Source: a phage
Length of the DNA: 64,000 bases
Reading direction: 5' to 3' (one strand)
Sequence record: PZ019084.1
Shown: in pieces, positions 1 to 64,000 of the stretch
Layout of the letters: each line of letters starts with the position of its first letter
Position numbering within the stretch: position 1 is the stretch's first letter
Notes under the pieces: model-generated
Databases searched by the model: none
The model's input: the letters and a program-made list of their open reading frames with translations, nothing else
What the model was told of the DNA's origin: nothing
Made by a program: the position numbers and the translations under genes

Positions 1-2311
<2,311 letters not shown>

Positions 2312-2342
2312 ATATATTAAAGCATATTAAAGAGGATTAAAA

Positions 2343-4322
2343 ATGACTTTATTATCTCCGGGCATTGAGCTCAAAGAAACTACGGTTCAAAGCACCGTGG
2401 TTAATAACTCTACTGGTACAGCAGCTTTGGCCGGTAAATTCCAGTGGGGTCCTGCTTTTCAGATTAAACAGGTTACAAATGAAGTAGATTTAGTTAATAC
2501 TTTTGGTCAACCAACCGCTGAAACTGCTGACTATTTTATGTCTGCGATGAATTTCTTGCAGTACGGAAATGACTTACGAGTAGTTCGTGCTGTTGATAGA
2601 AATACCGCTAAAAACTCATCGCCAATTGCTGGTAATATTGAATACACAATTTCTACCCCAGGTAGTAACTACGCGGTTGGAGATAAAATCACGGTCAAAT
2701 ATGTTTCAGATGATATTGAAACTGAAGGTAAAATTACTGAAGTAGACGCAGATGGAAAAATTAAGAAAATTAATATTCCTACTGCAAAAATTATCGCTAA
2801 AGCGAAAGAAGTAGGCGAATATCCAACACTAGGTTCTAACTGGACTGCGGAAATTTCTTCATCTTCCTCTGGTTTAGCTGCAGTAATAACTCTTGGAAAA
2901 ATTATTACTGATTCTGGTATTTTATTAGCTGAAATTGAAAATGCTGAAGCTGCTATAACAGCTGTTGATTTTCAGGAAAATCTTAAAAAATATGGAATTC
3001 CAGGAGTAGTAGCTCTTTATCCAGGCGAATTAGGCGATAAAATCGAAATAGAAATCGTATCTAAAGCTGACTATGCAAAAGGAGCTTCTGCATTACTCCC
3101 AATTTATCCGGGCGGTGGTACTCGTGCATCTACTGCTAAAGCAGTGTTTGGATATGGACCACAAACTGATTCACAGTACGCTATTATAGTTCGTCGCAAT
3201 GATGCTATTGTTCAAAGCGTTGTTCTTTCAACGAAGCGTGGCGAAAAAGATATTTACGATAGTAACATCTATATTGATGACTTTTTCGCAAAAGGTGGTT
3301 CAGAATATATTTTCGCAACTGCACAAAACTGGCCAGAAGGCTTCTCTGGAATTTTAACTCTGTCTGGCGGATTATCATCAAATACTGAAGTAACAGCAGG
3401 AGATTTGATGGAAGCTTGGGACTTCTTTGCTGACCGCGAATCTGTTGATGTTCAGTTGTTTATTGCGGGTTCTTGCGCCGGCGAATCTTTAGAAACAGCA
3501 TCTACTGTCCAAAAACACGTCGTTTCAATTGGTGATGCTCGCCAAGACTGCTTAGTATTATGCTCACCACCGCGCGAAACTGTAGTTGGAATTCCTGTAA
3601 CTCGTGCTGTTGATAACTTAGTCAATTGGAGAACTGCAACAGGTTCATACACTGATAATAACTTTAATATCAGTTCAACCTATGCGGCAATTGATGGTAA
3701 CTATAAGTATCAGTATGACAAATATAATGATGTGAATCGTTGGGTTCCATTAGCAGCTGATATTGCTGGTTTATGCGCAAGAACTGATAACGTTTCTCAT
3801 ACTTGGATGTCTCCAGCTGGTTATAATCGTGGCCAAATTTTGAACGTTATTAAACTGGCTATTGAAACTCGCCAAGCTCAGCGCGACCGTTTATACCAAG
3901 AAGCTATCAACCCAGTAACTGGTACAGGTGGTGATGGTTACGTATTGTATGGTGATAAAACAGCTACTTCTGTTCCTTCTCCATTTGATCGTATTAACGT
4001 TCGTCGTCTGTTTAATATGTTGAAAACGAATATCGGACGTAGTTCAAAATATCGTTTGTTCGAATTAAACAACGCGTTTACTCGTTCATCATTCCGCACA
4101 GAAACTGCCCAGTACTTACAGGGAATTAAAGCTCTCGGTGGAATTTATGAATATCGTGTAGTTTGCGATACAACAAATAACACTCCGTCAGTAATTGATA
4201 GAAATGAGTTTGTTGCAACATTCTACATCCAACCGGCGCGCAGTATAAATTATATTACTTTGAATTTCGTCGCAACTGCTACTGGTGCAGATTTCGATGA
4301 GTTAACTGGTCTTGCAGGTTAA
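2343..4322 (+). CDS. 18: contractile tail sheath protein, 659 aa
   Basis: Length, sequence and position match T4 gp18. AGAGGA RBS upstream. Confidence 0.95.
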   Translation: MTLLSPGIELKETTVQSTVVNNSTGTAALAGKFQWGPAFQIKQVTNEVDLVNTFGQPTAETADYFMSAMNFLQYGNDLRVVRAVDRNTAKNSSPIAGNIEYTISTPGSNYAVGDKITVKYVSDDIETEGKITEVDADGKIKKINIPTAKIIAKAKEVGEYPTLGSNWTAEISSSSSGLAAVITLGKIITDSGILLAEIENAEAAITAVDFQENLKKYGIPGVVALYPGELGDKIEIEIVSKADYAKGASALLPIYPGGGTRASTAKAVFGYGPQTDSQYAIIVRRNDAIVQSVVLSTKRGEKDIYDSNIYIDDFFAKGGSEYIFATAQNWPEGFSGILTLSGGLSSNTEVTAGDLMEAWDFFADRESVDVQLFIAGSCAGESLETASTVQKHVVSIGDARQDCLVLCSPPRETVVGIPVTRAVDNLVNWRTATGSYTDNNFNISSTYAAIDGNYKYQYDKYNDVNRWVPLAADIAGLCARTDNVSHTWMSPAGYNRGQILNVIKLAIETRQAQRDRLYQEAINPVTGTGGDGYVLYGDKTATSVPSPFDRINVRRLFNMLKTNIGRSSKYRLFELNNAFTRSSFRTETAQYLQGIKALGGIYEYRVVCDTTNNTPSVIDRNEFVATFYIQPARSINYITLNFVATATGADFDELTGLAG

Positions 4323-4338
4323 TACGGTGCATTCTAAA

Positions 4339-4356
4339 GGCCTGTTTCGGCAGGCC
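4339..4356 (+). terminator. GC hairpin downstream of gene 18
   Basis: GGCCTG-tttcgg-CAGGCC lies 17 nt after the stop. There is no strong T-run, so it may be only a partial terminator or RNA-stability hairpin. Confidence 0.45.
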
Positions 4357-4357
4357 A

Positions 4358-4365
4358 TATAAATA
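4358..4365 (+). promoter_or_regulatory. T4 late promoter box TATAAATA
   Basis: Exact TATAAATA in the 18-19 spacer. Confidence 0.6.
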
Positions 4366-4416
4366 CACTATATCCTTAATTCTTTAATTCTATATGCCCT
4401 AGGTTAAACATAGGGA

Positions 4417-4424
4417 TATAAATA
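4417..4424 (+). promoter_or_regulatory. T4 late promoter box TATAAATA upstream of gene 19
   Basis: Exact TATAAATA ending 14 nt before the gene 19 ATG. Confidence 0.65.
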
Positions 4425-4438
4425 CTACAGAGGCTAAT

Positions 4439-4930
4439 ATGTTTGTAGATGATGTAACACGAGCGTTTGAATCTGGTGATTTTGCTCGACCTAACTTGTT
4501 CCAAGTAGAAATTTCTTATCTTGGACAAAATTTTACGTTTCAATGTAAAGCCACTGCTTTACCAGCTGGTATTGTAGAAAAAATTCCAGTCGGGTTTATG
4601 AACCGTAAAATTAACGTAGCAGGCGATCGTACATTCGATGACTGGACTATTACAGTAATGAACGATGAGGCACATGATGCACGCCAGAAGTTTGTTGACT
4701 GGCAAAGCATTGCTGCTGGGCAAGGAAACGAAATTACCGGTGGAAAACCAGCAGAGTATAAAAAGAGCGCTATTGTACGCCAATATGCTCGTGACGCTAA
4801 AACTGTGACAAAAGAAGTCGAAATTAAAGGCCTGTGGCCTACTAACGTGGGTGAACTTCAATTAGATTGGGATTCAAACAATGAAATCCAAACCTTTGAA
4901 GTAACTCTCGCTCTCGATTATTGGGAATAA
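4439..4930 (+). CDS. 19: tail tube protein, 163 aa
   Basis: Length, sequence and position match T4 gp19. Confidence 0.95.
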   Translation: MFVDDVTRAFESGDFARPNLFQVEISYLGQNFTFQCKATALPAGIVEKIPVGFMNRKINVAGDRTFDDWTITVMNDEAHDARQKFVDWQSIAAGQGNEITGGKPAEYKKSAIVRQYARDAKTVTKEVEIKGLWPTNVGELQLDWDSNNEIQTFEVTLALDYWE

Positions 4931-4936
4931 AATGAA

Positions 4937-4952
4937 TGGGGAGAAATCCCCA
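4937..4952 (+). terminator. hairpin downstream of gene 19
   Basis: TGGGGA-gaaa-TCCCCA (GNRA-type loop) 7 nt after the stop. Confidence 0.45.
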
Positions 4953-4962
4953 TCCTGCTTAA

Positions 4963-6587
<1,625 letters not shown>

Positions 6588-6588
<1 letters not shown>

Positions 6589-6836
6589 TGGAAGGTTTAA
6601 TTGAAGCTATTAAATCAAACGACCTCGTAGCCGCTCGTAAATTATTTGCTGAAGCCATGGCTGCAAGAACGATTGATTTAATTAAAGAAGAAAAAATCGC
6701 TATCGCTCGTAATTTCTTAATTGAAGGTGAAGAACCTGAAGACGAGGATGAAGATGATGACGAAGATAGCGATGATAAAGACGACAAAAAAGACAAAGAC
6801 TCTGATGAAGATGACGAAGACGAGGATGATGAATAA
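6588..6836 (+). CDS. 67: prohead core protein, acidic C-terminus
   Basis: 82 aa with a poly-D/E tail. TAATG coupling to gene 20. Position matches T4 gp67. Confidence 0.85.
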
Positions 6837-7261
6837 TGCTTCTGATCCCTGAAACTCATGAATTAGTTCTCGAGAATGTCGAAGCACTTATTCCTGAAGC
6901 ACAGGGTCGCTTTGACGAATTGTCTTCTGCTTTAAATAAAGACGATATAAATACAATTGTCGAGAATATGCTTGATGATGAAACTGATTTAGCGGTTGCA
7001 TTAGCTTCTATTAATGAAAATATGCCGTTAAATGAATTCATCGTTAAACATGTTTCTGCCCGTGGTGAAATTACTCGCACTAAAGATCGCAAAACCCGCG
7101 AACGCAATGCATTTCAAACCACCGGGCTGTCTAAAGCAAAACGTAGACAAATTGCTCGCAAAGCTACCAAAACGAAGATTGCCAATCCAGCAGGTCAATC
7201 TCGTGCTCAGCGTAAGCGTAAAAAAGCTCTTAAACGCCGTAAAGCATTAGGATTAAGCTAA
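6836..7261 (+). CDS. 68: prohead core protein, basic C-terminus
   Basis: 141 aa, ATGA/TAATG-coupled on both sides, at the T4 gp68 position. Confidence 0.85.
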
Positions 7262-7899
7262 TGAATGAACCCCAATTACTAATTGAAACTTGGGGTCAAC
7301 CTGGCGAAATTATTGATGGCGTGCCAATGCTTGAATCTCACGATGGAAAAGACTTAGGTTTAAAACCGGGTTTATACATCGAAGGAATATTCATGCAAGC
7401 GGAAGTCGTCAATAGAAATAAACGTCTTTATCCAAAACGCATATTAGAAAAAGCGGTAAAAGACTATATCAATGAGCAAGTTTTAACTAAACAAGCTCTC
7501 GGAGAATTAAATCATCCTCCACGCGCTAATGTTGACCCGATGCAAGCCGCTATCATTATAGAAGATATGTGGTGGAAAGGAAATGACGTATACGGACGAG
7601 CTCGTGTTATTGAAGGTGACCATGGTCCTGGAGATAAATTAGCAGCTAATATTCGTGCCGGATGGATTCCAGGAGTTTCTTCTCGTGGATTAGGTTCATT
7701 GACTGACACAAATAAAGGTTATCGTATCGTAAACGAAGGATTCAAATTAACTGTAGGTGTTGATGCAGTATGGGGTCCAAGTGCTCCAGATGCATGGGTA
7801 ACTCCTAAGGAAATTACCGAATCACAGACGGCGGAAGCCGATACAAGTGCCGATGACGCCTATATGGCTCTCGCAGAGGCCATGAAAAAAGCGTTATAA
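7261..7899 (+). CDS. 21: prohead core scaffold/maturation protease, 212 aa
   Basis: Length and sequence match T4 gp21. Sits between 68 and 22. Confidence 0.92.
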   Translation: MNEPQLLIETWGQPGEIIDGVPMLESHDGKDLGLKPGLYIEGIFMQAEVVNRNKRLYPKRILEKAVKDYINEQVLTKQALGELNHPPRANVDPMQAAIIIEDMWWKGNDVYGRARVIEGDHGPGDKLAANIRAGWIPGVSSRGLGSLTDTNKGYRIVNEGFKLTVGVDAVWGPSAPDAWVTPKEITESQTAEADTSADDAYMALAEAMKKAL

Positions 7900-7902
7900 A
7901 TA
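7895..7902 (+). promoter_or_regulatory. late promoter TATAAATA upstream of gene 22
   Basis: Exact TATAAATA overlapping the gene 21 stop. Confidence 0.6.
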
Positions 7903-7929
7903 TTATTATCTAAACAACAGGACTACAAA

Positions 7930-8739
7930 ATGCTTAAAGAACAACTGATTGCCGAAGCGCAGAAAATTGATGCTTCCGTTGCTCTTGATAGTATTTTCGA
8001 ATCAGTTAATATTTCTCCGGAAGCAAAAGAAACTTTCGGCACTGTATTCGAAGCTACCGTCAAGCAGCACGCCGTTAAATTAGCTGAATCTCATATCGCT
8101 AAAATTGCTGAAAAAGCAGAAGAAGAAGTAGAAAAAAATAAAGAAGAAGCCGAAGAAAAAGCTGAGAAGAAAATCGCTGAGCAAGCTTCTAAATTCATCG
8201 ACCATCTTGCGAAAGAATGGCTCGCTGAAAATAAATTAGCAGTTGATAAAGGCATCAAAGCCGAACTGTTTGAATCCATGCTTGGTGGATTAAAAGAGCT
8301 CTTTGTTGAACACAACGTTGTTGTTCCAGAAGAATCAGTTGATGTTGTAGCTGAAATGGAAGAAGAGCTGCAAGAACATAAAGAAGAATCAGCTCGTCTG
8401 TTCGAAGAACTCAATAAGCGTGACGCATATATCAATTATGTGCAGCGTGAAGTGGCATTGAGCGAAAGTACTAAAGATCTGACTGAGTCTCAAAAAGAAA
8501 AAGTCTCTGCTCTGGTCGAAGGTATGGATTATTCAGATGAATTCTCAAGTAAATTGAGTGCCATCGTAGAAATGGTGAAGAAGTCTAATAAAGATGAAAG
8601 CACTATTACTGAGGGTATAAATACTCCTGATACTGAAGCAGCCGGACTGAATTTCGTCACTGAAGCTGTAGAAGATAAAGCTGCACCTGGTGCAGAAGAT
8701 ATTGTAAGTGTATATGCGAAAGTCGCATCTCGTTTCTAA
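7930..8739 (+). CDS. 22: major prohead scaffolding core protein, 269 aa
   Basis: E/K/A-rich coiled-coil composition. Length and position match T4 gp22. Confidence 0.92.
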   Translation: MLKEQLIAEAQKIDASVALDSIFESVNISPEAKETFGTVFEATVKQHAVKLAESHIAKIAEKAEEEVEKNKEEAEEKAEKKIAEQASKFIDHLAKEWLAENKLAVDKGIKAELFESMLGGLKELFVEHNVVVPEESVDVVAEMEEELQEHKEESARLFEELNKRDAYINYVQREVALSESTKDLTESQKEKVSALVEGMDYSDEFSSKLSAIVEMVKKSNKDESTITEGINTPDTEAAGLNFVTEAVEDKAAPGAEDIVSVYAKVASRF

Positions 8740-8757
8740 TTTTAAAGGTTAACACAA

Positions 8758-10323
8758 ATGACTATCAAAACTAAAGCTGAACTTTTGAACAAATGGAAGC
8801 CATTACTGGAAGGTGAAGGTTTACCGGAAATTGCTAATAGCAAACAAGCGATTATCGCTAAAATCTTTGAAAACCAGGAAAAAGATTTCCAGACAGCTCC
8901 GGAATATAAAGACGAAAAAATTGCTCAGGCATTTGGTTCTTTCTTAACAGAAGCTGAAATCGGTGGTGACCACGGTTACAATGCTACTAACATCGCTGCA
9001 GGTCAGACTTCTGGCGCAGTAACTCAGATTGGCCCGGCTGTTATGGGTATGGTACGTCGTGCTATTCCTAACCTGATTGCTTTCGATATTTGCGGTGTTC
9101 AACCGATGAGCAGCCCAACCGGTCAGGTATTCGCACTCCGCGCGGTATATGGTAAAGATCCGATCGCTTCCGATGCTAAAGAAGCATTCCACCCAATGTA
9201 TGGTCCAGACGCAATGTTCTCTGGTCAGGGTGCTGCTAAGAAATTCCCAGCTCTGGCTGCTAGCACACAAACCGTTGTAGGTGATATCTATACTCACTTC
9301 TTCCAGGAAACTGGTACTGTGTATCTGCAAGCTTCCGCTGTAGTAACAATCGATGCTGATGCGACTGATGCTGCTAAATTAGATGCTGAAATTAAGAAAC
9401 AAATTGAAGCTGGTGCACTGGTAGAAATCGCTGAAGGTATGGCTACTTCTATCGCTGAACTTCAGGAAGGTTTCAACGGTTCTACCGATAACCCATGGAA
9501 TGAAATGGGCTTCCGTATCGATAAACAAGTTATCGAAGCTAAATCTCGTCAGCTGAAAGCTGCTTACTCTATTGAATTAGCACAAGACCTCCGCGCTGTT
9601 CACGGTATGGATGCTGATGCTGAACTGTCTGGTATTCTGGCTACCGAAATCATGCTGGAAATCAACCGCGAAGTTGTTGATTGGATTAACTACTCAGCTC
9701 AGGTTGGTAAATCTGGTATGACCCTGACTCCGGGTTCTAAAGCTGGTGTATTTGACTTCCAGGATCCGATTGATATTCGTGGTGCTCGCTGGGCGGGTGA
9801 ATCCTTTAAAGCTCTGTTGTTCCAGATTGACAAAGAAGCAGTTGAAATTGCTCGTCAGACTGGTCGTGGTGAAGGTAACTTCATTATCGCTTCCCGTAAC
9901 GTAGTTAACGTTCTGGCTTCAGTTGATACTGGCATTTCTTATGCTGCACAGGGTCTGGCTACCGGCTTTAACACTGATACTACCAAGTCAGTATTTGCGG
10001 GTGTTCTGGGTGGTAAATACCGTGTATATATCGACCAGTATGCTAAACAGGATTATTTCACTGTAGGTTATAAAGGTCCGAACGAAATGGATGCTGGTAT
10101 TTACTACGCTCCATATGTAGCTCTGACTCCGCTGCGTGGTTCCGATCCGAAGAACTTCCAACCAGTAATGGGATTCAAAACTCGTTACGGTATCGGTATC
10201 AACCCATTTGCAGAATCCGCTGCTCAGGCTCCGGCTTCTCGCATCCAGAGCGGTATGCCTTCTATTCTGAATAGCCTTGGTAAAAACGCTTACTTCCGCC
10301 GTGTATATGTTAAAGGTATCTAA
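8758..10323 (+). CDS. 23: major capsid protein precursor, 521 aa
   Basis: Sequence matches T4 gp23 (MTIKTKAELLNKWKPLLEGEG...). Biased codon usage and raised GC are typical of a very highly expressed gene. Confidence 0.97.
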   Translation: MTIKTKAELLNKWKPLLEGEGLPEIANSKQAIIAKIFENQEKDFQTAPEYKDEKIAQAFGSFLTEAEIGGDHGYNATNIAAGQTSGAVTQIGPAVMGMVRRAIPNLIAFDICGVQPMSSPTGQVFALRAVYGKDPIASDAKEAFHPMYGPDAMFSGQGAAKKFPALAASTQTVVGDIYTHFFQETGTVYLQASAVVTIDADATDAAKLDAEIKKQIEAGALVEIAEGMATSIAELQEGFNGSTDNPWNEMGFRIDKQVIEAKSRQLKAAYSIELAQDLRAVHGMDADAELSGILATEIMLEINREVVDWINYSAQVGKSGMTLTPGSKAGVFDFQDPIDIRGARWAGESFKALLFQIDKEAVEIARQTGRGEGNFIIASRNVVNVLASVDTGISYAAQGLATGFNTDTTKSVFAGVLGGKYRVYIDQYAKQDYFTVGYKGPNEMDAGIYYAPYVALTPLRGSDPKNFQPVMGFKTRYGIGINPFAESAAQAPASRIQSGMPSILNSLGKNAYFRRVYVKGI

Positions 10324-10337
10324 TCTTTGACGATTTA

Positions 10338-10355
10338 AGGGACCTTCGGGTCCCT
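10338..10355 (+). terminator. rho-independent terminator after gene 23
   Basis: AGGGACC-ttcg-GGTCCCT followed by a T-rich tract. Confidence 0.7.
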
Positions 10356-10372
10356 TTAGTTGTTTTTATGGT

Positions 10373-10380
10373 ATAAATAA
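10373..10380 (+). promoter_or_regulatory. late promoter TATAAATA upstream of gene 24
   Basis: Exact TATAAATA 27 nt before the ATG. Confidence 0.6.
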
Positions 10381-10406
10381 ATCATATAAACCAAAAGGAA
10401 AGCGCA

Positions 10407-11690
10407 ATGGCTAAAATCAACGAACTTCTGCGCGAATCAACCACAACGAATAGCAACTCAATCGGTCGCCCAAATCTCGTTGCTTTGACTCGCGCTACCA
10501 CTAAATTAATATATTCTGACATTGTAGCAACACAAAGAACTAATCAACCTGTTGCTGCTTTTTATGGTATCAAATACCTTAACCCAGATAACGAATTTAC
10601 GTTTAAAACTGGTGCTACTTACGCTGGCGAAGCTGGATATGTAGACCGAGAACAAATCACAGAATTAACAGAAGAGTCTAAATTAACTCTCAATAAAGGC
10701 GATTTATTCAAATATAATAATATCGTTTATAAAGTATTAGAAGATACACCATTTGCTGATATTGAAGAAAGCGATTTAGAATTAGCTCTTCAGATTGCAA
10801 TTGTTCTTTTAAAGGTTCGTCTATTTTCTGACGCAGCGTCAACGAGCAAATTTGAAAGCTCTGATAGCGAAATTGCTGATGCTAGATTCCAGATTAATAA
10901 ATGGCAAACCGCAGTTAAATCTCGTAAACTTAAAACTGGCATTACAGTTGAATTAGCACAAGATTTAGAAGCAAATGGATTCGATGCTCCTAATTTCTTG
11001 GAAGATTTGCTCGCAACTGAAATGGCGGATGAAATTAATAAAGATATTCTGCAGTCTTTGATTACAGTATCAAAACGCTATAAAGTTACAGGAATTACTG
11101 ATACTGGATTCATTGATTTGAGTTATGCATCCGCGCCTGAAGCTGGTCGTTCATTATACCGAATGGTGTGTGAAATGGTTTCGCATATCCAAAAAGAATC
11201 AACTTATACAGCAACGTTCTGTGTTGCTTCAGCTCGTGCTGCTGCGATTCTTGCTGCATCAGGTTGGTTAAAACATAAACCAGAAGATGACAAATATCTT
11301 TCACAAAATGCCTACGGGTTCTTAGCTAATGGTTTACCGCTTTATTGCGATACTAACAGCCCATTAGATTATGTAATCGTTGGTGTAGTAGAAAATATTG
11401 GTGAAAAAGAAATTGTTGGATCAATTTTCTATGCTCCGTATACAGAAGGTCTTGACTTAGATGACCCTGAACATGTAGGTGCATTTAAAGTTGTAGTTGA
11501 TCCAGAAAGTTTGCAGCCATCTATTGGTTTATTGGTTAGATATGCTTTATCTGCAAATCCTTATACTGTAGCAAAAGATGAAAAAGAAGCAAGAATAATT
11601 GATGGTGGAGACATGGATAAAATGGCGGGTCGTTCAGATTTGTCTGTTTTATTAGGTGTTAAGCTACCAAAAATTATCGTTGATGAATAA
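10407..11690 (+). CDS. 24: capsid vertex protein, 427 aa
   Basis: Length and sequence match T4 gp24, a paralogue of gp23 (shared ELAQDL block). Confidence 0.93.
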   Translation: MAKINELLRESTTTNSNSIGRPNLVALTRATTKLIYSDIVATQRTNQPVAAFYGIKYLNPDNEFTFKTGATYAGEAGYVDREQITELTEESKLTLNKGDLFKYNNIVYKVLEDTPFADIEESDLELALQIAIVLLKVRLFSDAASTSKFESSDSEIADARFQINKWQTAVKSRKLKTGITVELAQDLEANGFDAPNFLEDLLATEMADEINKDILQSLITVSKRYKVTGITDTGFIDLSYASAPEAGRSLYRMVCEMVSHIQKESTYTATFCVASARAAAILAASGWLKHKPEDDKYLSQNAYGFLANGLPLYCDTNSPLDYVIVGVVENIGEKEIVGSIFYAPYTEGLDLDDPEHVGAFKVVVDPESLQPSIGLLVRYALSANPYTVAKDEKEARIIDGGDMDKMAGRSDLSVLLGVKLPKIIVDE

Positions 11691-11693
11691 AAC

Positions 11694-11715
11694 AAAGGGA
11701 CCGAAAGGTCCCTTT
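11694..11715. terminator. bidirectional terminator between convergent genes 24 and rnlB
   Basis: AAAGGGACC-gaaa-GGTCCCTTT, with A/T runs on both sides. Confidence 0.7.
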
Positions 11716-11719
11716 TTAT

Positions 11720-12724
11720 TTAACTTACCAATTCAATCCAAGCCGGACGAAGCACATCTTGTACCATTTTAACTAATTCCTTCTTAATCAAAGAAGGATT
11801 ATCTGCTTGAGTTAAAGTAATACCTTCACGAGAAGTTTCTTCCAAAATATCTTGAACAGTCAGTCCCATCACCTTTCCAAAATCCTTTGGACCAATTTCG
11901 CCAATTTTAGAAATAACGTTATTTACTCGATTCAGTGTAACGTAACAAGCTAAAATTCCCAGCAATTTATTATCAGCTTCTGACAACTCAACTTTAGCTT
12001 TAATAGGCTTATCAGACTTTTTCTTTTCACTGAATTTAGAGTTCTTGCATTTGATAGCTACGCGATTGCCATTAGGCATCCAAGAAGGATAACAAGGTTT
12101 CAATACATATCCTTCAGCAGTAAATACTTCGCCTTTTGCTTCGGCATTCCAAACGCATTTATTTGCATCAACTAATCCAGCATGGTCTACTGTAAAATTA
12201 TAATCTTGGACGACAGAATCTAAATCATTTGGCAATTTAATAAGCTCTTCAAATTTACCGCGACCTAAAAGTGGAGCCATTTTAAATTTAAATGTATTAC
12301 AAAATGATTCCATCATATAATCATCGACATAAGTTACATCACCACTTTCTGTAGTAACAATAATGTCAAATACATAAAAATCTTTATCACCATAATCGAC
12401 ATTCTTCTGAATGCCAGGTCCGGCGAATTCGCCGAAGACTTGATAAGATACAACAGCTGAAGTTTCCATAATATCTTGTACTGCTTTAATGGAATCAGCG
12501 TAATTCTTTAAAATAATTTCATACCCAAAGAAATCTTCAGCAGGAAGAATCGGTCCAGTACGTTTAGCACAAGTTACTTTATCGCGTTCAATAATCAGTG
12601 AGAAATTTGTGCCATGAATCTTTTCACGAGCTACCCATTCGCCACCAGTCAATCCTAAACTGTAAAGTTTTTCAATGAATTTAGAATTGTAATGATTTTC
12701 AAGACTGCTATACTTTTTAAACAT
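11720..12724 (-). CDS. rnlB: RNA ligase 2, 334 aa
   Basis: Nucleotidyl-transferase motif I EKIHGTN. Length and position match T4 Rnl2 (gene 24.1). Confidence 0.9.
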
Positions 12725-12733
12725 AATTAATCC

Positions 12734-13012
12734 TCAAAATGTAATTTCTAACCAATCACCATCACGTTGATCACTATTGACTTTAAAGCTAAATCCTTCT
12801 TTTCTCAGCCAATCACCAATTTCTTCAGTAATCAATTTATCGCGAGCGGTACAATAATAACTAAAATATGTTTTACCTTGTTCAGCTGCTTTATTAGCAA
12901 GTTCCGAAAAATCTTTAATAAAACACTCTAGTTTAAACTGTTTACTTTTAAGTGCTTTTTCGCGTAATTGATTAGCAAAAGATTCATTTTCATAAAGATC
13001 ATACTGTTCCAT
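12734..13012 (-). CDS. 24.2: hypothetical protein (T4 24.2 position)
   Basis: 92-aa ORF with an RBS, in synteny with T4. Confidence 0.7.
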   Translation of the reverse strand: MEQYDLYENESFANQLREKALKSKQFKLECFIKDFSELANKAAEQGKTYFSYYCTARDKLITEEIGDWLRKEGFSFKVNSDQRDGDWLEITF

Positions 13013-13214
13013 TTTTCACCTTTTTATTAATATGCCTTTTTCTATAGACAACTTTTTCTCGAGTTTCAAATTTATTCTTAGCAGTCATAGCTCGAGCCCA
13101 TAATACAGCCACTTCCTTTGCCTGTAAGTTCAATTCACGAGCAATTTCAATGAATGACTTTCCAGACTCATGAAGAGTAAACACCACAACTTCAGTTCTC
13201 ATAATCAATCTCAT
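12999..13214 (-). CDS. 24.3: small putative helix-turn-helix protein (T4 24.3 position)
   Basis: 71-aa ORF. The GKSFIEIARELNLQAKEV segment looks like an HTH. The true start may be the internal Met at 13202. Confidence 0.6.
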   Translation of the reverse strand: MRLIMRTEVVVFTLHESGKSFIEIARELNLQAKEVAVLWARAMTAKNKFETREKVVYRKRHINKKVKNGTV

Positions 13215-13280
13215 GTTATCGAGTTGGTGCCATTATATACACCGTTTTCTGATTGTGTTTTGCGTGCTTTCAAAATGAAG

Positions 13281-13299
13281 AAGGGGGCCGAAGCCCCTT
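13281..13299 (-). terminator. hairpin terminator after hoc
   Basis: Plus strand reads AAGGGGGC-cgaa-GCCCCTT, just 3' of the hoc stop on the minus strand. Confidence 0.55.
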
Positions 13300-13303
13300 A
13301 TGA

Positions 13304-14434
13304 TTATGGATAGGTATAGATGATACCAGTTTCTAAAGCAGTTTTATGAATGATGTATCCATTGCGCGATTCTTGAACATCAACTTCTGGATAGTCTTTC
13401 ATCATCTTCTGAAGAGTGTAACGATGCAAGTAGTACTTACTATCTGGGTCGTCAGTTTTCCAATCTTTACCTTCTTCAGTCATTTTTTGGATTTCATCCA
13501 TAACCCACCAACCGCACCAGATGTAAGCTGAAGTGCGATGTGGAAGAGGATGAACATAAGGTAATTCACCTTCTGGTTCCGGAGCAACTTTATCAGTTAC
13601 CTGAACTTGACCTTCTGCTGTGATAGTTTTGCTATCATAGTCAGTTGCTGTAACGACAGCAGTAACTTCAATAGTTTGACTTCCAATAGATGATGTATCA
13701 ACGGTGTATACATTAGTTGACCCTTCTACTGGAGAAGAATCTTTCTTCCATGAATATTCAATTTGCGCTTCTTCTGGAGCATCAGTGACATTAGCAGTAA
13801 ATGTAGCCGAAGCATCTTGCTGAACATTAATAGAAGGAGGAGTCAATGTAACCTGTGGATTCATTGTCTTCTTATTAACAGTCAGTGATACTTCATTAGA
13901 AGTAACGCTCAGTGCATCATAATCTGTCGCTGTTACTTGAGCTACACACTTGATTTTTTTAACTCCGCTTGTAGTAGGAGTGTAATTGAATGTAGCACTA
14001 GTTGCTTCGCTCACAGGAGAACCGTCAACATACCATTGATACGTAGCAGATGCACCTGATGGCTGCGAAGCTAAGGCGGCAGTAAATTGAACTGGGGTTC
14101 CAATTACTCCAGCTGAAGGACTATTTGGAGTTACAGCTAAGGTAGTCGTTTGTGTCTTATTTTGAACTGTGATAGTTGTAGTAGCTTCTGCTGTTTCAGC
14201 TTCAGCTTCTGGAACTGTATTTGTTGCAACTACTTTAATAGTCTTTTGACCGGCAGGTCCTTTTAGTACATAACTAAAAGTTGCTTCAGCTCCATCTTGT
14301 GGAACATCATCTACAGTCCAAGCATAGGTAATAGTTCCGCCTCCAGTTTCACCACTGGGTGTAGCAGTAAACTGCTGAGTCTGATCTATAACTCCAGTAG
14401 GTGTTTTAGGAGTTATATCAACTGTAAAAGCCAT
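13304..14434 (-). CDS. hoc: highly immunogenic outer capsid protein, 376 aa
   Basis: Repeated Ig-like T/V/S-rich modules plus a C-terminal capsid-binding domain. Length matches T4 Hoc. Confidence 0.9.
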   Translation of the reverse strand: MAFTVDITPKTPTGVIDQTQQFTATPSGETGGGTITYAWTVDDVPQDGAEATFSYVLKGPAGQKTIKVVATNTVPEAEAETAEATTTITVQNKTQTTTLAVTPNSPSAGVIGTPVQFTAALASQPSGASATYQWYVDGSPVSEATSATFNYTPTTSGVKKIKCVAQVTATDYDALSVTSNEVSLTVNKKTMNPQVTLTPPSINVQQDASATFTANVTDAPEEAQIEYSWKKDSSPVEGSTNVYTVDTSSIGSQTIEVTAVVTATDYDSKTITAEGQVQVTDKVAPEPEGELPYVHPLPHRTSAYIWCGWWVMDEIQKMTEEGKDWKTDDPDSKYYLHRYTLQKMMKDYPEVDVQESRNGYIIHKTALETGIIYTYP

Positions 14435-14443
14435 AAGTTATCC

Positions 14444-15124
14444 TTATTTTAATGTCACGAAAGAAGAGTTGCGTGTTTCACGAATTAAAACTGATCCGTC
14501 ACGGTTAATGTAATAAATTAAGCTAAATAAAGTTTGGTGTGCTGACGCGTGTTCAAAACTAGTTGGGTGAGATTTCCAATCCGGAGTTTCAGCAATCCAT
14601 TGATAAATCCACCAAGGAACAGTACAGAATCCTGGATTTTTTCCAATCAGCTGAAGATTCGGACTAAAGTTTTCCGGAAGAGTAAATACAGACGGCTTTT
14701 CAGATTCAATAATCTCAGCTACGGCCTGCTCGAATTTTTCTTCAACAAAAGGAGTATCTTCAATCAAAACATCGGTATTTTCAGGAATTTTATCCTTTTC
14801 TACTACTTCAATTTTAATGTCAGATTTAACCGGAGAATCAATCAGAAGTGCTGCTTCTGGATTGACTTCTTCATCGTCATATTTTAATCCTTCTGCAGCA
14901 TCAGCAGCATTAATTAAGTCTTTAATAGATAACCCATCAGTCTCTGGCATAGGTTCACTAGCGAGCTTCTGGAGGGCTTCTTCAATATCAACAACGATAT
15001 TATCAAAAGATTTATTCTTTTTGACCTTTATACCAAACTGTTCAGCATATTCAGCTAATTTAGCTTTAGCTTCTTTATTATCATCAAGAGCCTTCAGCTC
15101 TGCAATATAATCTTTATCTATCAT
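14444..15124 (-). CDS. inh: inhibitor of prohead protease gp21, 226 aa
   Basis: Length and position match T4 inh (hoc.1), next to hoc. Confidence 0.8.
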   Translation of the reverse strand: MIDKDYIAELKALDDNKEAKAKLAEYAEQFGIKVKKNKSFDNIVVDIEEALQKLASEPMPETDGLSIKDLINAADAAEGLKYDDEEVNPEAALLIDSPVKSDIKIEVVEKDKIPENTDVLIEDTPFVEEKFEQAVAEIIESEKPSVFTLPENFSPNLQLIGKNPGFCTVPWWIYQWIAETPDWKSHPTSFEHASAHQTLFSLIYYINRDGSVLIRETRNSSFVTLK

Positions 15125-15137
15125 AATATTTCCTCAG

Positions 15138-15145
15138 TATAAATA
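15138..15145 (+). promoter_or_regulatory. late promoter TATAAATA upstream of uvsW
   Basis: Exact TATAAATA 30 nt before ATG 15175. Confidence 0.55.
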
Positions 15146-15174
15146 TAGATATATTTATTACATGGTATTTAGAC

Positions 15175-16686
15175 ATGACTGACATTAAAGTACATTTTTA
15201 TGATTTTAGTCACGTGAGAATTGATTGTGAAGAAAGTACATTTCATGAACTCCGTGATTTCTTTAGCTTTGAAGCTGATGGGTATCGTTTTAATCCGAAG
15301 TACAAATATGGCCACTGGGATGGACGAATCCGTCTTTTAGATTATAATCGCCTTCTTCCATTCGGCTTAGTCGGACAAATTAAAAAGTTCTGCGATAACT
15401 TTGGATATAAAGCTTGGATTGACCCGCAAATTAACGAAAAAGAAGAATTATCAAGAAAAGATTTTGATGAATGGCTTTCTAAGTTAGAAATCTATTCAGG
15501 AAATAAAAGAATTGAACCGCATTGGTATCAAAAAGATGCAGTGTTCGAAGGATTAGTTAATCGTCGTAGAATTCTTAATCTTCCAACATCCGCAGGTAAA
15601 TCTTTAATTCAAGCTTTGCTTGCACGTTATTATTTGGAAAATTATGAAGGTAAAATTCTTATCATTGTTCCAACAACTGCTCTGACAACTCAGATGGCTG
15701 ATGACTTTGTTGACTATCGTTTATTCAGTCATGCAATGATAAAGAAAATCGGTGGTGGAGCATCAAAAGATGATAAATATAAAAATGATGCACCAGTCGT
15801 TGTTGGTACATGGCAAACTGTAGTAAAACAACCAAAAGAATGGTTCTCACAGTTTGGAATGATGATGAATGATGAATGCCATCTTGCTACAGGAAAAAGT
15901 ATTTCATCTATCATATCAGGTTTAAATAACTGTATGTTCAAATTCGGTTTGTCTGGTTCATTACGCGATGGCAAAGCCAATATCATGCAGTATGTTGGAA
16001 TGTTTGGTGAAATATTTAAGCCAGTAACGACTTCTAAATTAATGGAAGATGGACAAGTAACTGAGTTAAAAATTAATAGTATTTTTCTTCGCTATCCCGA
16101 TGAGTTCACTACTAAATTAAAGGGAAAAACTTACCAAGAAGAAATAAAAATTATTACTGGGCTTAGTAAAAGAAATAAATGGATCGCTAAATTAGCTATT
16201 AAGCTTGCACAAAAAGATGAAAACGCTTTTGTCATGTTTAAACACGTATCGCACGGTAAAGCTATTTTCGATTTAATTAAAAATGAATACGATAAAGTTT
16301 ATTACGTATCAGGGGAAGTTGATACCGAAACACGCAACGTAATGAAAACCTTAGCTGAAAATGGTAAAGGAATAATTATAGTAGCTAGTTATGGTGTATT
16401 TTCTACTGGTATTTCAGTTAAAAATCTGCATCACGTTGTTTTAGCACACGGTGTTAAATCTAAAATTATTGTATTGCAAACAATAGGTCGCGTATTACGT
16501 AAGCATGGTTCCAAAACAATCGCAACAGTCTGGGACCTCATAGATGATTGTGGTGTTAAGCCAAAATCTGCTAATACGAAAAAGAAATATGTTCATTTGA
16601 ACTATCTTTTAAAACACGGCATTGATCGTATTCAGCGCTACGCAGATGAAAAATTTAATTACGTAATGAAAACAGTTAATTTATAA
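15175..16686 (+). CDS. uvsW: UvsW RNA-DNA/DNA-DNA helicase (SF2), 503 aa
   Basis: Walker A PTSAGKS and a DECH box (NDECH). Length matches T4 UvsW. Confidence 0.93.
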   Translation: MTDIKVHFYDFSHVRIDCEESTFHELRDFFSFEADGYRFNPKYKYGHWDGRIRLLDYNRLLPFGLVGQIKKFCDNFGYKAWIDPQINEKEELSRKDFDEWLSKLEIYSGNKRIEPHWYQKDAVFEGLVNRRRILNLPTSAGKSLIQALLARYYLENYEGKILIIVPTTALTTQMADDFVDYRLFSHAMIKKIGGGASKDDKYKNDAPVVVGTWQTVVKQPKEWFSQFGMMMNDECHLATGKSISSIISGLNNCMFKFGLSGSLRDGKANIMQYVGMFGEIFKPVTTSKLMEDGQVTELKINSIFLRYPDEFTTKLKGKTYQEEIKIITGLSKRNKWIAKLAIKLAQKDENAFVMFKHVSHGKAIFDLIKNEYDKVYYVSGEVDTETRNVMKTLAENGKGIIIVASYGVFSTGISVKNLHHVVLAHGVKSKIIVLQTIGRVLRKHGSKTIATVWDLIDDCGVKPKSANTKKKYVHLNYLLKHGIDRIQRYADEKFNYVMKTVNL

Positions 16687-16711
16687 GGGCTTCGGCCCTT
16701 TGGAGAAAAAG

Positions 16712-16942
16712 ATGTTACTAGAATTTAAACAATTTCTTTATGAAGCTTCTATTGATGAATTTATGGGTAAAATTGCCTCTTGTCAAACATTAGAAGGTTT
16801 AGAAGAACTTGAAGCTTATTACAAGAAAAGAGTTAAAGAAACTGAATTAAAAGATACTGATGACATCTCTGTAAGAGATGCTTTGGCAGGAAAAAGAGCT
16901 GAATTAGAAGATTCAGACGATGAAGTAGAAGAAAGCTTTTAA
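16712..16942 (+). CDS. uvsW.1: UvsW.1 small acidic protein, 76 aa
   Basis: The track ORF begins at TTG 16700. ATG 16712 follows a GGAGA RBS. Confidence 0.75.
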   Translation: MLLEFKQFLYEASIDEFMGKIASCQTLEGLEELEAYYKKRVKETELKDTDDISVRDALAGKRAELEDSDDEVEESF

Positions 16943-16997
16943 ATTAAAAAAGGCCCAACCAAAAAGGAAGGGCCAAAACTATAGACTAAAGGTCACA

Positions 16998-17165
16998 CTA
17001 TAGCAAAAGTTGTGTTTCATTTAATTGTTCTTCCGAACTTTCTGAAACTGGTAGTTCTTTAATGTAATTATAACAAGGCCCAGGATGTACAGGACCTTTG
17101 TCTGTTTCAACAACCAATGCAGAATCGATTGGAGTTTTACAGACAACACAAATCTTATCTGACAT
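16998..17165 (-). CDS. uvsY.-2: 55-aa Cys-containing small protein (uvsY.-2 position)
   Basis: Below the 60-aa track cutoff and found by hand. GAGGAG RBS then ATG. Translation is MSDKICVVCKTPIDSALVVETDKGPVHPGPCYNYIKELPVSESSEEQLNETQLLL, with CxxC...C suggesting a zinc-ribbon-like fold. Confidence 0.6.
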   Translation of the reverse strand: MSDKICVVCKTPIDSALVVETDKGPVHPGPCYNYIKELPVSESSEEQLNETQLLL

Positions 17166-17193
17166 GATTGTCTCCTCTAAATTATATATCTAT

Positions 17194-17418
17194 TTATATA
17201 ACTCTCATATGCATATCAATGCCCATATCTTTAGAATAAAAATATTCATCAAGATATCCGGCAAATTTTCCTTTAATATAAAGTACATCTTCACCGCATG
17301 GGTGGTCGGCCAGGATACGAATATCCTGACGCTTGAGATTATACTTTTTCATTAAGAATTGAATTTCCGTTTCGAATTCTTCTTCATAATTAAAAGCATC
17401 ATCAATGCTATATCTCAT
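17194..17418 (-). CDS. uvsY.-1: hypothetical protein (uvsY.-1 position), 74 aa
   Basis: ORF coupled to the uvsY stop, in synteny with T4. Confidence 0.7.
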   Translation of the reverse strand: MRYSIDDAFNYEEEFETEIQFLMKKYNLKRQDIRILADHPCGEDVLYIKGKFAGYLDEYFYSKDMGIDMHMRVI

Positions 17419-17831
17419 TATTTTCCAGCCTCAAATGCTCGCATGTCTTGAATATGTTTAATAGCAAATCCGCGTGATTTAATAGCATCAAGAGCTCCGC
17501 TACAGAAATCCAATAAAATTCCCCAATATTGCAATGAAGTATCAACTTTTAAAACATCCTTATCAGCTGATAGAACTGTCTTCATTTCTGATTTCTCATA
17601 ACGGTCCATACTAAATTCATCACCATCTCCTCGTCCCGAGTAGTAGTCTAATTTAGCTTTAAGAGCAACTTTTTTCTGCGCGTCAATTCTAAGCATTTCC
17701 TTTTTAATACTTGAATGCTTATTAAGCCATTTACTATATAACATCACATTATTAGCTGCTTCATACTGTAATTTAGTCGAATCTATAAACACATCTTTCT
17801 TCAATTCTTCTTGAAGATCTTCTAATTTCAT
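17418..17831 (-). CDS. uvsY: UvsY recombination mediator, 137 aa
   Basis: Length and sequence match T4 UvsY. Confidence 0.93.
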   Translation of the reverse strand: MKLEDLQEELKKDVFIDSTKLQYEAANNVMLYSKWLNKHSSIKKEMLRIDAQKKVALKAKLDYYSGRGDGDEFSMDRYEKSEMKTVLSADKDVLKVDTSLQYWGILLDFCSGALDAIKSRGFAIKHIQDMRAFEAGK

Positions 17832-17871
17832 ATTGTTCTCTATTCAATTGTTATTGGATGGACTTAGATTC

Positions 17872-17900
17872 ATTATACCACGTTTATACGTGAAGCATTA
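17872..17900 (-). promoter_or_regulatory. MotA-dependent middle promoter of uvsY, the promoter element of replication origin ori(uvsY)/oriF in T4
   Basis: Minus strand reads TAATGCTTCA-N13-TATAAT. TGCTT sits 15 nt upstream of the -10 element, the canonical MotA-box spacing. Confidence 0.75.
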
Positions 17901-18296
17901 TACTCTGTTACTGGAAGCTAGTTGCAGTTTTATCTGCTCAATATCATCAGGGTTATCGATGACCGAAAAGCGTATTTCTACTATCAGAGTATAATCATCA
18001 TAAACTGGTATTACATTAACTGCTAATTTATCAATACGTGGCTCGTAGTTTCTTACTGCGCTTTCAATGTTACGCTCAACAGTATCAGCAGTAAGAGGAG
18101 TCATATTCTCAAAAAGCTGGTCAGATAAATCACATCCAAATTCCGGGTCAAATGGTCTCGACCCTTTTCTGGTTGTAATAATTCCCAAAAGGCTATTTTT
18201 AATTGACCTTAATCCAAGGGATCTAGAAACATCTTTGTCCCAATCCATTTTCATTTCTGGGTCAATGTCAGAATAAAGCTTATTAATATTTGCCAT
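17898..18296 (-). CDS. 25: baseplate wedge subunit, 132 aa
   Basis: Length and sequence match T4 gp25 (GPW/gp25 family). Confidence 0.92.
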   Translation of the reverse strand: MANINKLYSDIDPEMKMDWDKDVSRSLGLRSIKNSLLGIITTRKGSRPFDPEFGCDLSDQLFENMTPLTADTVERNIESAVRNYEPRIDKLAVNVIPVYDDYTLIVEIRFSVIDNPDDIEQIKLQLASSNRV

Positions 18297-18922
18297 TACA
18301 ATAGCTCAAAGAATTCTTTGAGTCCTCTTATTACATGAGCGTGAGTTTTTCCACACTCTGGACACTTAATTGGAACAGCCAAATAAACAGTAGGCTTTAA
18401 AAGCATATCTTTTATAGCTACAATATCTGACTCTGTGATGATAGAATATAAATCTTCCAACTCTTTTTCATTCAAGTCTTCAATTGGAATGCTTTCACCG
18501 TTAGCATGAATCGTTTCTATACATGATACTATCATGTGGGCTATATTTTTATCATCAAAAATTTTAGGGTAATGGAACTTAATTTTAATGTCACCCAGTG
18601 TATACCAGAGGTCTTCTGGTGCATCTATTTGCGTATGTAATAGATTTATATGGGTTGGTATTTCAGTTCCACAGGTGCACTTCCAGGAGTTTTCATGATT
18701 AACTTCTCCAAGAGAATGCGCCCATAAATGAATCAACAATAGTTCTGATTCTTGGCGGTTTAAATCTTTTGCATTTGTACAGTCTTTAATTAGCTTTTTA
18801 ACGATCTCTTCTACTGAACCGTTCTTTTTAGCAGTAATAAGTTCTAGATATTCTTTAAGAGTAAATGCGCGACAGTTGATTATTTTAGAACCAACTCTCA
18901 CATCAAATTTGTATTCATACAT
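18296..18922 (-). CDS. 26: baseplate hub subunit, 208 aa
   Basis: Length and position match T4 gp26. Cys pairs CTCGT...CPECG. Confidence 0.88.
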
Positions 18923-18943
18923 ATTTAGCTCCTTTATTTATCA

Positions 18944-18955
18944 TATTTATAAATA
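18944..18955. promoter_or_regulatory. back-to-back divergent late promoters for genes 26 and 51
   Basis: The palindrome TATTTATAAATA contains TATAAATA on both strands (plus 18948-18955, minus 18944-18951). Confidence 0.6.
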
Positions 18956-18972
18956 GAATAAAAGGAGCATCT

Positions 18973-19722
18973 ATGGCAAACATTATTCGTTGTAAATTAC
19001 CAGATGGTGTTCATCGTTTTAAACCATTTACGGTAGAAGATTATCGAGATTTTTTGTTAGTTCGAAACGATATAGAACATCGGTCACCACAAGAACAAAA
19101 AGAAATAATTGCTGATTTAATTGCCGATTATTTTGGAGACTATCCGAAGACTTGGCAACCATTTATATTTTTGCAGGTATTTGTAGGGTCAATAGGTAAA
19201 ACTAAAGTACCGGTCACATTTGTGTGTCCAAAATGTAAAAAAGAAAAGACAGTTCCATTTGAAATATATCAAAAAGAATTAAAGGAACCTGTTTTTGACG
19301 TAGCTAATGTTAAAATTAAATTAAAGTTTCCTTCTGAGTTTTATGAAAATAAAGCAAAGATGATTACTGAAAATATTCATTCTGTTCAAGTAGATGAAAT
19401 TTGGTATGATTGGAAGGAAATTAGTGAATCAAGTCAAATAGAACTTGTTGATGCCATCGAGATAGAAACATTAGAAAAAATTCTTGATGCAATGAATCCT
19501 ATTAATTTAACATTGCATATGTCATGTTGTAATAAGTATGTAAAAAAATACACTGATATAGTAGATGTGTTTAAGCTATTAGTTAACCCAGATGAGATAT
19601 TTACTTTTTATCAAATCAATCACACGCTCGTAAAAAGTAATTATAGCTTAAATTCAATAATGAAAATGATTCCTGCCGAGCGCGGATTCGTATTAAAACT
19701 GATTGAGAAGGATAAACAATAA
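18973..19722 (+). CDS. 51: baseplate hub assembly catalyst, 249 aa
   Basis: Length and position match T4 gp51. Confidence 0.88.
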
Positions 19723-20897
19723 TGAGTATGTTGCAACGCCCTGGATATCCAAATCTCAGCGTTAAATTATTTGATAGCTACGACGCTTGGAGTAATAATA
19801 GATTTGTTGAATTAGCTGCTACTATTACCACATTAACTATGCGGGATTCTCTTTATGGCCGAAATGAAGGAATGCTGCAGTTTTATGATTCTAAAAATAT
19901 CCATACAAAAATGGATGGAAATGAAATAATTCAAATTTCTGTAGCTAATGCAAACGATATTAATAATGTTAAAACAAGAATTTATGGATGTAAGCATTTT
20001 TCCGTGTCAGTAGATTCAAAGGGTGATAACATCATTGCTATTGAATTGGGAACTATTCATTCTATAGAAAATCTTAAATTTGGCAGACCGTTTTTCCCTG
20101 ATGCAGGTGAATCTATAAAGGAAATGCTTGGTGTCATTTATCAGGATCGCACGTTATTAACTCCAGCAATAAATGCTATAAATGCTTATGTTCCTGATAT
20201 TCCGTGGACTAGTACATTTGAAAATTATTTGTCCTATGTAAGAGAAGTTGGTCTAGCTGTAGGAAGCGACAAATTTGTATTTGTGTGGCAAGACATCATG
20301 GGAGTTAACATGATGGACTATGATATGATGATAAATCAAGAACCATATCCAATGATTGTCGGTGAGCCATCTTTAATAGGTCAATTCATCCAAGAATTAA
20401 AATATCCATTAGCATATGATTTCGTTTGGTTGACTAAATCAAATCCTCACAAACGTGACCCAATGAAAAACGCTACTATCTATGCTCATTCATTTTTAGA
20501 TTCTTCATTGCCAATGATTACTACAGGAAAGGGCGAAAACTCTATTGTAGTATCAAGGTCAGGTGCTTATTCTGAAATGACTTATAGGAATGGATATGAA
20601 GAAGCTATTCGTCTTCAAACTATGGCACAATATGATGGCTATGCTAAATGTTCTACTGTCGGTAATTTTAACTTGACTCCTGGCGTTAAAATTATTTTTA
20701 ATGATAGTAAAAACCAATTTAAAACAGAATTTTACGTTGATGAAGTTATCCATGAATTATCCAATAATAATTCAGTAACTCATCTATATATGTTCACTAA
20801 TGCAACGAAACTGGAAACAATAGACCCAGTTAAGGTTAAAAATGAATTTAAATCTGATACTACCACTGAAGAAAGTAGTTCTTCCAATAAGCAATAA
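19722..20897 (+). CDS. 27: baseplate hub subunit, 391 aa
   Basis: Length and sequence match T4 gp27. Confidence 0.92.
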
Positions 20898-21375
20898 AGA
20901 AGTTTCTATTCCTAAAATGGGTCTTAAACATTATAACATTTTAAAAGATGTTAAAGGTCCTGATGAAAATTTAAAACTTCTTATTGATTCTATTTGTCCG
21001 AATTTATCACCGGCAGAAGTTGATTTCGTTTCTATTCATTTATTGGAATTTAATGGAAAGATTAAATCTCGTAAAGAAATAGATGGCTATACTTATGACA
21101 TTAATGATGTTTATGTGTGCCAAAGATTAGAATTTCAATACCAAGGAAATACATTTTATTTTAGACCTCCTGGAAAATTTGAACAATTTTTAACTGTGAG
21201 CGATATGTTATCCAAATGCTTGCTTAAGGTCAACGATGAAGTTAAAGAAATTAATTTTCTTGAGATGCCAGCATTCGTTTTAAAATGGGCAAATGATATT
21301 TTTACAACTTTAGCAATTCCTGGCCCTAATGGTCCAATAACCGGAATTGGCAATATTATTGGATTATTTGAATGA
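20842..21375 (+). CDS. 28: baseplate distal hub subunit, 177 aa
   Basis: Length matches T4 gp28. It overlaps the 3' end of gene 27 by 56 nt, as in T4. Confidence 0.85.
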
Positions 21376-23144
21376 AAAAGCCACAAGAAATGCAAACGAT
21401 GCGTAGAAAAGTTATTTCAGATAATAAACCAACACAGGAAGCGGCTAAATCCGCTTCCAACACTTTATCTGGACTTAATGATATATCTACGAAATTGGAT
21501 GATGCTCAAGCTGCTTCTGAATTAATTGCTCAAACTGTCGAAGAAAAATCGAATGAAATAATTGGAGCAATTGACAATGTAGAAAGCGCAGTGAGTGATA
21601 CTACTGCTGGTTCTGAGTTAATTGCTGAAACTGTCGAAATTGGCAACAATATTAATAAAGAAATCGGTGAATCGCTCGGGAGCAAATTAGATAAATTAAC
21701 AAGTTTACTAGAGCAAAAAATTCAGACAGCTGGAATTCAACAGACAGGAACCAGTTTAGCCACAGTTGAAAGCGCTATTCCTGTTAAAGTCGTTGAGGAT
21801 GATACTGCTGAATCTGTGGGTCCTTTATTACCGGCTCCTGAAGCAGTTAATAACGATCCTGACGCTGATTTTTTCCCTACTCCTCAGCCAGTTGAGCCAA
21901 AGCAAGAATCACCAGAAGAAAAACAGAAAAAAGACGCATTTAACTTAAAATTATCTCAAGCTTTAGATAAATTAACAAAGACTGTTGATTTCGGATTTAA
22001 AAAATCTATTTCAATTACTGATAAAATATCAAGCATGCTATTTAAGTATACCGTCAGTGCTGCTATTGAAGCTGCTAAAATGACTGCAATGATATTGGCT
22101 GTTGTTGTTGGAATAGATCTGCTGATGGTTCACTTTAAATATTGGTCAGATAAATTTTCGCAGGCTTGGGATTTGTTTAGTTCAAACTTTACTAAATTCT
22201 CTAGCGAAACCGGAACGTGGGGTCCTTTATTACAGAGCATCTTTAGTTCTATCGATGAAATTAAAAAATTCTGGGAAGAGGGAGATTGGGGCGGTTTGAC
22301 GGTAGCTATTGTAGAAGGGCTTGGAAAGGTTCTTTATAATTTAGGAGAACTTATTCAGCTTGGAATGGCTAAATTATCTGCTGCAATTCTTCGAGTCATT
22401 CCTGGCATGAAGGATACTGCAGATGAAGTAGAAGGAAGAGCACTAGAAAATTTCCAAAATTCTACTGGAGCATCTCTTAATAAAGAAGACCAGGAAAAAG
22501 TTGCAAATTATCAAGATAAACGAATGAATGGAGACCTTGGTCCGATAGCAAAAGGATTAGATAAAATTGCTAATTGGAAAACTCGTGCATCTAACTGGAT
22601 TCGTGGCGTTGATAATAAAGAAGCACTAACTACCGAAGAAGAACGTGCAGCAGAAGAAGAAAAATTAAAGCAACTTTCACCAGAAGAAAGAAAAAATGCT
22701 TTAATGAAGGCTAATGAAGCTCGGGCCGCGATGATTCGTTTTGAAAAATATGCTGATTCGGCTGATATGAGTAAAGACTCAACGGTTAAATCAGTTGAAG
22801 CTGCTTATGAAGACCTTAAAAAACGAATGGATGACCCGGATTTAAATAATTCACCGGCAGTTAAAAAAGAACTTGCTGCTAGATTTTCTAAAATTGATGC
22901 TACTTATCAAGAGCTCAAGAAAAATCAGCCTAATGCCAAACCTGAAACTTCGGCTAAATCACCTGAAGCGAAACAGGTTCAGGTGATTGAAAAGAACAAA
23001 GCACAGCAAGCTCCTGTTCAGCAAGCATCTCCTTCAATCAATAATACTAATAATGTTATTAAGAAAAATACTGTCGTTCATAATATGACACCCGTAACGA
23101 GTACGACTGCTCCTGGTGTATTTGATGCGACTGGAGTTAATTAA
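21372..23144 (+). CDS. 29: baseplate hub / tail length determinator (tape measure), 590 aa
   Basis: Length and position match T4 gp29. It has a central hydrophobic segment and coiled-coil composition. Confidence 0.9.
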   Translation: MKKPQEMQTMRRKVISDNKPTQEAAKSASNTLSGLNDISTKLDDAQAASELIAQTVEEKSNEIIGAIDNVESAVSDTTAGSELIAETVEIGNNINKEIGESLGSKLDKLTSLLEQKIQTAGIQQTGTSLATVESAIPVKVVEDDTAESVGPLLPAPEAVNNDPDADFFPTPQPVEPKQESPEEKQKKDAFNLKLSQALDKLTKTVDFGFKKSISITDKISSMLFKYTVSAAIEAAKMTAMILAVVVGIDLLMVHFKYWSDKFSQAWDLFSSNFTKFSSETGTWGPLLQSIFSSIDEIKKFWEEGDWGGLTVAIVEGLGKVLYNLGELIQLGMAKLSAAILRVIPGMKDTADEVEGRALENFQNSTGASLNKEDQEKVANYQDKRMNGDLGPIAKGLDKIANWKTRASNWIRGVDNKEALTTEEERAAEEEKLKQLSPEERKNALMKANEARAAMIRFEKYADSADMSKDSTVKSVEAAYEDLKKRMDDPDLNNSPAVKKELAARFSKIDATYQELKKNQPNAKPETSAKSPEAKQVQVIEKNKAQQAPVQQASPSINNTNNVIKKNTVVHNMTPVTSTTAPGVFDATGVN

Positions 23145-23152
23145 GGAATAAT

Positions 23153-24247
23153 ATGGCAATTGTTAAAGAAATAACTGCTGATTTAATTAAAAAATCCGGT
23201 GAGACAATTTCAGCCGGACAAAGCACTAAATCAGAAGTAGGAATTAAAACATACACAGCCCAGTTTCCAACTGGGCGTGCTAGTGGTAATGACACTACAG
23301 GGGACTTCCAGGTAACAGATCTATATAAGAATGGATTATTATTTACTGCATACAATATGTCATCTAGGGATTCTGGAAGTCTTAGATCGATGAGATCTAA
23401 CTACTCTTCTTCATCTTCGAGTATTTTACGTACAGCCAGAAACACTATCAGTAATACAGTATCAAAACTGTCAAATGGATTAATATCAGATAATAATTCA
23501 GGAACAATAAGTAAAGCCCCTGTTGCAAATATTCTTTTACCAAGATCTAAATCCGATGTTGATACATCATCACATAGATTTAATGATGTTCAAGAAAGTC
23601 TTATCAGCAGAGGCGGAGGTACTGCTACTGGTGTGTTAAGTAATATTGCTTCAACTGCAGTATTTGGGGCACTGGAAAGTATAACACAAGGTATAATGGC
23701 TGATAATAATGAACAGATTTATACGACAGCCAGAAGTATGTATGGTGGTGCTGAGAATAGAACTAAAGTGTTTACATGGGATTTGACTCCACGTTCAACA
23801 GAAGATTTGATGGCTATTATCAATATCTATCAATATTTTAACTATTTTTCTTATGGTGAAACGGGCAAATCTCAATATGCTGCTGAAATAAAGGGGTATT
23901 TAGATGATTGGTATCGTTCTACGTTAATTGAACCTTTATCTCCGGAAGACGCAGCTAAAAATAAAACACTATTTGAGAAAATGACATCGAGTTTAACTAA
24001 CGTTCTAGTAGTTTCAAACCCGACAATTTGGATGGTGAAAAACTTTGGTGCAACATCTAAGTTTGATGGAAAAACGGAAATATTTGGCCCATGCCAAATA
24101 CAAAGCATCAGATTTGATAAAACACCTAATGGTAACTTTAACGGATTAGCTATTGCTCCAAACCTCCCTAGTACATTTACTCTTGAGATTACTATGAGAG
24201 AAATTATCACGTTAAACCGTGCTTCTTTATATGCGGGGACTTTTTAA
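23153..24247 (+). CDS. 48: baseplate-tail tube junction protein, 364 aa
   Basis: Length and position match T4 gp48. Confidence 0.9.
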   Translation: MAIVKEITADLIKKSGETISAGQSTKSEVGIKTYTAQFPTGRASGNDTTGDFQVTDLYKNGLLFTAYNMSSRDSGSLRSMRSNYSSSSSSILRTARNTISNTVSKLSNGLISDNNSGTISKAPVANILLPRSKSDVDTSSHRFNDVQESLISRGGGTATGVLSNIASTAVFGALESITQGIMADNNEQIYTTARSMYGGAENRTKVFTWDLTPRSTEDLMAIINIYQYFNYFSYGETGKSQYAAEIKGYLDDWYRSTLIEPLSPEDAAKNKTLFEKMTSSLTNVLVVSNPTIWMVKNFGATSKFDGKTEIFGPCQIQSIRFDKTPNGNFNGLAIAPNLPSTFTLEITMREIITLNRASLYAGTF

Positions 24248-25212
24248 TGTATTCTTTAGAGGAATTTAATAATCAAGCAATAAACGCAGATTTTCAACGT
24301 AATAATATGTTTAGCTGCGTTTTTGCGACAACTCCATCAACTAAAAGCTCTTCGTTGATAAGCTCAATTAGCAACTTTTCTTATAATAACTTGGGCCTAA
24401 ATTCAGATTGGTTAGGATTAACCCAAGGTGATATTAATCAGGGAATTACAACGTTAATTACTGCTGGAACACAAAAACTGACAAGAAAATCAGGAGTCAG
24501 TAAATATCTAATTGGTGCAATGAGTCAACGTACAGTTCAAAGTTTATTGGGCTCATTTACAGTTGGTACATATTTAATTGACTTCTTTAACATGGCATAT
24601 AACTCATCTGGATTGATGATATACTCTGTAAAAATGCCAGAGAATAGATTATCTTATGAAACTGACTGGAACTATAATTCTCCTAATATTCGCATAACCG
24701 GGAGAGAATTAGACCCTTTGGTTATTTCATTTAGAATGGATTCAGAGTCGTGTAATTATCGTGCAATGCAAGACTGGGTCAATGCTGTTCAAGACCCAGT
24801 AACTGGATTACGTGCTCTGCCGCAAGATGTCGAGGCGGATATCCAAGTTAATCTTCATTCTCGTAATGGATTGCCTCATACTGCGGTGATGTTCACCGGA
24901 TGCATTCCAGTGTCAGTGAGCGCTCCTGAGTTATCATATGATGGAGATAACCAAATAACTACATTTGATGTTACTTTTGCGTATAGAGTCATGCAGGCTG
25001 GAGCAGTTGATAGACAAGCTGCGCTTGAATGGCTTGAATCTGCTGCTATAAATGGTATTCAAAGCTCTTCTGGAAATAATGGAGGTGTTACTGAACTATC
25101 TAGTTCGCTTTCACGACTTAGTAGATTAGGTGGAACTGCAGGAAGCATTTCAAACATTAATACTATGACAGGGATTGTCAATTCGCAGAGTAAAATATTA
25201 GGAGCAATATAA
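24247..25212 (+). CDS. 54: baseplate tail-tube initiator, 321 aa
   Basis: Length and position match T4 gp54. TAATG coupling to gene 48. Confidence 0.9.
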   Translation: MYSLEEFNNQAINADFQRNNMFSCVFATTPSTKSSSLISSISNFSYNNLGLNSDWLGLTQGDINQGITTLITAGTQKLTRKSGVSKYLIGAMSQRTVQSLLGSFTVGTYLIDFFNMAYNSSGLMIYSVKMPENRLSYETDWNYNSPNIRITGRELDPLVISFRMDSESCNYRAMQDWVNAVQDPVTGLRALPQDVEADIQVNLHSRNGLPHTAVMFTGCIPVSVSAPELSYDGDNQITTFDVTFAYRVMQAGAVDRQAALEWLESAAINGIQSSSGNNGGVTELSSSLSRLSRLGGTAGSISNINTMTGIVNSQSKILGAI

Positions 25213-25214
25213 CA

Positions 25215-25236
25215 ATGGGGACCTTTCGGTCCCCAT
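25215..25236. terminator. bidirectional terminator between gene 54 (+) and the minus-strand early block
   Basis: ATGGGGACC-tttc-GGTCCCCAT followed by GTTTTT. Confidence 0.7.
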
Positions 25237-25240
25237 GTTT

Positions 25241-25531
25241 TTATTTACGGAATGAAATGAAAGCAGCAACTGAAGCAACTAAACTGTCTTCAATATAAAC
25301 TTCAATTTTTACCGGAGCTTCTGACTCAAATTTACCTGTTACCACACCCTGAAAAATACTTTCAGTCTGTTCTGGCTTTGAAAAATTTTCAGAAGGAAAA
25401 ATTCCGAACTTTTTATCTGTTCCAAAAATTTTAATAAATTCATCGTAAACTGCTTCATTAAAAGCATTATCAGCAGGAATAACGCCTTCAACTACAAGTT
25501 CTTGACCTAAAAAGCGCAAAGAAGATTTCAT
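25241..25531 (-). CDS. hypothetical 96-aa protein (alt.-3 position)
   Basis: ORF with a GAGGA RBS, preceded by an early-promoter cassette. Confidence 0.65.
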   Translation of the reverse strand: MKSSLRFLGQELVVEGVIPADNAFNEAVYDEFIKIFGTDKKFGIFPSENFSKPEQTESIFQGVVTGKFESEAPVKIEVYIEDSLVASVAAFISFRK

Positions 25532-25538
25532 TTTGTGT

Positions 25539-25592
25539 TCCTCATGTTATGTCAGTAAGATTACTATAACACAACACGATGGACTTGTAAAC
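25539..25592 (-). promoter_or_regulatory. early promoter/leader cassette, copy 1 of a 54-bp repeat
   Basis: Minus strand has GTTTAC (25592-25587), 18 nt, TATAGT (25568-25563), then a leader with a GAGGA SD. It matches 41539-41592 at 53 of 54 positions. Confidence 0.65.
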
Positions 25593-27649
25593 TACATCTT
25601 GAACTTTTTAGACATTCCGTTAATGTTAACCAAAGAAGCTAAGATTTGAGAAACTTCGTTTTCCTCTTCTTTTGATTCTTCTACAAGGAATTGATTAAAT
25701 CCAGCCATTGGACGAACTTCACCAGTTTCCATTAAATGGTCGCCATCATATACTGATTCTTCTAATTGTTCAGAAGGAGGAACGATTGTACCTTCGATTA
25801 GATACTTGTTATAAGCAGTTTCTTTCATAAAGTAAGTACTTACTTTATTAATCTTCAGTAAAATTCCACGTGGTAGAATAACTTCAGCTTCTGATGGAAA
25901 TCCTGATAAATGACCTGGAACGATAACTTTGATTCGCTCAGCTCCTTTAATTACCATACCCACGCTAGTTTCAGCATCTTCATTAGCATATGTAGAATGA
26001 CTACCCATATGCATTAAATCTTCAGCATCAACTGAACCTTCTCCTTCACCAGAAAATACTGCGCCGGAATCATCTAGAGCCATATAGTTTTTACCATGCT
26101 CACCGAAGATATTTGGTTTAAGCGATGTGGATACGAAGTTCTTGAAATAAAACATTTTATTTTCAATATTATGACGTAAAGTTTTAAAAGTAACTTCTTG
26201 TCCACGATAAAGCGTAGTTCCTGGAGGAAGAACTGACCCTTTGGCAAAGGCAGAATCCATTGTCTCGATGTGTTTAATAGCTCGTTCCATGTATTCTTCA
26301 CGGGTAGAATCTGGTTTACCCAAGAGGAACGAGTTCATTTCAACATATGAATCTGCACAATAATCTTCAATTACATCAGACTCAGCCTGAGTTAATCCTT
26401 TTGGAGTTACTTCAGTACTTGCATATTCATATGCCTGGGCAGCAGATTCATTAATCAATTTATAAATGCCATTCATGACAAATTGAATAATAGCTACCTT
26501 TTCGTCTGGCGTGGCTTTAGAACCTTTAACTAAATCATTAATAATTTTCTTAATAACATCAAAGCTATTAGAAATATTAATATCAGCAAGATCGCTCAAA
26601 ATTTTATCAGTTTTATAATCAAAGAATTCTTTATTCTTTAAATATTCTTGAGAACCTTGATATGTTATATCGCTCTGCAACTTGATGGATGGATCACGTA
26701 AACGTGCATGGGCTAATGCAATATGATTTCGGAAGTTTTCTAGTTCATAATCGCTAGATTTAAAACGAGAAGCACTTCTCATACCACCGATAGCTCCTTT
26801 GCTGAAGTTTGAACCAATCTGAATAACCCCAGAGTTCATTGGTCCTTCTGCTTTATATACCGGAACTTTAGATTCAAACTCTTGATATTTCTTGGCAGCG
26901 AAGCTATCACCCTGAAGTGAAGCATCGACAGTAGAATATTGAGCTTGTGCTGCTAATCGACGACTAATTTTAGTTTTCTGAATAACAGCTTGATCCGTGC
27001 GCTTATCATTTTCTAAAGCAATAGAAGCAGCAACAGCAACAGCTTTAGGAACAGCATTACCTGTTTTAACATCTACATAAACATCACCAACCTTTGATTC
27101 AACTTTTGTGAATAACTCAGTTGAAATAGGAGGTACACCTGGAATGTCTTCTAAATTGGCATTTTTACGGTAAACCATAATATATGCATACTTTTTATCA
27201 TAATCCCAGATTTCCTTTAAAAGAACATATCGACCTGCTCCTTTAGTACGTACTAAACGGTCAGCAATAACTTGCATTTGACGAGCTGCGCCATTTGTTT
27301 TACTTTTTAGTACGCGGAATAGGCATGCGTCAATTTTATACTGTTTCATTGTTTGAAGAGCAGTATCAAAAACGGCATTAATGACACCAATTGGATTTCC
27401 ACCCAAGTTTTTAAGTTTAACTAATGATAGTTTCTCATTAACACCTATCATTACGATATGCATCATTTTATCGCCTGGCTTAACGTTTTTATTTGTATCA
27501 CCGCCAGAGGTGTATGTACAAAATCTAAATCCAGGAAGCACACTTTCTTCGCCGGCTTGAATAGCAAAAATTTGAGGTATTTTATGCTTAGGATTTAAGT
27601 TAACAACCGGCGCCGAAGCGCCGTCAAATAATTCTGTAATAAGTTCCAT
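25592..27649 (-). CDS. Alt-like NAD:protein ADP-ribosyltransferase paralogue, intact 685 aa
   Basis: The N-terminal 230 aa are homologous to the neighbouring alt copy. R-S-E ART signature is present: TLYRGQ, NFVSTSL, SEAEVILPRG. Confidence 0.85.
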   Translation of the reverse strand: MELITELFDGASAPVVNLNPKHKIPQIFAIQAGEESVLPGFRFCTYTSGGDTNKNVKPGDKMMHIVMIGVNEKLSLVKLKNLGGNPIGVINAVFDTALQTMKQYKIDACLFRVLKSKTNGAARQMQVIADRLVRTKGAGRYVLLKEIWDYDKKYAYIMVYRKNANLEDIPGVPPISTELFTKVESKVGDVYVDVKTGNAVPKAVAVAASIALENDKRTDQAVIQKTKISRRLAAQAQYSTVDASLQGDSFAAKKYQEFESKVPVYKAEGPMNSGVIQIGSNFSKGAIGGMRSASRFKSSDYELENFRNHIALAHARLRDPSIKLQSDITYQGSQEYLKNKEFFDYKTDKILSDLADINISNSFDVIKKIINDLVKGSKATPDEKVAIIQFVMNGIYKLINESAAQAYEYASTEVTPKGLTQAESDVIEDYCADSYVEMNSFLLGKPDSTREEYMERAIKHIETMDSAFAKGSVLPPGTTLYRGQEVTFKTLRHNIENKMFYFKNFVSTSLKPNIFGEHGKNYMALDDSGAVFSGEGEGSVDAEDLMHMGSHSTYANEDAETSVGMVIKGAERIKVIVPGHLSGFPSEAEVILPRGILLKINKVSTYFMKETAYNKYLIEGTIVPPSEQLEESVYDGDHLMETGEVRPMAGFNQFLVEESKEEENEVSQILASLVNINGMSKKFKM

Positions 27650-27652
27650 GAT

Positions 27653-29729
27653 TTATCCTTGAACGAACTTGTAAGGCATGTTTGTAATATCTATGCAAGA
27701 CGCAATAATTCCAAGAGATGATTCTACTTTTTGTTTAACATTTGATGAAACAAATGATGCAAAGTCAACTCTGTCTTCTATTTCAATATCACCTGTCATT
27801 GCAACTACTTCACCAGTTTCCATTAGACGGTCACCGTCATAAATGACTGATTCGGTGAGTTCTTCCGTAGTCATAACTTCAGCTTGAATGAGTTTTGTAT
27901 TATTAGATGTTGTTCCGTCATTATTAGAAGCATCAGTTATTTTATTAACTTTGACCAATAACTTCAGCTTCTGTTGCTATTCCGAGACTTCCTGGATATA
28001 CAACATTAACTTTATGAGCTCCATCAATTGCCCATCCTATTTGAACTTTAACGTATTCAGGATTTTCTTTATACGCTCTTATTTCGTTTGGATTAATAGT
28101 TATTCCTTCTTCATTTTTATCAACTGTTAATTCATTACGAGCTTCTGGTTCTAAAAGACCAATACCAGCATGTGTAATTCCAAAACGTCCAAAAATGATA
28201 GGAGTTAAAGAAGTAGATACAAAATTTCTGAAATAGAACACTTTATTTTTAACTAGTGCTTCGTATATAGGAGCAGTCATACTTTGAGCACGATAAACTG
28301 TAATGCCTTCTGGTATACGGTCACCATTTTCAAAAGCTGAATCTAAGTTATTTATAGCAGATTCAATTTCTTTTTCACTCATTACATCATATCGTTCTGG
28401 ATTGTAGCGTCCTAAAAGAAGATTATTGATGTCAGTATATCCTGAACCACAATACTCTCTAATGCCGCGCTTTTGTGATGGAGTATATTTAGAACCATCA
28501 CGGGCAATAGTAATATCAATCATTGGACCTGCACCAATTCCAGAAAAGCTATAAATCATTCGTTTGAGGAATTTAGTTTTTGCTGCTTTCCAGGAATTTT
28601 TAGTTATTTCTTCCCAGACTTCATCTGGCTGTCCTTTACGGGTTTTATTATGTTTATCAAGCCAAGTATCTTTATATTCTTCAAAGAATTTATTAATAGC
28701 TGCTGCATACTTCTCTAAACATTTTATTGAAGTAGTTGGTTCATTTTTAATCGCATTAAGAATTACATCTTTAATTTTTTCAGAAACTTCATTAACCTCA
28801 CTTTTTGAAAAGAATTTATAATCATAGTGAAGTTCATCTGCAGTTCCTTCGGCAATAATTTTTGCTGCCTTAGTTTTAGAAGCTAGTGAATTAATTCCAA
28901 GTTTCATTTCTTCCGCTTCGGGAATTAAAGGAGCTGTGGCAGGTTTATTGAAATTAGCTGCAGTAGATTCATACTTTTGGAATAATTCACTTTCAAATCT
29001 AGAAGATTCCAATGACTGACTTTGTGCAATTGCTCTACGGGAAATTTTAACTTTAACGATTACAGCTTGGTCAGAACGTTTATCATTTTCTTGCGCAATA
29101 GATGCTGCAATTGCCTCATTTTTAGTTACTTGAGCTCCAGTATCTTTATTGATATAAACATCACCGACCTTCGATTCAACTTTAGTAAAGAGCTCGGTGC
29201 TAATTTCCGGAACTCCTGGAATGTCTTCTAATGATACATTTTTGCGATGTATAAGAATATATGCGTACTTTTTATCGTAATCCCAGAGTTCCTTAAGAAG
29301 GACGTATCTGCCACCTGAACGACTACGGATAAGTCTATCAGCAATAACTTGAATTTGTCGAGCTTGACCAGCAGTTTTAGACTTAAGAATACGAAGCATG
29401 CAGGCATCAATTTTATACTGGCGCATCGTCTGCATTGCAACAGTAAAAACTGAATTGATATAATTAATTGGGCTTGGACCGAGACCTTTTAATTTAGCAA
29501 TTGAACCTTTAGCAGTTAATGTAAAAGGAACAATATGCATCATTTTATCGCCCATCTTTAAATCGCGATTAGTATCACCTCCAGATGTATAGGTACATAA
29601 ACGAAAGCCTGGTTGTTCAATTGCGTCATCAACATGAACTGAAAAAATTTGCGGTATTTTCTTCTTTGGATTTAAGTTTGTAATCGGAAGAGTAGTATCT
29701 TCGTCAAATAATTCTGTAATAAGTTCCAT
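27653..29729 (-). pseudogene. alt: Alt ADP-ribosyltransferase gene interrupted by a frame-shifting deletion (595-codon and 101-codon pieces)
   Basis: ART motifs VYRAQ, NFVSTSL and TEAEVI are followed by a premature TAA at 27945-27947. The remaining C-terminal tail (LVKVNKITD...YDGDRLMETGEV...) is in another frame starting at 27958. Confidence 0.8.
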
Positions 29730-29781
29730 CATAGCCTCTCTAGTGTTTATTCTATTTATAAAATTAAAGGCCCGAAGGCCT

Positions 29782-29970
29782 TTAATAATCTATTGGTAAG
29801 AGAGTACGATATATTTCAAACTTTGGTCCTTTTTCATAGGCATCAAATGTTTCTGTGAATTTATTATAAGCATATGCATCTACAAATTCGAGAATGACTT
29901 GTGATACAGAAGTAGAAACATCTCCACCTTCTTTTTGAGCAATGACAATTGTTTCTAAGTAAGCTTTCAT
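29782..29970 (-). CDS. hypothetical 62-aa protein between gene 30 and alt
   Basis: ORF overlapping the ligase stop by ATGA-type coupling. Confidence 0.6.
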   Translation of the reverse strand: MKAYLETIVIAQKEGGDVSTSVSQVILEFVDAYAYNKFTETFDAYEKGPKFEIYRTLLPIDY

Positions 29971-31430
29971 AGACCAGTTACCTCATGAAAATCACCAAAT
30001 ACATCCTCGAATGTATTAGCTTTAGTTTTATCTTCACGTAAACGAATCGCAATTGGAAGAAATAATTTAACGTAATCAGTGCGGCCATCAGATTTTAACC
30101 AACCGTTGCATTCACACTCTAGAATTTTTCCAATATAATAATTTTGGTTTTCCATAATGCGAGTACGGTCAAGTTCATGTGATTTTACACCGGCTTTATC
30201 TTTTAAGCCTGAACCAGCATTTACTTTAATTTTTCCACATTCTGATTCAAGAATAAATCCACCGGCTTTAGTAGGGTCTTTACGGTGAGGATAAATTCCT
30301 ACAATTTTTAAATCAACATCAATTACTTCTTTAAATTTATAGAGATTTTTTGAACGAGCATTTTCCCATAATCCATCGGTATTTTTGAGAATAATACCTT
30401 CAAGACCTTGGTCAATATACTTTTTATAAATTACCTTAGCTTCATCTAGGTTATTTACTACCTGGTTTTCAATTAAAATTACTTTATCATATCCTGATGT
30501 CATTTGTTCTAGTTTAGAAAAACGTACATCATATTTTAAACGAAACGCTGGAAGACCGTATATTTCTACCAACGGGACATAATCCCAGACCTGAAACTTC
30601 ATGCATTGAGCTTCTTTTTCAGAAATGGTTCCTTTTAAGGATTTATTGGCGATTCCATTAGAAGTAGTACGAGATTCCGCTACTTCGGCGAATTCTTTAG
30701 CTTTACTAATTTCAGGATAAGCATCAAAAAGAAAATCTAGGCCTTCTGGTTCCTTTTTAACTTGCTCATGGTATACCAATTCGCCATCAATTAACACACC
30801 TTCTGGATGAATCTGGCGGGCTTCAGCAGTCATTTTGATTAACTCTTCCTTAAGAAGATCTAATCCTAGATATTCATTACCAGCTCGTGATAAAAGACGA
30901 ACATCATCTAATTCATCGCCTCGGACTTCAGCAAAACACCGAGCTCCATCTGCTTTTAACTGCGCAAAGGCTGGAAACTTGATATTCTTACTAATACCTT
31001 TTTCATCATAAGAACTTGCCAGCATTTGAGGTTGTTCAGGAATTAAACCTGGCCAAACTTTGTTTGCAATAGATACTGAAGCACCGCATTCAAGGTCTCG
31101 CATCATCACTCGACGCAAAACTTCAACATCATCCTTTTTACCATCAGTGATATATCCAGTTAATTCCTCAATTGCAGCATTTCCAGTCAATTTCCGAGTA
31201 GCTAACGTGAATTCAATGAAGTCAAGCATATCGGTAATAGTCAGCATTCCAAAACTCTGGGTAGCAATACCAGGCTTAGGCCATTTCTTAATATAATACT
31301 GTAACCCACGAGAATAAGTCAGACGATATACCCGTTTAAGCAATTCATTATCTTTATTCTTTTCAAGAATTGCTTGCTTCTGCTTAGTTGATCCAATAGA
31401 TGCTATTTCATTCAGAATTTTAAGAATCAT
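29967..31430 (-). CDS. 30: ATP-dependent DNA ligase, 487 aa
   Basis: Adenylation motif AQLKADGARC (KxDG). Length matches T4 gp30. Confidence 0.95.
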   Translation of the reverse strand: MILKILNEIASIGSTKQKQAILEKNKDNELLKRVYRLTYSRGLQYYIKKWPKPGIATQSFGMLTITDMLDFIEFTLATRKLTGNAAIEELTGYITDGKKDDVEVLRRVMMRDLECGASVSIANKVWPGLIPEQPQMLASSYDEKGISKNIKFPAFAQLKADGARCFAEVRGDELDDVRLLSRAGNEYLGLDLLKEELIKMTAEARQIHPEGVLIDGELVYHEQVKKEPEGLDFLFDAYPEISKAKEFAEVAESRTTSNGIANKSLKGTISEKEAQCMKFQVWDYVPLVEIYGLPAFRLKYDVRFSKLEQMTSGYDKVILIENQVVNNLDEAKVIYKKYIDQGLEGIILKNTDGLWENARSKNLYKFKEVIDVDLKIVGIYPHRKDPTKAGGFILESECGKIKVNAGSGLKDKAGVKSHELDRTRIMENQNYYIGKILECECNGWLKSDGRTDYVKLFLPIAIRLREDKTKANTFEDVFGDFHEVTGL

Positions 31431-31696
31431 TGTTCATCCTTCAGAGTTTGATTTACAGCTCTATTATAAATCAATTCATCATTAAGCTCAGTCAAAGACC
31501 TATGATATGTAGTTCTAACTTTATTTCCTTGCATCCAGTGCTTGACGTAAATGAAACCTTGCTCTACACATTTTTTAAAAATTCGTTCGTCTTTTTGAGC
31601 TCGGAATTCTGGATTGCATCTAAAAAATTGATTTACGTGACCGTAATCACGCGTAGTATTACCTTCATTTTCATAAATAGTGTGAACGACAAACAT
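31427..31696 (-). CDS. 30.1: hypothetical protein, 89 aa
   Basis: ORF coupled to neighbours, at the T4 30.1 position. Confidence 0.7.
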   Translation of the reverse strand: MFVVHTIYENEGNTTRDYGHVNQFFRCNPEFRAQKDERIFKKCVEQGFIYVKHWMQGNKVRTTYHRSLTELNDELIYNRAVNQTLKDEQ

Positions 31697-32535
31697 TAGA
31701 ATGCTCCTTGGAAAATATTATCACCACAAGTAGGTCTATTATACAAATACTCTATTCCACCAGGTTTAATATAGTTCCATGTCTGAAACGGATGTGTCTG
31801 ATATGGATGATATAGATGATTATAAGGATTAAATCCAGGAGTTCTCCAGGTAGTGTTCCAACGAAAAGAATCGTTTTTAACCATCTTCTCAATTAAATCT
31901 TTTATAGCTTTTTCACTATCAAAACTTTCTTTATTTTCCTTCGGCGAAAAAAGCTTATTTTCTACATCATTCCATGTATAAACTCGCTGCGCAGTTTTTG
32001 GAATATTGTCACGCTCTCCTCGCGCCATCCAATAAACAGGAACACTTAATATTTCACTCGCATGGTCGCAGTGGTGAGCAAGATCGTCAATATAACAAAT
32101 CACGTTATATTTCTCTTTTGCCTTTTTAAATAACTCTTCTTTTGAAGAATCATGACCACACATCATTACTTCTGAGAAGGCACCAGGAAAAAGAGCATTC
32201 AAATTAAATTGACGATTCAGCAGAGCGTCAATAGAATCACCCAATGCTGTAACAGCTACAAAATTATAATCTTCTTTTAATTTGTTAATTACACACAGGG
32301 CATCTTTATATGGAGACAAGTAACGAATAAAATCTGATCGATTGTATTTTTCAATTAGCTTGACACCGAGTTCTTCATCGCAATTAAAGAGTTTACCTGG
32401 AGAAATAAATTTCTCATCTTGGATCATTTTTAAAATATGTTCTAACGGAAGATTATATTTCTGAGCAAAATAAGGAAGGCCTGATTGCCAGCTTAAACAT
32501 ACTCCATCAATATCAGTTAAAATAGTAGGCTTCAT
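31696..32535 (-). CDS. 30.2: HAD-superfamily phosphatase-like protein, 279 aa
   Basis: N-terminal DxDGV motif (LTDIDGVCL) and a later IDD motif. At the T4 30.2 position. Confidence 0.7.
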   Translation of the reverse strand: MKPTILTDIDGVCLSWQSGLPYFAQKYNLPLEHILKMIQDEKFISPGKLFNCDEELGVKLIEKYNRSDFIRYLSPYKDALCVINKLKEDYNFVAVTALGDSIDALLNRQFNLNALFPGAFSEVMMCGHDSSKEELFKKAKEKYNVICYIDDLAHHCDHASEILSVPVYWMARGERDNIPKTAQRVYTWNDVENKLFSPKENKESFDSEKAIKDLIEKMVKNDSFRWNTTWRTPGFNPYNHLYHPYQTHPFQTWNYIKPGGIEYLYNRPTCGDNIFQGAF

Positions 32536-32996
32536 AGAGAGTCTCTTAATAGATTTAACACATCAATAAATTCAGCTTCGGTTAGTATTGTATCATCTTT
32601 TGTTAGACCACTAGCCATGCTGTGCTTCAAAACTTTTCCTTTCGAGGCTTGTAATGCATCGCGAAAGCCCTTGTTTTGGAACGCTGCTTCAAAATATGCA
32701 TTTGTGTATAATTCTTTCCACGCCGGGGAATATCTTGAAAACGGAGTTCCAAGCCAGAAGAGGGTCCCACGGTCCTGAGCTCTAGCATAAGACCTTCCAG
32801 CTTGTTGGGCGGCAAGCCCGGATAACCCAAATATACGACGTTGCTGTTCAACATTTTTCACCTTACATCCTTGGAGGAATCCTTCGAGACCTCCGAATTG
32901 AATACCATCCATGACGAAAGGCCATTGGGCGAAATTACTTAATGCGCATGATGGCCATCTAAAATTGCTTCTTATCTCTAACTCAGACATTTTCAA
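32532..32996 (-). CDS. 30.3: NADAR/YbiA (DUF1768)-like protein, 154 aa
   Basis: SNFAQWPFVMDGIQFGGLEGFLQGCK resembles the E. coli YbiA core SNFAAWPIKVDGKTWPTSEHYFQAQK. A downstream AAxxxGR block is also shared. Confidence 0.7.
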   Translation of the reverse strand: MKMSELEIRSNFRWPSCALSNFAQWPFVMDGIQFGGLEGFLQGCKVKNVEQQRRIFGLSGLAAQQAGRSYARAQDRGTLFWLGTPFSRYSPAWKELYTNAYFEAAFQNKGFRDALQASKGKVLKHSMASGLTKDDTILTEAEFIDVLNLLRDSL

Positions 32997-33189
32997 TACT
33001 TATAATTTCAACATCAGCCCAATGACCATAGCAAGGAAGACGAAATTCAACTGGCCAGTTAGGGTCCTTTTCTAATATAATAGACTGAACTTGTGGCTCT
33101 TCATATTCATCGGTATACGGACCTTTATACGTTACTTTATATGTGACCTTAATATACTGAATTCCAAAAATCTTATTAATTATATTCAT
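32983..33189 (-). CDS. 30.4: hypothetical protein, 68 aa
   Basis: ORF in the coupled operon, in synteny with T4. Confidence 0.6.
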   Translation of the reverse strand: MNIINKIFGIQYIKVTYKVTYKGPYTDEYEEPQVQSIILEKDPNWPVEFRLPCYGHWADVEIISIENV

Positions 33190-33383
33190 ACTAATTCCTT
33201 TAATCCGTAAATAGGAGATAATTCATCGCCCATACGAAGGTCTTCATTTCCATCTACCCAGGAAACAATATAAGCCTCTTTTATTTGAATACCGCTCCAT
33301 TTAAATGGAGGTAGAACCTTAGAAATTAATCCAGGTATACCAACTCCCTTTAATTCAACAGTTTGACCTAAAAAGAATTTCAT
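33186..33383 (-). CDS. 30.5: hypothetical protein, 65 aa
   Basis: ORF in the coupled operon, in synteny with T4. Confidence 0.6.
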   Translation of the reverse strand: MKFFLGQTVELKGVGIPGLISKVLPPFKWSGIQIKEAYIVSWVDGNEDLRMGDELSPIYGLKELV

Positions 33384-33670
33384 TAGAACCTCATCTGAAA
33401 ACCGTGCGATTTAACATTACCGCCGCCAATATCAGAAATGTTAATTTCACGCGCAATTGAAGGGTCAATGTCAATTTCACGATTGAGTTTAGTGATAGCT
33501 AAAGTATCGCGGCCATTTACAATACGGAACTCTAAAGGGCAGACTACATTAACATAGTTTTTAATCGATTCACTAGTAGGCTGCAAATGAGCAGGAAGGT
33601 CTTTAGGTGCCTTAGAGAAAACCACTTCACAGAAATTTTTGCGGGTATCAAAATAAGTAGTCATAAACAT
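33383..33670 (-). CDS. 30.6: hypothetical protein, 95 aa
   Basis: ORF in the coupled operon, in synteny with T4. Confidence 0.6.
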   Translation of the reverse strand: MFMTTYFDTRKNFCEVVFSKAPKDLPAHLQPTSESIKNYVNVVCPLEFRIVNGRDTLAITKLNREIDIDPSIAREINISDIGGGNVKSHGFQMRF

Positions 33671-33711
33671 AGTATTTTCCTCAGTAAGGGGCCGAAGCCC
33701 CTCATTTTATT

Positions 33712-34077
33712 TTAAATATCAAATTCGTTAAGAACTACATCAAAGATTGCTTCAAGATGCTCAGGTTTAGCTCTGTTACTCAGAATATGACGAATCCAAG
33801 TTTTAACTAGAAGCTTACGATTAACGCCATTCCAGCAAGGATGAGTCCCTAAATCACGTTGACGGAAATCATCATCTAATGCGATTTTAAAAGAAGAACC
33901 TTCTTTCGTGATTGAAACCGTGATGCCATTTTCAAATCGCATATAAACGTAGTTAGGAGTCATATACTGTTCAATTTCGCATACTGATCCATTTTGATGT
34001 TTCCAAAGGCAGATAGTATCAATAGAACCTGCAATACCGTTAGAAACATATTTACGTTCAAAGTTGATGTAGTTCAT
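33712..34077 (-). CDS. 30.7: hypothetical protein, 121 aa
   Basis: ORF with a GGAGAA RBS, in synteny with T4. Confidence 0.65.
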   Translation of the reverse strand: MNYINFERKYVSNGIAGSIDTICLWKHQNGSVCEIEQYMTPNYVYMRFENGITVSITKEGSSFKIALDDDFRQRDLGTHPCWNGVNRKLLVKTWIRHILSNRAKPEHLEAIFDVVLNEFDI

Positions 34078-34114
34078 TTTTATTCTCCGAGATGTTTAAT
34101 TGCGGTACAGGTAT

Positions 34115-34143
34115 ATAATATCATATCCTGTACCAAAGTAAAC
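34115..34143 (-). promoter_or_regulatory. early promoter upstream of 30.7
   Basis: Minus strand reads GTTTAC-N17-TATTAT. The -10 element lies in the loop of an 8-bp inverted repeat (34104-34111 / 34127-34134). Confidence 0.5.
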
Positions 34144-34147
34144 TATT

Positions 34148-34516
34148 TTATGCAACTTTAATCCAATTATCTAAATTTAATTCACCTTTGGCTTTCATTT
34201 TTTCAATCAAGAGGTCAGCGGTAATACGACCATTTTGATACCACGTAACATCTTCAGAGTAACCAGTTTCTTTATCTTCATAAGTCTCACAGCGAATTTT
34301 ACCAAGAATCAAAGTTTTTAATTCGTATGTATCTCCAGTAAAAAAGTTAGTTAACATTATTTTCCAAGAGAAATCATCAGAAGGACCTTCAGGAGTCATA
34401 CAATCTACGAATTCAAATTGTTCTTTATATAAATGCCACTGAAGTTCTTTAGTTTCGATAGCTTTATAGCCGTCGTGATCTTTACCTTTGATGTATGAGT
34501 TAAGATTGATTTTCAT
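34148..34516 (-). CDS. 30.8: hypothetical protein, 122 aa
   Basis: ORF with a GGAGAA RBS, in synteny with T4. Confidence 0.65.
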   Translation of the reverse strand: MKINLNSYIKGKDHDGYKAIETKELQWHLYKEQFEFVDCMTPEGPSDDFSWKIMLTNFFTGDTYELKTLILGKIRCETYEDKETGYSEDVTWYQNGRITADLLIEKMKAKGELNLDNWIKVA

Positions 34517-34543
34517 TTTATTCTCCTTTGTTTGTGTAAGATA

Positions 34544-34573
34544 ATACTATCACAAAGGAACCATACTGTAAAC
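34544..34573 (-). promoter_or_regulatory. early promoter upstream of 30.8
   Basis: Minus strand reads GTTTAC-N18-TAGTAT. Confidence 0.5.
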
Positions 34574-34595
34574 AACTTTGTGCAATCTTTGGAAA

Positions 34596-34626
34596 ATAAA
34601 AAAAAAAGGACTCCCGAAGGAGTCCT
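34596..34626 (-). terminator. strong rho-independent terminator after the small basic ORF
   Basis: AGGACTCC-cgaa-GGAGTCCT 8-bp stem, followed on the minus strand by a run of about 11 U. Confidence 0.8.
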
Positions 34627-34630
34627 CAAC

Positions 34631-34807
34631 TTATGCTTTCTGCTTACCAAAACGAGAAGCATCATCTCGAAGAACCGCACGTGCTCGACGCATGATCTTC
34701 TCAACAGTTTGATTGATACGAGAGTTCGACCCACGCTTGTAGCCAGCGCGTTTAGAATCACCAACTTTCTTTTCAACTGCTTTCTTTGCTTTAACTTGTT
34801 TTGCCAT
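34631..34807 (-). CDS. 58-aa highly basic protein (30.9 position)
   Basis: MAKQVKAKKAVEKKVGDSKRAGYKRGSNSRINQTVEKIMRRARAVLRDDASRFGKQKA. The track ORF extends to ATG 34849, but that start has no RBS. Start assignment is uncertain. Confidence 0.5.
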   Translation of the reverse strand: MAKQVKAKKAVEKKVGDSKRAGYKRGSNSRINQTVEKIMRRARAVLRDDASRFGKQKA

Positions 34808-34849
34808 TATAAATTCTCTTTTAAATGAAAATGCAGGACTTATTGGCAT

Positions 34850-35203
34850 TGCCTGCGCAAGCCCTCAAGGGGAACATAGGTTTTGGATATTTAACGACAG
34901 GATAACCATAAACCCGTCATCATACCTTATAGCTCTTATCTGTTGCACACCGTTAGCTTAAAGGTTCCGGGTCCGATTTCTCGAGGATAAGATATATACT
35001 GATGGATATATAGGCCTTGAGGCGTACTCCCGATTGGCCATCACCTCGGGGTAGCATGCACTTGCCGCTATAAGAATAACATTCAAGAGGTACACCGTAA
35101 AACTGCCGGGGTCTTAAAACTATAATGATTCGCAAATCATTAATCAGACAGTTCGACGGCTCCTCGTTTTAACTTCACACTAAGGCAGTGACTCTCCAAT
35201 AAA
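34850..35203. other. ORF-free, GC-elevated spacer; candidate structured RNA or leader
   Basis: This is the largest non-coding gap in the window. GC is about 44 percent by my count, against a much more AT-rich surrounding early region. It contains a perfect 8-bp hairpin at 35123-35142. No ORF with an RBS is present on either strand. Confidence 0.3.
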
Positions 35204-35452
35204 TTACTTCAGTGTTACCACAAAGTGACGAACTGCTTTTCGTGCGGCAGAAGCCAAAGGCTTAGCATATTTAAGTTCATCTTTTTCCTGAAGCTCAGCA
35301 GCTAATGCAGTTTGAGCGGGATTCAGATGTTTGAAATAACGCAGGATTTCAAGAGCTTCGGCTTCAACATCAATAGATGCGCCATAGTTTTCGTGACCAT
35401 TATTCCATGCGTTTCGTTGCAGTTCAAGAGCGTGTTGTAATTGTTTAATCAT
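35204..35452 (-). CDS. rIII: RIII lysis-inhibition accessory protein, 82 aa
   Basis: Length and sequence match T4 RIII. Adjacent to gene 31. Confidence 0.88.
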   Translation of the reverse strand: MIKQLQHALELQRNAWNNGHENYGASIDVEAEALEILRYFKHLNPAQTALAAELQEKDELKYAKPLASAARKAVRHFVVTLK

Positions 35453-35591
35453 TTAAAAATTCTCGTTAGAGATTAAAACTCGGTAGTCACGTTCTTCTGA
35501 ATTTCATCTTCTTTCGACAGATCTCTCAGTTGTAGACTACCACGTAGAATTGTTCGGTTAACTTATTATTCCGACACCCAATTCATATTAT

Positions 35592-35599
35592 TATTTATA
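35592..35599 (-). promoter_or_regulatory. late promoter TATAAATA upstream of rIII
   Basis: Exact TATAAATA on the minus strand immediately after the gene 31 stop. Confidence 0.5.
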
Positions 35600-35935
35600 T
35601 CACTTATAAAGACACGGAATAGCTTTATAGTGACAGGTAACAAATTTTTGTTTAATTTCTTTTGGCTGCTTAAGACCCAGAGCTACAAAAGGATGCGGAA
35701 CGTTTCGAATTTGACCAACTGGAAGAGAAGTCAAATCACCAACTTCGCAGAAACCTTCAGGAACATCAGGACCAACAGAGTGAATTACACACAGTTCGGG
35801 AACTTCACCTTGAACACGTTTACCGATAATAAGTCCTGATTCTGTAACTTCTTCATCACCGGCTTGTGCAGGTTCAGAAACTAAAATAACATATTCACCG
35901 ACAGCACGAATTGGTAGCTGTTGTACTTCAGACAT
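35600..35935 (-). CDS. 31: GroES-like co-chaperonin for GroEL, 111 aa
   Basis: Length and sequence match T4 gp31. Confidence 0.93.
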
Positions 35936-35991
35936 CGTTTTTCCTTTTTGTTAACAGATGAGTTAATAATAACAAATAATTCTTAAAGCAT

Positions 35992-36300
35992 TTATTTACC
36001 AATAAATTGAAGCAAATGCTCAACTTTCATACCATTAACGGAAATCAATTTGTTAATAGAAAAACCTCGCCATGCACCAAGTTCAACATCAAATACTGGA
36101 ATCATATCAGTAGATTCTTTCCGAGTAGATTCAGTCAATTTACCGGTTTGCATGGTTGGCATAAAGTCAGCATCGCGAGTACCTTTCATAGTACGAATAG
36201 TACCATCAGACTTTTCAAAAACCACGTTTGAAATACCCATGGACAATTTAGTTTTCAAAATTTCACGAATTGCTACTTTTTGTTCAGTCGTCAGTTTCAT
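35992..36300 (-). CDS. 31.1: hypothetical protein, 102 aa
   Basis: ORF in synteny with T4. Confidence 0.7.
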   Translation of the reverse strand: MKLTTEQKVAIREILKTKLSMGISNVVFEKSDGTIRTMKGTRDADFMPTMQTGKLTESTRKESTDMIPVFDVELGAWRGFSINKLISVNGMKVEHLLQFIGK

Positions 36301-36537
36301 TTATTTACCTATTACAGTTTTAATATGGGTTGTTCCACGTTCTTTAAGAGTGGAAAGCAATTTTTGGCATTTTTCTAAATCAGATTTCCAACTATATGGT
36401 CTATCAATACAAACCCATTCTGACTTATAATACTGTTTCCATTTAGAGAAAAAATATTTCTTATACTCTACAGCAAATGAAATATTCTCATTAGAATAAG
36501 AACTAATTGCTGTGAGTTGTACCAAACGAAATTTCAT
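36301..36537 (-). CDS. 31.2: hypothetical protein, 78 aa
   Basis: ORF in synteny with T4. Confidence 0.65.
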   Translation of the reverse strand: MKFRLVQLTAISSYSNENISFAVEYKKYFFSKWKQYYKSEWVCIDRPYSWKSDLEKCQKLLSTLKERGTTHIKTVIGK

Positions 36538-37118
36538 TATTCACCACAGAATTCGTTGATATTTTCCCAGTTTAACTTATTCAAGTTTTTCTTAGGAACA
36601 TTAAACACTTCAATACCTGCATTTCGCAGAATATCATCCCAGCCAGGTTTATTCTTATCGTATGTTTCGCAATAAACCAGCTTTTTAATTCCAGATTGAG
36701 CTATGGCTTTTGCACAATCTGGGCAAGGAGAAAGTGTTACATACATAGTAGCACCTTCAATTGAAGAACCGTTTCGCGCAGCAAACAAAATTGCATTTAG
36801 CTCAGCATGAATTTCATTTTTAGACGACCATTCAGAGTGAGCGCCGCGATGTTCTTTCGCCAAAACAAAACGATCAGTTGAACCAAACGATACACATTCG
36901 GGCTTATGACCTTGAATGATAGTATGTTTAGGTTTATTCAACAACCAACCTTGCTCGGCAGCATAATCGCAGCAGTTCACACCACCTGCCGGAGAACCAT
37001 TATATCCGGTAGAAATAATACGTCCATTCTTTTCAATTACTGCTCCTACCTTCCAGGAGCAACATTTGGATTCTTGTGATACTAAATATGCAATTTGAAG
37101 TACTGTACTCGCTTTCAT
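36537..37118 (-). CDS. cd: dCMP deaminase, 193 aa
   Basis: Zinc-deaminase motifs HAELNAI and PCPDCAKAI. Length matches T4 Cd. Confidence 0.95.
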   Translation of the reverse strand: MKASTVLQIAYLVSQESKCCSWKVGAVIEKNGRIISTGYNGSPAGGVNCCDYAAEQGWLLNKPKHTIIQGHKPECVSFGSTDRFVLAKEHRGAHSEWSSKNEIHAELNAILFAARNGSSIEGATMYVTLSPCPDCAKAIAQSGIKKLVYCETYDKNKPGWDDILRNAGIEVFNVPKKNLNKLNWENINEFCGE

Positions 37119-37453
37119 TTCATAATCACCAGATAAGCAGATTTAGCAGTTTCAACACGATAAATTTCATGACGAAGTTTAGTTATACTTTTAATAACAG
37201 AACTAATTATATTCTGCCCATCTTTAAAGCGGTTTTTCTTATCAATAAAAATTGCACCAACCATCTTTTTGTGAAGCTCAACTGGATACTTCGTCACAAT
37301 AATAGCATCATACACAGAAGGATGAATACTATTCACTAGAGTGTCATTCATTAAAGTTATTCTAATGAACTGTGCTGTGTCAGAGTCAAGCGCTCTATGA
37401 TCGCCAGTATCATTTTCAAGACAATTATCAATTATATCAGTTAAATTCATCAT
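37115..37453 (-). CDS. cd.1: hypothetical protein, 112 aa
   Basis: Coupled ORF in synteny with T4. Confidence 0.65.
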   Translation of the reverse strand: MMNLTDIIDNCLENDTGDHRALDSDTAQFIRITLMNDTLVNSIHPSVYDAIIVTKYPVELHKKMVGAIFIDKKNRFKDGQNIISSVIKSITKLRHEIYRVETAKSAYLVIMK

Positions 37454-37686
37454 AGTACGCCATACACCCTTTGTGCTTCAACTAATCCATCAAAATCCAA
37501 TTTGAGATGCGTTATTTGGTCACCATCACCTGGATTCACAATTACTAATACTGAACGAGGAGTTTCGGTAATAACGCGAACCGATGTTTCAGGAAATCGT
37601 TCAGAAACCTTATTTACCAATTCCTGAGCAAATAGTTTAACTTTTTCTTGGAATTCTTTAATAGTAATTGGTTTTTCACTTAGCAT
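37450..37686 (-). CDS. cd.2: hypothetical protein, 78 aa
   Basis: Coupled ORF in synteny with T4. Confidence 0.65.
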   Translation of the reverse strand: MLSEKPITIKEFQEKVKLFAQELVNKVSERFPETSVRVITETPRSVLVIVNPGDGDQITHLKLDFDGLVEAQRVYGVL

Positions 37687-38207
37687 GTTGATCCCAGCTC
37701 CTTACTTTCAACGTTTTTAACTAATTTGACAGAAACTAATTCGGCATCTTGGGTAATCATTACCGGGCCTTCTTTATACTCTTCAAGATATTCTAGAGCT
37801 TTCTTTTTAGCTTCTTCCTTCGTATCAGTTTGAGCATAGATATAAAACATGCAACCAGTAATACCTACTACTTTCCACTTAATTTCTTTATCAGTTTTAA
37901 TTTCAAATTTACTAACAGAATCATCTTTTTGAACTTCTTCGAAAAAAGAATATTCTAACATATAAGCAATTGAAAATAACGGGCTAACTTTATAGGATTC
38001 GCCCATTACATCAACAGCTTTATACCAACAGTCATCAATTTCGCGTTTAATGCTAATAACATTTTTCGCAGGATCTATTTTTACTTTAAATGAATTTTCC
38101 CCAATAAACTGGGCAATTCGTTTATTAGCCCCGCAAGTTTCATTAAAAATATCTTTATATCCAGCTTTAAAGCGATAAACCTTATCTTCTTCAAACCATT
38201 CGCTCAT
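37680..38207 (-). CDS. cd.3: hypothetical protein, 175 aa
   Basis: ORF with a GAGGAA RBS, in synteny with T4. Confidence 0.65.
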   Translation of the reverse strand: MSEWFEEDKVYRFKAGYKDIFNETCGANKRIAQFIGENSFKVKIDPAKNVISIKREIDDCWYKAVDVMGESYKVSPLFSIAYMLEYSFFEEVQKDDSVSKFEIKTDKEIKWKVVGITGCMFYIYAQTDTKEEAKKKALEYLEEYKEGPVMITQDAELVSVKLVKNVESKELGSTC

Positions 38208-38237
38208 TTCAATTTCCTCATTTGTTTTGGTAGAGCT

Positions 38238-38267
38238 ATAATATCACAACTCTACTGTAAAGTAAAC
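38238..38267 (-). promoter_or_regulatory. early promoter upstream of cd.3
   Basis: Minus strand reads GTTTAC-N18-TATTAT. Confidence 0.5.
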
Positions 38268-38269
38268 TA

Positions 38270-38545
38270 TTAAATTGCTTTGAATTCTGATGTCTGCGAT
38301 TCAAAACTAATATCGCCTTTGATAACTAACTCAGCATCAAGACCGAATACGACAATGATATGCGCGGAACCTGGATACAGCGTAATTGCAATAGAATCCA
38401 CCTGGTCTGGAAGCAAAGTGTTCAATACATGAGTAACTTGAGCATGAATTCGAAGCTCAGCTGCATTATCAAACTTTTCAAACATATTATTAGCGATAAT
38501 TTGGCTAAACACTACTTCTACGATTTTAGAGTAAGTCGGAAACAT
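38270..38545 (-). CDS. hypothetical protein, 91 aa
   Basis: ORF in the coding strand of the operon. Confidence 0.55.
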   Translation of the reverse strand: MFPTYSKIVEVVFSQIIANNMFEKFDNAAELRIHAQVTHVLNTLLPDQVDSIAITLYPGSAHIIVVFGLDAELVIKGDISFESQTSEFKAI

Positions 38546-38547
38546 AT

Positions 38548-38748
38548 TTACCTCACATAATTTTCTTCAAGCCAATCAATAACATCCAACGCATTATCAA
38601 AAGTTGAACCATCTACTCTGTCTTCTGTTTCATAATCAAGAACATCTAAGCCTACTCTTCCATCAACAATAGGCCATAAACAAAATAGATATTTCTTTTC
38701 TTTTTCAATTTTATCACAAAGTTGATAAATCTTTTCTATGTTATTCAT
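38548..38748 (-). CDS. hypothetical protein, 66 aa
   Basis: ORF in the coding strand of the operon. Confidence 0.55.
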   Translation of the reverse strand: MNNIEKIYQLCDKIEKEKKYLFCLWPIVDGRVGLDVLDYETEDRVDGSTFDNALDVIDWLEENYVR

Positions 38749-38937
38749 AAGTTTTCCATGGTAAAGGCAGTTTAGTTTTCTTTACTGTTAGTTCAACATC
38801 AGGATTCTTTTCTCTTAATTTAAGACATTCCTCCCAAGCTCTGTATTCACTAGTGAATACACAAAATTGCCCATTACTAGTACCAACTAAACCGCTATTT
38901 ACAATAACAATAGACCAAGTTTCATGATGCCACGCCA

Positions 38938-38938
<1 letters not shown>
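38741..38938 (-). CDS. hypothetical protein, 65 aa
   Basis: ORF coupled to the pseT stop. Confidence 0.55.
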
Positions 38939-40163
<1,225 letters not shown>

Positions 40164-40166
40164 TTA

Positions 40167-40397
40167 TTATTTCTCAACTAATGATTGAATATAATCATGC
40201 AGGTCTTTAGATGCTTTACCCCACTTATTTTGGTATTCATTTTTAAGATTAGCCCGAGATTGAGCTAATAAAACATCATTAGTTGGAGGTAAAGATTCTA
40301 ATCGTTGAATCTGGCGTCCATAAATCATTGCAGCCATCTCGGATTCATAAATCAATCCTTTGAGATGTTCAAATTGATGCCATGAAATCATTTGCAT
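40167..40397 (-). CDS. hypothetical protein, 76 aa
   Basis: ORF in the operon. Confidence 0.55.
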   Translation of the reverse strand: MQMISWHQFEHLKGLIYESEMAAMIYGRQIQRLESLPPTNDVLLAQSRANLKNEYQNKWGKASKDLHDYIQSLVEK

Positions 40398-40687
40398 TTA
40401 TCCTCTTTTAACTCTTGGCGATAATAACATATCATAGTTTTCTGATCATGTACATATCGTTTTACATCATTGAGCCAAATACGAAATTCCTGGGAATCTT
40501 CGAATGGCATACCGACCCAAGCTTTACCATCAATAACTTTAACTTGCCAGGATAGTTTAGCTTCATCGTATGACTTTATTTGTACTGGCCAATTAGGATG
40601 AACTGTTTCTTTCTTTACTTCTAGAGGCTTTGTCGAACAACCAACTAGAAGACCAATAGATAATATTACTGCTGATAGTCTAATCAT
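40388..40687 (-). CDS. pseT.2: outer-membrane spanin lipoprotein (o-spanin), 99 aa
   Basis: Signal peptide with lipobox LLVGC|S. It overlaps the i-spanin stop. T4 pseT.2 is the known o-spanin. Confidence 0.85.
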   Translation of the reverse strand: MIRLSAVILSIGLLVGCSTKPLEVKKETVHPNWPVQIKSYDEAKLSWQVKVIDGKAWVGMPFEDSQEFRIWLNDVKRYVHDQKTMICYYRQELKEDKCK

Positions 40688-41037
40688 TTAGAAAGGTCCT
40701 GGATGTCTTCTGCGAACTTGTTGAAGGAGTTGTTGATTTGTTTTTCAACCAATCCTGGCTTATGAGCCACCACATCCGCCTTCTTTGCGTCTTTGCGCAG
40801 TTTTTCATTTTCACGCTCAATAGCAGCAATTGCCTCACGATTTTTATTATTCATCGCATCAATATAATTATATTGAATTTTTAAATCATTTAATGCTAAA
40901 GCGTTTTCATTGGCCGTTTTTGTAATTTCTACAACAGACGTTTCTAATCTTTCAATTTTACTTTTTAAAATTAAAGAAGTTCCGCCCAATGCAATTACAA
41001 TTAATAGCAAGCCTGCTGTCGTATTACTTAATTGCAT
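40684..41037 (-). CDS. pseT.3: inner-membrane spanin (i-spanin), 117 aa
   Basis: N-terminal transmembrane helix (AGLLLIVIALGGTSLIL) followed by a coiled-coil periplasmic domain. T4 pseT.3 is the known i-spanin. Confidence 0.85.
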   Translation of the reverse strand: MQLSNTTAGLLLIVIALGGTSLILKSKIERLETSVVEITKTANENALALNDLKIQYNYIDAMNNKNREAIAAIERENEKLRKDAKKADVVAHKPGLVEKQINNSFNKFAEDIQDLSK

Positions 41038-41531
41038 AAAGTTTTAATAACCTCTACAATATCGTCTTGAGAAAGACCGTTAATTAAAATATGATGTTCA
41101 GCCGGAGATTTAGAAATTTTAAAGCATGCCTCAACATCTTCTGCCATATCTGATGCGCTACGATTTGGATTACTAATTCCAAGACGATGTTTTCCCGTTA
41201 AAGGATTAACGATGATATAACATTTACAGTTGTTAATATGAACATTAGGTTGAGTCTGATTAATGAACACTTCGCAGTCGTATTTCGCAAGCTGATTTTC
41301 TAAAAAGACTTTCATCTCCTCAACCGCATCAGGAAGCATATCACGGGCTTGCTCAAGACGACGATTTCGATATTCTTTAATGGTCGTTTTCCGCTTTGCT
41401 TTCTTAGCTAAATCTTTCTTAAGATCAGTGATATATCCAACTCGACGATTTCCTTTAAATACAGAAATCCCATCTGTAGTATCACCGTATGCTTCAACGA
41501 CCATCTCAGTAGTAATAAGCTGCAAATCCAT
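41028..41531 (-). CDS. alc: Alc, inhibitor of host (cytosine-DNA) transcription, 167 aa
   Basis: Length and position match T4 Alc, between the spanins and rnlA. The track ORF starts one Met earlier, at 41534. Confidence 0.85.
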   Translation of the reverse strand: MDLQLITTEMVVEAYGDTTDGISVFKGNRRVGYITDLKKDLAKKAKRKTTIKEYRNRRLEQARDMLPDAVEEMKVFLENQLAKYDCEVFINQTQPNVHINNCKCYIIVNPLTGKHRLGISNPNRSASDMAEDVEACFKISKSPAEHHILINGLSQDDIVEVIKTLCN

Positions 41532-41538
41532 CATAAAG

Positions 41539-41592
41539 TCCTCATGTTATGTCAGTAAGATTACTATAACACAACACGAGGGACTTGTAAAC
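41539..41592 (-). promoter_or_regulatory. early promoter/leader cassette, copy 2 of the 54-bp repeat
   Basis: GTTTAC-N18-TATAGT plus a GAGGA SD. Matches 25539-25592 at 53 of 54 positions. Confidence 0.65.
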
Positions 41593-41595
41593 AGC

Positions 41596-43183
<1,588 letters not shown>

Positions 43184-43190
43184 AATAAAA

Positions 43191-43206
43191 TGGGCCTTGC
43201 GGCCCA
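43191..43206 (-). terminator. hairpin between nrdB and denA
   Basis: Plus strand reads TGGGCC-ttgc-GGCCCA. A short U-run follows on the minus strand. Confidence 0.45.
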
Positions 43207-43210
43207 CTCC

Positions 43211-44380
43211 TTAAAAATATTTTTTAAAACTCATCATAACTTTATCATCAACATCATTATCAATCTGTGCTACAAGATAAGATGATAGTTCTACTTCTTG
43301 TGGCGCGGATTGAACATTATCAGAATTAAGATATTCACGAATCCAAGGATACGGGTGTTTAACCGGAGCATCGGTAATTGGGCATGGAAGACCGCACTGT
43401 TTCATACGAGATACAGTTAAGTAATCAATAAAGCTCCACATGCTATTTGTATTTAATCCAGGAACATCGCCATCTTTAAATAAATGAACTGCCCAGTCTT
43501 TTTCTTGACGGTTAACTTCCATGAAAATATCAACTGCTTCTTGTTCACACTCTTGGGCAATTTTAACCCATTCATCGCCATCAGTGCCAAGTTGAAGTTG
43601 ACGAATAATATATTGAGTGCCTTTAAGGTGAAGCTGTTCATCACGAGCAATGAACTTCATAATCTTGGCATTACCTTCCATGATTTCCATGTTTTTATGG
43701 AAGTTAAAGGTACATGCGAAAGATACATAAAAACGAATAGCTTCCAATGCGTTGATTACATGAAGGCAAAGATAAAGAGATTTCATTAATGCTCGTTTAG
43801 TACATTCAACAACTTTGCCTAACTCTTCTTTACGAAATCCTTCTGATAAAATTCCTTCATAATCTTCAACCGCATTCTGATATTCACGAGTCTTAACTAG
43901 AACATCATCATAATAGCGACCAATGGACTCGGCACGTTTCATAATAGCTTTATCTAATACAATCTCATCAAACACCTTTGACGGATCAGTATAAAGATTT
44001 CGCATAATATGAGTGTATGAACGACTGTGAATAGTTTCACTAAAAGTCCATGTAGCAACCCATGTATCAAGGCTTGGGTCTGAAATTAATGACATAAGTA
44101 CAGCAGACGGTGCACGACCCTGAATGCTATCCAAAAGTGATTGATACTTCAGGTTATTAGTAAAAATATCTTGCTGATACTGAGGAAGCTTGTTAAATTG
44201 TGCAGCATCCATCATTAAGTTTACTTCTTCAGGACGCCAGAAAAATGACAACTGCTTTTCAGTTAAATCTTCAAAAACTTTATGGCGTTGAATATCATAA
44301 CGCGCAATACCAAGACCTGAACCGAAGAACATAGGTTCTTTTAAAACATCAACTGGATTTGTATTAAAAACTGTAGACAT
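43211..44380 (-). CDS. nrdB: ribonucleotide reductase beta subunit, uninterrupted 389 aa
   Basis: Full-length R2 protein in one continuous ORF, with no intron. Confidence 0.95.
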   Translation of the reverse strand: MSTVFNTNPVDVLKEPMFFGSGLGIARYDIQRHKVFEDLTEKQLSFFWRPEEVNLMMDAAQFNKLPQYQQDIFTNNLKYQSLLDSIQGRAPSAVLMSLISDPSLDTWVATWTFSETIHSRSYTHIMRNLYTDPSKVFDEIVLDKAIMKRAESIGRYYDDVLVKTREYQNAVEDYEGILSEGFRKEELGKVVECTKRALMKSLYLCLHVINALEAIRFYVSFACTFNFHKNMEIMEGNAKIMKFIARDEQLHLKGTQYIIRQLQLGTDGDEWVKIAQECEQEAVDIFMEVNRQEKDWAVHLFKDGDVPGLNTNSMWSFIDYLTVSRMKQCGLPCPITDAPVKHPYPWIREYLNSDNVQSAPQEVELSSYLVAQIDNDVDDKVMMSFKKYF

Positions 44381-44414
44381 ATTATTCTCGCTTATTATAG
44401 GTTTAAATATTTAA

Positions 44415-45206
44415 TCACATATTATGTATAAGCACTTCAGTCTGAAATGATGCACCTTTCTTTTGCTTCCTGTACATGGTTTCAAAATATTCGATTTTGA
44501 AATTATTAGAAAGGGCCCAATCTTTTAGAATATAATTATTAATATCGTCTGATAGATTATTAGTGATAATAAATTTAGACTTTGAGCGTTTAATTTTATC
44601 TAATAATTCTAATTCATCCTTTTCTTCCCATCCTGAATATTTAAATTTAGTAGAAAGATATGGCGGGTCAATGAATAAATTTTTGTTTTCAAAATCTAAA
44701 TCTTTGAATGATTTATTACTAAATGTAAATCGGTGCTGTCTATTTTTAAATTCAGAAAATTTATCCTGTTGAGACTTATTAAAAGAAGTTCTAGAATACT
44801 TGGCTCTATTGGCGAAAGCCGCATTATAGTTACCATTACTAGAAAATCGGATTAACGAACTGAATGAAAATAAATGTAAAACATAAAGATATAGTCCATT
44901 TTTGGTTTTATCATACTCTTTTGACAGATTATAAAAGGGTGCTGAATCTTTGTCATTCAAATTGAAGTCTTCAATAATTTGAACTATATCATTGATTGAA
45001 GATACTTTCATCTTTTTATACATGTCTATAAGAGGAGTGTTAATATCATTACATATAACATCTCTCTGGCAATTCATAGAAAATCCAAGACCGCCACAAA
45101 AAGCATCCAAAACAGGCTTATCGTCAAAGCGGTTTGAAAATTGTCTAATAAATGGCATATACTTGTGCTTTGCACCCGGATATGTTATTGCAGGTAGGTC
45201 TTTCAT
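44415..45206 (-). CDS. Dam-like DNA N6-adenine methyltransferase (alpha-type motif order), 263 aa
   Basis: N-terminal YPGAKHK, SAM motif I DAFCGGLG, catalytic motif IV DPPY. LYVLH and W.E.DE..LL blocks resemble T4 Dam. The gene is very AT-rich and has its own TGATATAAT extended -10 element upstream. Confidence 0.8.
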   Translation of the reverse strand: MKDLPAITYPGAKHKYMPFIRQFSNRFDDKPVLDAFCGGLGFSMNCQRDVICNDINTPLIDMYKKMKVSSINDIVQIIEDFNLNDKDSAPFYNLSKEYDKTKNGLYLYVLHLFSFSSLIRFSSNGNYNAAFANRAKYSRTSFNKSQQDKFSEFKNRQHRFTFSNKSFKDLDFENKNLFIDPPYLSTKFKYSGWEEKDELELLDKIKRSKSKFIITNNLSDDINNYILKDWALSNNFKIEYFETMYRKQKKGASFQTEVLIHNM

Positions 45207-45250
45207 GTTATTTCTCGTTTGTTAGTGACTCGTCCGTGAGTCAAATTATA

Positions 45251-47515
45251 TCATAATTTACAGGATGAACAATCTTCAGCTTTTGGAGTTTCTATTTCAT
45301 AATCATCAGTACCGGAACCATCACGAGTATTATGATAATAGAAGTTTTTAATGCCATAATACCATCCGTATAGCATGTCATCAATCATTACAGACATTGG
45401 AACCTTTCCTTTTGGAAAAATCTGCGGGTCATAATATGTATTAGCTGAAGCTGATTGACATACCCATTTCAGCATAATAGCTACCTGCGTAAGATAAGGT
45501 TTATTGCCTTTCTTAGCTAATTTCCACGTATAATCATAGAGGTCTATGTTATGCTCAATATTGGGCACGACTTGATTAAAGGAACCCTCTTTTGATTCTT
45601 TAACAGAGACTGGTCCACGTGGAGGCTCGATACCGTTTGTACTGTTAGAAACTTGGGAAGATGACTCACATGGCATAAGTGCTGATAATGTGCTATTACG
45701 GATGCCAAAGAGCTTAAGGTCTTCCCGCAGCGACGACCAGTCACAAACGTATTTTGGAGCTGCGATTTGGTCAATCTTTTTATTGTACCAGTCGATAGGT
45801 AATTCGCCTCGAGACCAACGAGTGTCTGAATAATATTCGCAAGGTCCTTTTTCTTTGGCGAGCTTAATGGATGCTTTAATGAGTCCATACTGTAATCTCT
45901 CAAATAGTTCATGTGTTAAATCGTTAGCATCTTCATAAGAAGCAAAATTACTTGCCAACCAAGCTGCATAGTTAGTAACACCTACACCGAGATTTCGACG
46001 CTTTTTAGCTTTTTCTGCTTCAGGAACTGGATATCCTTGGTAATCCAAAAGATTATCAAGAGCACGAACTTGGACTTCTGCCAATTCGTTAATTTTATCT
46101 TGGTCTTGCCAATCGAAGTTATCTAACACAAATGCAGATAACGTACACAATCCAATTTCAGCATCAGGACTATTCACGTCATTTGTTGGAATAGCAATTT
46201 CACAACACAAGTTACTCTGACGAATAGGTGCCTTTTCACGAATAAATGGAGTATAGTTATTCGTATTATCAATGAACTGTACATAAATCCTTGCTGTTCC
46301 TGATCGTTCAGTCATGAGCAATTCAAACAGTTCACGGGCTTTAATGCGCTTTTTACGAATATTAGGGTCTTTTTCTGCGGCTTCGTACAATTCACGGAAA
46401 CGGTCTTGGTCTTTAAAATAAGAATAATAAAGTTCGCCACCCATTTCATGTGGACTGAACAGAGTAATGTAGTCGTTCTTTCCAAAACGTTCCATCATCA
46501 AATCATTCAGCTGGACGCCATAATCCATATGACGGATACGGTTTTCTTCTACACCTTTGTTATTTTTCAAAACGAGAAGATTTTCAACTTCCAAATGCCA
46601 AATAGGATAATAAGCAGTAGCAGCGCCGCCACGAATTCCGCCTTGTGAACATGATTTAACAGCAGTCTGAAAATGTTTCCAAAAAGGAATAACACCAGTA
46701 TGACGCACTTCACCTGTGCCAATCTTAGAACCTTCAGCACGAATCATACCAACGTTAATGCCAATTCCAGCGCGTTTGGAGATATATTCAACAATTGAAG
46801 CAGAAGCCTTATTGATAGACTTCAGCGAATCACCTGCTTCAATAACAACGCATGAACTAAACTGTCGAGTTGGAGTACGACAACCAGCCATAATAGGAGT
46901 TGGTAATGAAATCTGTCGAGTAGATACCGCTTCATAAAAACGAATAACGTGTTTTAGTCTATCAACAGGTTCATCTTGATGCAGTGCCATTCCAATAGTC
47001 ATAAATGCAAACTGTGGAGTTTCATAAATTTGACCAGTGGTTTTATCTTTAACTAGATATTTTTCTTTTAATTGCATCGCCCCGGAATAAGTAAATTCCA
47101 TATCCCGCTCGTGCTTAATTTTTGATTCTAAAAATGTAATTTCTTCTGCTGAATATTTTGACAACAATTCAGGGTCATATTTACCTTCATTTACACAGTA
47201 AGAAATATGGTCAATAAATGAACGTGGTTCATATTGTCCGTAAACATGCTTACGAAGAGCAAACATTAAACAGCGAGCGGCTACGTATTGATAATCAGGC
47301 TCTTCAACTGAAATAGAATTCGCAGCAGCCTTAATTACAATGGTTTGAATGTCATCAGTTGTCATTCCATCACGGAGATATGATTTAATATTTTCATATA
47401 ATTCATAAGGATCTACAGATGTTCCTTCGGCTGCCCAAGATAAAACTTTAATAATTTTTTGCGGGTCAAAGCTCTGAGAAACACCACTACTTTTGATAAC
47501 ATTAATTAATTGCAT
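45251..47515 (-). CDS. nrdA: ribonucleotide reductase alpha subunit, 754 aa
   Basis: Class Ia R1 with the active-site NLCCEI and a C-terminal CSSCKL redox pair. Length matches T4 NrdA. Confidence 0.96.
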   Translation of the reverse strand: MQLINVIKSSGVSQSFDPQKIIKVLSWAAEGTSVDPYELYENIKSYLRDGMTTDDIQTIVIKAAANSISVEEPDYQYVAARCLMFALRKHVYGQYEPRSFIDHISYCVNEGKYDPELLSKYSAEEITFLESKIKHERDMEFTYSGAMQLKEKYLVKDKTTGQIYETPQFAFMTIGMALHQDEPVDRLKHVIRFYEAVSTRQISLPTPIMAGCRTPTRQFSSCVVIEAGDSLKSINKASASIVEYISKRAGIGINVGMIRAEGSKIGTGEVRHTGVIPFWKHFQTAVKSCSQGGIRGGAATAYYPIWHLEVENLLVLKNNKGVEENRIRHMDYGVQLNDLMMERFGKNDYITLFSPHEMGGELYYSYFKDQDRFRELYEAAEKDPNIRKKRIKARELFELLMTERSGTARIYVQFIDNTNNYTPFIREKAPIRQSNLCCEIAIPTNDVNSPDAEIGLCTLSAFVLDNFDWQDQDKINELAEVQVRALDNLLDYQGYPVPEAEKAKKRRNLGVGVTNYAAWLASNFASYEDANDLTHELFERLQYGLIKASIKLAKEKGPCEYYSDTRWSRGELPIDWYNKKIDQIAAPKYVCDWSSLREDLKLFGIRNSTLSALMPCESSSQVSNSTNGIEPPRGPVSVKESKEGSFNQVVPNIEHNIDLYDYTWKLAKKGNKPYLTQVAIMLKWVCQSASANTYYDPQIFPKGKVPMSVMIDDMLYGWYYGIKNFYYHNTRDGSGTDDYEIETPKAEDCSSCKL

Positions 47516-47832
47516 AAGTCCTCAACTTGAAAATCGTCTTTAAACAATCGGTTAACTATATGAGCTATTATATCACCATGACACGGCTTTGGTTTACATG
47601 TGCATCCTAGCCTCATTCCACGTAAAGGCTCTAAATGTGCTTTAGTTATTTCTCCGGATTTAATTCGACGTATAAAATCTTTTTTGAATAATTCAATGGC
47701 AGCCTCCCGGCTGCCAGCATCTTTACCGACGTAATTTCCCCAAAATGTACCACGGTGAATATTAACATCAAAGTCGGATTTATATTTATTCACTACCTGG
47801 CATAGACGGCCCGCGCGGTAATAATTCTTCAT
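47506..47832 (-). CDS. nrdA.1: DUF4326-like protein, 108 aa
   Basis: HRGTFWGN and [15 protein letters not shown] signatures. Overlaps the nrdA start. Confidence 0.7.
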
Positions 47833-48061
47833 ATTGTTGTTCCGTTAAAACAGTAATATCATAGTAGCAATCAGAAGAAGTTTTAACTGTGGAAATTTTA
47901 TTATCAAAATACTCACGAGTCATTTTATGAGTATAATACTTTTTACCATAAATGATAATAGGTTGTTCTGGTCCTGGAACTTCTAACTCGCTTGGATTAG
48001 GAAGTGTAAAAAGAACGACACCAGAAGTATCCTTAAATCGTAAAATCATATATCCTCTCAA
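47786..48061 (-). CDS. nrdA.2: hypothetical protein, 91 aa
   Basis: ORF downstream of td. Its 3' end overlaps the nrdA.1 start by 47 nt. Confidence 0.6.
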
Positions 48062-48072
48062 TTAAATTAAAA

Positions 48073-48933
48073 TTACACCGCCATCTTTCCTTTCAAGACA
48101 CCGTGGGACTGATAATCTTTGAGAACGAAATCCCGTGCTGTCATATATTCAGTTAACCAATACATTTGAGTTTCAGTATCGCATTGACTGAATCCATTAG
48201 GCCAATTAATACTAAGTTTGCATAGATCCATAGGAGTTCTATTTAATATCTCTTTGCATTGCTCAATATGGTTAGAATAAATGTGTGTATTACCACCCGA
48301 GAATACCAAATCGCCCGGAACTAGTTCACACATGTCAGCAACAATATGTAAAAGAGCAGCATAACTCGCGATGTTAAATGGAAGACCGAGGAAAACATCT
48401 ACCGAACGTTGATACCATTGTAGGTCAAGGTATCCGTTACGCACATTAAACTGATAGAACATATGACAAGGTGGTAATGCCATCTGCTTGAGTTCAGCTG
48501 GATTCCATGCCGACACAATTTGACGTCTATCATTGGGAAATGTTTTAATACGATTAACAACTTCTACAATTTGATCTACACCACCAAAATCACGCCACTG
48601 TTTTCCGTAAATTGGACCAAGTTCACCACTATGATAACCTAAGTCTTTGGCCTGGTTTTCGTAGTTTTCATCCCAAATTGTTTTTCCTGCAATTAAAGAC
48701 CCATGAGTACGTTGACGTAAATCATTTACGTTAGTACTTCCTGATAAGAACCACAATAACTCAGAAATACATGCATTCCAGGCGAGCTTCTTAGTCGTTA
48801 CTGCAGGAAAACCTTTAGTTAAATCCCAGCGTAATTTAGTACCGAACAAAGCAATTGTTCCTGTGCCTGTTCGGTCATCAGTTTCATAGCCATTTTCAAA
48901 AATGTCTTTAATTAAATCTTGGTATTGTTTCAT
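48073..48933 (-). CDS. td: thymidylate synthase, uninterrupted 286 aa
   Basis: Active-site LPPCH and a full-length TS in one ORF, with no intron. Confidence 0.96.
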   Translation of the reverse strand: MKQYQDLIKDIFENGYETDDRTGTGTIALFGTKLRWDLTKGFPAVTTKKLAWNACISELLWFLSGSTNVNDLRQRTHGSLIAGKTIWDENYENQAKDLGYHSGELGPIYGKQWRDFGGVDQIVEVVNRIKTFPNDRRQIVSAWNPAELKQMALPPCHMFYQFNVRNGYLDLQWYQRSVDVFLGLPFNIASYAALLHIVADMCELVPGDLVFSGGNTHIYSNHIEQCKEILNRTPMDLCKLSINWPNGFSQCDTETQMYWLTEYMTARDFVLKDYQSHGVLKGKMAV

Positions 48934-48977
48934 TTAGTACCTTATATAAATTATAATACATTTTATGAAGCTAATAA

Positions 48978-49325
48978 TCAATACGGTTTAGCATCAAATT
49001 TTCTTTCGATTTCAGGAGTAAAATATAATTCTTTACCACGTTTGGAAAAACGACCAATAATATGATAATTATTCTCATCAAACGTGATATTGCCGATATC
49101 CATAGCTTTCAACCAAATATCGATATTTCTGTCAAGCTTTATATCAAAATTCCAATACGGAGAACTGTTACCAAAAATACTGCAAGCGGATTCAGTGAAA
49201 CAACTGCTATAAATTTTGTCTTTAGGAACTACTAATTGATAGACGCCTTTAATAAACTGAGGACCCTGCCATTTTGGTTGTTTTGCGTCTTTTTCTAATA
49301 GAATAGGATAATAATTAAAGTTCAT
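48978..49325 (-). CDS. hypothetical 115-aa protein inserted between frd and td
   Basis: Clean, AT-rich ORF with flanking short spacers. No motif recognised. Confidence 0.55.
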   Translation of the reverse strand: MNFNYYPILLEKDAKQPKWQGPQFIKGVYQLVVPKDKIYSSCFTESACSIFGNSSPYWNFDIKLDRNIDIWLKAMDIGNITFDENNYHIIGRFSKRGKELYFTPEIERKFDAKPY

Positions 49326-49344
49326 ATTTCCGCCACGCGTTATT

Positions 49345-50171
<827 letters not shown>

Positions 50172-50181
50172 ATTATTTTCC

Positions 50182-50424
50182 TTAAACAGACTTTTTCACA
50201 ATTTTCCAATCAGCTTTAAACTGATCAACGTCAGAATGATAAATCCAGAATCCTGCGCTTTCTCCATCCTCATAAAGAGGGCATCCATCGCATTCATCTT
50301 CCCATCCCATATCACGCAAAAGACGTTCAGCTTTTTCAACAAGTTCAGAATCTTTACCGATGATATTAAAATACCATTTACCTCTAACTTCTGAATCTTT
50401 AATGCTCTGACGTTGTAATCTCAT
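50182..50424 (-). CDS. frd.2: hypothetical protein, 80 aa
   Basis: ORF with a GGAGAA RBS, in synteny with T4. Confidence 0.65.
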   Translation of the reverse strand: MRLQRQSIKDSEVRGKWYFNIIGKDSELVEKAERLLRDMGWEDECDGCPLYEDGESAGFWIYHSDVDQFKADWKIVKKSV

Positions 50425-50449
50425 TTTATTCTCCTTAGTTTATAGGGTA

Positions 50450-50479
50450 ATAGTATCACACTACTACCCTTCTGTAAAC
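50450..50479 (-). promoter_or_regulatory. early promoter upstream of frd.2
   Basis: Minus strand reads GTTTAC-N18-TACTAT. Confidence 0.5.
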
Positions 50480-50844
50480 TACTTTTTGAAAGTTTTTCGC
50501 AAAAGTTCAATGATTTCATCTACATTGTTTTCGTCTACAATGCAGTGAATTTTTGTTACGCCAGAAACCTTGTCTTCGATTTCATCTTCTTCAGAAGTCG
50601 GTTCTTTATACTCACGAAAACAATGAAATTCATCTTCGCAGACGTTGAAGTAAAAATGCTTTCCATTGGCGCATTCTACGTGTTTTACTACTTTAAATCC
50701 ATCAGCAAAGAAAACTTCTTTAACTTCAAACCATCCGCCATTTTCTTGAATAGCTTTAACTATTAATGAATTAGAACGCGGGCGATAATTAATAAATGTA
50801 TCAATAAGTCTTGGAACAAGTTCGTACTTTTTATCAATATACAT
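50479..50844 (-). CDS. frd.3: hypothetical protein, 121 aa
   Basis: ORF with a GAGGAA RBS, in synteny with T4. Confidence 0.65.
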   Translation of the reverse strand: MYIDKKYELVPRLIDTFINYRPRSNSLIVKAIQENGGWFEVKEVFFADGFKVVKHVECANGKHFYFNVCEDEFHCFREYKEPTSEEDEIEDKVSGVTKIHCIVDENNVDEIIELLRKTFKK

Positions 50845-50888
50845 TATGTTTTCCTCATTTTAATAGGGGCTTGATAGCCCCTCGATAA

Positions 50889-51119
50889 TTACTGTTCAAT
50901 CAATCCCATGTAAAATTCTGCATCTTCAGCATCCATACCATCACAGTATTCATTAGCCATAAATCGTTCAAGAACTTCTAAAGGACCTTCAATAACAATA
51001 GAAAAATTGCAATAATTGGGATCATCATGAATACTTGTGATACTAAGTTCAGGATAACGATTACGAATAATTTCTTCAATATATTCAAAATCAACGATGT
51101 CAATATCAACTTTAGCCAT
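50889..51119 (-). CDS. hypothetical acidic protein, 76 aa
   Basis: ATG 51119 is preceded by an AAAGAGGA RBS. The track ORF starts 7 codons earlier. Confidence 0.55.
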
Positions 51120-51162
51120 ATTGTTTTCCTCTTTAATCATCAGCAGTATTGCCGATAGTTGT

Positions 51163-51192
51163 ATAGTACCACAGTATGCTTTGGTTGTAAAC
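51163..51192 (-). promoter_or_regulatory. early promoter downstream of the gene 32 terminator
   Basis: Minus strand reads GTTTAC-N18-TACTAT. Confidence 0.5.
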
Positions 51193-51232
51193 CGTTTTGT
51201 GAAAAAAATTTTGAAATAAAAAGGGGACCTCT

Positions 51233-51251
51233 AGGGTCCCCAATTAATTAG
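51233..51251 (-). terminator. rho-independent terminator of gene 32
   Basis: Minus strand reads GGGGACC-ctaga-GGTCCCC, followed by a U-run. Confidence 0.75.
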
Positions 51252-51263
51252 TAATATAATCTA

Positions 51264-52172
51264 TTAAAGGTCATTCAAAAGGTCATCCAGGTCCGTGTCA
51301 TCAGCACTAGATGAACTGCCAGAGCTTGAGCTCATAAAATCATCTTCAGTTTTTGTTTTGAAGTCATCAACATTAAATGCATCCAAATCATCAGCAACTT
51401 TATCAGCTTTCTTAGCGGCAGTCGCTGCGGCACCACCCATAGCAGCAGTTCCCATAACTTGACTGAACTTAGTGCTCAATTCTTCAAACGATTTGAATTT
51501 ATCTTTAGAAGTCATTTCAGAAAGGTCAACCATTTGTTCGAACAGTTCTTTCTGGAAAGATTCATCATCAATGTTTGGAATCGCAGATTGATTCAGGAAT
51601 TTAGATTCGTCGTAGTTACTAAAACCAGAAACTTGTTTAACTTTCAGTACAAAGTTAGCACCTTCCCACGGACAAGTTACATCAACCGGAGTTTCACCCA
51701 TTTCAACATCAACTGCAATCATTGCATTGATTTTGTCCCAGATTTTCTTGCCGAAACGGTATTTAAATACTTTACCTTCATTTTCTGGAGCAGCTGGGTC
51801 TTTTACAACAAGAATGTTAGCCCAGTAAGAAGTTTTACGTTTAACAAGACCGTATTCTTTATTGTCAGTGTTGTACAAATCATTTTTATTGATGTACTGA
51901 CATACTGGGCAAGAATCGTAATCACCGTGGGTAGATGAACAGTTTTCAATATACCATTTACCGTTTTTCTTGAAACCGTGATTTACAAGAATTGCGAATG
52001 GTGCTTGTTCATCATTTTTAGACGGAAGAAAACGAATTACTGCTTGACCGTTACCCGCATTGTCGAGTTTCAGTTTCCACTCGCCTTTATCTTCAGAAGA
52101 AAAACCACCTTTATTTCCAGCCAGTTTAGCCATTTGTGCAGCGAGTTCAGCAGTAGATTTACGTTTAAACAT
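51264..52172 (-). CDS. 32: single-stranded DNA-binding protein, 302 aa
   Basis: Zinc site [14 protein letters not shown] and an acidic Ser/Asp-rich C-terminus. Sequence matches T4 gp32. Confidence 0.96.
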
Positions 52173-52238
52173 TTTTATTTCCTTTTTAATTTAATTAACA
52201 GTTGGTGCTATGACGATGTATGACCTCATAGCTGGTCA
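52173..52238 (-). promoter_or_regulatory. gene 32 autoregulatory translational operator (H-type pseudoknot plus A/U-rich tract)
   Basis: Minus strand has S1 TGACC (52238-52234) / GGTCA (52225-52221) and S2 GCTATGA (52232-52226) / TCATAGC (52213-52207). An AU-rich leader then runs to the ATG. This matches the known T4 gene 32 mRNA pseudoknot. Confidence 0.8.
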
Positions 52239-52255
52239 GTGAGATAATTATAATC

Positions 52256-52263
52256 TATTTATA
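52256..52263 (-). promoter_or_regulatory. late promoter TATAAATA upstream of gene 32
   Basis: Exact TATAAATA on the minus strand in the 59-32 spacer. Confidence 0.55.
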
Positions 52264-52271
52264 ATAAGCAA

Positions 52272-52925
52272 TTAATACTTACAAGATTTCACAGTTTCAA
52301 TGAAAACATTTTTAGCTTTTTGTGAATCAATATTTAAAATTTTTCTATAAGCCTTTAACTTTATAGAATAATTATTCCAGACTAAATTATCAGTCTGTTC
52401 ATCATGTTTATCAATTATATTTAAAAACGAATCAAGCAAGATAAACGTCTCAAACGAAATTATATTCGATTGAAGTAGTTTAAAAATATAACTTGATTGA
52501 ACTTTTGGATTATATTCAAAAATTTCTTTAAAAGCAGAAACTTCAACTTTTTTACTAAAATAATAAATGTTGCGAATATCTTCTTCAAACTTAAATTTAA
52601 TTTGCTTTAAGCGTCCGATATATTCACGATAAAACACAAGTGCATCAGCGTCAGAGATGTCACCAATCCAAGCATCTTGGTTAGCAACCAGATTGCTTAT
52701 AAAGATTAAAGCAAGTTCCTTTAATTTATATTTTTCTGATAACTTCTGGAAAAAATACTTATCCCTTCGCTTTTGATAAGCGGCATCAGACACCCGCATG
52801 CACCAATTATACTTAATTACATCATACTTTCCATTCATATGTTGTTTTATCATTAAGTATAATTTATAAACTGATTTACCATCAATGTATCTTTCACCAC
52901 CAGCAGGCATGCGGAGTTTAATCAT
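52272..52925 (-). CDS. 59: helicase (gp41) loader, 217 aa
   Basis: Length and sequence match T4 gp59. Confidence 0.92.
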   Translation of the reverse strand: MIKLRMPAGGERYIDGKSVYKLYLMIKQHMNGKYDVIKYNWCMRVSDAAYQKRRDKYFFQKLSEKYKLKELALIFISNLVANQDAWIGDISDADALVFYREYIGRLKQIKFKFEEDIRNIYYFSKKVEVSAFKEIFEYNPKVQSSYIFKLLQSNIISFETFILLDSFLNIIDKHDEQTDNLVWNNYSIKLKAYRKILNIDSQKAKNVFIETVKSCKY

Positions 52926-53260
52926 AATAGAAAATCTAATGTATTAGTTTTTTCACAACGAACAACAGAAGGACGTAAAAGATTTTCGTCGATAGCTTCT
53001 GACTGAATTTTTTCAATTATACCCGAAGGAATAAATTTAGCAAATTGAGTTTCAGGAATAGAATTTTCTTCTAAGAATGCTGTTGTAGCTTCAAGATAAC
53101 TCATTCCAAACTCTTCTACCATTTTTTCAATAATAAATCCATTTTCTTGACGGTCAAGAAGCTTTGCTATTTCATCCTTTTCTTTCTTAATTGAAAGTTC
53201 TTTTTCTGAAAGACCGGTCTCATCGACCGGACGAATATCATTTAGAGAAAACTGTGTCAT
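52922..53260 (-). CDS. 33: late-transcription co-activator, 112 aa
   Basis: MTQFSLNDIRPVDETG... matches the T4 gp33 length. The track ORF starts 3 codons earlier. Confidence 0.9.
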   Translation of the reverse strand: MTQFSLNDIRPVDETGLSEKELSIKKEKDEIAKLLDRQENGFIIEKMVEEFGMSYLEATTAFLEENSIPETQFAKFIPSGIIEKIQSEAIDENLLRPSVVRCEKTNTLDFLL

Positions 53261-53507
53261 AAAGTTCAACTACCTCTTCAGTTTCAGCTTCAAACACATC
53301 ACGGTTATCTTTATGATACAAAGCTAACAGACGATTAAACATCTTACCATCAACGCCAAGTTCATCTTTGGCACGAATTCGAATATCTTTAATCAATTCA
53401 TTATAACCAGAAATTTTCAGTTTATGGTCAGATGCTTCTTTAATAAATTTAGCTAAGTCTTCGCCATGGATAGCTTCATCAAATTCAACCATTTCTTTTT
53501 TAGCCAT
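53238..53507 (-). CDS. dsbA: dsDNA-binding protein, late transcription enhancer, 89 aa
   Basis: Length and position match T4 DsbA. Confidence 0.88.
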   Translation of the reverse strand: MAKKEMVEFDEAIHGEDLAKFIKEASDHKLKISGYNELIKDIRIRAKDELGVDGKMFNRLLALYHKDNRDVFEAETEEVVELYDTVFSK

Positions 53508-53515
53508 TATTCACC

Positions 53516-54433
53516 TCAAAATTCATTAATGCTATTAGTTAATTTAGAAAGACCCGCTTTTACAAAATATGAATAAATTTTGCCACGCGGTGGTAATTTA
53601 TATGAATTATAGTAATTCACAATGTTTGAAGCAATATTATCAGGAATATAATCAAAATCAATTAGAACTAAATTTTCTTTATAACGATTATATTCAGATT
53701 CAGTGAGAAGCACCTTAGCTTGCTCACGGTCATTAGCAATAGCTTCAACAATAGAGGTTTTCATTGAAGGAGTTCGTTCACCTTCAACTCTAGTAAACCA
53801 AAAATCAGATCGTACTTTAACTGAAGCAACGTTATCCTTTTTGTCGCCTTTAAGGATTTTAGTCATACAGTCAATTTCAGCAGAACCGCTTTTAATTTTA
53901 ACCCATTTCTTATGCATCGGTGACCATTGCTTAACATTTGGATATTTGTGAAGTTGAGTAAAGTCACCATCCGATGAAATGATTAAAATCTTATGTCCTT
54001 CTAAAGAGAACTTTTTAACAAGAACAGCAATGTGGTCATCTGCTTCATACTTATCAATATCCATAACAATGTATGGCATATAAGCTTTCAATTCATCTAT
54101 AACTTTATGGCTGGATTCAAAATAACCTTCCCAGTCCCAAGTAGATTCTTCTCGTGCTTTTCCGCGGTTTTTCTTATAATAATAAGCGAAATCACGACGC
54201 CAGTATCCAGATTTCGCGTTATCAATACACAATACAATTTTAGTGTATCCAAGAGTTTTTGCTTTTTTGACATTAAACTTAATTGAGTTCAATATCAAAT
54301 GACGAACCATTGATAAATTAATTTTTTCTTTATCTGGGAAGTTTACTAAAGCGGTTGAAAGCGCAATTTGACTAAAGTCAATTAAGCAGATTCCTTCTTT
54401 GTAATCTTCATCCAGCATCATTTCTAAATCCAT
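53516..54433 (-). CDS. rnh: RNase H / 5'-3' flap exonuclease, 305 aa
   Basis: MDLEMMLDEDYKEGICLIDFSQ... is FEN-family. Length matches T4 Rnh. The track ORF starts 5 codons earlier. Confidence 0.93.
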   Translation of the reverse strand: MDLEMMLDEDYKEGICLIDFSQIALSTALVNFPDKEKINLSMVRHLILNSIKFNVKKAKTLGYTKIVLCIDNAKSGYWRRDFAYYYKKNRGKAREESTWDWEGYFESSHKVIDELKAYMPYIVMDIDKYEADDHIAVLVKKFSLEGHKILIISSDGDFTQLHKYPNVKQWSPMHKKWVKIKSGSAEIDCMTKILKGDKKDNVASVKVRSDFWFTRVEGERTPSMKTSIVEAIANDREQAKVLLTESEYNRYKENLVLIDFDYIPDNIASNIVNYYNSYKLPPRGKIYSYFVKAGLSKLTNSINEF

Positions 54434-54494
54434 ATGAACCTCGTTCAATTAGTGAGATTTCTATTATATACCATCCAATCTTAAAGTAAACAAG

Positions 54495-54502
54495 TATAAA
54501 TA
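54495..54502 (+). promoter_or_regulatory. late promoter TATAAATA upstream of gene 34
   Basis: Exact TATAAATA 35 nt before ATG 54537. Confidence 0.65.
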
Positions 54503-54536
54503 CTTATTATTGAAAACACAATAGGAGCCCGGGAGA

Positions 54537-64000: not shown

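Follow-up and report, generated by a model that had tools for sequence, protein, structure and literature searches.

Does a phage with two neighbouring genes that resemble alt of phage T4 encode two injected enzymes, and what is to be made of the copy that lies in two pieces? T4 Alt (gpAlt, NP_049811) is a head-packaged, injected NAD:arginine mono-ADP-ribosyltransferase (ART) that modifies the alpha subunit of RNA polymerase. The stretch of phage DNA analysed here (64,000 nucleotides of record PZ019084.1, called the window) belongs to Tequatrovirus. We are highly confident that the locus is the standard alt cluster of this genus, with two paralogous Alt-family ARTs; as sequenced, its classical alt gene is broken by a private deletion.

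Organization of the alt cluster

A preliminary description had reported a tandem, same-strand pair of genes, one of 685 aa and the other of 595 + 101 aa, and we found the open reading frames (ORFs) where it had placed them. Along the map the order is gp54, alt.-3, the 685-aa gene, alt, alt.1 and ligase (gene 30); read on the minus strand, ligase is followed by alt.1 (29782..29970, minus strand; Phage_blade, 62 aa), the upstream neighbour of alt, then by alt, the full-length alt.-2 and, as final gene, alt.-3 (25241..25531, minus strand; DUF5498, 96 aa). The 5' part of the alt orthologue (27945..29729, minus strand) covers the N-terminal domain, a T6/T2-type middle and the ART domain as far as the ExE motif. 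Its mechanically called 595-aa ORF (27945-29732, minus strand) counts an extra upstream ATG, and the MELITE start equivalent to that of T4 is at 29729. The 3' part, a 101-aa ORF (27653..27958, minus strand), is out of frame and corresponds to positions 578-674 of phrog_802; it contains the last ART strands, the LTE cleavage motif for the gp21 protease and the C-terminal propeptide (SVIYDGDRLMETGEV…KFVQG). The intact 685-aa Alt paralogue, which is the full-length alt.-2, lies at 25592..27649 (minus strand), with its start codon 3 nt past the alt stop codon.

Relationship between the two paralogues

The two proteins were aligned by BLASTP with 42% identity over 616 columns, and the E value of 2e-142 puts their likeness beyond chance. 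In windows of 30 codons, identity was 50-80% over the first ~240 aa (the region is conserved from aa 1 to ~238, where ~230 aa had been claimed) and 14-35% in the middle. Every shared N-terminal block that had been pointed out (MELITELFD, KIDAC, GRYVLLKE-WDYDKKYAY, STELFTKVESKVGDVY and ENDKR-DQAVI) could be located in the sequence, and the first 27 nt of the genes, described as nearly identical, agree at 27 of 27 positions. When the middle regions were compared alone, no similarity was detectable (BLASTP E = 9.5), so that calling them essentially unrelated holds at the sequence level. The tails are related again (35% identity, E 7e-14) and include the similar YDGD-LMETGEV stretch; the elements of the R-S-E signature (YRGQ/YRAQ, NFVSTSL and EAEVI) are likewise present in both genes.

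Both proteins scored well above the 23.4-bit cutoff of PF03496 (ADPrib_exo_Tox), with 71.6 bits for the 685-aa and 101.4 bits for the 595-aa protein, and PHROG 802 ('Alt-like') spans both genes end to end. Residues R482, S507, S509, E587 and E589 (685-aa numbering) are invariant among 20-21 family members. The AF2 model of the 685-aa protein (pLDDT 74.7) has a complete ART fold, and Foldseek matched it to Vis, C3bot, VIP2 and CDTa (E 2e-7 to 1e-4, probability 1.0). Alignment, profile, invariant residues and predicted fold all agree with the Alt-type R-S-ExE ART that had been proposed and, judging from these sequence and model data, the two large genes encode paralogous mono-ADP-ribosyltransferases of the Alt family and of the arginine type (R-S-ExE). 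A sequence search of the PDB did not find a solved Alt structure and gave only weak ART-core matches to CDTa and iota-like toxins, and a search of NCBIfam returned no family match.

Four segments can be recognized along the 685-aa protein, all on the minus strand. Residues 1-238 (26936..27649) comprise the MELITE gp21 cleavage motif and an alpha/beta domain that carries PF26846 (Tevenvirinae_ADPRT) in close homologues, according to precomputed assignments for proteins 99% identical to it. They are followed by an all-helical middle (aa 239-415; 26405..26935), which has no detectable counterpart in the alt middle and is at least 95% identical in nearly all of the 402 records with the gene. The ART domain (aa 416-620; 25790..26404), with R482, S507-T-S509 and E587-x-E589, was delimited by Pfam, the invariant columns and Foldseek. 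Last come the LEE-631 motif, aligned to the LTE-619 gp21 site of T4 Alt, and a C-terminal propeptide (SVYDGDHLMETGEV…KKFKM; 25592..25762); the chain is predicted to be disordered beyond residue 629.

The second gene in T4 and its relatives

Over its first ~360 nt, the 685-aa gene is near-identical to the alt.-1/alt.-2 DNA of T4, which bears out the suggestion that the intact copy is an ancestral paralogue that has decayed in T4. Compared with the full-length gene, T4 has a frameshift of 1 nt and has lost 1,699 nt between two CTAAAAAGT repeats. In the window, the 5' end of the segment deleted in T4 is marked by the first repeat (27302..27310, minus strand) and its 3' end by the second (25603..25611, minus strand), and the T4 breakpoints coincide with the only two copies of CTAAAAAGT in the window. 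The GiZh and T6 records describe the difference from T4 as an 'apparent insertion'. We rejected an insertion in alt.-2 in favour of a deletion in T4, because the full-length gene encodes a whole enzyme whose relatives in other T4-like phages, JS10 for example, are ~48% identical to it, and because the T4 breakpoints are 9-nt direct repeats. On this comparison, the 685-aa gene is in all likelihood the ancestral intact form of T4 alt.-1/alt.-2.

Many Tequatrovirus genomes match the region at 97-98% identity, and the same gene order recurs in hundreds of phage records, T2 and T6 included, where the usual annotation is "Alt-like RNA polymerase ADP-ribosyltransferase (x2)". GiZh, T6 and T2 carry this gene pair intact, at 2058 and 2094 nt. 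The full-length second gene was present in ~402 phage records, as against 91 with a T4-type remnant. The novelty that had been proposed for the intact pair was not upheld: T4 is without it, but it is found in T2, T6 and most relatives, many of which annotate it, and the alt.-1/alt.-2 ORFs of T4 had already been called a remnant duplication of alt, in print (Nolan et al. 2006, PMC1524935) and likewise in the T4 RefSeq note. The tandem pair of alt and full-length alt.-2 is already known and is ordinary in most T4-like coliphages. As a discovery it has little weight, given a pair annotated in hundreds of genomes and a T4 remnant described since at least 2006.

The interruption of alt

The 595 + 101 aa split is one gene interrupted by a single 17-nt deletion; the preliminary description had identified both pieces correctly and missed this private deletion as their cause. 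Alignment to phage GiZh places the junction at 27956..27957, where the coding-strand bases CTACCGCGCGGATTGAT are missing relative to GiZh and all other relatives examined. These bases encode LPRGLM, immediately past the catalytic ExE. Because of the deletion, the 595-aa ORF terminates early (…TEAEVIGQS*), 3 codons beyond the ExE, and what follows, the final core strands with the C-terminal propeptide, is thrown out of frame. The PF03496 match in the window alt stops at profile position 162 of 196, whereas the intact GiZh orthologue reaches 195 of 196; as encoded in the window, alt is truncated, has an incomplete ART fold and does not qualify as an intact member of the family. It is also the only disrupted conserved gene within the 64 kb, in which 63 of the 66 T4 ORFs with matches align uninterrupted and the 3 exceptions were explained otherwise.

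The 17-nt gap reflects either a mutation private to this phage that inactivates alt or a local error in the sequence. If it is a sequencing or assembly artefact, the phage has an ordinary intact pair and nothing peculiar, an outcome that we consider rather unlikely but take seriously. No uninterrupted match across the junction was found in 50,697 phage records or in IMG/VR contigs, and the lost segment holds a GC-rich palindrome (CCGCGCGG) that, in heavily modified T-even DNA, would be a plausible trouble spot for base calling. Moreover, an exact look-up of four proteins of this phage in a collection of 15 billion proteins found none of them, and so no independent copy for comparison, which leaves room for a local assembly error. 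Against an artefact, the flanks of the deletion are clean, no other conserved gene of the 64 kb is frameshifted, and a loss of 17 nt is atypical of homopolymer errors. In addition, alt is dispensable in T4 (PMC5694885), so a genuine loss would be tolerated, and genes of the Alt family are often found truncated in other assemblies and annotations (three homologues; PHROGs 23966 and 26651). Taken as sequenced, the private 17-nt deletion probably inactivates the classical alt, and no other feature is peculiar to this phage; should the deletion be genuine, the phage would depend on the alt.-2-type enzyme alone.

Expression, packaging and activity

A pattern search identified a T4-type late promoter box (TATAAATA; 29753..29760, minus strand) ~20 nt before the alt start, with a putative function drawn from the T4 consensus. 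Just upstream of it, after alt.1, a terminator-like hairpin can be read from the sequence (aaaggccttcgggccttt; 29766..29783, minus strand), and a bidirectional terminator-like hairpin lies between alt.-3 and gene 54 (25215..25236). Another TATAAATA occurs inside alt (28349-28356, minus strand). There is no late promoter for the 685-aa gene in the 3-nt intergenic gap and, with only these 3 nt before it, the gene is presumably co-transcribed with alt. The premature stop in alt could lower expression of the 685-aa gene by polarity.

The gp21 sites of T4 Alt, ITE-6 and LTE-619, have been mapped experimentally (PMC5694885), and ITE-6 and LEE-631 of the 685-aa protein align with them. MELITE is present in both window genes; the LTE motif of the window alt is confined to the out-of-frame 101-aa piece. 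Each protein opens with a 6-residue propeptide (MELITE), followed by the conserved N-terminal domain of ~230 aa, a helical middle that varies and an ART domain of the C3/VIP2 type, and closes with a C-terminal propeptide behind an L-x-E cleavage site. By analogy with T4 Alt, we infer that both genes would be expressed late under the TATAAATA promoter that precedes alt, after which both proteins would enter the prohead core, lose both ends to the gp21 protease, be injected with the DNA and ADP-ribosylate host proteins. Any difference in their targets would sit in the non-homologous middle and in divergent ART loops.

It is very improbable that the 685-aa paralogue has lost its catalytic function or is a head protein with a structural role only, as opposed to a second injected enzyme. 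Our search of the literature for functional work on this paralogue, or for its detection in virion proteomes, found nothing specific and no experimental data on it, and T4 and the 91 T4-type records manage without it, but the protein keeps every catalytic residue and both protease motifs, its gene is at least 95% conserved in nearly all of its 402 records, and phages with one chimeric gene in place of the pair retain an ART body of the 685-aa type. We give hardly any credence to a split alt kept active by +1 ribosomal frameshifting at ATT-G-GTC or by non-covalent assembly of the 595-aa and 101-aa products, and rejected both, since for all that the junction creates a TTG codon overlapping the end of the 595-aa ORF, that other phages have Alt genes annotated 'split' and that a PHROG of ~117-aa C-terminal pieces exists, the break site is one continuous frame in all relatives, the junction has no slippery motif, LPRGLM (whose LPRG motif is invariant in full-length family members) is lost outright, and the break falls within the ART beta-core right behind the ExE.

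Recombination and exchange of the middle region

Three single chimeric genes were found in which the alt N-terminus is joined to an alt.-2 body, and one of them belongs to the complete phage ECML-134. Their different crossover points support the proposal that the shared 5' region allows unequal recombination. The alt genes of T4 and the window are ~100% identical over aa 1-240 and 16-33% identical over aa 281-400, so the middle region is swapped even between orthologous alt alleles. Such a swap may represent diversification of target recognition. Losses of either copy in different phages, three independent fusion genes and module-like replacement of the middle would point to ongoing selection on effector recognition.

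We suggest, tentatively and at the speculative end of what these patterns allow, that the alt locus is a cassette with two slots for injected ART effectors, that phages can lose either slot, and that the helical middle serves as an exchangeable module for target or defence specificity. The middle would then be swapped through recombination between near-identical flanks. Were this true, the alt.-2-type enzyme, which is missing from the T4 model, would have a host target or a role in counter-defence of its own and could serve as the sole injected ART.

Four states of the locus were seen: T4 has lost alt.-2, this phage, as sequenced, has lost alt, phages of the ECML-134 type have a fused gene, and most keep both. 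Knowledge of injected phage ARTs comes nearly all from T4, a minority variant minus the second enzyme. T2 and T6 are as tractable as T4 and have both genes intact, and our literature search found no functional study of the second enzyme; the patterns at this locus are directly testable with existing phages.

Comparison with known systems

Both window genes share with T4 Alt its architecture, the R-S-ExE motifs and the two gp21 cleavage motifs. T4 Alt shares 70% identity with the upstream copy, in its intact GiZh version, and 41% with the 685-aa copy. The window alt is its positional orthologue, with ~100% identity over aa 1-240, and differs from it by the T6/T2-type middle (16-33% identical to that of T4) and by the 17-nt deletion. 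The 685-aa protein stands further apart, at 41% identity to T4 Alt, and between its middle region and that of the window alt no similarity was detectable.

T4 alt.-1/alt.-2 (NP_049810, NP_049809) represent the first ~360 nt of the same gene as the 685-aa gene, and the full-length alt.-2 of T2, T6, RB14, RB32, RB51 and GiZh is this same gene. It is intact, 2058 nt long and at the matching position in T2, T6 and GiZh, and the T2 and T6 versions show no substantive difference. Over its whole length, middle included, the 685-aa protein shares 46-50% identity with JS10 'altb' and KM16-type Alt proteins, which come from other T4-like genera and are more diverged; these homologues show that the alt.-2 lineage has old roots and did not arise by a recent duplication within Tequatrovirus. 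Finally, the bacterial proteins C3 exoenzyme, VIP2, iota/CDTa and Vis share the R-S-E catalytic fold and motifs (PF03496) with the window proteins, but these are secreted toxins and not virion cargo, and they have neither the Tevenvirinae N-terminal domain, nor the helical middle, nor the prohead-protease propeptides.

Organization of the alt locus

The window has five minus-strand reading frames lying between gene 54 (24247-25212, +) and gene 30, which encodes DNA ligase (29967-31430, −): alt.1 (29782-29970, 62 aa), a 5' piece of alt (27945-29732, 595 aa), a 3' piece of alt (27653-27958, 101 aa) that overlaps the end of the former by 14 nt, the 685-aa gene (25592-27649), which starts 3 nt past the stop codon of the 101-aa frame, and alt.-3 (DUF5498; 25241-25531, 96 aa). 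This alt.-3 is of wild-type length; in T4, the mutations that allow escape from the CmdTAC defence system extend the C-terminus of Alt.-3 (PMC11618068).

A T4 late-promoter box, TATAAATA, lies about 20 nt before alt (29753-29760, −) beside a hairpin that also precedes the gene. The 685-aa gene has no promoter of its own in the 3-nt gap, and a bidirectional terminator-like hairpin follows alt.-3. From this arrangement we infer that both large genes are probably co-transcribed. A second exact box within the alt coding region (28349-28356, −), some 700 nt ahead of the 685-aa gene, may provide that paralogue with a late transcript of its own or may be a chance occurrence.

When aligned pairwise, the 685-aa and 595-aa proteins were 42% identical over 616 columns (E 2e-142). 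In 30-codon windows their identity was 50-80% in the first ~240 residues and 14-35% across the next ~180, and conservation resumed in the ADP-ribosyltransferase (ART) motifs and the tail. The tails compared at E 7e-14, while the middle regions aligned by themselves had no detectable similarity (E = 9.5). These results bear out the preliminary description of a tandem pair with a conserved N-terminus and an unrelated middle; all the sequence blocks it quoted are found in the window proteins, and the gene starts it called nearly identical are the same over all 27 nt.

Protein family, fold and predicted packaging signals

Both proteins match Pfam PF03496 far over threshold and, over essentially their whole length, PHROG 802 ('Alt-like RNA polymerase ADP-ribosyltransferase'). 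Residues R482, S507, S509, E587 and E589 (685-aa numbering) are invariant among the 20-21 family members aligned. In the AlphaFold2 model of the 685-aa protein (mean pLDDT 74.7, pTM 0.63), residues ~11-225 form an alpha/beta N-terminal domain, 230-415 a middle made only of helices, 420-625 the ART domain and 629-685 a disordered tail. Foldseek matched this model in the PDB to Vis toxin, C3 exoenzymes, VIP2, CDTa and iota-like toxins with probability 1.0; a sequence search of the PDB returned no solved Alt structure.

With residues 1-420 of the model (26390-27649, −), Foldseek gave weak matches among viral predicted structures (E 1e-4 to 1e-6, ~170-230 aligned columns). The targets are large, uncharacterised and come from unrelated myoviruses; several also bear effector-like domains of other kinds (Zeta toxin, deaminase, ParB/sulfiredoxin). 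The N-terminal domain of Alt may therefore serve more generally as a module for delivery.

T4 Alt is a head protein, present in about 40 copies and injected along with the DNA; the gp21 prohead protease cuts it at ITE-6 and at LTE-619, the latter cut removing a 63-residue C-terminal propeptide (PMC5694885). Like T4 Alt, the 685-aa paralogue has ITE-6, and it carries LEE-631 at the position aligned with LTE-619, followed by a conserved SVYDGDHLMETGEV tail. The parts conserved between the paralogues are thus the prohead-related ones and the catalytic core, and we infer that the 685-aa protein would also be packaged, processed and injected. Our literature search found no experiment showing any of these three steps for the second paralogue.

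Distribution among phages

The 4.8-kb region had matches in 543 phage records, all of them T4-like coliphages and relatives (genus Tequatrovirus), and 280 reached at least 80% coverage at 95-98% identity. Two 'Alt-like RNA polymerase ADP-ribosyltransferase' genes are annotated there in most of these records. No identical record was found; since the nearest genomes are only ~96-98% identical, the window phage is absent from the phage-record collection. GiZh, T6 and T2 share one layout: alt.-3, a 2058-nt gene, a 2094-nt alt and alt.1. In 402 phage records the middle region of the 685-aa gene is present with at least 90% identity, and 91 have the T4-type remnant junction (counts of records, some phages being entered twice, in GenBank and RefSeq); therefore the intact pair is the majority state and T4 the exception. 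What the window carries is the usual alt/alt.-2 pair, already annotated in T-even phages, T2 and T6 included, and so is not novel. The role of the second ART can be tested in T2 or T6.

A probable 17-nt deletion splits alt

The only private feature of the window locus is a 17-nt deletion in alt. Over the 4.8-kb region the window differs from GiZh by 106 substitutions and this one indel, located between 27956 and 27957, where the coding strand changes from GAAGTTATT/CTACCGCGCGGATTGAT/GGTCAAAG to GAAGTTATTGGTCAAAGTTAA. Because of the deletion the protein ends prematurely at …TEAEVIGQS*, three codons past the catalytic ExE. It lacks the LPRG motif that is invariant in full-length family members; its final beta-strands, LTE cleavage site and propeptide are all out of frame, and its Pfam match reaches only profile position 162 of 196, compared with 195 for the intact orthologue.

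The gap is either a genuine mutation or an error introduced locally where a GC-rich palindrome lies. An 80-nt probe spanning the junction found the 17 nt present in all 30 relatives listed. At a threshold reachable only by an alignment running unbroken over the deletion junction, no phage record matched, and the junction was absent from all IMG/VR contigs. A look-up in the large protein collection retrieved no protein of the window phage, so an independent copy of the deletion was not found there. As a check of assembly quality, we searched the window with the T4 ORFs of at least 90 aa that have matches in it (n=66): a single uninterrupted alignment covered 63, the three exceptions being the known uvsW/uvsW.1 arrangement, the divergent gene 37 and a spurious ORF. 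Decay or mis-sequencing of Alt-family genes is common, with truncated or split versions recurring in assemblies and annotated phages: other assemblies hold truncated alt.-2-type genes of 624 aa (P0006), 528 aa (P0008) and 415 aa (P0010, 14 contigs), and PHROGs has families of Alt fragments (23966 and 26651). On balance we favor, with fair though not strong confidence, a real deletion, that is, a private inactivating mutation of a dispensable alt.

Two of the exceptions deserve comment. The window has uvsW and uvsW.1 (15181-16939, +) as two ORFs in different frames, and the fetched T4 RefSeq stretch still has one 587-aa ORF; the split agrees with the correction reported by Nolan et al. 2006 (PMC1524935) and is no error of the window sequence. 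The distal long-tail-fibre gene 37 (60267-62759, +) is ~49% identical to T4 gp37 over the first 849 residues, a divergence that makes a receptor specificity different from that of T4 likely.

Recombination between the two genes and, probably, within alt

With the 17-nt deletion repaired, window alt is ~100% identical to T4 Alt in aa 1-240; identity falls to 16-33% in aa 281-400, is 59-73% across the greater part of the ART domain and reaches 88-95% in the tail. Its middle (28503-29012, −) is of the T6/T2 type, sharply distinct from the T4 allelic type; 314 records match the T6 type with 90% identity or better, and 432 fall under 60%. Unlike it, the alt.-2 middle is 95% identical or more in almost all records. 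The sharp boundaries suggest cassette-like replacement of the alt middle by recombination rather than gradual drift.

The family alignment revealed alt-type N-termini on some alt.-2-type cluster proteins. In a 65-kb Logan contig (L005, 5001-7055) and in the complete genome of phage ECML-134 (JX128259.1; L007, 1742-3802), one chimeric Alt gene is the sole large gene from alt.1 to alt.-3, and another chimera directly follows alt.1 in a shorter contig that stops just past the gene (L006, 5001-7061). Sliding-window DNA identity placed the switch from alt to alt.-2 at about nt 450-480 in ECML-134, 540 in L005 and 650 in L006; every fusion deleted the alt body and retained that of alt.-2. The differing crossover points mark three unequal crossovers, each an independent event, inside the homologous 5' region of ~700 nt, and they support the earlier proposal of unequal recombination through the shared gene starts. 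This evidence of repeated fusion is a modest addition of the present analysis.

Relation to the T4 locus

T4 Alt (682 aa) shares 70% identity with the upstream gene as found intact in GiZh and 41% with the 685-aa gene; the upstream gene is therefore the alt orthologue. Except for a 1-nt deletion, the T4 ORFs alt.-1 and alt.-2 match the first ~360 nt of the 685-aa gene almost base for base, after which the T4 sequence (L002, 5066-5140) skips to the final codons of that gene. The skip is bounded by two copies of CTAAAAAGT, the only two in the whole 64-kb window (27302-27310 and 25603-25611, −). T4 has thus lost 1,699 nt through a deletion bounded by 9-nt direct repeats, which lie that far apart in the window.

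A sigma-70-like promoter (TTTACA, 17-nt spacer, TATAGT, upstream TG; 25563-25591, −) is predicted directly past the 685-aa stop codon, upstream of alt.-3; its sequence is also kept in T4, right after the deletion junction.

The GenBank records of GiZh and T6 explain the full-length gene by an 'apparent insertion in alt.-2'; attP-L/attP-R features are added in that of GiZh. This wording looks like a misreading, being contradicted by the microhomology deletion in T4. The T4 RefSeq record already describes the alt.-1/alt.-2 ORFs as a remnant alt duplication, as did Nolan et al. 2006 (PMC1524935), who also noted that other T4-like phages have alt duplicates of full length. The suggestion that the 685-aa copy is an ancestral paralogue decayed in T4 was therefore right, given the ~360-nt match and the deletion, and was already established knowledge, to which our comparison modestly adds the microhomology mechanism for the T4 deletion.

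Follow-up and report, generated by a model that had tools for sequence, protein, structure and literature searches.

A private 17-nt deletion after the ExE motif probably inactivates the ligase-proximal alt gene of a T4-like phage

Introduction

What becomes of an Alt-type ADP-ribosyltransferase when its reading frame stops directly behind the catalytic ExE motif, while the rest of the gene remains open in another frame? This question is raised by the first of two tandem alt genes in the window, i.e. the whole 64,000-nt stretch of phage DNA that was analyzed here. The window derives from a Tequatrovirus (T4-like phage); over 20 kb it shares 96–97% identity with many T4-like phages of Escherichia and Shigella, with no identical record among the phage records compared over this distance. 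An earlier reading of the letters of the window had offered a recent pseudogenisation, two polypeptides with a restart at a TTG codon, or an assembly error as explanations of the break. The comparisons described below favor the pseudogenisation, which we regard as probable, since the allele appears to be private, the lesion removes invariant residues and the gene has a history of purifying selection up to the lesion.

The Tandem alt Genes

Reading of the minus strand together with the list of open reading frames places two alt genes in tandem downstream of the ligase gene, and all features given here lie on this strand. Gene 30, encoding a DNA ligase of 487 aa (29967..31430), anchors the synteny and identifies altA as the copy next to the ligase gene, and the alt.1 orthologue (62 aa, 29782..29970; PF24647), located between the ligase gene and altA, is a further synteny marker. 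The order gene 30, alt.1, alt is common to EC121, ECP2301 and T4, and most relatives have a second Alt-like gene directly downstream of alt. The locus in the window shows the gene order of the T4-type head protein Alt, namely gene 30, alt.1, alt, (second alt), alt.-3 and gene 54.

The T4 alt orthologue, altA, is truncated and comprises 595 codons when read from ATG 29732 (27945..29732), or 594 codons from the second ATG (27945..29729). The better Shine-Dalgarno sequence, GAGAGG, lies before the second ATG (29729), which makes a product of 594 aa probable. Over 591 residues altA is 99% identical to the 697-aa Alt of EC121 (YP_010067878) and of cluster P0001, a cluster of 697-aa Alt-like proteins with 641 members. 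The second paralogue, altB (685 aa, 25592..27649), is intact: a single frame runs through R, STS, ExE, LPRG and the C-terminal tail, and positions 13–191 of the 196 positions of the PF03496 model are aligned; the altA and altB proteins are ~43–45% identical. The remainder of the first Alt is carried by an orphaned, TTG-initiated tail frame of 101 codons (27653..27958).

The 17-nt Deletion

When the open reading frames were re-read, the long frame of altA was found to end with ...LGIATEAEVIGQS (in a longer C-terminal string, ...PGSLGIATEAEVIGQS), followed by TAA at 27947-27945, four codons past the ExE motif, and directly by a second TAA at 27944-27942. The tail frame from TTG 27958 reads LVKVNKITDASNNDG... 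and ends with ...NMPYKFVQG and a stop, which is the C-terminus of T4 Alt, and altB reads SEAEVILPRGILLKINKV at the homologous place, where it is intact. All three readings agree with the original prediction, which had estimated the loss after the ExE motif at roughly 17 nt. Alignment to phage EC121 fixes it at exactly 17 nt, as a single gap, TCTACCACGCGGATTGA, in surroundings of 200 nt that are 100% identical. The junction is at 27956..27958, and the missing nucleotides, which encode L-P-R-G-L-M, are present in all relatives: the same 17-nt gap is seen in altA against ECP2301 and, as the proposed alignment with the alt DNA of T4 confirmed, against T4, and the best 60 phage matches all span 618 nt compared with 601 nt of the query. 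At the protein level ...EAEVI-LPRGLM-VKVNKI... is changed to ...EAEVI-GQS-stop-stop. Thus the suggested loss of the LPRGx codons and uncoupling of about 100 C-terminal codons hold, with LPRGLM missing and 101 codons left in the orphaned frame.

The position of the gap can be shifted by one base either way owing to a shared T, and this 1 nt is the only microhomology. No repeats were found at the deletion endpoints, and the junction 13-mer occurs once in the window; a search for hairpins at the endpoints yielded a weak one of 4 bp, the ancestral sequence folding no better than shuffled sequence (z about -0.5). With 1 nt of microhomology and neither a repeat nor a significant hairpin, no deletion mechanism can be assigned. 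Most likely there is nothing mechanistically new in the lesion of altA, which has the appearance of an ordinary frameshift deletion.

What the Truncated Product Retains and Lacks

The residues that characterize this family of ADP-ribosyltransferases (ARTs) are retained. Catalytic R481 (28290-28292), S506-T-S508 (28209-28217) and the catalytic ExE motif, E588-A-E590 (27963..27971), all in 595-aa numbering, lie in the long frame and hence in one polypeptide, upstream of the altA stop; in alignments the ExE motif falls on the ExE of CdtA and of iota toxin Ia. That the second Glu of this motif matters is known from T4 Alt, which is inactive when it is changed to Ala (PMC11404850). The numbering of this residue differs by one between sources, the catalytic residue being E577 in that study (PMC11404850) and the second Glu of NEMEV being E576 in the numbering of NC_000866.

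Survival of the three motifs, as originally claimed, is therefore upheld, but does not mean survival of the enzyme, since judged by domain coverage the ART domain is incomplete. The 595-aa product matches PF03496 (ADPrib_exo_Tox) with 101.4 bits (cut-off 23.4; E 5e-29), yet the match covers positions 2–162 of the 196 model positions, compared with 2–195 in the intact orthologue, so that positions 163–196 are lost; the segment after the ExE, consisting of LPRG and the terminal strands, is absent. The tail ORF on its own has no Pfam match. Among 15 homologues, including the 43%-identical altB, the residues E587, E589, V590, I591, L592, P593, R594, G595, K599, N601 and K602 are invariant, and the deletion takes out L592-P593-R594-G595, which are constant in both paralogues. 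Sequence and profile searches against the PDB align EAEVILPRGLMVKVNKITDAS..KLI with EYEVLLNHGSKFKINKIDSYKDGTITKLI at the extreme end of the ART domains of CdtA and iota Ia, and match the Alt segment EVILPRGLMVKVNKI... to EVLLNHGSKFKINKI... at the end of the same solved domains. The fold of C3/iota-type ARTs ends with strands that are made up of these residues after the ExE. AlphaFold models of the full-length intact orthologue (mean pLDDT 57.7, with the ART region <50) and of the ART domain with the tail (mean pLDDT 43) both have two strands after the ExE; these low-confidence models, based on shallow alignments and with a pLDDT <50 in the ART domain, were set aside as evidence. Given their low confidence, the proposed loss of the last two strands is based on the alignments to Pfam and PDB, together with what is generally known of C3/iota-type folds.

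The second loss concerns maturation. The prohead protease gp21 cleaves T4 Alt at ITE-6 and LTE-619, which leaves a mature protein of 68.2 kDa (PMC5694885), a mass that was reproduced here from the T4 sequence. The N-terminal capsid-targeting peptide of altA with its gp21 site, MELITE/LFDEDT (cleavage at the slash), is identical to that of T4. The C-terminal site, by contrast, is present only in the orphaned frame, where LTE falls on codon 36 and is followed by the 65-residue propeptide. Accordingly, the first 36 codons of that frame (27851..27958; LVKVNKITDAS...EELTE) hold the terminal portion of the ART core and, as far as the gp21 site LTE, the end of mature Alt, and the remaining 65 codons with the stop (27653..27850) hold the C-terminal propeptide of Alt, including the invariant YDGDxLMETGE. 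It follows from the position of LTE that the truncated product is without 41 residues of the mature protein as well as the whole 65-residue C-propeptide.

Distribution of the Deleted Allele

A search with the junction 41-mer gave no match in 50,697 phage records; likewise, the junction 31-mer had none in the viral contigs of IMG/VR, and the junction 21-mer had none in the GTDB species genomes or in the JGI metagenome contigs. In the corresponding control the undeleted version was recovered from four IMG/VR contigs, and more than 260 phage records hold the undeleted form (81-nt query), the best matches among those listed coming as two pieces 17 nt apart. Exact look-ups of the 595-aa and 594-aa products, the tail and altB in a protein collection gave no match either. 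Since the junction is missing from all four collections, the deletion allele of altA is, as far as these sequences reach, private to this phage sequence. Compared with its intact orthologues, altA carries a frame-disrupting lesion that its relatives do not share, as is to be expected of a null allele.

The question whether functional Alt proteins also end at the break, which would have made the truncation unremarkable, is answered in the negative: the lengths of the 120 homologues listed are 682–697 aa, the sole exception being a 379-aa fragment on a 3-kb contig. In tblastn 1129 phage records match the C-terminal 138 residues, and in 1097 of these a single place accounts for at least 80% of the query; 60 evenly sampled rows, ranging from Escherichia phages to Acinetobacter and Aeromonas phages, all consist of one uninterrupted piece. 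The record of ESh34, which has no feature under the match, is simply an unannotated one and has no bearing on the question of further disruptions.

Age of the Lesion and Dispensability of Alt

Compared with EC121, altA has 38 synonymous and five non-synonymous codon changes; within the 303-nt tail one synonymous base is different. This excess of synonymous changes and the undecayed state of the tail suggest that purifying selection acted until the lesion arose, and indicate that the event is evolutionarily recent.

How such a lesion could be borne by the phage is suggested by what is known of Alt in T4. Alt is dispensable for head assembly (PMC5694885; PMC9958956), a T4 phage with catalytically dead Alt is viable (PMC11404850), and so is T4 delta-alt, although Alt aids T4 in the evasion of Mokosh type I (preprint, bioRxiv 10.1101/2025.11.20.689424). 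T4 itself has lost most of its altB, which is reduced to alt.-1/alt.-2 by a deletion of about 1.69 kb and a frameshift; these remnants are 94–98% identical to aa 1–116 of altB in the window.

Probable Loss of Function and Its Alternatives

Taken together, these comparisons make it probable that altA has recently lost its function through a private 17-bp deletion, an ordinary gene-killing mutation that is tolerated. The deletion, directly after the ExE codons, strips the invariant L-P-R-G-L-M and shifts the frame; translation appends G-Q-S and ends at the double TAA. The predicted product would retain the capsid-targeting peptide at its N-terminus, together with the N-terminal and central regions and R, STS and ExE, and would be without the two final strands of the ART core (41 mature residues in all) and the 65-residue C-terminal propeptide. 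Lacking these strands and the propeptide, the altA product is expected to be catalytically dead or unstable, as conservation and domain coverage suggest; it may still enter heads, in which case a species of ~66 kDa would be found in place of ~70 kDa. The downstream 101 codons would represent an untranslated or barely translated remnant in which decay has not yet begun. The phage would tolerate such a lesion, since on permissive hosts it can do without alt and its altB is intact.

The most serious objection is that the deletion might not be in the phage at all, but might be an error of assembly, polishing or consensus, or a minority variant promoted to the consensus, in which case the real gene would be an intact alt of 697 codons. 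This is possible, though on the unlikely side. The same privacy that marks the allele as new is in line with it, the junction being found nowhere else in the public sequences searched, as are the 100% identity of the deletion flanks to the relatives and the tail frame without decay, which is equally compatible with a sequencing artefact; moreover, the deletion begins where altA and altB are most conserved, in CAGAAGCTGAAGTTATTCTACCACG, a stretch in which short k-mers are common to both copies. On the other hand, a clean loss of 17 nt outside a homopolymer is untypical of platform error, and no other frame-breaking indel was found in any gene over the 50 kb compared. Over these ~50 kb, all other indels relative to ECP2301 are a multiple of 3, belong to a compensated pair in a divergent patch or are intergenic, and of the 68 ORFs with a length of 100 aa or more that were compared with ECP2301, alt is the only real gene that is truncated, the remaining differences concerning antisense ORFs, the edge of the locus and a length variant of Hoc. 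Hence the assembly is not noisy or error-ridden, and the suspicion of an assembly error voiced in the original prediction is weakened by alt being the only broken gene in 50 kb, while keeping the standing given above. The specific form of it in which altA and altB were mis-assembled or underwent gene conversion was rejected: the sequence after the junction is of the altA type and not of the altB type, which excludes a switch between the paralogues, and the 13-mer at the junction has no second copy in the window.

If the deletion is real, the two frames could conceivably still act together. In a two-polypeptide gene, ribosomes would begin anew at TTG 27958 or at an ATG further downstream, and an active ART would be rebuilt from the 594-aa fragment and the tail, or else the truncated enzyme would be active alone. 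The TTG overlaps the altA stop by 11 nt, which makes termination-reinitiation physically possible, the tail frame is open over 101 codons, and the long product holds R, STS and ExE together. However, no Shine-Dalgarno sequence precedes TTG 27958, where the duplex energy of -0.7 kcal/mol equals the background median, compared with mostly -5 to -7.7 kcal/mol at the starts of neighboring genes and at best -3.1 kcal/mol at internal ATGs. A restart would not bring back the invariant LPRG loop, which would be absent from both fragments, and the tail fragment would be without the capsid-targeting peptide. Nor is the split conserved in relatives, no phage record or protein cluster being split at the break point of altA. 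A HMMER search of 1.84 billion cluster representatives with the tail ORF gave 15 matches and no standalone Alt-tail family: one match is a spurious repeat protein, eight are the C-termini of proteins of 679–794 aa and six are shorter fragments, of which those extending to the ExE region retain ExE-LPRG in a single frame. A scan of 25200-30100 for promoters and terminators gave counts at the level of shuffled sequence and thus no evidence of a new transcription unit for the tail. Without a Shine-Dalgarno sequence at the TTG and a standalone tail family, the design of two polypeptides is unsupported, and the restart that had been suggested is disfavored; we judge it highly unlikely. Still less credible is a recoding event, i.e. 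a programmed +1 frameshift or a bypass that would join the long frame to the tail frame. T4-type phages use translational bypassing in gene 60, and in altA a GTT codon of the long frame before the junction recurs in the tail frame 13 nt downstream. Against this, the sequence ...GGT CAA AGT TAA has no slippery or shift-prone motif and no candidate take-off codon with a stop directly behind it, significant local structure was not found (z about -0.5, ancestral sequence), and the recoded product would likewise be without LPRG. Moreover, the configuration at the break is found in no relative and therefore cannot be a conserved recoding signal; correspondingly, no conserved shift signal or take-off and landing signal was recognized, and we consider recoding barely conceivable.

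A last alternative accepts the loss, but has it selected rather than tolerated. Loss of altA catalysis might have been beneficial on the host used for isolation or propagation, e.g. as an escape from a host system that senses this Alt allele or is set off by it, with the truncated protein kept as a non-catalytic, packaged core protein and altB supplying ADP-ribosylation. We consider this improbable; if it were true, it would mean, together with the loss of altB from T4, that the paralogues are alternately dispensable effectors whose costs and benefits differ with the host.

Implications

Under the preferred reading, a tolerated loss of function, the proper annotation of altA is that of a disrupted gene or pseudogene, and not of a 595-aa enzyme followed by a hypothetical protein of 101 aa. 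The tandem alt paralogues of Tequatrovirus would be individually expendable, altB having been lost in T4 and altA apparently in this phage, which fits the reports that laboratory strains can do without Alt, and that Alt matters against particular defenses such as Mokosh type I (preprint, bioRxiv 10.1101/2025.11.20.689424). If the deletion is real, the phage would be a natural altA-null strain with altB only, and as such useful for separating the functions of the paralogues.

Comparison with Known Systems

The closest relative of altA is the intact 697-aa Alt of Tequatrovirus (EC121, cluster P0001), from which it differs only by the 17-nt deletion and its consequences. T4 Alt (gpAlt; an NAD+:arginine ADP-ribosyltransferase of 682 aa, NP_049811) shares the locus and the R/STS/ExE motifs with altA, and aa 1–245, including the capsid-targeting peptide MELITE, are essentially identical. 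As an allele, altA is of the 697-aa type; its overall identity to T4 Alt is 68%, the central region being divergent. The C-terminal sequence and the LTE cleavage site are shared as well, but in the window they are confined to the orphaned frame: unlike T4 Alt, altA has the 17-nt deletion after the ExE, which places the last ART strands and the C-propeptide out of frame.

A precedent for the inactivation of one of two tandem alt paralogues at this locus is given by alt.-1/alt.-2 of T4, which are annotated there as an old duplication with a stop codon. The losses would be reciprocal, in that T4 lost the distal altB, whereas in the window the proximal altA is hit by a small and apparently very recent lesion, while altB is intact.

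Beyond the phages, Alt has the Pfam domain PF03496 in common with the C3/iota-type R-S-E ADP-ribosyltransferases, such as CdtA (7vnj, 2wn4) and iota Ia (1giq). The alignment of Alt to the solved structures of these toxins takes in the NAD-binding region, the ExE segment and the sequence after the ExE, E-V-(I/L)-L-x-x-G-x-x-(V/F)-K-(V/I)-N-K-I. Alt is unlike the toxins in having a large N-terminal region of head-targeting and unknown function and a cleavable C-propeptide, and broken altA differs from them further, in that it is without the equivalent of roughly the last 34 residues of the toxin ART domains.

Start codon and mosaic structure of altA

The 5′ end of altA, the ligase-proximal alt copy, carries two ATG codons back to back (window 29729..29732, minus strand). 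The spacing from the Shine-Dalgarno sequence GAGAGG is right for the second of these (29729), for which the Shine-Dalgarno energy is -6.4 kcal/mol, compared with -2.9 kcal/mol for the first. Since ATG 29729 agrees with the start annotated in both the related phage EC121 and T4, the altA product probably comprises 594 aa rather than 595 aa. altA is a mosaic relative to T4 alt. Residues 1–245 and the C-terminal tail scarcely differ from those of T4, but the central region (window 28500..29000, minus strand) and the ADP-ribosyltransferase (ART) domain are of another allelic type (697 aa). At least three length and sequence types of Alt circulate among Tequatroviruses (682–686, 694, and 697 aa).

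The C-terminal propeptide region

In the C-terminal propeptide region of both paralogues (window 27653..27850 for the altA tail and 25592..25790 for altB, the intact second copy; both minus strand) the block YDGDxLMETGE is invariant. It sits shortly downstream of the reported cleavage site of the prohead protease gp21 (LTE-619 in T4), and the LME within the block is also compatible with the (L/I)xE protease motif. The LTE-619 numbering (PMC5694885) agrees with the Alt protein of NC_000866, in which the catalytic ExE motif is E574-M575-E576, whereas the catalytic residue of T4 Alt has been named E577 (PMC11404850).

Other variable loci

T4 escapes the CmdTAC defence system when its Alt.-3 protein is extended at the C-terminus (PMC11618068). 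The alt.-3 orthologue of the window (25241..25531, minus strand; 96 aa; DUF5498, E 1e-64) is of wild-type length. Between nrdB (43211..44380) and nrdA (45251..47515) lies an ORF that contains a DPPY motif and encodes a D12-class N6-adenine DNA methyltransferase (44415..45206, minus strand; 263 aa; PF02086, E 8e-24). It has no counterpart at this position in phage ECP2301 (alignment gap at window 44374-45223). The nrdA-nrdB interval of T4 holds a mobile endonuclease gene. The head outer capsid decoration protein Hoc (13307..14437, minus strand) has 377 aa, compared with 473 aa in ECP2301, to which it is 78% identical; the N-terminal ~96 aa are absent from the window copy, which looks like a domain-number variant. 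T4 Hoc likewise has 377 aa.

Loss of one alt paralogue in T4

T4 alt.-1 and alt.-2 (NC_000866, 4066..4451) share 94–98% identity with aa 1–116 of altB (window 25592..27649, minus strand). A frameshift separates alt.-1 from alt.-2, and T4 lacks ~1.69 kb of the altB sequence. alt.-1/alt.-2 is the 5′ remnant of the second alt paralogue. T4 has lost altB, whereas in the window phage altA is broken, and the loss is therefore reciprocal.

Follow-up and report, generated by a model that had tools for sequence, protein, structure and literature searches.

We consider it very likely that gene 30.3 of the phage DNA analysed here is adfN, the gene for a NADAR-family factor that counters DarT1, and that the adjacent gene 30.2 encodes a HAD phosphatase on which AdfN does not obligatorily depend. 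The whole stretch of DNA (sequence record PZ019084.1), which we refer to as the window, is 64,000 nucleotides long. The adfN gene, together with its fold, its activity and its phenotype, is already known and was published in 2023-2025, and the window adds one more intact allele to this record. The only new lead here is a family of Bacteroidales proteins in which a NADAR domain is fused to an NT5C domain, which may have an implication for gene 30.2 and gives a concrete and testable hypothesis for it. With AdfN, T-even phages can replicate in bacteria that carry DarTG1, which bears on host range and on the choice of therapeutic phages. An earlier note on this DNA had proposed that the NADAR protein reverses DarT-type ADP-ribosylation of nucleic acids, and the near-identical T4 orthologue bears this out both in vitro and in infection; a counter-defence enzyme was thus correctly recognisable from the sequence alone.

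Gene 30.3 and the AdfN protein

We read the window as T4-like because its nucleotide identity to Tequatrovirus genomes is 97.8% and because T4 synteny is kept (54, two alt-like genes, alt.1, 30, 30.1, 30.2, 30.3, 30.4 and onward). The ~1.8 kb at 30.2 and 30.3 match the genomes of many Escherichia and Shigella phages at 97-98% identity. [quoted passage not shown] The product of 30.3 had previously been given as 154 aa; the open reading frame is indeed present, but it reaches this length only from a TTG at 32996 (-), whereas the ATG at 32990, the start annotated in T4, yields the 152-aa protein. Inside adfN, in another frame, there is also a 75-aa ORF beginning with ATG (32627-32854, -), the counterpart of the ORF annotated in T4 as 30.3' ('internal translation, in a different reading frame'). 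A scan for promoters and terminators returned sites no commoner than in shuffled sequence. One strong intrinsic-terminator-like hairpin, GAGGACTCCTTCGGGAGTCCTT followed by T8 (34606-34627, -), precedes the 30.8-30.3 block on the coding strand, in a scan that overall stayed at the shuffled level.

gp30.3 belongs to the Pfam family PF08010 (Phage_30_3; 1.3e-69, 232.8 bits, with a cut-off of 36) and shares 149 of its 152 residues (98%) with T4 gp30.3. The three substitutions, V82T, I104F and I125M, are conservative, and the last of them lies two residues past H123. The NADAR domain is said to have been defined by de Souza and Aravind in 2012, and the claim that gp30.3 has a NADAR core holds: the quoted peptide, SNFAQWPFVMDGIQFGGLEGFLQGCK, is present as residues 18-43, the E. 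coli YbiA peptide given for comparison agrees with the sequence of PDB 2b3w, and structure prediction places the protein inside the NADAR fold, with the catalytic Glu and Lys through which NADARs contact ADP-ribose. Among 64 aligned homologues, Glu36 (codon at 32883..32885, -) is invariant and Lys43 (32862..32864, -) is nearly so, and both E36A and K43A impair the T4 protein. His123 (32622..32624, -), where the last beta-strand ends (residues 120-122 in the model), is invariant in two alignments (A1 and A5). The C-terminal helix (codons 138-152, 32535..32579, -; sequence EAEFIDVLNLLRDSL) is intact, spanning residues 138-151 in the model. The 30.3 gene of phage RB69 has 137 codons, the C-terminal helix having been lost by a frameshift.

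The relationship to other NADAR proteins is visible mainly through profiles. gp30.3 gives no match to the Pfam NADAR family PF08719 at E<=0.1, and 9 of 54 longer relatives do match it (best E 1.2e-06), four of these matches having scores of 16.7-19.1 bits, under the 35.1-bit cut-off. As a plain sequence search of the PDB returned chance-level matches only, for gp30.3 as well as for gp30.2, profiles were used to reach PDB relatives, and the profile of the gp30.3 family has YbiA (2b3w) as its top match among PDB sequences (E 0.057), over the stretch of the quoted YbiA peptide. Neither protein has a match in NCBIfam or PADLOC. In phrog_652, a profile of 296 positions, gp30.3 aligns with positions 126-272 only. 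Five relatives of ~290 aa (P0123, P0125, P0126, P0137 and P0211) have two NADAR domains of the gp30.3 type in a row, the first without its C-terminal part, an arrangement that fits the 296 positions of phrog_652.

Much is known about the T4 protein. The Ahel laboratory listed T4 gp30.3 among the NADARs (Cihlova et al., Toxins 2024, PMC11125620), and the same paper describes that in vitro it hydrolyses ADP-ribose on DNA when this is linked to guanine and not when it is linked to thymine. Johannesman et al. (Nat Commun 2025, PMC11825919) renamed it AdfN (anti-DarT factor NADAR) and showed that it strips ADP-ribose from DarT1-modified DNA, that it is necessary for the resistance of T4 to DarTG1, as judged by deletion and complementation, and that ectopic AdfN alone is sufficient to rescue RB69 on DarTG1. 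Full activity requires E36, K43 and the C-terminal helix, and truncation lowers it (PMC11825919). In the same work, T4 AdfN was fully effective only in T-even infection and failed to neutralise DarT1 in uninfected E. coli, and the authors postulate a phage factor (PMC11825919). Finally, in T4 transposon sequencing, 30.3 had a log2FC of -7.25 under DarTG1, and adfN was dispensable when DarTG1 was absent (bioRxiv 10.1101/2025.11.20.689424).

From the T4 protein we infer the same chemistry and the same anti-DarT1 phenotype for the allele in the window. The protein would be a stand-alone NADAR-fold N-glycosidase produced early in infection. Where host DarT1, of the DarTG1 system, ADP-ribosylates guanine on phage DNA, AdfN would cleave the guanine-ADP-ribose bond, releasing free ADP-ribose and allowing replication to go on.

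ADP-ribosyltransferases, repair genes and gene 30.4

The neighbourhood that the earlier note described is all there. Two Alt-like ADP-ribosyltransferases (ARTs), both recognised by PF03496, are encoded at 25592-27649 (-) (685 aa; 7.2e-20) and 27945-29732 (-) (595 aa; 5.4e-29), followed by DNA ligase (gene 30) at 29967-31430 and, on the other side of 30.2 and 30.3, by Pnk (38938-39846) and Rnl1 (41596-42756). The window thus has two full-length Alt-like ART genes, in contrast to T4, which has one alt and the short alt.-1 and alt.-2, both of them remnants of an old duplication. In T4, alt, pseT, ligase and rnlA are standard early genes with established separate roles. A 2022 paper (PMC9503650) had already pointed out that NADAR genes lie near ARTs among the early genes of T4-like phages.

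The proposal that the HAD protein, ligase, Pnk, Rnl1 and the ARTs form a single toolkit for the reversal of ADP-ribosylation is not supported, as the genome-wide DarTG1 screen of T4 depletes 30.3 and 30.4 only. Insertions in alt had a log2FC of -0.01 under DarTG1, which is not significant (bioRxiv 10.1101/2025.11.20.689424, Data S6), and pseT falls outside the two significant genes; the ligase gene is almost without insertions and cannot be scored under DarTG1, and the same holds for rnlA in the RnlAB comparison (bioRxiv 10.1101/2025.11.20.689424). Joint action of the ARTs, ligase, Pnk and Rnl1 with AdfN is unsupported, and these genes are ordinary syntenic T4 early genes with no demonstrated single pathway.

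The other depleted gene, 30.4 (68 aa; 32983-33189, -), adjoins adfN. It is the only gene besides 30.3 to be significantly depleted under DarTG1 (log2FC -1.79, adjusted p 0.014; bioRxiv 10.1101/2025.11.20.689424). Given the 8-nt overlap between the stop of 30.4 and the start of adfN, the simplest reading of this effect would be partial polarity or translational coupling. The transposon itself is not strongly polar, since 30.2 and 30.1 tolerate insertions although the essential ligase lies downstream of them.

The presence of two ART genes 3-7 kb away also raises the question of whether AdfN might mainly erase the ADP-ribosylation made by the phage's own Alt and Mod, or degrade soluble immune signals derived from ADP-ribose (ADPr), instead of countering DarT. 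The product of Alt is arginine-ADPr, whereas NADARs are known to act on ADPr joined to guanine by an N-glycosidic bond. In addition, genetics and biochemistry tie T4 AdfN directly to DarT1-modified DNA, the gene is dispensable without DarTG1, and alt insertions show no interaction under DarTG1. Even though a role in soluble ADPr chemistry was favoured for phage NADARs by Iyer et al. 2022, we find it scarcely credible that either of these is the main function of AdfN, which may nevertheless have further substrates, and we retain its assignment as a factor against DarT1.

Gene 30.2 and its possible link to AdfN

The description of gp30.2 as a HAD phosphatase, also made in the earlier note, is borne out by its motifs (DIDGV from residue 8 and YIDD from residue 148), by the AF2 model and by profile and structure matches. 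We found 100 homologues and aligned 35 of them; in this alignment D8, D10, K132, D150 and D151 are invariant and T96 is nearly so, which makes up the four HAD motifs. Motif I (D8-I-D10; 32506..32514, -) contains the nucleophile Asp and the Asp+2 general acid/base, and motif IV (D150-D151; 32083..32088, -) contains the Mg2+ ligands; the Asp+2 of motif I marks HAD phosphatases. The AF2 model is confident at residues 1-200 and shows a Rossmannoid HAD fold with a helical cap inserted past motif I, an architecture typical of HAD enzymes with small-molecule (nucleotide-like) substrates. It is very unlikely, in our opinion, that gp30.2 is a nucleic-acid end-healing 3'-phosphatase acting for the ligase next to it (gene 30), in the manner of the HAD domain of T4 Pnk. 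The top structural and profile matches are 5'(3')-deoxyribonucleotidases, at an identity of only 14-20%.

In terms of families, gp30.2 is placed in phrog_420 (8.8e-93), which is without assigned function, and has itself no Pfam match, including to the NT5C family PF06941, which weakly matches 7 of the 35 homologues (best 1.2e-4). Judging from its sequence and model, gp30.2 is a capped HAD phosphomonoesterase, probably nucleotidase-like, and we do not assign it to NT5C. It would be a Mg2+-dependent enzyme with a helical cap, encoded by a gene that overlaps adfN in ATGA. A literature search found no paper on gp30.2 and no relevant paper on NADAR together with a nucleotidase. Genes of the gp30.2 type are conserved, with intact catalytic residues, in ~1,400 sequenced phage genomes.

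The final ~80 residues of gp30.2 are disordered in the AF2 model. This tail (~200-279; 31696-31935, -), in which Pro, Trp and Tyr are frequent, varies greatly from phage to phage, with several short end motifs recurring as alternatives (GIEYLxxQPT, LRAYY and LLNKVxANDS), and many homologues, of ~200 aa, are entirely without it. It could be a docking peptide.

An important question is whether 30.2 and 30.3 are functionally connected. T4 has the same 4-nt ATGA overlap, as does a 58%-identical relative (L002), and stop/start overlaps of this kind are typical of translational coupling. Such coupling is not universal even in T4-like synteny, because in a 52%-identical relative (L005, 3643-5286) ORFs of 135 and 72 aa lie between the NADAR gene and the gp30.2 homologue; the NADAR gene of this relative is N-terminally shorter (125 aa). 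More generally, a gp30.2-type HAD gene is nearby in 24 of 85 loci with a gp30.3-type NADAR, and in most of the 24 it comes directly after the NADAR gene or <=2 kb downstream on the same strand, with one locus (L069) in which it is upstream. These 24 loci are mostly close matches or matches of the 160-180 kb T4 type. Genes 30.3 and 30.2 occur in 1511 and 1440 phage records, respectively, with near-identical genus counts, and in most non-T4-like phages with a gp30.3-type NADAR a gp30.2-type gene is absent within 6 kb of it. At the locus of the stand-alone homologue that has diverged most (L004), the upstream 206-aa gene was considered as a gp30.2-type HAD and rejected (hhalign probability 0.2%).

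A different kind of association comes from bacteria. In two multidomain relatives of gp30.3 the NADAR domain is followed, on its C-terminal side, by a PF06941 NT5C domain, and a search with one of the two, P0133, as the query found 2,047 proteins at E<=1e-5, with both domains present in all of the best 120 clusters. The fusion proteins, of ~320-380 aa, come from Prevotella, Prevotellaceae and Bacteroidaceae, on contigs of up to 2.6 Mb; fusion genes lie, for instance, at 5001-5993 (L006), 6001-6984 (L088) and 1882-3024 (L092) of Bacteroidales metagenome contigs. Their NADAR half is of the gp30.3 type (PF08010, hhalign E 1.3e-43), with E, K and H conserved, their HAD half is PF06941, and the catalytic residues are kept in both domains. 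Compared with gp30.2, the fused HAD gives an hhalign E of 1.8e-5 and a probability of 78%, over the N-terminal third only. The order of the domains, NADAR and then HAD, matches that of T4 genes 30.3 and then 30.2. In one member of the family, P0140, HAD motifs I and IV are degenerate.

At several examined loci, the fusion genes have as neighbours genes for an ADP-ribosylglycohydrolase, SIR2, RelA/SpoT, vWA, RtcB or a second NADAR; none of these is alongside the fusion gene in one set of loci (L092-L094). LMW-PTP and a TIR-like gene were also seen among the neighbours. The fusion loci resemble ARG-phosphatase systems, whose phosphatases have been proposed to process released ADP-ribose (Iyer et al. 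2022).

The ATGA overlap and the fusion family may reflect some functional link between 30.3 and 30.2. Such a link could take the form of a two-step module in which AdfN frees ADP-ribose and an NT5C-like gp30.2 dephosphorylates a product formed further along, such as ADP-ribosylated dGMP or the AMP or ribose-5-phosphate that Nudix cleavage would yield. In variants of this idea, AdfN would act on ADP-ribosylated nucleotides, or gp30.2 may be the T-even potentiating factor postulated by the authors of the AdfN study. A module of this kind would agree with the retention of the overlap in T4 and in the 58%-identical relative, with the position of the HAD gene after the NADAR gene in most of the 24 HAD-bearing loci (of 85), with the near-identical genus distributions, and with the fact that RB69, in which ectopic AdfN works, keeps an intact 30.2. 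It would also agree with the matching N-to-C order of the Bacteroidales fusions, with the adjacency of several fusion genes to ADP-ribosylglycohydrolase and SIR2 genes, and with the prediction of Iyer et al. 2022 that such phosphatases process released ADPr.

However, the T4 transposon data point in another direction. Gene 30.2 took insertions at 72 of 72 sites in the T4 library, which marks it as non-essential, and it is without effect in the RnlAB comparison and in M9 vs LB (bioRxiv 10.1101/2025.11.20.689424). Under DarTG1, 71 sites in 30.2 gave a mean of 271.5 vs 249.8 (log2FC -0.12, p 0.61, adjusted p 1.0; bioRxiv 10.1101/2025.11.20.689424, Data S6), and the significant genes were 30.3 and 30.4 only. 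These HIDEN-SEQ data (Data S6) rule out gp30.2 as an obligatory T-even factor potentiating AdfN; T4 needs gp30.2 neither to grow nor to counter DarTG1, and AdfN can therefore do without it as a partner. Furthermore, purified AdfN is active alone in vitro, ectopic AdfN alone rescues RB69, and the fused HAD is distant from gp30.2, the alignment being confined to its N-terminal third. The rarity of gp30.2-type genes near the NADAR gene in non-T4-like phages also argues against a module, and co-distribution in one virus family may be inherited synteny.

We consider the two-step module unlikely. It seems similarly doubtful that gp30.2 serves as an auxiliary or redundant second enzyme in an AdfN-led ADP-ribose clean-up, dephosphorylating an ADPr-derived or ADP-ribosylated nucleotide product. 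If it did, gp30.2 may be the split-gene counterpart of the bifunctional NADAR-NT5C proteins, which abound in gut Bacteroidales, and in laboratory screens host phosphatases, or the level at which DarT1 is expressed, may hide its contribution. The assignment that we prefer is that of AdfN as the anti-DarT1 enzyme and gp30.2 as a HAD phosphatase that AdfN does not strictly require.

Comparison with known systems

On the HAD side, gp30.2 shares with the NT5C family (cdN/mdN, PDB 2jao, 2i7d and 6g2n, and the S. epidermidis protein 3bwv) a HAD core with a DxDGV motif I and probably also the helical C1 cap. It differs from these enzymes in its low identity to them (14-20%), in giving no Pfam NT5C match and in its extra disordered tail of ~80 aa rich in Pro, Trp and Tyr. 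The Bacteroidales fusions differ in organisation, as they join NADAR and HAD in one polypeptide encoded on bacterial chromosomes, whereas 30.3 and 30.2 are separate phage genes.

On the NADAR side, E. coli YbiA (PDB 2b3w) and the Phytophthora NADAR (PDB 8bau) are 15-20% identical to gp30.3, and YbiA-type proteins have been linked to the hydrolysis of riboflavin intermediates and to swarming (PMC11125620). A His in the last strand marks the gp30.3 subfamily, in contrast to the Glu of YbiA and the Asp of DarT1-linked NADARs (PMC11125620). The latter include the DarT1-associated antitoxins (DarG1; Geobacter lovleyi, PDB 8bat), from which gp30.3 also differs in having neither an N-terminal extension nor an adjacent DarT gene. 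T4 AdfN, by contrast, resembles the protein of the window in its length, in its position between 30.4 and 30.2, in the ATGA overlap, in E36, K43 and H123, and in the C-terminal helix, and differs from it at residues 82, 104 and 125.

What the first reader, a model, noticed from the sequence alone, without database searches (positions are those of the whole stretch)
34850..35203. Largest non-coding gap of the window: a GC-elevated 350-bp segment between rIII and a small basic ORF, possibly a structured RNA
Genes in this window are packed with spacers usually under 100 bp, yet about 354 bp here has no ORF with an RBS on either strand. The only track ORF (34953-35135) starts at TTG, lacks an SD and has un-phage-like R/P/G/C-rich composition. 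My hand count gives about 42-47 percent GC per 60-nt line, clearly above the AT-rich early genes around it. The segment contains a perfect local hairpin, TAATGATT-cgca-AATCATTA (35123-35142). It also has several longer-range complementarities: 34863-34870 with 35015-35022 (8 bp), 34926-34933 with 35067-35074 (8 bp), 34934-34940 with 34986-34992 (7 bp) and 35029-35033 with 35046-35050 (5 bp). The first two would form a pseudoknot-like crossing. Caveat: about one 8-bp match is expected by chance in 350 nt, so only the local hairpin is individually significant. The unit is closed on the minus strand by a very strong terminator (34596-34626) after the basic ORF. I could not match it to tRNA, tmRNA, RNase P, hammerhead or convincing group I intron core elements.
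Basis: partly seen in the sequence, partly recalled or inferred. Interest (0 to 1): 0.7.

Follow-up and report, generated by a model that had tools for sequence, protein, structure and literature searches.

The report
New structured RNA in T4-like phages
The gap between the phage genes rIII and 30.9 holds a 149-nt RNA that folds into a four-armed junction locked by a loop-loop contact; it is conserved in about 400 T4-like phage genomes, absent from T4 itself, matches no catalogued RNA family, and has an unknown job.

Summary
The window is a Tequatrovirus, near-identical to phage SA21RB.

- **Element:** window 34926-35074, minus strand, 149 nt. It is a discrete cassette with stems P1-P8 around a four-way junction, a mostly GNRA-capped hairpin, and a 6-bp kissing loop between two hairpin loops.
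- **Covariation:** across 23 distinct sequences, 52 pairs are 95.6% paired, against 30-41% in slid controls. Thirty pairs show changes on both sides.
three of the four long-range complementarities are true helices (P1, P6, P4).
- **Conservation:** the RNA is 80-95% identical in seven of eight phages whose rIII and gene 31 are 60-72% identical. Unpaired bases vary less than paired ones.
- **Distribution:** 409 phage records from Escherichia, Klebsiella, Enterobacter, Citrobacter, Serratia, Yersinia and Erwinia phages. It always lies between rIII and 30.9. T4 and T6 lack it.
- **Not found in:** any of the 60 fetched bacterial loci that share an 18-nt motif with it, or Rfam 15. It is not a tRNA or tmRNA and has no conserved ORF.

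Function is not shown. My best inference is a self-contained, partner-binding RNA module acting on or from the rIII-30.9 transcript.

The parts
34926..35074 (-). Whole structured RNA cassette (149 nt): four-way junction closed by P1
   Evidence: The covariance model R1 hits 34922-35079(-) at 187.5 bits, E = 3.6e-39, and this is the only copy in the window. The cassette is absent from T4 with clean junctions.
35067..35074 (-). P1 5' strand (CUUAUAGC), pairs with 34926-34933 (GCUAUAAG)
   Evidence: Seven of the 8 pairs show changes on both sides. Examples are AUAAAC/GUUUAU in Klebsiella phages, GUAUAAUC/GAUUGUAU in IT22 and CAUAUUAC/GUAGUAUG in L033.
34926..34933 (-). P1 3' strand
   Evidence: See the P1 5' strand (helix 1).
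35013..35066 (-). Arm 1. It comprises P2 (GGC 35064-35066 / GCC 35013-35015) and a conserved internal loop (AAGUGCAU 35056-35063 / CUCAAG 35016-35021). It continues with P3 (35051-35055 / 35022-35027, one bulged C), P4 (35046-35050 / 35029-35033) and P4a (35044-35045 / 35036-35037).
   Evidence: - P2: GGU/GAC in L023.
- P3: GCUAC/GUA(C)GC becomes GACAC/GUG(C)UC.
- P4: CCCGA/UCGGG becomes CUCUA/UAGAG or CGGAU/AUCCG.
- Eight of 12 pairs in this arm have both-side changes (helices 2-3).
- The internal-loop bases are nearly invariant.
35038..35043 (-). L4 half of the kissing loop (UGAUGG), pairs with 35000-35005 (CCAUCA)
   Evidence: There are four co-varying versions: UGAUGG/CCAUCA, CGAUGG/CCAUCG, CUAUGG/CCAUAG and CAAUGA/UCAUUG. 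All 6 pairs are 100% paired, and 3 show both-side changes (helix 4).
34993..35012 (-). P5 hairpin (stem 35006-35012 / 34993-34999); its loop carries the L5 half of the kissing loop (35000-35005)
   Evidence: Stem versions are UAUAUAU, UAUACAU, UAUUCAU, UACACAU and UGCGUAU, each with a matching 3' strand. The stem is 99.4% paired (helix 5).
34934..34992 (-). Arm 3. It comprises P6 (UCUUAUC 34986-34992 / GAUAAGA 34934-34940) and P7 (stem 34981-34984 / 34973-34976, tetraloop GAAA 34977-34980). It continues with P8 (34968-34972 / 34947-34952, 15-nt conserved loop 34953-34967) and junction GCAACA (34941-34946).
   Evidence: - P6: UUUCAUC/GAUGAGA and UUCUAUC/GAUAGAA.
- P7: CGA/UCG, UGA/UCA, AGA/UCU and CCA/UGG. 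Its loop is GAAA or GUAA in most sequences, and UAAA or UAAU in a few.
- P8: CCCG/CGG becomes CCCA/UGG.
- See, helices 6-8.
- GCUAAYGGUGNGCAACAGAU is invariant.
35123..35142 (-). Upstream AT-rich hairpin (UAAUGAUU-UGCG-AAUCAUUA) in the rIII 3' region; not part of the cassette
   Evidence: It is present and identical in T4 and T6. It is not alignable in the other genera, and there is no covariation.
34879..34925 (-). Leader hairpin M2 (GUAUGAUG-stem-loop-GUUAAAUA..CAAAACC), shared with T4
   Evidence: It is conserved in all T4-like loci examined. It lies downstream of the cassette here and in IT22, EnC07, Ent31 and fHe-Yen9-01. It lies upstream in Marfa, F48, SonariX and Muldoon. Two pairs covary.
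34856..34875 (-). Conserved box GUUCCCCUUGAGGGCUUGCG (small hairpin CCC-UUGA-GGG), shared with T4
   Evidence: Alignments.
34823..34856 (-). Hairpin GCAGG...CCUGC followed by AUUUUCAUUU just before the 30.9 ribosome-binding site (attenuator-like, weak)
   Evidence: The stem differs but stays complementary in other phages: GGGAAC/GUUCCC, GGGAGC/GCUCCC, GGCGA/UCGCC (by eye). The terminator scan does not call it.
34631..34807 (-). Gene 30.9 (58-aa basic helical-hairpin protein), downstream of the RNA
   Evidence: ORF. T4 RefSeq start. PHROG 1427, unknown function. No Pfam, NCBIfam or PDB hit. AlphaFold gives two helices, pLDDT 79.7.
34596..34627 (-). Strong intrinsic terminator closing the rIII-RNA-30.9 unit
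   Evidence: Nine-pair stem followed by a T-run.
35204..35452 (-). rIII (lysis-inhibition accessory protein), upstream of the RNA
   Evidence: PHROG 1457; 100% identical to T4 rIII.
35592..35599 (-). T4-type late promoter motif TATAAATA upstream of rIII; a likely source of late transcripts that run through the RNA
   Evidence: The equivalent site is annotated as a late promoter in SA21RB.

Best explanation
**Shown.** Window 34926-35074 (minus strand) encodes a previously uncatalogued structured RNA of 149 nt.
- It is transcribed in the same direction as rIII and 30.9. No promoter-like or terminator-like site of its own was found, so it is probably made as part of the rIII-to-30.9 transcript. 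That transcript can start at the late-promoter motif at 35592-35599 or by early read-through, and ends at the terminator at 34606-34627.
- It folds as a closed four-way junction. P1 closes it.
- Arm 1 (P2-P3-P4) contains a large invariant internal loop.
- Arm 2 is the short P5 hairpin.
- Arm 3 (P6) is itself a three-way junction with a mostly GNRA-capped hairpin (P7) and a hairpin with an invariant 15-nt loop (P8).
- The loops of P4 and P5 form a 6-bp kissing helix.
- The element is a discrete, accessory cassette. It is gained or lost cleanly among close relatives, and it sits on either side of a neighbouring leader hairpin (M2) in different lineages.

**Inferred.** Stems drift by compensation while junctions and loops stay fixed across phages of seven host genera. 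The RNA therefore most likely works through its 3-D fold as a receptor for a conserved partner, either a host protein or machine or a small molecule. It is unlikely to work by coding or by simple antisense pairing.

My preferred mechanism, at about 40%, is cis action on its own transcript. Binding of the partner would change read-through or translation into 30.9 and beyond, in the manner of a leader RNA, riboswitch or processive-antitermination RNA.

The main alternative, at about 30%, is excision at the AU-rich flanks of P1 to give a stable trans-acting RNA that sequesters a host factor.
For: **Structure**
- RNAalifold on 23 distinct sequences gives 43 pairs, 23 with compensatory changes.
- My refined structure with the kissing loop has 52 pairs. 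They are 95.6% paired, against 30.6-41.0% for partners slid by 1-3 columns.
- Thirty pairs have both-side changes, against 7-12 in the slid controls. None of 500 shuffles reaches any measure.

**Strand**
- There are 57 G.U cells against 10 A.C cells. Pairing is 95.6% on the minus strand and 91.6% if the plus strand were the RNA.

**Constraint**
- The RNA is 80-95% identical to the window copy in seven of eight phages whose rIII and gene 31 are 60-72% identical.
- Only 38% of unpaired columns vary, against 70% of paired columns.

**Cassette behaviour**
- T4 lacks it with a clean junction.
- T6 and LF82-33 carry a different 45-nt insert at the same point.
- The order of M2 and the cassette differs between lineages.

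**Distribution**
- The core is found in 409 phage records, out of 1117 that carry rIII.
- That is 161 Klebsiella-phage records with the core against 162 with rIII, and 131 against 561 for Escherichia phages.
- The covariance model finds one copy per genome region.
- It finds none in T4 or in Proteus, Acinetobacter, Winklervirus, Gelderlandvirus, Gaprivervirus or Aeromonas-type loci.
- It finds none in 60 bacterial loci that share the 18-nt motif.

**Transcription context**
- The late-promoter motif is and the terminator.
- No sigma-70-like promoter or terminator lies inside the gap.

**Not a known class**
- Rfam 15 gives nothing over the element, either at gathering score on the whole window or at E <= 10 on 1 kb.
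- It also gives nothing at E <= 1 on four divergent homologous loci.
- ARAGORN finds nothing.
Against: - No expression data exist. A discrete transcript, processing sites and the timing of expression are all unverified.
- Single-sequence folding energy is unremarkable (z = -1.44).
- The 23 sequences are related, so the number of independent compensatory events is smaller than the cell counts suggest. About 4-5 distinct versions per helix are seen.
- There is no consistent expression platform. The sequence after P1 differs between lineages (M2, the box, or other hairpins), which weakens a classical riboswitch reading.
- T4 and T6 do without the element yet keep 30.9, so it is not needed for 30.9 expression as such.
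- The constant location between rIII and 30.9 may simply reflect T4-type synteny.
- The L4/L5 pairing could be intermolecular (dimerisation) rather than intramolecular. Covariation cannot tell these apart.
- No partner has been identified.
Confidence: 0.6

Rival explanations
1. Trans-acting stable RNA. The cassette is cut out of the rIII-30.9 transcript at the AU-rich flanks of P1. It then accumulates as a compact RNA of about 150 nt that binds and sequesters a conserved host protein or complex, for example a defence or RNA-metabolism factor. That would make it an accessory, RNA-only host-takeover or anti-defence module.
For: - It is a self-contained fold closed by P1, with 5' and 3' ends together.
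- It is accessory and cassette-like, with a patchy distribution even within Tequatrovirus.
- Its position relative to neighbouring leader modules is not fixed.
- It is found only in phages in the collections and loci examined.
- Loops and junctions are more conserved than stems, and the sequence is nearly constant across phages of different host genera. This fits a conserved host target.
Against: - It has no promoter or terminator of its own.
- There is no evidence of processing or accumulation.
- It always lies at one syntenic locus, in the sense orientation.
- No similarity was found to known decoy RNAs or to host stable RNAs. Rfam gave nothing. Similarity to 23S rRNA is at chance level and to 16S only marginal.
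Confidence: 0.3
2. Classical metabolite-sensing riboswitch in the 5' leader of gene 30.9. Ligand binding in the junction would stabilise P1 and switch a downstream terminator or RBS-sequestering structure.
For: - The architecture is typical of aptamers: a variable P1, a multi-helix junction, a loop-loop tertiary contact, a mostly GNRA-capped hairpin, and invariant junction nucleotides.
- It lies upstream of the same gene in every genome examined.
- A weak hairpin plus U-rich tract precedes the 30.9 RBS.
Against: - No conserved expression platform adjoins P1. The following sequence and its distance to the 30.9 start differ widely, from about 45 to about 160 nt.
- The downstream hairpins are present unchanged in T4, which lacks the aptamer.
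- No bacterial representatives were found, which is unusual for metabolite riboswitches.
- The regulated gene is a tiny basic protein with no link to metabolism.
Confidence: 0.15
3. A passive or processing element. One version is a nuclease-resistant structure that stabilises rIII mRNA from its 3' side or the 30.9 mRNA from its 5' side. The other is a new self-cleaving ribozyme that separates the two cistrons.
For: - It occupies an intercistronic position inside one transcription unit.
- It has a compact, pseudoknotted fold.
- From general knowledge, self-cleaving ribozymes are often patchily distributed in phage intergenic regions, and T4 intercistronic regions are known for stable hairpins.
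Against: - A mere roadblock would not need about 60 invariant nucleotides concentrated in loops and junctions.
- No Rfam family of any kind, ribozyme classes included, matched the element.
- No conserved candidate cleavage site was identified.
Confidence: 0.12
4. Protein-coding or decayed gene. On this reading the segment encodes a small protein, either the 60-aa TTG ORF, the 45-aa GTG ORF, or the 27-aa ORF starting at the AUG in loop L4. Alternatively it is a pseudogene remnant.
For: - ORFs of 27-60 aa exist on the minus strand.
- Several GenBank records annotate hypothetical proteins over it, for example Marfa 223 and 224.
- The 27-aa ORF is intact in the closely related copies.
Against: - The ORF is truncated or frame-shifted in Muldoon and L035 (13 aa), L009 (14 aa), IT22 (21 aa, different tail) and L023 (4 aa). 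It is replaced by an unrelated peptide in L033.
- Indels are not multiples of three.
- Substitutions come as base-pair compensations, not as third-codon-position changes.
- The SD-like GAGG lies only 2 nt from the AUG, and that AUG sits inside the kissing helix.
- Relatives without the cassette have no gene there.
Confidence: 0.02
5. Chance structure or a DNA-level element (a replication origin, packaging site or recombination hot-spot) with no RNA function.
For: - Folding energy of the single sequence is not unusual on either strand.
- The site is an indel hot-spot.
Against: - Covariation far exceeds both the shuffled and the slid controls.
- G.U against A.C asymmetry points to an RNA on the transcribed strand.
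- A loop-loop pseudoknot with four co-varying versions has no DNA-level rationale.
Confidence: 0.02

Closest known systems
Multi-helix riboswitch aptamers with loop-loop contacts (for example the lysine, purine and cobalamin riboswitches)
   Same: Both have a P1-closed multi-way junction, and side-by-side arms held together by a kissing or loop-loop interaction. The long arm carries an internal loop, and one hairpin is mostly GNRA-capped. Junction nucleotides are invariant while stem sequences drift. Both lie in a leader or intercistronic position.
   Different: No Rfam riboswitch model matches. No conserved expression platform follows P1. It was found only in phages. The downstream gene has no metabolic link. 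Ligand binding is untested.
Processive antitermination RNAs (phage HK022 put; Bacillus EAR)
   Same: These are cis-acting folded RNAs embedded inside an operon, upstream of terminators. They act on the RNA polymerase that made them, so they need no adjacent platform (from general knowledge). That would fit the variable neighbourhood of this cassette and the strong terminator about 300 nt downstream.
   Different: put consists of two simple hairpins, and EAR has a different fold. No sequence or model similarity was found, and Rfam gave nothing. Antitermination has not been tested, and T4-type phages remodel RNA polymerase by other means.
T4 stable RNAs rnaC and rnaD (species 1 and 2)
   Same: These are also structured RNAs of about 120-140 nt encoded by T-even phages. 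They are produced from a longer transcript and their function is still unknown (PMC3014915).
   Different: They lie at a different locus, the tRNA cluster. Model R1 finds nothing there (best 5.6 bits). From my reading of the sequence, rnaC ends in a tRNA-like T-arm, which this RNA lacks.
phi29 packaging RNA (pRNA)
   Same: It is a phage-encoded RNA of about 120-170 nt built on a helical junction, with functionally essential loop-loop (kissing) pairing that co-varies.
   Different: The pRNA loops pair between molecules to form a ring on the portal. T4-type packaging has no known RNA component. There is no sequence or model similarity. Whether pairing here is within or between molecules is unresolved.
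tRNA cloverleaf
   Same: Both are four-way junctions closed by a terminal stem of about 7-8 bp, with a tertiary loop-loop contact between two arms.
   Different: ARAGORN finds nothing. The arms are much longer and branched. The kissing arms are adjacent rather than the first and third. There is no T-loop, anticodon-loop or CCA feature.

Membership tests
Any Rfam 15 family (4227 models, including riboswitches, ribozymes, sRNAs, leaders and phage RNAs) | A covariance-model match at or near the family's gathering score | tested here: not met
   There are no gathering-level hits in the 64-kb window. At E <= 10 on 34500-35500, only a 17-bit mir-1275 chance hit at the 3' edge (34859-34935) touches the element. 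Nothing lies over the element in four divergent homologous loci at E <= 1.
tRNA / tmRNA | Cloverleaf or tmRNA architecture recognised by ARAGORN | tested here: not met
   ARAGORN finds 0 genes in the window.
Riboswitch (generic) | A conserved aptamer domain supported by covariation, with conserved junction nucleotides | tested here: met
Riboswitch (generic) | An expression platform (terminator/antiterminator or RBS sequestrator) that overlaps or adjoins the P1 3' strand and is conserved with the aptamer | tested here: not met
   The sequence after P1 is M2, the box, or other hairpins, depending on lineage. The downstream hairpins persist in T4 without the aptamer.
Riboswitch (generic) | Specific ligand binding | not testable with these tools
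   This needs in-line probing, ITC or a structure.
Intrinsic terminator (as annotated over P3/P4 in phage SA21RB) | A G+C-rich hairpin immediately followed by a U-run | tested here: not met
   The terminator scan finds no site in 34850-35203. The P3/P4 hairpin is followed by CUCAAGGCC. The SA21RB annotation is shown.
Protein-coding gene / pseudogene | A reading frame conserved across homologues, with a codon-like substitution pattern | tested here: not met
   Frames are broken or replaced in 6 of the 23 sequences, and indels are not multiples of three.
T4 rnaC / rnaD stable RNAs | Homology in sequence and structure to the T4 species 1 and 2 RNAs | tested here: not met
   R1 was run with filters off on the T4 tRNA/rnaC/rnaD region. 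The best score was 5.6 bits, and no hit lay over rnaC or rnaD.
Self-cleaving ribozymes (hammerhead, twister, twister-sister, pistol, hatchet, HDV-like, hairpin, VS, glmS) | A match to the class consensus, or demonstrated site-specific self-cleavage | tested here: inconclusive
   No Rfam model matches. Cleavage activity by a new class cannot be tested here.
Processive antitermination RNA (put / EAR type) | Makes the transcribing RNA polymerase resistant to downstream terminators | not testable with these tools
   Only the positional fit is available: the element lies inside an operon and upstream of the terminator at 34606-34627.

The most novel reading that the evidence does not exclude
The cassette is a new class of phage RNA that works purely as a folded RNA against or upon the host. 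It could be an RNA decoy or aptamer that neutralises a host defence or RNA-metabolism factor. It could be a put/EAR-like RNA that reprograms host RNA polymerase. It could be the first riboswitch or a new ribozyme of T-even-type phages. In any of these cases it is carried as a mobile accessory module that T4 itself happens to lack.
Probability: 0.3. Interest if true: 0.9.

Novelty: new variant of a known kind. Interest (0 to 1): 0.72.

Why it matters
T-even phages are among the best-studied genomes in biology. A 2010 review stated that no riboswitch or trans-acting regulatory RNA had been functionally characterised from T4, and suggested that T4 relatives might supply candidates (PMC3014915). 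A 2025 review of phage small RNAs mentions no T4-type example.

Here is such a candidate, with unusually clean comparative support: a four-way junction plus a co-varying kissing loop.
- It is carried by about 400 sequenced phages, many of them Klebsiella, Enterobacter and E. coli phages.
- It is currently mis-annotated as hypothetical proteins or as a terminator.
- Natural plus and minus variants exist among near-identical phages (SA21RB and JS98 against T4 and T6), so its function can be tested directly by swapping or deleting 150 nt.
- If it binds a host factor or a ligand, it would add an RNA-only accessory module to the T4-type host-takeover repertoire.

Tried and rejected
1. **Known RNA families.** Rfam at gathering score and at permissive E-values found nothing, on both the window and divergent homologues. 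ARAGORN found nothing.
2. **Mimicry of host rRNA.** Shared 8-mers with 23S rRNA are at chance level (10 observed, 6.1 expected, p = 0.13). The best local alignment to 23S is not significant (82 of 200 shuffles do as well). An 18-nt gapped match to 16S positions 885-903 is marginal (6 of 200 shuffles). I rejected this as evidence.
3. **Homology to T4 rnaC/rnaD.** None found.
4. **Bacterial or other-environment homologues.**
   - An 18-nt invariant motif was scanned in IMG/VR, JGI metagenomes and GTDB genomes.
   - All hits outside T4-like contigs fail the HMM or CM and are chance matches.
5. **Extra pseudoknots.**
   - The same is true of an AAGG/CCUU pairing between the internal loop and the P8 loop.
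   - A GCAU/GUGC alternative conflicts with the covarying P8.
   - A blind pairwise covariation scan was too noisy, because the sequences are related.
6. **A dedicated promoter.** No sigma-70-like site lies in the gap. A GCTA-N14/15-(G/T)AAAAT arrangement upstream of the Klebsiella and Yersinia copies would start transcription inside P1. It is therefore incompatible with the covarying P1.
7. **Antisense targets.** Complements of the invariant loops have no above-chance matches elsewhere in the window. The host genome could not be scanned at this sensitivity.
8. **Clues from gp30.9.** There is no Pfam, NCBIfam or PDB match. It belongs to a PHROG of unknown function. The predicted fold is only a basic helical hairpin, which is uninformative.
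9. **Literature.** Four full-text searches found no description of this element.
10. **Thermodynamic significance.** The folding z-scores of -1.44 and -0.81 on the two strands are not useful.
Full report
**Context**

The window is a T4-type (Tequatrovirus) phage segment whose genes run on the minus strand.
- Gene 31 is at 35600-35935 and rIII at 35204-35452. A small basic ORF equivalent to T4 gp30.9 follows, then gp30.8.
- The region is essentially identical to Escherichia phage vB_EcoM_SA21RB (100% over 34850-35203).
- T4 RefSeq starts 30.9 at the internal ATG, giving 58 aa. The non-coding stretch is therefore 34808-35203.

- The gap is the largest ORF-free stretch by a mechanical scan. Larger apparent gaps at 60.4-63.5 kb are gene 37 running off the window end.
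- GC is 0.455, against about 0.30-0.40 nearby, though other windows reach 0.48.
- The 8-bp hairpin at 35123-35142 and the four listed complementarities are all present.
- The terminator after 30.9 is real.
- Folding the single sequence is not statistically unusual (z = -1.44 on the minus strand, -0.81 on the plus strand). The case therefore had to be made comparatively.

**Relatives split the gap into parts**

- BLAST against 50,697 phage records matched the gap in 1012 records, but only 180 cover at least 80% of it.
- T4, T6 and many others match in two pieces and lack the middle.
- The middle part, roughly 34933-35067, is found on its own in Klebsiella and Enterobacter phages at 92-96% identity and in Erwinia phages at 81%. 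The flanks in those phages do not align at the DNA level.
- In every case it lies between rIII and the 30.9 homologue.
- Altogether 409 records carry the core, out of 1117 that carry rIII. That is 161 Klebsiella-phage records with the core against 162 with rIII, and 131 against 561 for Escherichia phages.
- T4 lacks exactly the cassette (..GAATGT|GA|ATGATG..).
- T6 and the Mosigvirus LF82-33 carry an unrelated 45-nt insert at the same point.

**A conserved fold**

I collected 23 distinct copies from INPHARED, IMG/VR and metagenomes and aligned them (A3 and A4).
- RNAalifold predicted 43 pairs, 23 of them with compensatory changes.
- I extended this to P1, whose sequence is completely different between lineages but always complementary. 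Examples are CUUAUAGC/GCUAUAAG, AUAAAC/GUUUAU, GUAUAAUC/GAUUGUAU and CAUAUUAC/GUAGUAUG.
- I also added a 6-bp kissing interaction between the P4 and P5 loops. Four co-varying versions exist: UGAUGG/CCAUCA, CGAUGG/CCAUCG, CUAUGG/CCAUAG and CAAUGA/UCAUUG.
- On the final structure, 52 pairs are 95.6% paired, against 30.6-41.0% when partners are slid by 1-3 columns.
- Thirty pairs carry changes on both sides, against 7-12 in the slid controls. None of 500 shuffles reaches any of the five measures.
- The architecture is a perfect four-way junction.
  - P1 closes the junction.
  - The first arm is P2, an invariant internal loop, P3 and P4.
  - The second arm is the P5 hairpin.
  - The third arm is P6, which holds a hairpin (P7) capped mostly by a GNRA tetraloop and a hairpin (P8) with an invariant 15-nt loop.

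**Strand, constraint and coding**

- G.U cells outnumber A.C cells 57 to 10. The RNA is therefore the minus strand, the same sense as the genes.
- The RNA is 80-95% identical to the window copy in seven of eight phages whose rIII and gene 31 are 60-72% identical and whose 30.9 is 58-87% identical. The exception is fHe-Yen9-01 at 67%.
- Unpaired positions vary less (38% of columns) than paired ones (70%). This is the signature of an RNA whose loops and junctions make specific contacts.
- No reading frame is conserved. The 27-aa ORF that starts at the AUG in loop L4 is cut to 4-21 aa or replaced in six lineages, and indels are not multiples of three.

**Family limits**

- A covariance model (R1) finds a single copy in the window (187.5 bits).
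- It finds none in T4, including the rnaC/rnaD region.
- It finds none in T4-like loci from Proteus, Acinetobacter, Winklervirus, Gelderlandvirus, Gaprivervirus or Aeromonas-type phages.
- It finds none in the 60 bacterial loci and the roughly 80 metagenomic loci that share the 18-nt invariant motif by chance.
- Rfam 15 has nothing over the element, and ARAGORN finds nothing.
- In GenBank the segment is unannotated, or called hypothetical proteins, or called a terminator.

**Surroundings**

- A T4 late-promoter motif lies upstream of rIII and a strong terminator follows 30.9. No promoter-like or terminator-like site lies in the gap. The RNA is therefore most simply part of the rIII-30.9 transcript.
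- The rest of the leader is a chain of smaller conserved hairpins that T4 also has:
  - M2 at 34879-34925;
  - a box at 34856-34875;
  - a covarying hairpin with a U-rich tail at 34823-34856.
- The cassette sits upstream of M2 in this window, IT22, EnC07, Ent31 and fHe-Yen9-01. It sits downstream of M2 in Marfa, F48, SonariX and Muldoon. It is therefore an autonomous module, not one half of a fixed switch.

**What it probably does**

*Shown:* it is a conserved, independently folding, accessory RNA.

*Inferred:* it acts through its three-dimensional fold by binding a conserved partner.

| Reading | Estimate |
|---|---|
| Cis action on its own transcript (a leader, riboswitch or put/EAR-like effect on read-through or translation of 30.9 and beyond) | about 40% |
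| Excised, trans-acting RNA that binds a host factor | about 30% |
| Passive stabiliser or new ribozyme | about 12% |
| Coding or chance | under 5% |

A strictly metabolite-sensing riboswitch accounts for about 15% and falls within the cis-action group. It is weakened by the lack of a conserved platform and of bacterial members.

None of these readings can be separated without experiments. Natural cassette-plus and cassette-minus phages make the tests easy.

**Things that led nowhere**

rRNA mimicry, antisense targets in the window, annotation of gp30.9 and literature searches gave nothing useful. A 2010 review notes that no riboswitch or trans-acting regulatory RNA had been functionally characterised from T4 (PMC3014915).

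Noticed in passing
window 34879-34925 (-); L002, L003, L004, L021-L025: A second conserved leader module, M2 (GUAUGAUG, then a covarying hairpin, then GUUAAAUA..CAAAACC), is present in all T4-like rIII-30.9 leaders examined, T4 included. It lies either upstream or downstream of the four-way-junction cassette, depending on lineage. It always begins with an AUG that opens a non-conserved mini-ORF of 1-33 codons.
   Followed up: partly
window 34823-34875 (-): The conserved box GUUCCCCUUGAGGGCUUGCG is followed by a hairpin whose stem differs between phages but stays complementary (GCAGG/CCUGC, GGGAAC/GUUCCC, GGGAGC/GCUCCC, GGCGA/UCGCC). A pyrimidine- and U-rich tract then follows just before the 30.9 ribosome-binding site. 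This may be an attenuator or translational operator of 30.9, and it is present in T4 too.
   Followed up: partly
L220 (phage T6) and L219 (LF82-33), aligned to window ~34926/35074 in A5: At exactly the point where this window carries the 149-nt cassette, T6 and a Mosigvirus carry an unrelated insert of about 45 nt (ACUAUCAUGCGUCAGAAAAGUGUUAUCUGUGUAAGUCUUGG). T4 has neither. The site is a hot-spot for small non-coding cassettes.
   Followed up: no
L002, L003, L023, L024, directly upstream of the cassette: Another small hairpin precedes the cassette in Klebsiella, Enterobacter and Yersinia phages. Its form is (U/C)GC-UACYWAAGU-GC(A/G), with a U-A to C-G covariation and a conserved loop.
   Followed up: no
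window 34631-34849 vs 34631-34807 (-): The start of gene 30.9 is annotated inconsistently: 72 aa in T4T, T6 and the ORF track, but 58 aa (MAKQ...) in T4 RefSeq and SA21RB. Homologues in other genera begin at MAK, which favours the short form and lengthens the non-coding gap to 396 nt.
   Followed up: partly
window 35009-35047 (equivalent to OL960580.1 129057-129095): In SA21RB the P3/P4 hairpin of the RNA is annotated as a rho-independent terminator, although no U-run follows it. In Marfa and other records, short hypothetical proteins are called across the element. These are probably mis-annotations.
   Followed up: yes
window 35025-35042 (-) vs E. coli 16S rRNA 885-903: An 18-nt gapped match exists between GGGAGUAC-GCCUCAAGG and the helix-27 region of 16S (GGGAGUACGGCCGCAAGG). 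It is only marginally above shuffles (6 of 200), so I treat it as coincidence.
   Followed up: yes
whole window: The T4 late-promoter motif TATAAATA occurs 18 times, against 8.7 expected. One copy, at 35592-35599(-), lies right after gene 31 and upstream of rIII.
   Followed up: no
L022 vs L025 (two Karamvirus phages): Two Enterobacter Karamvirus phages carry clearly different versions of the RNA, 85% and 93% identical to the window copy. EnC07 shares its P3 variant (GACAC/GUGCUC) with the Erwinia Roskildevirus copy. This hints at exchange of the cassette between lineages.
   Followed up: no

What the first reader, a model, noticed from the sequence alone, without database searches (positions are those of the whole stretch)
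44381..45250. AT-rich Dam-like adenine methyltransferase occupying the nrdB-nrdA spacer (the T4 mobE slot)
A 263-aa ORF between nrdA and nrdB carries the alpha-type order of MTase motifs: YPGAKHK, then DAFCGGLG (motif I), then DPPY (motif IV). It also has several blocks reminiscent of T4 Dam (LYVLH, DPPYL, W-E-DE--LL). In T4 this spacer holds the free-standing HNH homing endonuclease gene mobE, and the canonical dam gene maps far away, outside this window. The gene is markedly more AT-rich than nrdA and nrdB. It has its own extended -10 element (TGATATAAT, minus strand about 45250-45242) followed by a hairpin (45229-45246). This looks like a horizontally acquired cassette at a known mobile-element hotspot. 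An extra orphan MTase could protect against an additional restriction specificity or mark DNA for self/non-self discrimination between co-infecting T-evens.
Basis: partly seen in the sequence, partly recalled or inferred. Interest (0 to 1): 0.7.

Follow-up and report, generated by a model that had tools for sequence, protein, structure and literature searches.

The report
Rare swappable Dam-like methylase cassette
Between the two ribonucleotide-reductase genes of this T4-like phage sits a rare one-gene insert encoding a distant cousin of the T4 Dam DNA-adenine methylase; in almost every phage that has it, it is the only such enzyme rather than an extra one, so it is a familiar kind of gene in an unusual, recombination-prone place.

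Summary
The ORF is real (44415-45206, minus strand, 263 aa). It is a full-length D12/alpha-class N6-adenine DNA methyltransferase. Its nearest relative anywhere is T4 Dam, at only 34-39% identity. It lies in an 822-bp single-gene insertion (44401-45222) that replaces 23 nt of the usual nrdA-nrdB spacer.

The "own" extended -10 (TGATATAAT) and hairpin are not part of the insert. Phages with an empty spacer have them base for base, so they belong to the resident nrdB promoter region.

The cassette is rare: about 9 of 50,697 phage records. It is always between nrdA and nrdB, and it occurs in four genera. Its sequence similarity does not track that of its flanks, so it spreads by recombination through the conserved nrd genes. 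It is under strong purifying selection.

The "extra MTase" reading fails for most carriers. Eight of nine carrier genomes, including all five closest relatives, have no canonical dam; only vB_Eco_BGP has both. Most Tequatroviruses have no dam at all.

Specificity is probably GATC-like. However, the residue equivalent to T4 Pro126 is Ala or Ser, and the DNA-reading hairpin is the most variable part of the protein.

GenBank already annotates this gene as a DNA adenine methylase. This is an ordinary kind of gene with modest interest.

The parts
44401..45222 (-). Inserted cassette, 822 bp: a 16-nt leader, the 792-nt MTase ORF and a 14-nt trailer. It replaces 23 nt of the empty-site nrdA-nrdB spacer.
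   Evidence: Comparison with the empty-site phage SA21RB. Homology runs up to ...GAGTCACTA (45223) and resumes at CTAT.AA..TAAGCG (44400).
44415..45206 (-). 263-aa D12/alpha-class N6-adenine DNA methyltransferase, a distant relative of T4 Dam. The stop codon TGA is at 44415-44417.
   Evidence: ORF. PF02086 at 85.1 bits against a cut-off of 22. PHROG 56. T4 Dam 1YFJ at E=4e-37. AF2 model pLDDT 91 with TM 0.84-0.90 to T4 Dam. dN/dS 0.04-0.18.
45207..45222 (-). Cassette leader ACAAACGAGAAATAAC, with a weak Shine-Dalgarno (GAG) 9-11 nt before the ATG. In relatives an ATG four codons upstream gives an MRNN/MRSN extension; here that codon is ACG.
   Evidence: Sequence. P0001 and P0003 start with MRNNM and MRSNM.
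45162..45182 (-). N-terminal motif YPGAKHK (aa 9-15). K13 aligns with T4 Dam K11 and EcoDam K9, which help recognise the first base pair.
   Evidence: Alignments. K is invariant in 65 sequences. Role of K9 from PMC4417163.
45084..45107 (-). Motif I, DAFCGGLG (aa 34-41), the AdoMet-binding loop.
   Evidence: F36 and G38 are invariant across relatives.
44805..44870 (-). DNA-reading beta-hairpin region (aa 113-134). Equivalents in T4 Dam: F115=F111, S116=S112, L118=M114, R120=R116, A130=P126, F131=F127, and R134 (or R139)=R130. A 6-aa insertion follows.
   Evidence: phmmer alignment to T4 Dam. MAFFT alignments. It is the most divergent block between alleles A and B, with 10 of 22 residues changed.
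44658..44669 (-). Catalytic motif IV, DPPY (aa 180-183).
   Evidence: D180 and P182 are invariant, and P181 and Y183 nearly invariant (at least 90%), in the 65-sequence alignment.
45245..45253 (-). Extended -10, TGATATAAT. It overlaps the nrdA stop codon. It is resident, not cassette-borne, and is probably the nrdB promoter of phages that lack mobE. A weak -35 (TTGTTC) lies at 45272-45267 with a 16-nt spacer.
   Evidence: Identical in the empty-site phage SA21RB, where it is annotated as a promoter. [quoted passage not shown] The sigma-70 scan did not flag it, because the -35 matches only 3 of 6.
45226..45243 (-). Hairpin TGACTC-acggac-GAGTCA. It is resident and present in empty-site phages. 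There is no T-run, so it is not a terminator.
   Evidence: Fold at -7.5 kcal/mol, z=-2.0. Identical in SA21RB. No terminator-like site in 44200-45500. No Rfam match.
44381..44400 (-). Retained nrdB translation-initiation region (CTATAATAAGCGAGAATAAT), homologous to the empty-site CTATTAACTAAGCGGAAAATTT.
45251..47515 (-). nrdA, the upstream flank. Its promoters also feed the cassette.
   Evidence: 95-97% identical to T4 and SA21RB nrdA. In T4, mobE in this slot is co-transcribed with nrdA (PMC2790892).
43211..44380 (-). nrdB, the downstream flank. It has no intron.
44250..44267 (-). nrdB nt 114-131, the polymorphic MobE target region. Codon 42 is AAG, the state of phages that lack mobE and are nicked by MobE.
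   Evidence: Nick sites and codon-42 states from PMC2790892.

Best explanation
This is a promoterless single-gene cassette that encodes an active, orphan, T4-Dam-type N6-adenine DNA methyltransferase. It acts as an alternative dam gene at a second locus.

How it works, with each step marked as shown or inferred:
- Placement (shown): the 822-bp insert lies just downstream of the resident promoter-like element at the end of nrdA and just upstream of the nrdB ribosome-binding site.
- Transcription (inferred): it is transcribed with nrdA and nrdB, from the promoters upstream of nrdA and from the resident nrdB promoter. nrdB is then read through, because no terminator follows the MTase.
- Chemistry (inferred from homology): the enzyme binds AdoMet through FCGGLG and D54. 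It flips the target adenine into the DPPY pocket. It reads the site with a beta-hairpin, where F115 intercalates, R120 contacts the G of the fourth base pair, L118 and A130 contact the third, and K13 plus an Arg contact the first. It therefore most likely makes G(6mA)TC or a close superset on the phage's own hydroxymethylcytosine DNA.
- Role (inferred): protective methylation against host nucleases.
- Spread (shown): it is exchanged among T4-like phages, across genera, by homologous recombination through the conserved nrdA and nrdB flanks.
- Sole or extra (shown for relatives, inferred here): in most carriers it is the only Dam-family enzyme.
For: Family and activity:
- PF02086 over the full length.
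- The best solved homologue is T4 Dam at E=4e-37, against about 1e-5 for DpnM and EcoDam.
- The AF2 model has pLDDT 91, and T4 Dam chains are the top PDB matches at TM 0.84-0.90.
- The AdoMet-binding and catalytic motifs are invariant or nearly so across relatives.
- dN/dS is 0.04-0.18 in seven pairs.

Cassette:
- Exact boundaries against an empty site.
- About 80% of sampled Tequatrovirus spacers are empty, about 15% hold mobE, and about 1% hold this gene.
- The cassette occurs in 9 of 50,697 phage records, always as nrdA-MT-nrdB, in Tequatrovirus, Gelderlandvirus, Marfavirus and an unclassified phage, plus three metagenome contigs.
- Window against BGP: the nrdA 3' end is 96.4% identical but the MTase only 80.3%. 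BGP against CF-SP2: the MTase is 91.5% identical but nrdA only 81.6%.
- The MTase has 27-31% GC in every host, while the flanks range from 36% to 43%.

Expression:
- The -10 element and hairpin are shared with the empty site and annotated there as a promoter.
- There is no terminator between the MTase and nrdB.
- mobE in the same slot is promoterless and co-transcribed with nrdA, and the nrdB middle promoter of mobE-less phages lies at the nrdA 3' end or in the spacer (PMC2790892).

Sole Dam:
- Each of the five close carriers, CF-SP2 and fDHCT2 shows one Dam-like place.
- The gene 56-61 slot is empty in T4_ev240 and 236Ecol005PP (against T4).
- The window holds only one Dam-like gene.

Specificity:
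- K13, F115, S116, R120, F131 and an Arg equivalent to R130 are conserved with T4 Dam.
- The roles of the EcoDam equivalents come from PMC4417163.
- The three nearest structures (T4 Dam, EcoDam, DpnM) are all GATC enzymes.
Against: - No activity or methylome data exist for any member of this clade.
- The protein scores 92.8 bits against NCBIfam TIGR00571 (Dam family), below the curated cut-off of 114.85. T4 Dam scores 239.5.
- The residue equivalent to T4 Pro126 / EcoDam P134, which contacts the third base pair, is Ala here and Ser in allele B.
- Allele B also has Lys in place of the Arg that reads the fourth base pair.
- A 6-aa insertion sits next to the Arg equivalent to R130. Alignments disagree on whether R134 or R139 is that equivalent.
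- The recognition hairpin is the most variable block between alleles. GATC specificity is therefore only a plausible inference.
- One carrier, BGP, has both genes, so the two are not strictly alternative.
- With about 36% of Tequatroviruses carrying canonical dam, finding one of eight or nine related carriers with both is not statistically different from independence.
- The window does not include the gene 56-61 region.
- The promoter function of TGATATAAT has not been shown, and its -35 is poor.
Confidence: 0.75

Rival explanations
1. It is an additional orphan MTase with a specificity different from GATC. It works alongside the canonical T-even Dam to block a further restriction system or to mark self DNA.
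For: BGP carries both canonical dam and this gene. Identity to T4 Dam is only 34-39%. The protein falls below the TIGR00571 cut-off. The recognition hairpin differs at the position equivalent to P126 and carries a 6-aa insertion.
Against: Eight of nine carrier genomes, including all five with this allele, have no other Dam-family gene. The residues that read the fourth base pair and intercalate are conserved. Nothing indicates a new motif.
Confidence: 0.15
2. It is a naturally relaxed-specificity enzyme of the dam-h type. It methylates GATC plus non-canonical sites such as GAY-type sequences, giving broader protection than canonical Dam. The two alleles, A and B, differ in their range of sites.
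For: The position aligned with T4 Pro126 is Ala in allele A and Ser in allele B. From my own memory, not retrievable here: Miner, Schlagman & Hattman 1989, NAR 17:8149, reported that the T4 hypermethylating dam-h mutation is P126S and that F127V (dam-c) abolishes methylation of hmC DNA. F127 is conserved here as F131. EcoDam P134 and L122 contact the third base pair (PMC4417163). The hairpin is the most divergent block between alleles, with 10 of 22 residues changed, including R120K.
Against: Among 58 distant relatives this position is already variable (P 26, S 12, A 8, T 6), and their specificities are unknown. The change may therefore be neutral in this sequence background. There are no biochemical data. 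Hairpin divergence could simply reflect loop tolerance.
Confidence: 0.25
3. It is an ancient vertical resident. The gene was in the nrdA-nrdB spacer of the common ancestor of these genera and has since been lost from nearly all lineages, so there was no horizontal transfer.
For: The slot is the same in four genera. Between the window and CF-SP2 or fDHCT2, MTase DNA identity (78-79%) is close to nrdA identity (80-81%).
Against: Within Tequatrovirus, two alleles differ by 20% while their flanks differ by 4% or less. BGP's allele is 91.5% identical to that of Gelderlandvirus CF-SP2, although their nrdA genes are only 81.6% identical. In PhiKpNIH-6 the MTase (75%) is more conserved than nrdA (71%) and has 27% GC against 43%. 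Only about 1% of genomes carry it, so this view would require hundreds of independent clean losses.
Confidence: 0.08
4. It is a decaying or non-catalytic remnant, for example a DNA-binding protein without methyltransferase activity.
For: No activity data exist. The Shine-Dalgarno sequence is weak.
Against: All catalytic and AdoMet motifs are intact. The structural model is confident and full length. dN/dS is 0.04-0.18 across alleles that have diverged to saturation at synonymous sites.
Confidence: 0.03

Closest known systems
Bacteriophage T4 Dam (M.EcoT4Dam; PDB 1Q0S, 1YF3, 1YFJ, 1YFL)
   Same: It is the closest relative by sequence (E=4e-37, full length) and by fold (TM 0.84-0.90). The best hit outside the gene's own cluster, among 1.84 billion representatives, is P0025, which is 54% identical to T4 Dam. 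Both are alpha-class enzymes with the same motif order, DPPY, and the hairpin residues F, S, R, F and K. Both are orphan, phage-borne, and act in a T-even genome with hmC DNA.
   Different: Identity is only 34-39%. The locus differs (nrdA-nrdB spacer, not between genes 56 and 61). P126 is replaced by Ala or Ser, there is a 6-aa insertion after the hairpin, and the C-terminal third diverges. It scores below the TIGR00571 cut-off. Its specificity is untested.
E. coli Dam and S. pneumoniae DpnM (GATC-specific D12 MTases; PDB 2G1P, 2DPM)
   Same: Same Pfam family and same fold (TM 0.71-0.80). The equivalents of EcoDam Y119, R124, L122 and K9 are present.
   Different: Sequence identity is 16-18% in the structural alignment. 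Those are host enzymes, used for mismatch repair and replication control or as part of an R-M system. This is a phage cassette.
T4 mobE, the free-standing HNH homing endonuclease in the nrdA-nrdB spacer
   Same: Same insertion slot. Both are promoterless single-gene inserts that depend on resident transcription (PMC2790892). Both have a sporadic distribution among T-evens.
   Different: The cassette has no nuclease domain and no means of mobilising itself. It can only move by general recombination or by co-conversion. Its carriers keep the nrdB target state that MobE nicks, so mobE should displace it.
Orphan anti-restriction methyltransferases of phages and plasmids
   Same: It is a solitary MTase with no partner nuclease, carried on a mobile genome, and presumably protects DNA that is to be exported (concept from PMC12707154).
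   Different: Its function here is inferred only. T-even DNA is already protected by glucosyl-hmC, so the selective benefit is unclear.

Membership tests
D12-class (alpha-group) N6-adenine DNA methyltransferases (Pfam PF02086) | Profile score above the Pfam gathering threshold, over the whole domain | tested here: met
   85.1 bits against 22; aa 9-245 match profile positions 1-251 of 253.
D12-class (alpha-group) N6-adenine DNA methyltransferases (Pfam PF02086) | Alpha-type order: AdoMet motif I (FxGxG), then the target-recognition region, then catalytic motif IV (DPPY) | tested here: met
   FCGGLG is at aa 36-41, the hairpin at aa 113-134 and DPPY at aa 180-183.
D12-class (alpha-group) N6-adenine DNA methyltransferases (Pfam PF02086) | Dam-type fold | tested here: met
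   AF2 model with pLDDT 91.1 and pTM 0.90. The top 24 PDB matches are all T4 Dam, EcoDam or DpnM, at TM 0.71-0.90.
D12-class (alpha-group) N6-adenine DNA methyltransferases (Pfam PF02086) | Actual N6-adenine methyltransferase activity | not testable with these tools
   This needs expression in dam- cells or a methylome of carrier phage DNA.
NCBIfam TIGR00571, Dam family site-specific DNA-(adenine-N6)-methyltransferase | Score at or above the curated cut-off of 114.85 bits | tested here: not met
   92.8 bits for the window allele and 70.2 bits for the BGP allele, against 239.5 bits for T4 Dam. It is still the best-matching family and aligns over the full length.
Canonical T-even dam (orthologue of T4 dam) | Position between gene 56 (dCTPase) and gene 61 (primase) | tested here: not met
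   The gene lies between nrdA and nrdB. T4 dam is at 16846-17625, between genes 56 and 61.
Canonical T-even dam (orthologue of T4 dam) | Close sequence similarity to T4 Dam (T4-type dam genes are at least 90% identical in DNA among Tequatroviruses) | tested here: not met
   34-39% amino-acid identity. It belongs to a separate 50%-identity cluster. T4-type dam is at least 90% identical in 182 of 184 records.
Canonical T-even dam (orthologue of T4 dam) | GATC specificity, including on hmC DNA | tested here: inconclusive
   The equivalents of K11, F111, S112, R116 and F127 are conserved. P126 is replaced by Ala or Ser, M114 by Leu, and there is an insertion near R130. There is no biochemical test.
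Free-standing homing endonuclease gene (mobE / seg type) | Encodes an HNH or GIY-YIG nuclease that cuts the allele lacking it | tested here: not met
   The only domain is PF02086. The cassette holds one ORF.
Restriction-modification system | A cognate nuclease gene adjacent to the MTase | tested here: not met
   The neighbours are nrdA and nrdB in all twelve related loci inspected, besides the window itself. The MTase is therefore an orphan.

The most novel reading that the evidence does not exclude
The cassette encodes a natural equivalent of the laboratory dam-h hypermethylating mutant. On this reading it is a T4-Dam-lineage enzyme whose Pro-to-Ala or Pro-to-Ser change and remodelled hairpin give a relaxed or shifted recognition motif. 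Two alleles (A with R120/A130, B with K120/S130) would have different motifs. T4-like phages of different genera would swap these alleles through the nrd flanks as an interchangeable anti-defence module, in competition with mobE for the same slot.
Probability: 0.2. Interest if true: 0.55.

Novelty: new member of a known kind. Interest (0 to 1): 0.3.

Why it matters
- It shows that dam is an accessory gene in T-even phages. Only about 36% of Tequatrovirus records carry the canonical gene. It can be supplied from two different loci by two distantly related genes.
- It shows that the nrdA-nrdB spacer, known as a homing-endonuclease hotspot, also hosts non-nuclease cargo that crosses genus boundaries.
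- The clade has not been characterised biochemically and is isolated in sequence space: a single 50%-identity cluster among 1.84 billion representatives.
- A natural comparison set already exists. NR1 has only the cassette, Geo has only canonical dam, and BGP has both. This makes the gene's specificity and any role against host defences easy to test.
- If the Ala or Ser at the dam-h position does relax specificity, the gene would be a natural example of a classic laboratory specificity mutant.
- Otherwise it is a routine annotation ("DNA adenine methylase") that is already in GenBank.

Tried and rejected
- IMG/VR scans for more carriers, with the single protein and with an alignment of the clade, found nothing. 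I could not enlarge the carrier sample that way.
- The exact protein of this window is not in the 15-billion-protein collection. I could not find the source genome, so I could not inspect its gene 56-61 slot.
- Several papers are not held: Horton 2005 (Cell), Horton 2006 (JMB), Miner 1989 (NAR) and Miller 2003 (MMBR). One literature search on dam-h returned only unrelated papers. The P126S and F127V statements therefore rest on my memory. Residue roles were taken from the EcoDam paper PMC4417163.
- The sigma-70 scan does not list TGATATAAT, because its -35 matches only 3 of 6. By eye I could not find a convincing MotA box either. Promoter function therefore rests on the literature statement and on the SA21RB annotation.
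- Rfam gave no match in 44200-45500, and no terminator was predicted.
- I considered mutual exclusion with canonical dam and rejected it as a firm claim. One of nine carriers has both genes, the background frequency of dam is about 36%, and the carriers are related, so the pattern is not significant.
- I rejected AT-richness as evidence of foreign origin within this genome. GC3 equals that of the flanks, and core genes are equally AT-rich. The argument only holds in the higher-GC genera.
- The structural model could not settle whether R134 or R139 matches T4 R130, because the fold search gives no residue-level alignment.
Full report
**Observation**

The window has a 263-aa ORF at 44415-45206 on the minus strand, between nrdA (45251-47515) and nrdB (43211-44380). 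The translation carries YPGAKHK (aa 9-15), DAFCGGLG (aa 34-41) and DPPY (aa 180-183). That is the alpha-type order, with motif I before the recognition region and motif IV.

Pfam PF02086 (D12-class N6-adenine MTase) matches over the full length at E=8e-24. PHROG 56, "DNA methyltransferase", matches at E=4.5e-36. In T4 the same spacer holds mobE and nrdB.1, and T4 dam lies between genes 56 and 61. The core observation is therefore correct.

**What the protein is**

- The best solved homologue is T4 Dam, at E=4e-37 with aa 4-252 aligned to residues 2-251. DpnM and E. coli Dam are far behind, at about 1e-5.
- An AlphaFold2 model built from 62 sequences is confident (pLDDT 91.1, pTM 0.90). Its best PDB matches are the T4 Dam chains (TM 0.84-0.90), then EcoDam and DpnM.
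- Identity to T4 Dam is only 34-39%.
- In an exhaustive HMMER scan of 1.84 billion 50%-identity representatives, only the gene's own cluster scores E<=1e-30. The next hit, P0025 at 34% identity, is itself 54% identical to T4 Dam. The clade is thus isolated, and the T4 Dam lineage is its nearest neighbour.
- Against NCBIfam TIGR00571 ("Dam family") it scores 92.8 bits, below the curated cut-off of 114.85. T4 Dam scores 239.5.
- All AdoMet and catalytic residues are intact.
- dN/dS is 0.04-0.18 across seven pairs of alleles, so the gene is functional and under selection.

**The cassette and its borders**

I compared the window with the empty-site phage vB_EcoM_SA21RB. Homology runs through the nrdA stop codon and 28 further bases, up to ...TGATATAATTTGACTCACGGACGAGTCACTA. 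It resumes 20 nt before the nrdB ATG.

The insert is 822 bp (44401-45222). It consists of a 16-nt leader, the ORF and a 14-nt trailer, and it replaces 23 nt of the empty-site spacer. It holds no second gene, no nuclease and no terminator.

**The promoter and hairpin belong to the phage, not to the gene**

- The extended -10 (45253-45245, with its TG inside the nrdA stop codon) and the hairpin (45243-45226; -7.5 kcal/mol, z=-2.0) are identical in SA21RB, which lacks the MTase.
- The SA21RB record annotates the same element as a promoter.
[quoted passage not shown] They also show that mobE in this slot is promoterless and co-transcribed with nrdA (PMC2790892).
- The cassette has therefore landed downstream of resident promoters. 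I infer that it is expressed with the nrd genes and that nrdB is read through.
- The simple sigma-70 scan does not flag this site, because its -35 (TTGTTC) matches only 3 of 6. Promoter function is inferred, not shown.

**Distribution**

- The cassette DNA is found in 9 of 50,697 phage records.
- Five Tequatroviruses carry it at about 95% identity: T4_ev240, 236Ecol005PP, ECO07P2, EP02SG and vB_Eco_NR1.
- Four more divergent copies occur in vB_Eco_BGP (Tequatrovirus), CF-SP2 (Gelderlandvirus), fDHCT2 (unclassified) and PhiKpNIH-6 (Marfavirus).
- Three metagenome contigs also carry it.
- In every case the order is nrdA-MT-nrdB.
- A spread sample of 822 records that match the nrd region shows about 80% empty spacers (record span 1182 bp), about 15% holding mobE, and about 1% holding this gene.
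- Two IMG/VR scans found no further copies.

**Horizontal exchange**

- Window against BGP: the nrdA 3' end is 96.4% identical, but identity falls to 70-80% exactly at the gene's start and recovers in nrdB.
- BGP against CF-SP2 shows the reverse: the MTase is 91.5% identical but nrdA only 81.6%.
- The MTase has 27-31% GC in every host, although the flanks range from 36% to 43% GC. In PhiKpNIH-6, GC3 is 20% for the MTase against 40% for nrdA.
- This is the signature of a cassette moved by recombination through conserved flanks.
- Within this window alone, AT-richness is not diagnostic. The gene has 29.4% GC, second lowest of 57 ORFs, but its GC3 equals that of the flanks, and gp59, gp28 and a baseplate gene are just as AT-rich.

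**Extra or sole Dam?**

- The query protein detects canonical T4 Dam by tblastn at 1e-22. Even so, each of the five close carriers, CF-SP2 and fDHCT2 shows a single Dam-like place.
- The second place in PhiKpNIH-6 is the gene wrapping around the ends of the record.
- In T4_ev240 and 236Ecol005PP, the interval between gene 56 and gene 61 is about 270 bp, against 1149 bp in T4. There is no dam in it.
- Only BGP has both genes.
- T4-type dam occurs in about 184 records, while about 506-511 records have a Tequatrovirus-level nrd region. Most Tequatroviruses therefore have no Dam at all.
- The "extra MTase" reading fails for the close relatives. A strict either/or rule is also not supported, because one carrier has both and the numbers are small and not independent.
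- The window spans roughly T4 coordinates 94-158 kb and holds only this one Dam-like gene. It does not cover the dam slot, so the state of this phage is inferred.

**Specificity**

For EcoDam, PMC4417163 gives these roles:
- R124 reads the G of the fourth base pair.
- Y119 intercalates.
- N120 contacts the orphaned base.
- L122 and P134 contact the third base pair.
- K9 and Y138 read the first base pair.

The equivalents here, through T4 Dam, are R120, F115, S116, L118, A130, K13, and R134 or R139. All are conserved in kind except the proline. It is Ala in allele A (the window, P0004 and PhiKpNIH-6) and Ser in allele B and in P0002.

From memory (Miner et al. 1989), the T4 hypermethylating dam-h mutation is P126S, and F127V blocks methylation of hmC DNA. 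F127 is kept here as F131. That makes relaxed specificity a reasonable but unproven idea.

Two further points bear on this:
- The position is variable among distant relatives of unknown specificity.
- The hairpin is the most divergent block between the alleles, with 10 of 22 residues changed, including R120K.

I rate GATC or a superset of it as the most likely target, at roughly 60%.

**Context with mobE**

All carriers keep nrdB codon 42 as AAG and the sequence at nt 114-131 that is typical of phages lacking mobE. T4 has CGG at codon 42. Wilson & Edgell mapped the MobE-dependent nicks to nt 122-126 of T2 nrdB, in exactly this state. The nick site lies about 160 nt from the cassette. I infer that a co-infecting mobE+ phage would overwrite the cassette, which may contribute to its rarity.

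**Known or new?**

GenBank already labels the gene "DNA adenine methylase" in several carrier records. I found no paper that discusses it. The Durham-collection paper notes only the canonical Dam-like gene of Geo, EL and BGP (PMC13390438).

It is a new, uncharacterised member of a known kind. Its interest is modest and lies in three things: the second dam locus, the exchange between genera, and the natural variation at the dam-h position.

Noticed in passing
window 1-64000: GATC is by far the most depleted 4-base palindrome in the window: 73 observed against 217 expected from a second-order Markov estimate (ratio 0.34). The next lowest are CTAG at 0.66 and CATG at 0.68. The cassette itself contains no GATC. 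This bears on how much any Dam-type enzyme has to methylate.
   Followed up: partly
window 44250-44267 (nrdB nt 114-131): The window and all carriers have the nrdB sequence state (codon 42 AAG) that Wilson & Edgell 2009 associate with MobE nicking. T4 has CGG. The cassette lies about 160 nt from that nick site, so mobE+ phages should displace it by co-conversion.
   Followed up: partly
window 44805-44870 (aa 113-134), compared with L005 4501-5289: The DNA-reading hairpin is the most divergent block between the two cassette alleles. Ten of 22 residues differ, including R120K and A130S, against 14 of 129 in the C-terminal half. The 3' third of the gene is 86-94% identical in DNA while the 5' two-thirds is 70-80% identical. 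The cause could be a difference in specificity or an intragenic mosaic.
   Followed up: partly
L011 7404-8743 (vB_Eco_BGP 33403-34742): In BGP the canonical dam is immediately preceded by a 186-aa hypothetical gene. [quoted passage not shown] BGP is also the only genome with both Dam-type genes.
   Followed up: no
L004 5850-6560; L005 6148-6957; L006 615-1352: Carriers often have homing endonuclease genes close to the cassette. 236Ecol005PP has nrdA split by a "putative mobile endonuclease". BGP has an nrdB intron with a homing endonuclease. CF-SP2 has a td intron endonuclease. The window's own nrdA, nrdB and td are uninterrupted. Co-conversion driven by these nucleases could carry the cassette along.
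   Followed up: no
L002 4051-4317; L003 5155-5422: In phages without dam, the interval between gene 56 and gene 61 is about 270 bp and carries a small ORF on the opposite strand (41-66 aa, "phage protein"). In T4 the same interval is 1149 bp and holds dam. About two thirds of Tequatrovirus records appear to lack any Dam-family gene.
   Followed up: partly
window 52272-52925, 20842-21375, 18973-19722: The other ORFs of the window with the lowest GC (28-30%) are core T4 genes: the gp59 helicase loader, the gp28 baseplate hub and a baseplate protein. Low GC alone therefore does not mark foreign DNA in this genome.
   Followed up: yes
window 45207-45218: Relatives (P0001 and P0003) start four codons further upstream (MRNNM and MRSNM). 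In this window that codon is ACG, so translation must start at the ATG at 45206.
   Followed up: no
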